From Nanobdellota archaeon (GTDB taxonomy: Archaea > Aenigmatarchaeota > Aenigmatarchaeia > QMZP01), in assembly GCA_043814765.1 (NCBI GenBank), contig JBDRJQ010000039.1, forward strand, positions 1-21,178: a stretch of 21,178 nucleotides of DNA. The letters are read 5' to 3'. Position numbers and translations under genes: made by a program. Under the pieces are notes generated by a model, which searched no databases, had not been told where the DNA came from, and worked only from the letters and a program-made list of their open reading frames with translations. This document shows, one piece after another, positions 1 through 21,178 of the stretch. Within the stretch, counting starts at the first letter, position 1. Every line of letters starts with the position of its first letter.

Positions 1-558
1 ATGAAAGAGCTAATGGAATTTGCAGATAAGATAAAGGATAAAGAGCTGAAGGGGAAAGTAATTGAAATTCTTAAGCATCCTGCTCTTTCACATAAAGGAA
101 TAAAGATAAAACCAGTTAAGTATGAAGATTCTCCTGGATCAATAAACTGGCATCATGTTAAGACAGGCGGTCTTATAGAGCACACATATTCTGTCGTAAA
201 GAACTGCATTGAGATTGCAGAGAACCTCAAAAAGGTATACAAGCATGAAATTGATATGGATGTTTTAATCGCTTCCGCATTGGTTCATGATATAGGAAAA
301 CTCTGGACATTCCAGCGCGGAGCAAGCGGCACATGGGAACCAACAGAAATTTTTTTGGATCACTCGTTTTTGGGCGTATCAGAGCTCTATTCTAGAGGCT
401 TTCCAGAAACTATTTTACACTGCGTGGCTTCACATTTTGGTGAAAACGGGCCAACACCCCCAAGAACAATGGAAGCAATTCTTCTGCATATGGTAGATAA
501 TATGGACGCTACATTAGGCGCCATGAGCAAGGAAAACTTGCTGCATCTGATGGGCTAG
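1..558 (+). CDS. HD-domain phosphohydrolase, MptB (MJ0837)/YhaM-like
   Basis: Motifs SPGSINWHH..GGLIEHTYSV, LVHDIGK, DH, SHFG and EAILLHMVDNMDA. These are typical HD metal ligands and resemble archaeal dihydroneopterin 2',3'-cyclic phosphate phosphodiesterase as recalled. Confidence 0.8.
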   Translation: MKELMEFADKIKDKELKGKVIEILKHPALSHKGIKIKPVKYEDSPGSINWHHVKTGGLIEHTYSVVKNCIEIAENLKKVYKHEIDMDVLIASALVHDIGKLWTFQRGASGTWEPTEIFLDHSFLGVSELYSRGFPETILHCVASHFGENGPTPPRTMEAILLHMVDNMDATLGAMSKENLLHLMG

Positions 559-586
559 CTGGCATGAAATTAGTGTTATAGTCATA

Positions 587-934
587 TTATTCACCACTTT
601 CTTTCTTCATGCTCCTTGATTTCATTTTTCTTTTATATGACAAAAGTAGCTGTTCAGAGTAATTGCCCATTTCTAATGCCAATGTTTCAACTTGAATCTT
701 TATGTCTGGATTTTCAGTTCCTTTAGGCATGTCAAATTCATACTTCAGGGCTATATCAGACATCAAACATATAATATCTCCGTAAAGGCTAAATGCATGG
801 CTTTCTGAATCTAAATCATCAAGAGCAGCATCAAAAACACCTTTATAGATAAATCTAAGTGTATCTAAATGTTTCATCTGCTCTGTATAAGGAAGGTTTT
901 CAAACCCTTCTGAAACGCTTCTATCTATACGCAT
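587..934 (-). CDS. hypothetical protein (115 aa)
   Basis: Fills the gap between genes. GGTGA SD at 939-943 and AAAAACCTTTATAAAC promoter at 965-980, both on the minus strand. No recognisable motif. Confidence 0.7.
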   Translation of the reverse strand: MRIDRSVSEGFENLPYTEQMKHLDTLRFIYKGVFDAALDDLDSESHAFSLYGDIICLMSDIALKYEFDMPKGTENPDIKIQVETLALEMGNYSEQLLLSYKRKMKSRSMKKESGE

Positions 935-935
935 T

Positions 936-1024
936 TTGTCACCTTATAATAGTGACAATTAATAGTTTATAAAGGTTTTTTGAGCTCAAACACAAACTAT
1001 TGAATATTCAAGATATATTCAATA
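936..1024. promoter_or_regulatory. divergent promoter region with clustered palindromes
   Basis: TTGTCAC-N9-GTGACAA (936-958), TTTGAGCTCAAA (979-990), TTGAATATTCAA (1000-1011), TATTGAATAT-N7-ATATTCAATA (998-1024), and a minus-strand TATA at 965-980. Confidence 0.55.
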
Positions 1025-1091
1025 TTATCACATATCCTGTAATATTTCCATACGGATTAGCGATAATAACCCTCTTCTTAACAATTATTTA

Positions 1092-1556
1092 ATGTCAGAA
1101 GAAAAACATGCAGTCAGGGCAATAATCGAGGATATTGAGAGCAGATTGTTGTTGGTGCGCAGGCTTTCCCATGAAAAACATTATGCTAATTTTTATGAGC
1201 TGCCGGGCGGAAAGCTCGATAATGAAGACTTCTTGGATGAATCGGGAAATGAAGTCAATCTTGAAGAGGCATTGAAGACCGCAATAAAAAGAGAGGTTGC
1301 TGAGGAAACCGGTCTGGAAATAGAGCCTGATATCTACAAAAGAATGTTTGTCAATACCATATACGATCTTAATGTGCATTATTTTGTATGTGAGGTATCC
1401 GGAGGATATCTTGACATAAACCCAGAAGAAGTCCAGCCGAACAGCCAATATTATTTTTCGAGAGAAGAAGTAGATAAAATAATAAAGGAAGGCAAAATGG
1501 CGTTTGAAATGGGAAGCGTGATGGAAGAATATTTCAGAGAAAGATTTGGTATGTGA
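1092..1556 (+). CDS. NUDIX hydrolase
   Basis: LLLVRR...ELPGGKLD...REVAEETGL Nudix box, with an insertion between GG and RE. Confidence 0.9.
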   Translation: MSEEKHAVRAIIEDIESRLLLVRRLSHEKHYANFYELPGGKLDNEDFLDESGNEVNLEEALKTAIKREVAEETGLEIEPDIYKRMFVNTIYDLNVHYFVCEVSGGYLDINPEEVQPNSQYYFSREEVDKIIKEGKMAFEMGSVMEEYFRERFGM

Positions 1557-1560
1557 TATT

Positions 1561-1815
1561 ATGATAGAGAGAATGTGTATACACCATGCAGAATTTATAG
1601 CAAGAAGCTGTTGTGATTCCAACAGCCTTTTAGAAGCACACAATTATGTAGATTTTTATGAATGCAGAGTGTGCGGCAGTGTTTTTTACTACAATCACGG
1701 CGAGTCTTCGCCAGAAAGAAGATACTACGAGGGGACTCTTACTTCTGAAAAGATCAAGAAGATTATCCCAGAATTGGAATATCAGCAGGCACTTGGCGTA
1801 GTGCAGGGAGTCTAA
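1561..1815 (+). CDS. small hypothetical protein, possible Zn-binding
   Basis: CxH near the N-terminus plus CRVCG. Follows the NUDIX stop closely. The start could be 1546, 1561 or 1573. Confidence 0.55.
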   Translation: MIERMCIHHAEFIARSCCDSNSLLEAHNYVDFYECRVCGSVFYYNHGESSPERRYYEGTLTSEKIKKIIPELEYQQALGVVQGV

Positions 1816-1872
1816 AGGTGTTATTTTTGACCAGGATGGGACATTATTATATCATAAATACAAAAAATAAAC

Positions 1873-2496
1873 ATGACTCTTTATAAGAAGCGTGAGAAAT
1901 TTTCGGGCATGTCTATAAAAATTGGTATTATTTTTAGCAAGTTCGGTCTGTCACCAAATGCCTGGACAGGCATATCACTCATACCAGCTATTGTCGCAGT
2001 CTGGTTCTTAATGCAGGCTAATTTCCTCGTAGCAGCACTTCTGTTCATTGTTTCAGCCTTCATAGACTTGATAGACGGATCAGTTGCCCGGGTAACTGGC
2101 AGGACATCATTGCTTGGAGCGTATCTTGACACTGTGGTGGACAGGTATGTTGAAGCTATCATTATATTCGGTCTTCTGTTTGCGTCGTTGCCTGCACTCG
2201 CCATACCAGCTACAAGCATAGTCATACCGGCTTCTGCACTGATATTCCTGTTTTTCTTCGGCGGTCTGATGACCACATACGTCAAAGCTGCAGCCAAGGA
2301 GAAGGGTTTAGTAGAAAAGGAACTTAAAGGCGGGCTTCTGGAGCGTGCTGAGAGGCTGATGCTTCTGTTCGTGGGCATTCTGCTTGCAGCGGTAAACCCC
2401 TTATACCTGACTTACATGCTTTTCATACTTGTAATACTAACAAACATATCTGCACTGCAAAGAATTAGGATTGCAGCAAAGAACAGAATACAATAA
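1873..2496 (+). CDS. CDP-alcohol phosphatidyltransferase (archaetidylinositol-phosphate synthase/PgsA-like)
   Basis: Signature DLIDGSVARVTGRTSLLGAYLDTVVDR (DxxDGxxAR...GxxxDxxxD), SPNxxT, and multiple TM helices. Confidence 0.93.
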   Translation: MTLYKKREKFSGMSIKIGIIFSKFGLSPNAWTGISLIPAIVAVWFLMQANFLVAALLFIVSAFIDLIDGSVARVTGRTSLLGAYLDTVVDRYVEAIIIFGLLFASLPALAIPATSIVIPASALIFLFFFGGLMTTYVKAAAKEKGLVEKELKGGLLERAERLMLLFVGILLAAVNPLYLTYMLFILVILTNISALQRIRIAAKNRIQ

Positions 2497-2520
2497 AAGC
2501 TGCAAAAACAATCTTATTCT

Positions 2521-3438
2521 ATGATAGAAACATCCAAAATTGTCTGGACAAAATGCATAGAACTTCAGCCGGACGAGCTTCCAATGGTTGTTTATGACAA
2601 CGATAAAAAAGAGATAGCGCAGGCTTTGGCCAATGTTGCCAAGGCAATATCTGGAAGATGTGAATTGGTTCTGATGCCCAAAACCACCAGGAACGGTGAA
2701 GAACCGCCTGAAGATATAAAAATGAAAATGCAAGAGGCAGATGCTGTGGTTGCATCAACCACTTTTTCATTGACGCATACAGATGCTGTGCAGTCTGCAC
2801 TGAAAAGATCCACAAGAATAATAACAATGCCCGGCATAACAAAAGATATTTTCTTGCGTGCAATTCCGATCGATTATGACAAATTAAGACACAGAAACAT
2901 TTTACTGGCTAAAAAGCTTCAGGGAAAAGAGTTTCATATAGAAACAAAGGCAGGAACTGATTTGATTATTTTTAGAGGAAACAGGGAAGTCATGACAAAC
3001 ACCGGAATTTTAGCATATTCTGTAAGAAAGCTGGAGAACCTTCCAGCAGGAGAAGTGTTTTTTGCTCCGCTAGAAAAAAAGTCAGAAGGCAGGATAGTAA
3101 TCGATGGATCAAGTGTCGGCGGCGCAGTAAAGAGACCGTTTAAAATAATCGTTGAGAACGGTGAGATGGTTGACTGTGAAAACAAGAATTTGTGGAAAAT
3201 ATTGACTAGCATAGAAAACGGAGTTAACCTTGCAGAGTTAGGAATAGGAACTAATCCAAAAGCCCAGATTACTGGAGTCATACTGGAAGATGAAAAGGTT
3301 CAGGGAACTGCTCATATAGCGTTCGGAACCAACAAATCAATGGGCGGATTAATTCAGACCAGCGTGCATATAGACTCAATATTCAAGAAACCAATTATTT
3401 CTGTAGATGGCAAAATAGTGCTGCATGGCACCTTTTAG
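2521..3438 (+). CDS. aminopeptidase, M29/thermophilic metalloprotease-like
   Basis: Motifs NLPAGEVFFAP, AELGIGTNPKA, LEDEKVQGTAHIAFG and HID. Confidence 0.88.
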   Translation: MIETSKIVWTKCIELQPDELPMVVYDNDKKEIAQALANVAKAISGRCELVLMPKTTRNGEEPPEDIKMKMQEADAVVASTTFSLTHTDAVQSALKRSTRIITMPGITKDIFLRAIPIDYDKLRHRNILLAKKLQGKEFHIETKAGTDLIIFRGNREVMTNTGILAYSVRKLENLPAGEVFFAPLEKKSEGRIVIDGSSVGGAVKRPFKIIVENGEMVDCENKNLWKILTSIENGVNLAELGIGTNPKAQITGVILEDEKVQGTAHIAFGTNKSMGGLIQTSVHIDSIFKKPIISVDGKIVLHGTF

Positions 3439-3444
3439 GATAGC

Positions 3445-3457
3445 AAACCTTTATAAG
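3445..3457 (+). promoter_or_regulatory. archaeal BRE/TATA promoter
   Basis: AAACCTTTATAAG about 25 nt upstream of ATG 3481. Confidence 0.6.
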
Positions 3458-3480
3458 CAAGCTTGCATGTATTCTTGAGG

Positions 3481-3990
3481 ATGGCAATCAATACGACAAG
3501 CCCGATTGAGCAATTCAGGATTGAGACAAGAAAATTCATAGAATCTATGCCTGACCTAGATTTTAATAGAGTCATCTATGGAAAAACAGACTATGGTTAT
3601 TCTGAAGGCATAGTATTGCTGCCTTTCAAGGATATGGTGTACTATGATGATCTCAGAACAATAGCAGATTACATAAAAAGGGTTGTTTTTCTATACACAG
3701 GTGAAGAACAGAAACATGTAGATCCAGAAATACCTGCTCAAAACATGATAATTAAAATAAAGAATATTGATGCCGGAAATAATGGAAACGGAACAAATTA
3801 TAAGATTATAAGAAGCGAAAAGACTCCATTAGAGATAGCTGAAATCATTTCTGAAGAAGGGATTGGTACTGAATTGTTTGATGCAGTTTACATAGAAATG
3901 CATCCTCTCTGCCAGCACAGGCCAGGGACATTGAGATTCTTTGCAAGAAATCTTAGAAGGGAACATAGAAACATGTTAGAAGAATATTAG
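3481..3990 (+). CDS. hypothetical protein (about 169 aa)
   Basis: Open frame with protein-like composition. ATG 3481 fits the TATA spacing better than the track start at 3463. Converges on the MgtE-like gene. Confidence 0.7.
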   Translation: MAINTTSPIEQFRIETRKFIESMPDLDFNRVIYGKTDYGYSEGIVLLPFKDMVYYDDLRTIADYIKRVVFLYTGEEQKHVDPEIPAQNMIIKIKNIDAGNNGNGTNYKIIRSEKTPLEIAEIISEEGIGTELFDAVYIEMHPLCQHRPGTLRFFARNLRREHRNMLEEY

Positions 3991-4796
3991 AAGAGTAAAA
4001 TTATCAACGTGAATAGAATCAACATGTTTCCAAAATCAGCGATTGTTGTTGTAATTGGCACCAAAAAATTGTCAGGATCTTCATGTTTTTTATGAAAATA
4101 TGCCCCAAGTGATATAGACACGACGGATATTATCATTATCAGTATAGCCGTATCGAGTATGCATATCATGAATATCTTTATTACTATGGAAGAATCTATA
4201 GCGAATCCCATTAAAGCTGATATTAAGAGTGATGAGAATGATAACAGGGTAGCAGTTATCATGGAAAGCATGAATATCTGAACTATTACTTTTCTTATTT
4301 TTGAGTCAAACCACCACTTGTGCAGTACTGTCCCTTTATGCAGCATTGTAGTAAATCTTGCTGATAAGACAGTGCCATAATTGCCAAGCATGCCGTTAAG
4401 AGCTGGCAATATGATAATCAGGGGCAGTATCACAATTAAGCTGTCTTTTATGCTTTCTATTAAAATGCCACCAACAGAACCCACCAAAGCAACCATTATC
4501 AAAATTCTGAGACTTTCCTTAATTATAGTCTTCGAAACATTCGCCTTTGGATTATCGTATTCTTTTGTGTAATACGGTTTCTTTTTCATGGAGAGGTACT
4601 TATGATGAAGACCGTATGCTATATGTTCTTCTTCCTTTTTCATTTGCTTTTTTGGCATTCCCATTTTTTTGAGTTTGTCATGCTCTTTCTTCATATCCAC
4701 GAACGTCTTGGGAATATTCTCCATGTACGTGTGAGGACGATTGTTATTGCTATTGTTTTTCAAAAATTTCTTTTTTGGTTTGCTTTTTACGTTCAT
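3987..4796 (-). CDS. MgtE/SLC41-type divalent cation transporter membrane domain with Lys/His-rich N-terminal extension
   Basis: Motifs PALNGMLGN (Px6GN) and DPDNFLVPITTTIAD (PDx4Px6D), about five TM helices, and an ATGA overlap with the upstream paralog. Confidence 0.88.
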   Translation of the reverse strand: MNVKSKPKKKFLKNNSNNNRPHTYMENIPKTFVDMKKEHDKLKKMGMPKKQMKKEEEHIAYGLHHKYLSMKKKPYYTKEYDNPKANVSKTIIKESLRILIMVALVGSVGGILIESIKDSLIVILPLIIILPALNGMLGNYGTVLSARFTTMLHKGTVLHKWWFDSKIRKVIVQIFMLSMITATLLSFSSLLISALMGFAIDSSIVIKIFMICILDTAILIMIISVVSISLGAYFHKKHEDPDNFLVPITTTIADFGNMLILFTLIILLF

Positions 4797-5350
4797 AATA
4801 TCGACAATATTAAAATTGAAGCAAGTAAAGAAAGTATGCTGACGACGTCTCCTGTCATTGATACAAGAGGTCCCATTACATTGTCAGGACATACTTCCTC
4901 TCTGAAAAATCTGAAAGTCAGAAATGTTGCAAGAGGTATTTCTATTATGTTGGCTATTATGACGGCTAGCAATGCTATGAATATTATCTTGAAGAATAAT
5001 ACACCAAAAACAAAATAATTAACAAAAAAAGCTGTCATGCCTAGTATTATTGATATAAATATGGCTAATGAAAAGGCTGCTATTATATTTCCTCTCACAA
5101 TTCTGTTTTTCCATGTCTTTCTGGGGTTTATTACACCAAGCATCAAGCCAGAGCTTAGCCTTGATGTCAATGAGCCTACTATATTTCCACGCATAGCGAA
5201 AAATCCTGGTAGTATTACGAAAATGCCTGGAATAAGCAATATTTGGTCTGTGAATACAGCAAGCAAAGTACCGGCAAGCAGACCGCCGATGACAGCAAGG
5301 ACCTGCCAATAAAGCGTCTGGCTGAAGTCGCTGTCAAAAATGTTTCTCAT
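4793..5350 (-). CDS. MgtE/SLC41-type divalent cation transporter membrane domain
   Basis: Motifs PGFFAMRGN..SRLSSGL and PDNVMGPLVSMTGD. ATG 5350 is preferred to TTG 5356. Confidence 0.88.
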   Translation of the reverse strand: MRNIFDSDFSQTLYWQVLAVIGGLLAGTLLAVFTDQILLIPGIFVILPGFFAMRGNIVGSLTSRLSSGLMLGVINPRKTWKNRIVRGNIIAAFSLAIFISIILGMTAFFVNYFVFGVLFFKIIFIALLAVIIANIIEIPLATFLTFRFFREEVCPDNVMGPLVSMTGDVVSILSLLASILILSIL

Positions 5351-5412
5351 AAACAATTATTGTTCTGGCTGGTATTAATTGGTTATTTAAAATTTATTTT
5401 CCATTTATTTTC

Positions 5413-6840
5413 ATGGAAAGAACTAAACCAAAGCCTCTCGATAATAAAAATTTGCCGCCATCAGAACTTGCGGCAAAAAGGTATGGAACACCGGAAATGG
5501 CAGAAATATGGGGGGCTGAAGGAACTTTTTCTTATATCCTTAATTCACAGGAAGTTTCTGTTCGTGTTATTTCTGAAAAACATCCTGAAATAGTTTCTGC
5601 TGAAGAAGCTAAAGAGATAAAAGAAGCTGCTAATCTTGACGTGATAGATCCAAACAGGATAAGAGAACTGGAGGAGAAAACCGGTCATGATGTCAATGCA
5701 ATAAATATTGCATTGGGAGAAGTTGTTAGTCCTGCAGCAGGAAGGCATATTAACAAGTTCCGGGCCAGTGCAGATTCAACAGAAACCGCAAAGGGCTTGC
5801 AACTAAGTGATGCTCTTTTAGTTATAGCAGATTCTATATCCAATCTAAGGGATATAACATTGGAAAGAACAATGGATTGGTTAAACATACCTTATATGGA
5901 TACATCACACCTTTATGACGCTTTACCAACTGTATTAGGAAGGCCTTTCTCGCATTACGCAGAAATGCTGCAAAGTAATCTTGATTTTATTGAATATGTC
6001 CTGAAGAATTCTTTATATGGAAAATGGGCGGATGCGACAGGCAATTATCATTCTTCAACCGCGTTCGGCATAGATGGAAGGGAGTTGGAAGATTTGTATT
6101 GTGAAACCCTTGGGCTGAATCACATGGATGCTCCTGCACAAGTACCGGGGCGTGAGTTCCTGGTTTATCCTGTATTTGCATTGTCAATAACGTCAGAAAC
6201 ACTGAACAACATGGCAAGATTCATTGCAATCAATAGAAGCGATGATACAGGCATTTTTGTTTATCCGAAAGGTAAAAAAGGTTCTTCTTCAATGCCGCAT
6301 AAAGACGCAAAGGGAGGAAACCCCACAGCAGAAGAACAGGTCATGTCATTTGCAAATTATATGAGAGGTGACATGACGACAGCTTTATGCTCTTGCGAAT
6401 TTCCATATGCAAGAAACCTTTCAGGATCAGCATCTGACAGAATAAATTTTGAAACTATGTTCAAATTCGGCGACCATGTGATAAGAAGGCTTGCAAAAGT
6501 CATGTATAGCATTGAGCCTGTAGAAGAAAGGTCTATTGAAAGAATAGAGAGGACATATGGAACTGTAACTTCTCAGCTGGTAAAAACCATGCTAACCGAA
6601 AGAGGGGAAGAATATTTAACCAATCAGGAAGCTGACAGGCTTGTGGCTGAATTAGCAACAATTGCATATGATTCCAAAACAAACTTCACTGATGTTTTGC
6701 TGGCTTCAGAAGAGATAACGTCAAGGTTTTCTGAAGATGAAATAAAAGGGATGAGCGATGCGTTTTCTTACATGGGCGAAAGCAAGTCAATAGTGCAAGA
6801 TGTCTTCAAAAAATACCACGGAAAGAGTTTCAATTATTAA
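5413..6840 (+). CDS. purB: divergent adenylosuccinate lyase (fumarase/aspartase superfamily)
   Basis: RYGTPEMAEIW, EEKTGHDVNA, catalytic-His region MDTSHLYDALPTVLG, and SS-loop GSSSMPHK...NP. Confidence 0.75.
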   Translation: MERTKPKPLDNKNLPPSELAAKRYGTPEMAEIWGAEGTFSYILNSQEVSVRVISEKHPEIVSAEEAKEIKEAANLDVIDPNRIRELEEKTGHDVNAINIALGEVVSPAAGRHINKFRASADSTETAKGLQLSDALLVIADSISNLRDITLERTMDWLNIPYMDTSHLYDALPTVLGRPFSHYAEMLQSNLDFIEYVLKNSLYGKWADATGNYHSSTAFGIDGRELEDLYCETLGLNHMDAPAQVPGREFLVYPVFALSITSETLNNMARFIAINRSDDTGIFVYPKGKKGSSSMPHKDAKGGNPTAEEQVMSFANYMRGDMTTALCSCEFPYARNLSGSASDRINFETMFKFGDHVIRRLAKVMYSIEPVEERSIERIERTYGTVTSQLVKTMLTERGEEYLTNQEADRLVAELATIAYDSKTNFTDVLLASEEITSRFSEDEIKGMSDAFSYMGESKSIVQDVFKKYHGKSFNY

Positions 6841-6887
6841 TTATTTTAAGAAATCAAAACAATATTTGGTAATATAAAGGAGGCAAT

Positions 6888-7127
6888 ATGACAAAACTTT
6901 TTGAAGAAATTAAAAAACAGACATTAACACTGGTTATTGCGGCATTCGGATTTGTTGCGGCACTGGTCTGGAAGGATGCAATAACAGAATGGCTAAAACC
7001 ACTATACGGAAGCGCTGAAGGACCACTAGGCTTAACAATTGCAGCATTTGTAGTAACAATTGTAGTTGTAATAGTCACAATAATGCTTGCAAAGCTTCTT
7101 GGACCAAAGAACGGAAACAGTAAATGA
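6888..7127 (+). CDS. DUF5654-family small membrane protein
   Basis: AAFGFVAALVWKDAI motif, two TM helices, and an AGGAGG SD upstream. Confidence 0.8.
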   Translation: MTKLFEEIKKQTLTLVIAAFGFVAALVWKDAITEWLKPLYGSAEGPLGLTIAAFVVTIVVVIVTIMLAKLLGPKNGNSK

Positions 7128-7150
7128 GCTTAGGCTCCTGTTTTATTTTA
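7126..7150 (+). terminator. short hairpin plus T-rich tract
   Basis: GAGC-TTAG-GCTC followed by CTGTTTTATTTTA right after the stop codon. Confidence 0.35.
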
Positions 7151-7160
7151 TCGCCCAATC

Positions 7161-7174
7161 AAAGCTTTTTATAA
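7161..7174 (+). promoter_or_regulatory. archaeal BRE/TATA promoter
   Basis: AAAGCTTTTTATAA about 25 nt upstream of ATG 7197. Confidence 0.6.
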
Positions 7175-7196
7175 TAACACAATTTAATTTTTTCTT

Positions 7197-7481
7197 ATGT
7201 GGAAAAAATTATCTAAAGAGGAGCAGGAAAGATATCACAGAAAATGGATCCGATCCATAATAAAGGATGAAACACCAAGCACTATTAAAAAGCATGTAAT
7301 AAAGCACTCCAAAGAAATCTACAAGAAAGAGCCTGCGAAATGGTCCGCCAGCATGCACAACTTGATTGATATATTTGATGAGATGTTTATTTCTAAACCT
7401 AAGATTGAAAATAAGTTGGAAAGGTTGGAAAATAAGTACAAGAAAAACCCAAGAAGGTACACGAAACCACTGGAAATCTAA
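7197..7481 (+). CDS. basic hypothetical protein (94 aa)
   Basis: Has its own TATA motif. Lys/Arg-rich and likely helical, with no recognisable family. Confidence 0.6.
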   Translation: MWKKLSKEEQERYHRKWIRSIIKDETPSTIKKHVIKHSKEIYKKEPAKWSASMHNLIDIFDEMFISKPKIENKLERLENKYKKNPRRYTKPLEI

Positions 7482-7492
7482 ATTCGTCCCAC

Positions 7493-7506
7493 AAAAGCTT
7501 TTTATA
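7493..7506 (+). promoter_or_regulatory. promoter of the abrB-like/tRNA-His/hisS unit
   Basis: AAAAGCTTTTTATA, the same motif as at 7161. No comparable motif seen between here and hisS. Confidence 0.6.
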
Positions 7507-7555
7507 CATACTAATTAACAGTATAACATAACTCTTGGTAGTGATTAGAAAGTTG

Positions 7556-7585
7556 GACGGCTTATATTATATGAAGCAAGCCGTC
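7556..7585 (+). promoter_or_regulatory. leader hairpin / inverted repeat
   Basis: GACGGCTT-N14-AAGCCGTC, a perfect 8-bp GC-rich stem in an AT-rich region. Confidence 0.6.
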
Positions 7586-7658
7586 GGAGTTTATATGAAA
7601 AGTGGTTTAGTTCATCAGAGATGAAGAAAGGCAAATTCTTAGTTCAACCACTAGAAAA

Positions 7659-7883
7659 TTGCGCATAGATTATAAGGGCAGAATTTCCATCCCCGCAGAC
7701 TTAAGGCGCTCGTTCGGTCTGAACGGAGAAGTATTTCTAGAATTTGATCTGAAAGAAGGAATAATTTTATTATATGGCCAGAGTGGTGTAGTGGCTAGCA
7801 TAAGAGACTGTGGATCTCTTGACGCGGGTTCAATTCCCGCCTTTGGCCCTAATCAAAAAAGAGGTGATATAGATGAAAGATGA
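7659..7883 (+). CDS. AbrB/MazE/SpoVT-family DNA-binding protein, C-terminus encoded by a tRNA-His gene
   Basis: RIDYKGRISIPADLRRSFGL..V.LEFD...IILL matches the swapped-hairpin motif (DxKGRIxIPxxxRxxLGL). TTG start is uncertain and the frame is open from 7611. Confidence 0.7.
   Translation: MRIDYKGRISIPADLRRSFGLNGEVFLEFDLKEGIILLYGQSGVVASIRDCGSLDAGSIPAFGPNQKRGDIDER
7776..7848 (+). tRNA. tRNA-His (GTG), with encoded G-1 and C73 and no encoded CCA
   Basis: Acceptor GCCAGAG/CTTTGGC, D stem GTGT/GCAT, anticodon arm AGAGA-CTGTGGA-TCTCT, T arm GCGGG-TTCAATT-CCCGC. G-1 (7776) and C73 (7848) form the His identity pair. Confidence 0.92.
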
Positions 7884-8038
7884 TTCAGTTCATTGAATAT
7901 AAAATAGAAGATATTCTCGACAGCTTCGATAAACCATACTATATGATAAAACCAGAGGATGTGGAAAATAAGTTCGGTAGATATGGTAGAGAATTGTTTG
8001 AGGATTATCTGATAGAAAATTTATTAGGAACTGGCTGA
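7880..8038 (+). CDS. small acidic hypothetical protein (52 aa, not in ORF track)
   Basis: MIQFIEYKIEDILDSFDKPYYMIKPEDVENKFGRYGRELFEDYLIENLLGTG*. ATGA overlap with the AbrB-like stop and GAGGTGA at 7861-7867. Confidence 0.55.
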   Translation: MIQFIEYKIEDILDSFDKPYYMIKPEDVENKFGRYGRELFEDYLIENLLGTG

Positions 8039-8056
8039 ACATATTTCAGCTGGTTC
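8028..8056 (+). promoter_or_regulatory. 12-bp RNA hairpin just upstream of the hisS RBS
   Basis: GAACTGGCTGAA-CATAT-TTCAGCTGGTTC with two G-U pairs. AAGGAG at 8068-8073. Confidence 0.55.
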
Positions 8057-8079
8057 AACAAACTATAAAGGAGAAGATT

Positions 8080-9336
8080 ATGTCGTTTAAGCGCCCTAAA
8101 GGAACCCGGGATTTTCTTCCCGAGGATATGGTGAAGAGAAGATGGCTGTTTGACATAGGTAGGCCTGTGTTTGAGAAGTATGGTTATGGTGAGATAGAGA
8201 CGCCTGCATTTGAGACGCTGGAGCTCCTGACGTGCAAGGACAGTCTTGGTGATGAGGCTGTCAAGGACATTTACAGATTCAAAGACAAGGGCGGAAGGAA
8301 TCTAGGTCTTAGATTTGATCCAACTACACCAATAGCACGTGTCATTGCTTCAGACAGATCATTGAAGCTCCCAGTAAAATGGTGTTACAACTTTGTTCCA
8401 ATGTGGAGATATGAAGACACTGCAAAGGGTCGATACAGAGAATTCTACCAAGCAGGTGTAGAGTTTATTGGTTCATCTGCTCCTGAAGCAGACGCTGAGG
8501 TGTTAATGGTTGTAATAGATTATCTTTTAGCTGCTGGTTTAAAGAATTTCACGCTGCGCATCAACAGCCGCAAAGTGCTTGATGTGCTGGCAAAAAAGCT
8601 TGCAATAAACAATCCAATGGATGCATTCAGGATTCTTGACAAACTGGACAAGCAGGGAGAGAAGCAGGTTAAGGCGGAGCTTTCAGAGTTCCTTGATGAA
8701 AAACAGATAAGTGAAATATTTCACTTCATAAAACTTTCACCAGAAGGAGCAAGGAGTTATCTTGGCATGAAAGCACTGGATGTTGAAGAAGTTGTCGCTG
8801 CGATGCCGGCAAAATACAAGAAGTTTGTAAAGGTGGATTTCAGCATAGCTCGGGGACTGGATTACTACACAGGCTTCATATTCGAGACACTTATTAAAGG
8901 GCAGGAAAGCCTTGGCAGTGTTGCCTCTGGAGGACGCTATGACAATCTTATAGAAAAGTATGGCGGCGAGCCTACGCCTGCTACAGGTGTTGGCATAGGT
9001 GTTGAAAGGGTTTTGGAAATTCTTGAAATAAAGAAAATGTTTCCCAAAAATCTCCGCGCAGGGCCAAAGGTCTTTGTTATCCCAATAGATGAAAAAACAA
9101 AGAATGAAGCTTTCCGCATGACGCAGGAGCTCCGCTCTAAAGGAATATCCGCAGACACGGATATTGCTGGAAGGAAGTTCAAAAAGAACCTTGATTACGC
9201 TGTTTCTCAGGGAATCCCTTATGTCATAATAATTGGTGAAAAGGAGATCAAACAAAAAAAATACGTTCTAAAAGACATGAAAGCCAGAAAGGAGAGTAAG
9301 TTATCTATTTCTAGCATTGTGAAGAAATTGAAATAA
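8080..9336 (+). CDS. hisS: histidyl-tRNA synthetase
   Basis: PKGTRDFLP, LRFDPT, WRYE...GRYREFYQ, RGLDYYTG, GGRYDNL, GIGVER, and a C-terminal anticodon-binding domain. Confidence 0.98.
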   Translation: MSFKRPKGTRDFLPEDMVKRRWLFDIGRPVFEKYGYGEIETPAFETLELLTCKDSLGDEAVKDIYRFKDKGGRNLGLRFDPTTPIARVIASDRSLKLPVKWCYNFVPMWRYEDTAKGRYREFYQAGVEFIGSSAPEADAEVLMVVIDYLLAAGLKNFTLRINSRKVLDVLAKKLAINNPMDAFRILDKLDKQGEKQVKAELSEFLDEKQISEIFHFIKLSPEGARSYLGMKALDVEEVVAAMPAKYKKFVKVDFSIARGLDYYTGFIFETLIKGQESLGSVASGGRYDNLIEKYGGEPTPATGVGIGVERVLEILEIKKMFPKNLRAGPKVFVIPIDEKTKNEAFRMTQELRSKGISADTDIAGRKFKKNLDYAVSQGIPYVIIIGEKEIKQKKYVLKDMKARKESKLSISSIVKKLK

Positions 9337-9368
9337 TCACTTAACCAGCTTCAAGTGCGCACAGGATT
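9333..9368. repeat. direct repeat copy 1 (displaced DUF357 3' end)
   Basis: ATAATCACTTAACCAGCTTCAAGTGCGCACAGGATT, 33/36 identical to 9874-9909. Confidence 0.92.
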
Positions 9369-9374
9369 AGCAAT

Positions 9375-9412
9375 AACTTTATAAACCATAGACTTCTATA
9401 GATTACTATGGT
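9375..9412 (+). promoter_or_regulatory. TA promoter and palindromic operator
   Basis: AACTTTATAAA TATA followed by the dyad ACCATAG-act-TCTATAGA-tta-CTATGGT (9385-9412), which overlaps the antitoxin ATG. Confidence 0.7.
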
Positions 9413-9626
9413 AACGTCGATACAAATAAGTGAAAATCTTCAACACAAACTGAAGGATAGAAAAATTTCAGATAGCGAAAGTTATGAAGAGGTTATTTGG
9501 GATCTGATTGAGGATACTATGACTCTGAGTGAAGAGACAAAAAAGGAGCTTGCCGAAGCAAGGGAAGAGATTAAGGAAGGCAAATTTGTAACTCTTGAAC
9601 AGATTAAACAGGAGATGGAAGACTAA
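9408..9626 (+). CDS. archaeal RelB-like antitoxin
   Basis: N-terminal TSIQIS..L..KL....ESYEEVIWDLIE DNA-binding-like segment and an acidic tail (AREEIKEGKFVTLEQI). TAATG coupling to the toxin. Confidence 0.85.
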   Translation: MVTSIQISENLQHKLKDRKISDSESYEEVIWDLIEDTMTLSEETKKELAEAREEIKEGKFVTLEQIKQEMED

Positions 9627-9877
9627 TGTATACAGTTTTGTTGTCTCTAATTGCAAAGAGGCAATTACAAAAACTCGAAAAAAATCTTCAAAAGAGAATA
9701 ATAGCAGTTCTTGAAAGAATAAGACTTCATCCAGAAAAATATGTAAAAAGAATTGTAGGTGACAGAGGATACAGGCTTCGCGTGGGTGATTATAGAATAA
9801 TTATGGATATAGATAAAGAAAAACTCCTTATCCTTGTTATAAAAATCAGCCATAGAAGAAGTGTTTACAAAGGATAA
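9626..9877 (+). CDS. relE: RelE/ParE-family toxin (mRNA interferase)
   Basis: MYTV....AKRQLQKL, YRLRVGDYRII and C-terminal HRRSVY. Confidence 0.93.
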   Translation: MYTVLLSLIAKRQLQKLEKNLQKRIIAVLERIRLHPEKYVKRIVGDRGYRLRVGDYRIIMDIDKEKLLILVIKISHRRSVYKG

Positions 9878-9909
9878 TCACTTAACCAGCTTCAGATGCG
9901 CGCAGGATT
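9874..9909. repeat. direct repeat copy 2 (current DUF357 3' end)
   Basis: ATAATCACTTAACCAGCTTCAGATGCGCGCAGGATT. Confidence 0.92.
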
Positions 9910-10159
9910 CATAGATTCCCCATGCATAAATAACAGCTTCAAAAGCTCTAATCCAATCATCCTTGTCCATAAAATAATAGCAGTCTTGCATGTAGGCGTT
10001 CATGTTCTTTATGACTGATTTTATATGCTGTTCATCCAAACGGCCTGTAGATTTTATGCCCCTGGTTTCCTTTTCAAGTTTCTTTAACCATTTCAGTGTT
10101 TCCTTTTTCAGCTCCTCTTTAGTAGAATTGGTATTCATTTCAGGATTTTCTTTGGGCAT
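9878..10159 (-). CDS. DUF357-family protein
   Basis: NMNAYMQDCYYFMDKDDWIRAFEAVIYAWG matches the archaeal DUF357 pattern. The start could be 10138. Confidence 0.8.
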   Translation of the reverse strand: MPKENPEMNTNSTKEELKKETLKWLKKLEKETRGIKSTGRLDEQHIKSVIKNMNAYMQDCYYFMDKDDWIRAFEAVIYAWGIYESCAHLKLVK

Positions 10160-10217
10160 ATAAATTATATTATCTTAATAATAGATAAGACTACCTTGAA
10201 TCTGTTAGGTGAGATGC

Positions 10218-12536
10218 ATGTCTGAGAATTCTTATGCCATAAGACTTGAAGAAGTTGACAGGAGCAATAAGAAGGTTGGCAATAAAGCAGCCAATTTGGG
10301 CGAGCTGATCAAAGCTGGCTTGCCTGTTCCCAAAGGGTTTGCTTTAACAACAGACGCCTATGAAGTTTTTATCCGGGCCAATAAAATAGAAGATAAAATT
10401 AGCAGCGCCCTAAACAATCTGGATGTTAATGATGCTGAAAGACTGGACTCTGTTTCTAATGAAATAAGAGAGTTAATACTGAACGGAGACGTTCCTGATT
10501 TTATTAGAAACTACATAAAAGAGGATTATGAAGACCTTTCCATTGGAAGGGATGTAAAGAAGCTTGGCGGTATTGCGCTTGATCTTGTGAAAACAGGAAG
10601 GGGAAACGACTTTGTTGCTGTACGCTCTTCTGCAATAGCAGAGGACATGTCAGAAGCCAGTTTTGCCGGACAGATGACATCGGTTCTAAATGTCTCAGGC
10701 ATGGACAATTTATTGTTGGCTGTAAAAAGATGCTGGGCATCGTTGTTCACTAGCCGTGCAATGTTCTACAGAAAAAACAAGGGATTTGATAAATTGCCGT
10801 CAATGGGTGTTGTTGTTCAAAAAATGGTCAATGCCGATAAGGCCGGTGTTATATTCACTGCTGATCCGACAAATAACGACGACTCCAAAATAATTATAGA
10901 ATCTGCATGGGGTCTTGGTGAAGTTGTTGCATCTGGTCTGATAACACCAGATGAATATGTTGTTGATAAAGAATCCGGCCGGATTGTTAAGAAACGTGTT
11001 GGCAAGAAATCATTTCTTAGAACGCGTGACGGGATGTCAGGTAAAACAGTGCAGTTCAATGTTCCAAAAGAAGATGTCATGAGAGAGAGCCTTAATGATA
11101 ACGAAATTAAAAAAATCTGGGAAATGGCTAATAATATAGAGAGCCAGTGTAGCGGACAGCCGCAAGATATTGAGTGGTGCATAGAAAAGAACAGATTATT
11201 TTTTGTTCAGACTCGGCCAATAACCACGCTGAGAATGGAAGCTAAACAAGAGAAAGAACTGAAAGGAGATGAGAAGCTTCTGATAGAAGGCATAGGTGCT
11301 TCACCAGGCGTGGTTGAAGGAAGAGTAAAGATAGTAGCTAATATTGGAGACATCAGCAAAGTGGAAGATGGAGATGTTCTAGTAACAGCAATGACTTCTC
11401 CTGCAATGGTTTCAGCAATGAAAAAAACTGCGGCCATAATAACTGATGAGGGAGGAAGAACATGTCACGCGGCAATCGTTAGCCGTGAACTCGGTATCCC
11501 TTGCATAGTTGGAACAGAAAAGGCAACTAGCGTTCTGAAAGACGGTGATTTGATTACAGTTGACGCGGCTAATGGAAGAGTTTATGAAAGCACTGTTGCT
11601 CCAGCTAATGATGAAACACTGTTTGAAGTGAGTGAAGAAATGCTCTCCAGCAATATTACTGCTACAAAGATAAAGGCAAACCTGGCTTATTCACATGCTG
11701 CTGAAAATGTAGCCAAGCAATCAGACGGTGTTGGATTATTGCGTGTTGAGCATATGCTTACAGAGTCTGGAAGGCATCCTGCTTACATGGCCAGAACAAA
11801 CCCAGAAGAACTGATTGAATTGATTGTTAATGAGGTTGGCAAAATAGCCAGAGCTTATCATCCAAAACCTGTCTGGTACAGAAGTCTTGACGCCAGAACA
11901 GATGAGTTTAAGGAGCTACAGGGAGGTGAAGAGGAACCCAACGAATCAAATCCTATGCTAGGATGGCATGGCATAAGGCGCAGCATTGACCAGCCTGAAG
12001 TCTTCAGGTGCGAGATAGAGGCATTGAGAAGATTGAGGGAGCAGGGATTTGATAACATATCTATTATTTTACCGTTTGTTTCCAATGTAGAAGAGATAAG
12101 GCAGGCCAAGAGGTTTTTGACCTTTCCGATAAAGCTGGGAGTGATGATAGAAACTCCTGCGTCTGTTGTTCAGCTGGATAATTTCTGCAAAGAGGGCATT
12201 GATTTTGTATCAATTGGCTCAAATGACCTGACACAGCTTACACTGGGTGTAGACAGAAACAACACTAAGATTGCACACCTTTATTCAGAAATGCATCCTG
12301 CAATAGCAACGCTCATAAACCACGCCATAAAAGTGTGCAAGAAAAATAAAATTGAAATATCCGTATGTGGAGAAGTCGCAAGCGACCCGCAGATGGCTGA
12401 AAGACTGATAGAAATGGGTGTTGATTCCCTGTCTGTTGAGATGGATGCCATAGACGAGATAAGAAGGGTTGTTGCCAGGGCAGAGCGCAAGATGCTGCTT
12501 GATAAAGTAAGGAAAAGAAATGAAAATGTTTATTAA
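10218..12536 (+). CDS. ppsA: phosphoenolpyruvate synthase (pyruvate, water dikinase)
   Basis: GNKAANLGEL, VAVRSSA..ED...SFAGQ, DIEW, QTRPIT, phospho-His motif GGRTCHAAIVSRELG, ESNPMLGWHG, SIGSNDLTQ and CGE. The track's GTG 10209 lies inside the SD AGGTGA, so ATG 10218 is preferred. Confidence 0.95.
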   Translation: MSENSYAIRLEEVDRSNKKVGNKAANLGELIKAGLPVPKGFALTTDAYEVFIRANKIEDKISSALNNLDVNDAERLDSVSNEIRELILNGDVPDFIRNYIKEDYEDLSIGRDVKKLGGIALDLVKTGRGNDFVAVRSSAIAEDMSEASFAGQMTSVLNVSGMDNLLLAVKRCWASLFTSRAMFYRKNKGFDKLPSMGVVVQKMVNADKAGVIFTADPTNNDDSKIIIESAWGLGEVVASGLITPDEYVVDKESGRIVKKRVGKKSFLRTRDGMSGKTVQFNVPKEDVMRESLNDNEIKKIWEMANNIESQCSGQPQDIEWCIEKNRLFFVQTRPITTLRMEAKQEKELKGDEKLLIEGIGASPGVVEGRVKIVANIGDISKVEDGDVLVTAMTSPAMVSAMKKTAAIITDEGGRTCHAAIVSRELGIPCIVGTEKATSVLKDGDLITVDAANGRVYESTVAPANDETLFEVSEEMLSSNITATKIKANLAYSHAAENVAKQSDGVGLLRVEHMLTESGRHPAYMARTNPEELIELIVNEVGKIARAYHPKPVWYRSLDARTDEFKELQGGEEEPNESNPMLGWHGIRRSIDQPEVFRCEIEALRRLREQGFDNISIILPFVSNVEEIRQAKRFLTFPIKLGVMIETPASVVQLDNFCKEGIDFVSIGSNDLTQLTLGVDRNNTKIAHLYSEMHPAIATLINHAIKVCKKNKIEISVCGEVASDPQMAERLIEMGVDSLSVEMDAIDEIRRVVARAERKMLLDKVRKRNENVY

Positions 12537-12560
12537 TTCTAAAAAAAATTAAACACTTAC

Positions 12561-12601
12561 ATAGCTAAACAATTATTATGTAATAATATGTTTAGGGCTA
12601 T
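12561..12601. promoter_or_regulatory. 41-bp imperfect palindrome
   Basis: ATAG-CTAAACA-ATTATTA-tg-TAATAAT-a-TGTTTAG-gg-CTAT, upstream of the promoter-like AAAGCTTAAAAAAC (12641-12654). Confidence 0.5.
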
Positions 12602-12674
12602 TGGTTTAGAAAATACCTAAAAATGACTCAAAAGAACCGCAAAGCTTAAAAAACTTACTTATGTAAAAAACAGT

Positions 12675-14282
12675 ATGAAGCTAAATATCAATGGTTTATC
12701 TGCAGTATTTATTTTGTTAACTTTAACATTAGTTTTAACAGCATCCGCAGTATCTGCATATGATTATTTTGTTGAAGCTGAAAATATGAATTTAGACAAT
12801 GAGTTTGAGGTTTTAGTAGATTCATCAGCTAGAGGCGGTTTATTTGTCAACTCTCCAAACTTTGGAAGATTCTTTGTTTGCTCTGATGGTGAGACAGCTC
12901 CGGTAATGACAACAACTGTTTATATACAACAGAGCGGAACATACATGCTTGGTGCAAGAACAAAAGCTCCAGGCACATCAGATGACAGTTTTTGCATACA
13001 GATAGATAACGGAGAAAAGACTGGTTGGGGAGTTCCTCTAAGCACGTCTTGGGAATGGAACAACGCTTATGATTATTATCTTAGCGCAGGAACACACACA
13101 ATAAAATTCTTCATGAGAGAAGATGGAACAAATCTTGATGCTATAAGGCTTACTTCAGATCAGCCACAAGACTGCAACGAAGGCTATTTGAATGATTATC
13201 AGTGCAATGGTAATTGGAAGCAGAAACTTTACCAATATGAAAGCTGTGAAACCCAGTGGATAAACTGGGATTACTGTGAAGATGGATGCTCTGGTGGAAC
13301 TTGCTACGAAGACAAAGACATCTGTTCTGTTGATGTGTCTTCATTGAATTTTGATGACAGAATAACCGAAGGTCAGAGCACAACAATAAAGGCAAGGGCA
13401 AAAAACACAGGAGATGTCTGGCAAAAGGTTACAATTAATATTTTTGTTGATGGCGTTCTAAAGGATGTTTCCAGTGATAACCTAAGCCCAGGAGAAACCT
13501 ACACGCGAACCCTGATAATTGCTCCTAGCGCAGGAACGCACACAATCAAGGTAAGGGCATTCACAGACTGTGGCGGATCAGATACCACATACGAGACTCT
13601 TACAGTGCTTCATCCTTCAGAACCGTACCCACCAATATGTGATTATGACAATAAATGTGAGTCATGGGAAAGTTCAAATTGCGGTGACTGCACAACAAAT
13701 TTCCAGTGCGACTATGACAACATATGCGAAAGCTGGGAGAACAGCAACTGCGCAGACTGCAGCGGCAATTTAGAGTGCGATTATGATAACAAATGCGAAA
13801 CATGGGAAAGCGGTAATTGTCAAGACTGCATAGCAAACAGGCCTGTTACAGCTAACACAGAAGTGACCTTCTTCCCATCAAAGCTTGATTTGAAACTATT
13901 CGAGGGCAAGATAATAACAATAAACATCGATTCAAGGTATTCACAAACATTCAGCATAGACGTGGACGGAGTGCCATCAAGCTGGCTATCATACACTGAA
14001 ACAGTTTCAGTGGATGATGAAGACAAGGTTTATGTTTACATAACACCTAAAACTCCCGGACTGTATGATGTTGACATCTCAGTAAGGGCGCAGAGCGAAG
14101 GCCGTGAGTTCGAAAAAACAATCAGCATGTTCGTAAGCGAAGACGCTGACGGAACAGGAGTTCCAATAACCGGCTTGATATCAGTAAGCGATCAGCAAGT
14201 CCTTGTTGGCGTGGGCGTTCTGGTAATAATTATAATCGTAGTTCTTGGCGTAATACTTCTTAGAAGGCCAAGCTACTGGTAG
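12675..14282 (+). CDS. membrane-anchored cell-surface protein (CBM6/35-like jelly roll, Cys-rich modules, CARDB/Ig-like domains, C-terminal TM)
   Basis: Signal peptide ending AVSA, VEAE...AGTHTIKF..REDG..LDAIRLT, CARDB-like AKNTG...VDG...GTHTIKV, a hydrophobic C-terminal helix and RR. Confidence 0.8.
   Translation: MKLNINGLSAVFILLTLTLVLTASAVSAYDYFVEAENMNLDNEFEVLVDSSARGGLFVNSPNFGRFFVCSDGETAPVMTTTVYIQQSGTYMLGARTKAPGTSDDSFCIQIDNGEKTGWGVPLSTSWEWNNAYDYYLSAGTHTIKFFMREDGTNLDAIRLTSDQPQDCNEGYLNDYQCNGNWKQKLYQYESCETQWINWDYCEDGCSGGTCYEDKDICSVDVSSLNFDDRITEGQSTTIKARAKNTGDVWQKVTINIFVDGVLKDVSSDNLSPGETYTRTLIIAPSAGTHTIKVRAFTDCGGSDTTYETLTVLHPSEPYPPICDYDNKCESWESSNCGDCTTNFQCDYDNICESWENSNCADCSGNLECDYDNKCETWESGNCQDCIANRPVTANTEVTFFPSKLDLKLFEGKIITINIDSRYSQTFSIDVDGVPSSWLSYTETVSVDDEDKVYVYITPKTPGLYDVDISVRAQSEGREFEKTISMFVSEDADGTGVPITGLISVSDQQVLVGVGVLVIIIIVVLGVILLRRPSYW
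13638..13829 (+). repeat. 3 x 69-bp coding tandem repeat (CDYDNxCExWExxNCxDC)
   Basis: Units start at 13638, 13707 and 13776. Confidence 0.9.
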
Positions 14283-14363
14283 AAACTTTTTAGGAAAAAG
14301 TTTCATCAAAAAACTAATTTTAGGAAAGGGCCACACCCCAAACAAGAAAAGTTTCATCAAAAC
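14282..14363. repeat. REP-like hairpin plus partial second copy
   Basis: GAAACTTTTT-AGG-AAAAAGTTTC perfect stem followed by ATCAAAA. AAAAGTTTCATCAAAA occurs at 14296 and 14347, and TTTTAGGAAA occurs twice. Confidence 0.7.
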
Positions 14364-14381
14364 TCACTGAATATTATTTTT

Positions 14382-14396
14382 AAAAAACTTTTAAAC
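14382..14396 (+). promoter_or_regulatory. BRE/TATA promoter of the RHS gene
   Basis: AAAAAACTTTTAAAC about 25 nt before ATG 14420. Confidence 0.55.
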
Positions 14397-14419
14397 CGCA
14401 GAATTAAGATTTTAAGGAT

Positions 14420-17400
14420 ATGATGGCTTCTGTCTTTAAAAAAAGAAAGTCAGTTTTGTTATGCTTATCTTTTTTATTGATATTCAACGTACTTGCAATC
14501 ACAATGGTATTGGGAGGTACTGTTAAACTTTATGATCGCGATGCAGCTGTTCCTAAAAAGATAGATATGCAGCTTGGTGGAGAATCCCTAGTCAGCCTGT
14601 ATACCGGAGCGTTAACGTATTCTTATACTATAAGAGTTCCTCCAGGAACAAACGGGTTGCAGCCTTCTCTGGGCATTTTTTACAACAGCCATTCAGCAAC
14701 AGGCCAGAGTCCTGGTGTTTTGGGTGCGGGGTGGCAGCTTTCTCAAAGTTATATTCAGAGAGATGTGAATCATACAGTGGATGATACATCTGATGATAAA
14801 TTCATCCTTGTGCTTAATGGCGCATCTTATGAACTGATCTATGTTGATAGCGAAAGCAGATATCACACTAAGATTGAAACTTTTATGAATATTCAGAAAG
14901 GGACCGGAGTAAACAATACTAAAGGAGAATATTGGACAGCTAAAACCAAGGACGGAACTTCTTATAGATTCGGTTATAACAACAATTCTGAAGCGGTTTC
15001 TAATCAGTATGATTATGTTTTGAGATGGAGCTTAGATTTAATTAATGACACTCACAGGAATAATATAACTTTTGTTTATCTCGAAAACCCGTATCCAAGA
15101 GATGTTGGTGCGGTTTATCTCAAAAACATAACTTATAACAGTGATGATAAGAGATTCATTAATTTTACTTATGAAGACTCTGACAGGCCTGATATATGGG
15201 CAAACTACACTTATCAGGGAAACGAGTCTGTAGAGTCAAGAAGGCTAACAGAAATTAACGTAACCTTTGATGATATACTGGTAAGGAAATACGTCTTAGG
15301 ATATTCAACTATAGGAGAAGATGTTAAGACTTTGAGTTTTTTATCGAATATAACTCTGTATGGAAACGATGGTGTGACCGCATTACCTTCTTTGAACTTC
15401 TCATATAATAACATAACAGACGACTTCTCAGAGGCCACTCCGTGGAAACCAATCATAACATTCGTAAGTGTGGGTGGAGTAGATCAAGGAGTTAGATTTG
15501 CTGACATTAATGGAGATGGTTTAGTAGATCTAATACAGGGACAAGATGTTGGTAATAAGAGAGCCTGGATCAACGACGGCGCAGGCTGGACAGAAGACGC
15601 CACGTGGGAACCGCCTATAGTTTTTGTAACCACTACTGGACAGGATCTTGGAATACGGTTAGCAGATGTCAATGGAGACGGATTAGTTGATGTGTTGAAA
15701 GCAAAAGATAATGCTGCTAAGGAGGCATGGATCAATAACGGAGCGGGCTGGACAGAAGATGCTGTTGGAACATGGCATCCTCCCACGTCTTTTGCTGCAG
15801 ATACTGGACAAGATCTTGGAGTACGGTTAGCAGATGTTAATGGAGACGGATTAGTTGATGTGCTGCGGGGAAGATATGAGAATGAAAGGACTGCATGGAT
15901 CAATGATGGTACAGGCTGGATAGAGGACAGCTCATGGAGACCACCCAGAATTTTCGTAAATGATGATGGGGTGGATCTTGGAGTACGGTTAGCAGATGTC
16001 AACGGAGACAGATTAGTTGATATTTTAAAAGCAATAGACGATGCTGACAAGGAAATATGGATCAATAACGGCACTGGCTGGACGCTGGATGGAACACGAA
16101 AATTATCAGGAGTACCTACTTTTGCTGCAGGCACCGGACAGGATCAGGGAGTAAGGCTTGGTGATATCAACGGAGATGGACTGGTGGATGTGCTGCAAGG
16201 AAAAGGACCATCAACCACAGGAGTTTGGATCAACAACGGAGCAGGCTGGACAGAAGACATCTCATGGGATACACCCACAATGTTTGTAACTGGTGCTGGG
16301 GAAGATGAAGGAGTCAGATTAGCAGATGTCAACGGAGATGGATTAGTTGATGTTGTAAGAGGAGAAGGACCCTCTGCTCAGCAAACCTGGATTAACAATG
16401 CAGCTAAAGGTTATTTGTTAAATACTGTCTCCAACGAATATGGCGGAAACATCTCTGTAGACTACAACAAATCCACTTACAAAGCCAATTCAGGAGATGA
16501 CAGCAAAAGCGATCTTGGCTTTAATCTCTGGGTTGTTTCATCTATTACAGAGGATAACGGCATGACTGGAAGCCATCGCGTTGTGTCCAACTCCAGTTAT
16601 AATTATTCAGGAGGATTCTATGATTACAGCATTGGAGACAGGGAATTCAGAGGCTTCAGTTATGTAGCGGAGAACAGATCAGACGGAAGCCTGGTCAAGC
16701 ACTGGTTCCATCAGAATGATGGCCGTAAAGGAAAGGAATTCGAAACAAAAGTTCTTGACCACCTGGAAAATACTTACACGAGAACAGAGTTCGACTGGAA
16801 CGATTCAACTCAAGACGGCTACTTCATCCCTCTACTAAACGAGCAAATAGAATACATGTATGACGGGGCCGCAACCAACCCGAAAGCCATGAAAACAAAC
16901 TACAGTTATGACGATTACGGGAACATGGTGGTAGTAAGAAGCTGGGGTAATGACGACGAACTGGAAGATGAAAGATATGAATATTTTGAATACACTGTCA
17001 ACACTGACAAATGGATTGTAGACAAACCCAAGCATTATTCATTTTATGATTCAGACAATACAACAAGGATTAGAGAGAGTTGGTTTGATTATGATGAACA
17101 GGGTTACGGCCATGCTCCGACAAAAGGCGACCTGACCAGCAGAGAGGACTGGCTCTATGGCGGAGACAACCCAACAGCCAATTATACCTATGACTCTTAC
17201 GGGAACGTGATAGAGGAAATCGATGCCAATGGCTATTACACCAACTACACTTACGGGATAGCGGACACCACGCACACCTTCCCTGAGCAAATCACAAACG
17301 CTAGGAGCCACATATTCAATTACTCATATGATCTTGGAACAGGAAACCTTCTTTCAGAGACAGACTCCAACGGCTTCATGACTAACTACACTTATGACGT

Positions 17401-20251
17401 CCTTGGCAGGATTTCCATGGAAATACTGCCTTATGACAGCTTGGATTATCCTACCAGTATTTATCAATACGATCTGGACGGAGTTGCGCCTGAAAGAGTG
17501 AAATTCATCCAGAGAGAGATGGCTGGCCAGGACAGTACGCTTAATGCGTCTTACTTTTATGACGGCTTCGGAAGGCTGATTCAGACCAAGAGAGAAGCGA
17601 CAAAAAACAGGCAGATTGTGAATGACGTTTTTTATGACTCTATGAAAAGGGTAGGTAATGAAAGCAATCCCTACTTTTTTGCCTTCAGCGAAGACTACAC
17701 CACCCCAAACGAGAGCGTCAAAAGAATGAATTATACCTATGACGTAATGGGCAGGGTCATAAAGATAACAAACCCTGACAACACACAAAAGAACTTTTCA
17801 TACGACCGCTGGAACACCACGCAGCATGATGAGAACGGCAACAGAAAGGACTTTGTTTATGACGCCTATAGGCAGGCCATAAAGGTTTCAGAGCACAACA
17901 GCACAATCGTGTTCAACACAACCTACGAATACAACGCTTCCGGAGAGCTGGTCGCAATCAAGGACGACCAGGGCAACGACTTCACATTCGTTTTTGACAC
18001 TCTGGGAAGGAAGATAAGGTTAAGGGACCCTGACATGGGTGTCTGGAACTACTCATACGACAAGGCTGGGAATATGATCAGCCAGATAGACAATAAAACC
18101 AACACAATCACCTTTAATTACGATAAGATTAACAGGGTAACAAGCAAGTCTTCGGCATCCCAGGCGTTCACTTATGCTTATGACACCCACACCAACGGAA
18201 CCCTCTCGCAGGTCATATCATCTGACGCCACAACCACTTTTTATTATGACAACAGGCTGAGAAAGATAACCGAGACCAGGAAGGTTTCAGAAGAAGTGCT
18301 GGCTACCAACTGGACCTATGACTCTATGGACAGAGTCACCTCGCTTATCCTGCCCAATACGAACAGCGTGGACTATACTTATGACGCGCAGGGAAACGTG
18401 ATGTCAATCAACGGAACGTTTAATATAACCTACAATGAAATGAGCTCCCCACTCATGAGGGCGTATGAGAACAGCCTCATGTCCAACCACACATACGACA
18501 CTAGGACATTCAGGCTAGTCAATATAAACACTTCTGGAAAACAGGACCTGGATTATGATTATGATCCAGTGGGGAACATAATCTGGATCAATGATACAAT
18601 AAACTACACAAACTACACAATGGAGTATGACAAGCTGGACAGGCTGATATTCACGCAGAGGTTCACAAACCCAGCAGCATCAGACAATGACTTCACAATA
18701 AACTACAGCTACAGCAGCATAGGGAACATGCTCACATTAACCTCCAGCACAGGTAATATAACTTTCACTTACGACTCTGGTCCTGTGCACGCCCCAAGCG
18801 ACCTGACACACGAAGCTTACACACAAACATTTAGCTTCATGCTGGCCCAGGGCCAGGGCAGCGGCTCAAGCGCAAACTACAACCTCAATTACACCCTGAC
18901 AGACCAGCCGACAGGCACCCACAACAGCGCAAACTACAACCTATACTTAGGATGGCAGTCGTATTATTCCGAAGGAACCCAGACCACAACAACATCCTAT
19001 GACCTAACATACGACAAGAACGGCAACTTGATACAAGGCACAGATAATTATTACGAATATAACGAGTTTAACCAATTAATAAGAGTAAGACAAGACGACG
19101 CAGACGGAAACATCCTCGAAGAATACACCTATGACCATGATGGGAGCAGAATAAAGAAAACAGAGTACTTCTACGATCCTGAAACAACATCCACCACATA
19201 CTACGCAGGAAGCGAATTCATCCGAGTTGTTAATGATACAGGAACGTTCGACACAGCTTTTATCTACCATAGCGGACAGCTCATCAGAAGGCAGGAAGGC
19301 GATGGAGCCAAGTACTTCTATCACCCAGATCATTTAGGAAGCACCAGCATTGTAACAGATGAAAACGGATACGTCATAGAAGAGACTAATTACCTGCCGT
19401 ATGGAACTGCCTTAGACGGTGGTGATTCTCGTTTCCTTTACACAGGCAAAGAAAAGGATGTGTTAACTAACATATACTACTACGGTTCAAGGTATTATGA
19501 TCCGTTCTTCAGGCACTTTACTCAGGCTGACAGTATCATTCCTAATGTTTATAATCCGCAGAGCTTGAACAGGTATGCGTACACTTTGAATAATCCGTAT
19601 AAGTATGTTGATCTGGAGGGAGACAGTGCTGTTCCCTATCTGTTTGCTTTGGGATATTCTGCTGGTGTTGGAATGTCTTTTGCAGCTCAGTATCCAACTG
19701 GAAAAGTTGATTTAGGGCGTGGAGTTGCAACTGGAATAACAGTTGGCACTGCTTCTGCAGTAGCAGGTCTTATAACAGGTCCAATACCATACATAGGACA
19801 AGGATCAAGTATAGGCAAACTATTTAACATTGCTGTTGGTGGGGTAGAACAATTAATTGTTGGAGAGCTAAGTATGCTGATTGAACATGGTGCAACACAA
19901 ACACTCGCGATCCCTCAGAAGGATTTATCAGAATTTAATGAAATTTTAGGAAGTTTAGTGTCTGGTGAACAGCCTACAGGCTATTTTGTGCCACCAGGAC
20001 AGGAAATCGGATTGACTTACTATCCAGAAAGTGGTCAATTCATAAATACAAAGGGCATGCCACTCGATCAGTTAATTTCCCTAGAATTACCATTGATTAA
20101 AAGGCATTTATCACGGTTAGGATTTGATCCAACCACTATTAACATCTACGGATTAATAAGAAGTTATAATGAGGATACTAAAGGACTTTCATTTGAGAGG
20201 TATATAAACAAATATTATACTGATTTCAAAATAGAGGAGGATTACGAATAA
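14420..20251 (+). CDS. secreted SpvB/FG-GAP/RHS-YD repeat protein (TcB-TcC-like polymorphic toxin) with unknown C-terminal domain
   Basis: KKRK plus hydrophobic signal, SpvB-like TGALTYSYTIRVPPGTNGLQPSL..YNS...GAGW, six ADVNGDGLVD repeats, REFRGF, many YDxxGN/GR repeats, and an RHS core (DHLGST, YLPYG, YTGKEKD, YYGSRYYDP, LNRYAYTLNNPYKYVDLEG). Confidence 0.93.
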   Translation: MMASVFKKRKSVLLCLSFLLIFNVLAITMVLGGTVKLYDRDAAVPKKIDMQLGGESLVSLYTGALTYSYTIRVPPGTNGLQPSLGIFYNSHSATGQSPGVLGAGWQLSQSYIQRDVNHTVDDTSDDKFILVLNGASYELIYVDSESRYHTKIETFMNIQKGTGVNNTKGEYWTAKTKDGTSYRFGYNNNSEAVSNQYDYVLRWSLDLINDTHRNNITFVYLENPYPRDVGAVYLKNITYNSDDKRFINFTYEDSDRPDIWANYTYQGNESVESRRLTEINVTFDDILVRKYVLGYSTIGEDVKTLSFLSNITLYGNDGVTALPSLNFSYNNITDDFSEATPWKPIITFVSVGGVDQGVRFADINGDGLVDLIQGQDVGNKRAWINDGAGWTEDATWEPPIVFVTTTGQDLGIRLADVNGDGLVDVLKAKDNAAKEAWINNGAGWTEDAVGTWHPPTSFAADTGQDLGVRLADVNGDGLVDVLRGRYENERTAWINDGTGWIEDSSWRPPRIFVNDDGVDLGVRLADVNGDRLVDILKAIDDADKEIWINNGTGWTLDGTRKLSGVPTFAAGTGQDQGVRLGDINGDGLVDVLQGKGPSTTGVWINNGAGWTEDISWDTPTMFVTGAGEDEGVRLADVNGDGLVDVVRGEGPSAQQTWINNAAKGYLLNTVSNEYGGNISVDYNKSTYKANSGDDSKSDLGFNLWVVSSITEDNGMTGSHRVVSNSSYNYSGGFYDYSIGDREFRGFSYVAENRSDGSLVKHWFHQNDGRKGKEFETKVLDHLENTYTRTEFDWNDSTQDGYFIPLLNEQIEYMYDGAATNPKAMKTNYSYDDYGNMVVVRSWGNDDELEDERYEYFEYTVNTDKWIVDKPKHYSFYDSDNTTRIRESWFDYDEQGYGHAPTKGDLTSREDWLYGGDNPTANYTYDSYGNVIEEIDANGYYTNYTYGIADTTHTFPEQITNARSHIFNYSYDLGTGNLLSETDSNGFMTNYTYDVLGRISMEILPYDSLDYPTSIYQYDLDGVAPERVKFIQREMAGQDSTLNASYFYDGFGRLIQTKREATKNRQIVNDVFYDSMKRVGNESNPYFFAFSEDYTTPNESVKRMNYTYDVMGRVIKITNPDNTQKNFSYDRWNTTQHDENGNRKDFVYDAYRQAIKVSEHNSTIVFNTTYEYNASGELVAIKDDQGNDFTFVFDTLGRKIRLRDPDMGVWNYSYDKAGNMISQIDNKTNTITFNYDKINRVTSKSSASQAFTYAYDTHTNGTLSQVISSDATTTFYYDNRLRKITETRKVSEEVLATNWTYDSMDRVTSLILPNTNSVDYTYDAQGNVMSINGTFNITYNEMSSPLMRAYENSLMSNHTYDTRTFRLVNINTSGKQDLDYDYDPVGNIIWINDTINYTNYTMEYDKLDRLIFTQRFTNPAASDNDFTINYSYSSIGNMLTLTSSTGNITFTYDSGPVHAPSDLTHEAYTQTFSFMLAQGQGSGSSANYNLNYTLTDQPTGTHNSANYNLYLGWQSYYSEGTQTTTTSYDLTYDKNGNLIQGTDNYYEYNEFNQLIRVRQDDADGNILEEYTYDHDGSRIKKTEYFYDPETTSTTYYAGSEFIRVVNDTGTFDTAFIYHSGQLIRRQEGDGAKYFYHPDHLGSTSIVTDENGYVIEETNYLPYGTALDGGDSRFLYTGKEKDVLTNIYYYGSRYYDPFFRHFTQADSIIPNVYNPQSLNRYAYTLNNPYKYVDLEGDSAVPYLFALGYSAGVGMSFAAQYPTGKVDLGRGVATGITVGTASAVAGLITGPIPYIGQGSSIGKLFNIAVGGVEQLIVGELSMLIEHGATQTLAIPQKDLSEFNEILGSLVSGEQPTGYFVPPGQEIGLTYYPESGQFINTKGMPLDQLISLELPLIKRHLSRLGFDPTTINIYGLIRSYNEDTKGLSFERYINKYYTDFKIEEDYE
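15430..16400 (+). repeat. six FG-GAP/VCBS-type coding repeats, period alternating 162/168 bp
   Basis: D(Q/L/E)G(V/I)R anchors at 15482, 15644, 15812, 15974, 16142 and 16304. Confidence 0.9.
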
Positions 20252-20252
20252 T

Positions 20253-20450
20253 ATGAAAAAAGTGATTGAAAAAAGAATACTTGAAATAATTCTAGCATTT
20301 TTTGGAATTGTTTTTTTAACGTTTGGCGCCTTTCTTTTTTTCTTTCTAGGGTCACCAAATATACAGTTAAAAATACAACTGGTAATGGGTGCTATTGCAA
20401 CATTAGCAATCGCGTTCATAGTAGCAATGTATCTTGATAAAAAATACTGA
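20253..20450 (+). CDS. small two-TM protein, candidate immunity protein
   Basis: Starts 1 nt after the RHS stop with GGAGGA upstream. Two hydrophobic helices. Confidence 0.65.
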   Translation: MKKVIEKRILEIILAFFGIVFLTFGAFLFFFLGSPNIQLKIQLVMGAIATLAIAFIVAMYLDKKY

Positions 20451-20606
20451 AAGAGAGACTTTAAAGTGAAGATTGCAGGAATGAAAAATAATCCAATTTC
20501 TGAAATATAATGAAACAACTAATTTTTCTCTATAAACAACGCATTTAGGAACCGAAACCTTTAAAAACAGAAAGTTTTTAAGGATGTTGGGGAAGAAATT
20601 GAATGT

Positions 20607-21178
20607 ATGGTTAAAAATCAAAAGAAAATCATATTTAGGTTTGATCTAACACCAAACGCTTTAAAGAACCCCCAAATACGAAAACAGATAGAAAAAGAAT
20701 TGAAAGATAGGTATAATAGAGATGTATCAGGAATTATAGAAAGGTGGGCAAAGGTTCACCCATTTATAACTGATAAAGGCGGTTTTTATCTAAAACTATT
20801 AGAAGAAGCAAAAATTACTTATAGATCGGGTTTAAATTATGCAACAATTTCAATGGTAGGAATAACCGCAGAAAGATTCTCAATAGAATTGGGAGGGAAA
20901 TTGAGATTTAGGGTAAATAAAAACCCAATATCTAAAAATGATATTTTTGGTGATAGATTTAATCAACAAAAAAGATTAAGAATGTTATATAAGGCAAAAT
21001 TAATAAAGAAAGATATATTTGAAAATCTAGATAAAATCAGGATTATAAGAAACAAGTATATTCATCCTAAAAAGAAAAGAAATCCTGGAAAAGATTCATT
21101 AAAAGTTCTTAATCTGATGATTGATGTTCTACAATCTGATTTTTCTCATAATTATGAATTGAAAAATGGGAAAATAGT
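20607..21178 (+). CDS. HEPN-domain (DUF4145-like) protein, 3'-truncated by the window edge, not in ORF track
   Basis: Hand translation MVKNQKKIIFRFDLTP...LLEEAKITYRSGLNYATISMVGITAE...LDKIRIIRNKYIHP with no stop. Rx4H motif at 21048-21065 and promoter GAAACCTTTAAAAAC at 20554-20568. Confidence 0.75.
   Translation, partial: MVKNQKKIIFRFDLTPNALKNPQIRKQIEKELKDRYNRDVSGIIERWAKVHPFITDKGGFYLKLLEEAKITYRSGLNYATISMVGITAERFSIELGGKLRFRVNKNPISKNDIFGDRFNQQKRLRMLYKAKLIKKDIFENLDKIRIIRNKYIHPKKKRNPGKDSLKVLNLMIDVLQSDFSHNYELKNGKI

Follow-up and report, generated by a model that had tools for sequence, protein, structure and literature searches.

A tRNA-His gene within an AbrB-type reading frame and a candidate histidine-sensing leader in the Aenigmatarchaeota

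Why should a complete tRNA-His gene lie in frame inside the coding sequence of a small AbrB-like protein, a short distance ahead of the gene for histidyl-tRNA synthetase (HisRS)? The question is raised by a stretch of 21,178 nucleotides from a Nanobdellota archaeon (contig JBDRJQ010000039.1, positions 1 to 21,178), called the window here; the features of the window described below lie on its forward strand. An earlier note, made from the letters of the window, had reported this arrangement, and ARAGORN, Rfam (RF00005), and a reading of the open reading frames (ORFs) confirm it. As the note had also claimed, the tRNA is open in the AbrB frame only, because the other two forward frames run into TAG within it (GTG GTG TAG and AGT GGC TAG). 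The gene hisS (8080-9336; Pfam tRNA-synt_His, 2.3e-50, and HGTP_anticodon, 6e-18) begins 231 nt past C73 of the tRNA. To our knowledge, the control of archaeal aminoacyl-tRNA synthetase and amino-acid biosynthesis genes by tRNA charging is largely unknown, and we know of no archaeal T-box or classical attenuation.

On balance, we read the locus as the head of a histidine-responsive operon, consisting of a promoter, a leader mini-ORF, an AbrB-type ORF that runs through an extra tRNA-His, a second leader with a small ORF, and hisS. The autoregulation proposed in the earlier note survived the refutation tests that were run, but comparison of the sequences suggests that the likely sensor is an element that its reader overlooked, namely a conserved His-codon frameshift cassette in the mini-ORF upstream of the AbrB ORF. 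The note had named restriction to a single genome as a finding that would speak against it; the arrangement is found at about 40 loci in at least 11 families of one class, in records labelled Candidatus Aenigmatarchaeota. The counts given below are drawn from these related metagenome-assembled genomes, which are not independent of one another.

The AbrB frame and its leader

The frame that contains the tRNA extends from 7611 to 7883, opens at TAG|TTC (7608-7613), and comprises an N-extension, an AbrB/SpoVT domain (approximately 7653-7775), a tRNA-encoded peptide, and a tail; the ORF first reported (7659-7883, 74 aa from a TTG start, with the tRNA in frame) is its 3' part. With one +1 step, its product would be a 95-aa protein without His. 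An excess at the third codon position is present in the AbrB part and weaker in the N-extension. Taken alone, the window protein scores 18.4 bits for PF04014, against a cut-off of 24.7, and its N-terminal 40 aa match MraZ and MazE_antitoxin below the Pfam cut-offs. PF04014 is matched by 26 of 28 relatives (best E 8.4e-10), and the family profile retrieves SpoVT (2ro5, 1.2e-5) and AbrB (1z0r, 3.8e-5) from the PDB. Profile comparison places the N-terminal domain, as a family, in AbrB/SpoVT. AlphaFold2 gives a pLDDT of about 85 for residues 1-40 and below 50 for the tRNA-encoded part, and predicts a strand-strand-helix-strand-strand half-barrel (E2-3, E9-10, H13-18, E25-30, E35-40). His codons are nearly absent from the AbrB frame, with one in about 4,400 codons; there are 0 in 2,088 + 1,499 codons, compared with 1.6% of the proteome (P ~3e-15, a value computed on kin that are not independent).

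Two other identities were considered for this locus. A type II antitoxin of the MazE/VapB type was dropped because there is no toxin partner; the ORF at 7880-8038 belongs to no Pfam family, and the neighbours of the AbrB ORF in relatives are hisS, hisG, and hisI. A mobile element or integration site, with the tRNA as an att site or overlapped by an SSV-type integrase, was set aside because synteny with hisS and hisG extends across at least 11 families and no integrase lies nearby.

Upstream of the leader, a GTCCCAC box (7486-7492), conserved in relatives and a candidate operator or promoter element, precedes the BRE/TATA region. The TATA-like box is TTTTTATA at 7499-7506, aligned with CTTTAAATA of the relatives, and not at 7493, where the earlier note had put it. 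The order (G/T)TCCCAC, then about 6-8 nt, then a TTTAAATA-like box is found at nearly all related loci, including those of a distant clade, and the whole 859-kb genome holds only 16 combinations of CCCAC with a TATA-like sequence. The transcription start site is inferred from the 5' GGTGA of the leader, which in relatives lies about 31 nt downstream of the TATA-like box. The AbrB protein would probably bind the GTCCCAC box, as its candidate site, and so adjust transcription. A search of the window's genome (G000) for a regulon, using a strict pattern for the cassette described below, gave chance matches inside genes only and missed the window's own weak sites; the only other GTCCCAC+TATA match (C33:9771) has nothing relevant downstream. 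The leader in this genome also carries a 44-nt insertion of its own, absent from the same-genus relative G001; the insertion holds a hairpin (GACGGCTT...AAGCCGTC, 7556-7585) and an extra in-frame ATG at 7571.

The leader itself encodes a mini-ORF (MKSGLVHQR*, 7595-7624), preceded by GGAG at 7586-7589. Within it lies the proposed +1 shift site, GTT CAT C (7610-7616), with an SD-like AGTGG at 7601-7605. In relatives the order is conserved: the GTCCCAC+TATA promoter, a mini-ORF with SD and ATG, an SD-like GGTGA, 4 nt, and NTT-CAY (Val-His), with AbrB in the +1 frame of the mini-ORF. The pattern GG(T/A)G(A/G)-N4-NTT-CAY holds in all 35 motif copies, and so does the core TTCA. All 29 loci have an ATG in the Val/Leu-His frame of the motif, mostly with GGTGA 5-10 nt upstream, and the zero-frame stop of the mini-ORF follows 0-25 codons past the His. 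The distance from motif to AbrB is a multiple of three at all 29 loci, in 12 different lengths, and the AbrB frame opens at TAG|TTC in 18 of them. Where the motif occurs in tandem (14 loci), the copies are offset by +1 and the ATG is in phase with the first copy. In simulation, translation from the ATG with +1 steps reaches AbrB at 42 of 42 loci, 37 of which need one or two shifts, with a single His over all products; in the other direction, an ATG in the AbrB frame at 5 of the 42 speaks against a need for frameshifting. Across the genomes of the order, ATG..GGTGA-N4-GTTCAY was found 50 times, and the reversed pattern, used as a control, 5 times.

Some details of the cassette bear on how a shift might occur. 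The P-site codon is GTT in 33 of the 35 copies and CTT in two, and elsewhere ATT, TTT, and one TCC-C are found. On re-pairing one base on, positions 2 and 3 pair, and position 1 pairs for CTT and TTT only, so that the usual GUU on UUC gives pairing at two of three positions. The SD-like GG(T/A)G(A/G) is complementary to the 16S 3' end, with an aligned spacing that differs between the GGAGG and GGTGA types; the elements of the window are weak, with AGTGG at the first site and GATGA at the second. Each site has one His codon and no consecutive run, unlike a his-operon attenuator. By eye, a possible downstream stimulatory hairpin (TTCATC-AGA-GATGAA, 7611-7625) can be drawn in G000, G001, and L034, but it is not general. 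Another reason considered for the motif was that the leader GUUCAY might pair with the embedded tRNA at its anticodon loop; the frame evidence explains the motif better, and TCC-CAC in L096 does not fit.

As read from these alignments, the AbrB ORF is without a reliable start codon of its own, and the +1 frame opens exactly at the conserved site. Does this call for a shift? The His mini-ORF might be a stalling sensor and nothing more: pausing at CAY, a ribosome would remodel the RNA or take up the region, while the AbrB-tRNA ORF and hisG would each be initiated on their own, either by termination-reinitiation or at near-cognate or internal codons (GTG, TTG, or ATG). In-frame starts of this kind do exist (TTG 7659 in the window, the five ATGs just mentioned, and GTG or ATG in hisG cassettes), the ORF at 7880-8038 has an ATG of its own, and the mini-ORF stops close to the downstream frame. 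However, the open AbrB frame lacks ATG, GTG, and TTG altogether at 6 of 29 loci and at four from the distant clade, and where candidate starts are present, their positions are not conserved. The first strand of the AbrB/SpoVT fold also requires residues that precede ‘xDSKGR’, and a ribosome stalled at CAY would cover a start codon 9-11 nt upstream. Independent initiation gives no reason for the three-nucleotide lock between site and domain, the TAG|TTC opening, or the +1/+1 phasing of tandem copies, and we regard it as unlikely. With modest confidence, we instead favour a +1 programmed frameshift at a hungry His codon as the sensor of His-tRNA supply, a reading that comes from sequence comparison.

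The tRNA and the frame that crosses it

The tRNA-His(GUG) occupies 7776-7848, with an encoded G-1 (7776), the acceptor strands GCCAGAG/CTTTGGC, the anticodon GTG, and the discriminator C73 (7848); CCA is not encoded. ARAGORN places it at 7777-7849, and RF00005 matches 7777-7848 with 62.5 bits (E 1.4e-12). It is fully canonical, with D-loop GG and T-loop TTC both kept. The covariation test suggested earlier was carried out on 26 relatives, where pairing in the cloverleaf reaches 98.4% and compensatory changes on both sides occur in 14 of the 22 pairs; comparison on this scale indicates that the tRNA structure is under selection. G-1:C73 and the GUG anticodon are HisRS identity elements, and neither varies among the 26. 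The genome also has a candidate RNase P RNA, whose 57.8 bits fall short of the gathering score (84). In a permissive Rfam scan of 7000-9500 the tRNA was the only match, and no T-box or other family was found.

A search for further copies, also proposed in the earlier note, revealed that the embedded gene is not the only tRNA-His of this genome: BLAST and nhmmer found a second at C37:1273-1415, with an intron of about 70 nt, which ARAGORN had missed. As run here, ARAGORN missed most intron-bearing tRNA-His copies. A separate tRNA-His(GUG) exists beside the fused copy in at least 10 genomes (G000, G016, G023, G027, G044, G049, G056, G068, G074, and G076). Apparent second copies in L072, L074, and L078 proved to be tRNA-Asp(GUC), and three covariance-model matches taken for tRNA-His were Arg, Tyr, or Asp; all of these were dropped.

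These separate copies are one argument for a tRNA mimic or operator of the thrS kind, the idea of the earlier note, in which the embedded tRNA would not be a source of tRNA but mainly a cis-acting HisRS site or processing signal in a his-operon mRNA, with HisRS occupancy controlling ribosome passage or RNA stability. Such a role could coexist with a frameshift sensor. It fits the many loci with hisS downstream, and also the invariance of G-1:C73 and GUG in a set where neither D-loop GG nor T-loop TTC survives in four of 26 intronless fused copies (L036, L038, L060, and L061) or in L052, and where some fused copies have C33 or A37. Against it stand the canonical form and score of the window tRNA, and the single-contig genome G057, in which no tRNA-His other than the fused copy was detected, although intron-bearing copies are easily missed. 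Mimicry alone does not explain an open, in-phase, His-free ORF, and we consider it unlikely as the main function. The reading preferred here, a frameshift sensor, includes the tRNA as part of the coding sequence, and the conservation of the frame bears on this point.

A six-frame search with a 64-aa query, made of AbrB and the tRNA-encoded peptide, found matches within the order in 58 of 91 genomes (E<=1); phylum-wide, 48 of 371 genomes matched at E<=1e-5, 12 of them outside the order. G-1 of the tRNA is in phase with AbrB at 27 of 27 loci, across linkers of 0 to 17 aa. In relatives the AbrB ORF never ends ahead of the tRNA; among about 40 fused loci, no stop is found there or within the tRNA, and in 37 the ORF ends 13-70 nt past it. 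Where the tRNA contains indels, their net length is a multiple of three in 13 of 15 loci, compared with two of six introns in unfused tRNA-His genes; the two that change phase (L052, +79 nt, and L100, -1 nt) both stay open. Two rows that seemed to lie in another frame (L053 and L023) were artefacts of a 75-nt panel sequence; L053 is in phase, and L023 was checked by hand from ARAGORN coordinates. Openness alone is weak evidence, because introns of unfused tRNA-His genes are likewise often stop-free in this frame. Taken over phase, indels, and linkers, comparison among the relatives indicates that the AbrB ORF stays open and holds its phase across the tRNA and most tRNA introns, and that this is not chance. 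That an ordinary small AbrB gene merely came to lie upstream of a tRNA is very improbable: the AbrB phase of tRNA-His is intrinsically stop-free while the other two meet a D-loop TAG, unfused genes are often open in that phase too, and the tRNA-encoded peptide and tail are predicted to be disordered and conserved no further than the tRNA sequence dictates, but neutral read-through is at odds with the absence of stops before the tRNA in AT-rich genomes, the constant phase, the indel lengths, an ORF end that falls on the next start codon, the missing His codons, and G007, which keeps the frame with the AbrB domain internally deleted or missing.

Coupling to the histidine genes

The tail of the AbrB-tRNA ORF contains the SD of the next cistron (GAGGTGAT, 7861-7868), complementary to the anti-SD at the 16S 3' end of this genome (GGATCACCTCC). 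It is followed by a second leader mini-ORF (MKDDSVH*, 7873-7896) with a second GTT CAT site (7888-7893), which resembles the cassettes of relatives. The stop codon of the AbrB-tRNA ORF (7881-7883) overlaps this mini-ORF and also the ATG at 7880, in the form ATGA, and this ATG begins a 52-aa, His-free ORF (7880-8038) in the +1 frame of the second mini-ORF, between the tRNA and hisS. In a survey of 37 loci, the stop lies within -14 to +13 nt of an SD and ATG in 27, ten of which are ATGA overlaps; as a rule, the ORF end coincides with the start codon of the following cistron, which may be hisS, hisG, hisI, or a leader. A cassette 3' of the tRNA is found at 13 other loci, and in four of these the proteins read in its +1 frame are HisG-like, three of them with a match to Pfam HisG. 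There, hisG or hisG-hisI opens with the cassette (Pfam 9e-27; 2.5e-18 plus 4e-34). Small ORFs occupy the equivalent place in G083, where hisS follows, and in G067, where the gene that follows is that of an aromatic amino acid (histidine-type) ammonia-lyase. Because the hisG cassettes have a +1 frame open from an internal GTG or ATG, and the ORF at 7880-8038 has its own ATG, a frameshift is not strictly required at these downstream sites.

The order abrB, tRNA, and hisS, for which the earlier note had suggested a search in relatives, recurs with hisS on the same strand downstream in many genomes, at 4 nt to 2.4 kb. The tight adjacency seen in the window is not conserved even among members of the genus, two genes intervening in G001, and we counted this against the histidine-operon reading. 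At AbrB loci without a tRNA, what comes next is hisS, hisI, or a second cassette, and one locus (G007:C14) has a single open, His-free frame from cassette through tRNA-His to hisS with no AbrB domain.

A possible histidine sensor and its known counterparts

How might these parts work together? Ribosomes would start at the leader mini-ORF. When His-tRNA(His) is plentiful, CAY would be decoded and the ribosome would stop a few codons on; the RNA downstream would then be free of ribosomes, so that the tRNA could fold and be excised by RNases P and Z, severing the his genes from their leader. When His-tRNA(His) is scarce, the A site would stay empty, and the P-site tRNA on NTT would re-pair on TTC, a +1 shift that the SD-like element may assist, as in RF2. 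The shifted ribosome would make the His-free AbrB protein, unfold the tRNA in passing, which would block its excision, and terminate on the next start codon, thereby feeding the next cassette or gene (hisS here; hisG, hisI, or hisS elsewhere). If the ORF is translated through tRNA-His, ribosome passage and excision would be mutually exclusive fates of one RNA. The earlier idea that a single transcript serves both as mRNA and as pre-tRNA agrees with the data, in that the tRNA directly abuts coding sequence and the sole conserved promoter lies upstream of the leader; the competition between ribosome transit and RNase P/Z that went with it is a reasonable inference, now backed by the stop/start coupling. 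As a whole, and tentatively, we propose a previously undescribed ribosome-based histidine sensor, in which a single or tandem hungry-His-codon +1 cassette gates a His-free AbrB ORF that is translated through tRNA-His and coupled to hisS, hisG, and hisI, the tRNA serving as product, processing switch, and coding sequence.

Parts of this scheme have counterparts in known systems. In enterobacterial his-operon attenuation, a short leader ORF with His codons likewise reports charged tRNA-His and controls histidine biosynthesis genes; it has a run of seven such codons, compared with one per site and one or two sites here, where no terminator/antiterminator alternative was identified and the proposed read-out is a change of frame with translational coupling rather than termination of transcription. 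The E. coli thrS operator and the T-box also place a tRNA-shaped or tRNA-sensing element in the leader of the cognate synthetase, but here a complete tRNA with G-1 and anticodon lies inside an ORF at a distance from hisS. Mitochondrial tRNA punctuation uses tRNAs between coding regions as RNase P/Z signals that cut the mRNA; those tRNAs are untranslated, whereas here the ORF crosses the tRNA and cleavage would compete with translation. In mechanism, the scheme would resemble that of RF2 (prfB), in which a short zero-frame ORF carries an SD-like element a few nt ahead of the shift, the P-site codon ends in UU and can re-pair after one step forward, the A-site codon is decoded slowly, the abundance of its decoder is what is sensed, and the functional product lies in the +1 frame. 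In RF2 the hungry codon is a stop codon, decoded by the gene's own product, while here it would be a sense codon, CAY, read by a tRNA that is encoded downstream on the same transcript inside the shifted ORF; the present case also differs in its many loci with tandem sites and its archaeal hosts, and in being known from sequence only. Bacterial +1 autoregulatory frameshifts are mentioned, as a class, in the accessible text of a 2021 review (PMC8211752), as is antizyme, where +1 frameshifting is similarly both sensor and effector of a homeostatic circuit, although antizyme is eukaryotic, shifts at a stop codon, senses a small molecule (polyamine), and involves no tRNA gene or operon coupling. 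Frameshifting within an amino-acid operon leader peptide gene has been described for E. coli pheL; there it is called incidental and, in the text accessible to us (PMC3082878), is not reported as a route to a downstream functional protein.

As far as its accessible text goes, the same 2021 review lists only one proven -1 case in archaea and treats cellular +1 frameshifting as not demonstrated in them (PMC8211752). Our literature search, which covered sources outside the subscription journals, turned up nothing published on recoding in Aenigmatarchaeota, on frameshifting at a His codon as a sensor, or on a tRNA lying within an ORF. If the reading given here is true, three firsts would meet at this locus: a cellular programmed +1 frameshift in an archaeon, a natural case in which hungry-codon frameshifting serves to sense an amino acid, and a conserved ORF whose translation crosses a tRNA gene. 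A group of tiny archaea would appear to have a new way to sense histidine shortage and switch on histidine genes, and its short, defined sequence elements make the locus a concrete, testable candidate. In annotation, gene callers will mis-start or miss the AbrB, hisG, and leader ORFs of such loci.

A tRNA-His gene lying in frame with an AbrB domain

The G000 assembly (859-kb, 39 contigs, 37% GC, 88% complete) contains the window as its contig C39, and in it a tRNA-His(GUG) is called at 7777-7848/9 by both ARAGORN and Rfam (62.5 bits), with G-1 read from the sequence at 7776, opposite the discriminator C7848. The earlier note had placed this tRNA in frame within an AbrB-like gene ahead of hisS and had proposed a tRNA-based autoregulation. 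The arrangement is borne out: an ORF of 74 aa with a TTG start (7659-7883) encloses the tRNA in frame, the remaining two frames are blocked by TAG inside the tRNA, and hisS lies downstream (8080-9336). Two details had to be corrected, namely the position of the TATA element, TTTTTATA, which sits at 7499-7506, and the tacit assumption of a single tRNA-His, as the genome carries a second tRNA-His(GUG) on contig C37. The interpretation itself is supported in part. The arrangement is real and conserved, and a conserved leader cassette had been overlooked.

Related genomes were searched in six frames for the 64-aa peptide made up of AbrB and the tRNA-encoded part. At E<=1, matches came from 58 of the 91 genomes in the window's order; at E<=1e-5, they came from 48 of the 371 in the phylum, 12 of which belong to other orders of the same class. 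The arrangement could have been unique to this genome, or the AbrB ORF of relatives could have stopped ahead of the tRNA; the AbrB domain runs into tRNA-His within one ORF at about 40 loci, and a stop codon before or inside the tRNA is found at none of them. G-1 stands in one and the same phase to the AbrB domain in 27 of 27 loci, even with linkers of 0 to 17 residues. The ORF ends 13-70 nt past the tRNA in 37 loci and continues into the next gene in three. In one genome (G077, L066/L131 on contig C83), the open frame of AbrB and tRNA, with an 85-nt insert, spans 358 aa and is shared with a HisG match, so that AbrB, tRNA, and hisG are all in a single frame; in another (G055, L060 on contig C13), the ORF extends 336 aa into an Asp/Glu racemase-like gene, a family assigned by eye and confirmed by Pfam for the G081 homologue only.

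Insertions or deletions inside the fused tRNA occur in 15 loci (18, 30, 36, 45, 48, 63, 79, and 85 nt), and the insertions, placed in the T-loop, D-loop, or anticodon loop, are probably non-canonical introns. For 13 of the 15, the net change can be divided by three, if an 85-1 case and a compensated +1/-1 case are counted in; the two exceptions, L052 (+79) and L100 (-1), both shift the phase within the tRNA. Since the loci are related, the counts of loci given here and below overstate independence. Among unfused tRNA-His genes, introns are multiples of three in only two of six and three or four genes have in-frame stops, although an open tRNA frame is also not rare there.

The window protein alone gives MraZ and MazE_antitoxin matches below the Pfam cut-offs, and the family-level assignment comes from an alignment of 28 relatives, 26 of which match PF04014. 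The profile of this alignment matches the SpoVT and AbrB N-domains in the PDB at about 1e-5. From it, AlphaFold models residues 1-40 with confidence as a strand-strand-helix-strand-strand unit (pLDDT about 85) and leaves the tRNA-encoded part and the tail unstructured (pLDDT <50). In AbrB and SpoVT, the domain starts about 8 residues before the 'xD-x-GR' motif, and residues upstream of TTG 7659 are therefore expected in the protein. A toxin-antitoxin reading of the AbrB-tRNA locus was rejected, as the Pfam scan and the neighbouring genes showed no toxin partner for it.

The conserved leader and the +1 frame

When the 200 nt upstream were aligned for 30 loci, a common order emerged: a (G/T)TCCCAC box, BRE/TATA, GGTGA some 31 nt downstream, then an ATG within the following 5-10 nt, and a mini-ORF holding a near-invariant GG(T/A)G(A/G)-N4-NTT-CAY. 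The SD-like element of this cassette is complementary to the 16S 3' end of G000, GGATCACCTCC; its type and spacing vary among loci, and the copy in the window is weak. The first mini-ORF of the window, MKSGLVHQR*, lies at 7595-7624. Between it and the promoter, the window has an insertion of 44 nt (7548-7591) relative to the same-genus genome, which forms an 8-bp inverted repeat (hairpin 7556-7585) and adds an in-frame ATG at 7571.

The AbrB frame is the +1 frame of the mini-ORF. Its opening coincides exactly with the site (TAG|TTC) in 18 of 29 loci. The spacing between TTC and the AbrB 'D' codon has 12 distinct values between 51 and 105 nt, all multiples of three (29/29). Close-pair substitutions fall preferentially at third codon positions within the AbrB domain (126, 78, and 254 at positions one to three); the bias is weaker in the N-extension between the proposed shift site and the domain (85, 68, 123). 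Tandem double sites occur in 14 loci, including the distant clade L096-L106, and the upstream copy is always offset by +1, with the ATG in phase with it, so that two successive +1 steps would reach AbrB. When reading was simulated from the nearest productive ATG with a +1 step at each NYY-CAY site, it led to the AbrB domain in all 42 loci, in 37 of them with one or two steps; the simulated product for the window is 95 aa.

The alternative is that the AbrB frame has a start of its own. An ATG in this frame is available in five of the 42 loci, and own starts in the +1 frame are possible in some loci, in the hisG cassettes, and for an ORF at 7880-8038 of the window. However, the open part of the AbrB frame has no ATG, GTG, or TTG at all in six of 29 loci, and the candidate starts in the remaining loci are scattered in position.

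Histidine avoidance and linked his genes

Several independent signs speak for histidine as what the site would sense. No histidine codon occurs among the 2,088 codons of the N-extension and AbrB or among the 1,499 of the tRNA-encoded part and tail, compared with 1.6% in long ORFs of the window's genome; all 42 simulated products together contain one histidine. The pattern ATG-N3-18-GGTGA-N4-GTTCAY occurs 50 times in 91 genomes, versus five times for the reversed control.

A second cassette stands directly 3' of the tRNA, with SD GAGGTGAT (7861-7868) and ATG 7873 leading to GTT CAT TGA (MKDDSVH*). In the window, its +1 frame is the histidine-free 52-aa ORF at 7880-8038. Elsewhere, this frame encodes HisG (Pfam 9e-27) or a HisG-HisI fusion (2.5e-18 plus 4e-34), or else a comparable small ORF ahead of hisS or of a gene for an aromatic amino acid (histidine-type) ammonia-lyase. 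Such histidine-free small ORFs of about 50-58 aa precede hisS or the ammonia-lyase at 7880-8038 in the window, at 534-710 (-) in locus L037, and at 1780-1947 in locus L041; no family match was found for these three, two of which end in ...YVTSG(L/M)G, and they may be leader or coupling ORFs. At AbrB loci that lack the tRNA, the next element is hisS (one with an ATGA overlap), hisI, or a second cassette. In the genome G007, a single open histidine-free frame on contig C14 runs from a cassette through an intron-bearing tRNA-His to hisS without the AbrB domain, and on contig C37 the frame is kept despite an internal deletion in the domain. In the same-genus relative G001, promoter, leader, AbrB, and tRNA are all retained, but two genes (238 and 183 aa) separate the tRNA from hisS. 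Its post-tRNA cassette (MKMEKGELVHKQR*; L033, 619-1350 (-)) overlaps the start of the 238-aa protein, which has weak phosphoribosyltransferase matches and is followed by the 183-aa ORF and hisS.

In 27 of 37 loci, the AbrB-tRNA ORF stops close to the SD-preceded ATG with which the next cistron starts, at -14 to +13 nt from it. ATGA overlaps make up ten of the 27, window included (TGA 7881-7883, ATG 7880), and five more were seen by eye. Such overlap with the next cistron is the usual signature of translational coupling, under which stops ahead of the tRNA and insertions other than multiples of three would be selected against.

A possible histidine-sensing operon and the state of its tRNA

The finding is real, conserved, and unusual, and the conserved sequence features of the locus are solid. 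The Rfam scan of 7000-9500 gave no T-box, and with a single His codon per site the locus is no run-of-His attenuator. We currently explain it best, with moderate confidence in the model as a whole, as an operon that senses histidine by a +1 frameshift and is translated through tRNA-His. At the proposed shift site, the P-site codon ends in UU and the next base is C. A +1 slip would therefore restore pairing at positions 2 and 3, with a first-position mismatch left for GUU to UUC. The hungry A-site codon being His, the frequency of the shift would track how much His-tRNA(His) is available. When it is plentiful, ribosomes would terminate after the mini-ORF, and the untranslated tRNA would fold and be excised (the genome has a candidate RNase P RNA), separating the leader from the his genes downstream. 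When it is scarce, ribosomes would shift +1, produce the histidine-free AbrB protein, melt the tRNA in passing, and pass on to the cistron that follows. The conserved GTCCCAC box is the probable site at which the AbrB protein would act.

The cassette resembles the +1 signal of RF2 (prfB), with a candidate SD-like stimulator, a P-site codon ending in UU before C that would re-pair in part, and a slow A-site codon, which here is His. The locus would work as a cross of RF2/antizyme-type +1 frameshift autoregulation with his leader-peptide attenuation; the likeness to tRNA punctuation lies in the processing site, here placed inside an ORF. A 2021 review of archaeal recoding (PMC8211752) gives one -1 frameshift as proven and +1 cases, in a haloarchaeal virus and a Mg chelatase, only as suggested. 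Full-text searches returned no paper on a frameshift sensor based on a His codon, on translated ORFs that enclose tRNA genes, or on recoding in Aenigmatarchaeota.

In the alignment of fused tRNAs, 98.4% of cells are paired, double changes occur at 14 of 22 pairs, and G-1:C73 and GUG are invariant; judged from this alignment, the tRNA is under structural selection. Both elbow motifs (D-loop GG and T-loop TTC) are lost in four of 26 intronless copies, L036 (G015), L038 (G074), L060 (G055), and L061 (G019), and also in L052 (G060). These copies have a T-loop of TGAAAAT or similar and retain all stems, G-1:C73, and GUG, which suggests that not all fused copies are standard tRNAs, some being tRNA-like elements, and favours a role in cis, related to HisRS or RNase P, in the lineages concerned. 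C33 or A37 is seen in several other fused copies. A separate tRNA-His accompanies the fused copy in at least 10 genomes; in the single-contig genome G057, the fused copy is the only one detected. The second copy of G000 (C37:1273-1415; L062 274-416) has an encoded G-1 and an intron of roughly 70 nt at the canonical position, and is missed by ARAGORN both with and without intron mode. On the whole assembly, ARAGORN calls only 23 tRNAs, many of them intron-bearing.

On contig C29 of G000, 6798-7150 (L145) gives a full-length match to the archaeal RNase P RNA model (57.8 bits, E 5e-16, below the Rfam gathering score of 84) and is probably a divergent RNase P RNA, which we treat as a candidate. 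Just 3' of hisS, a putative type II toxin-antitoxin pair occupies 9408-9877, in which a 72-aa ORF (weak VAPB_antitox and DUF7557 matches) overlaps an 83-aa ORF of the ParE_toxin family (E 5e-10).
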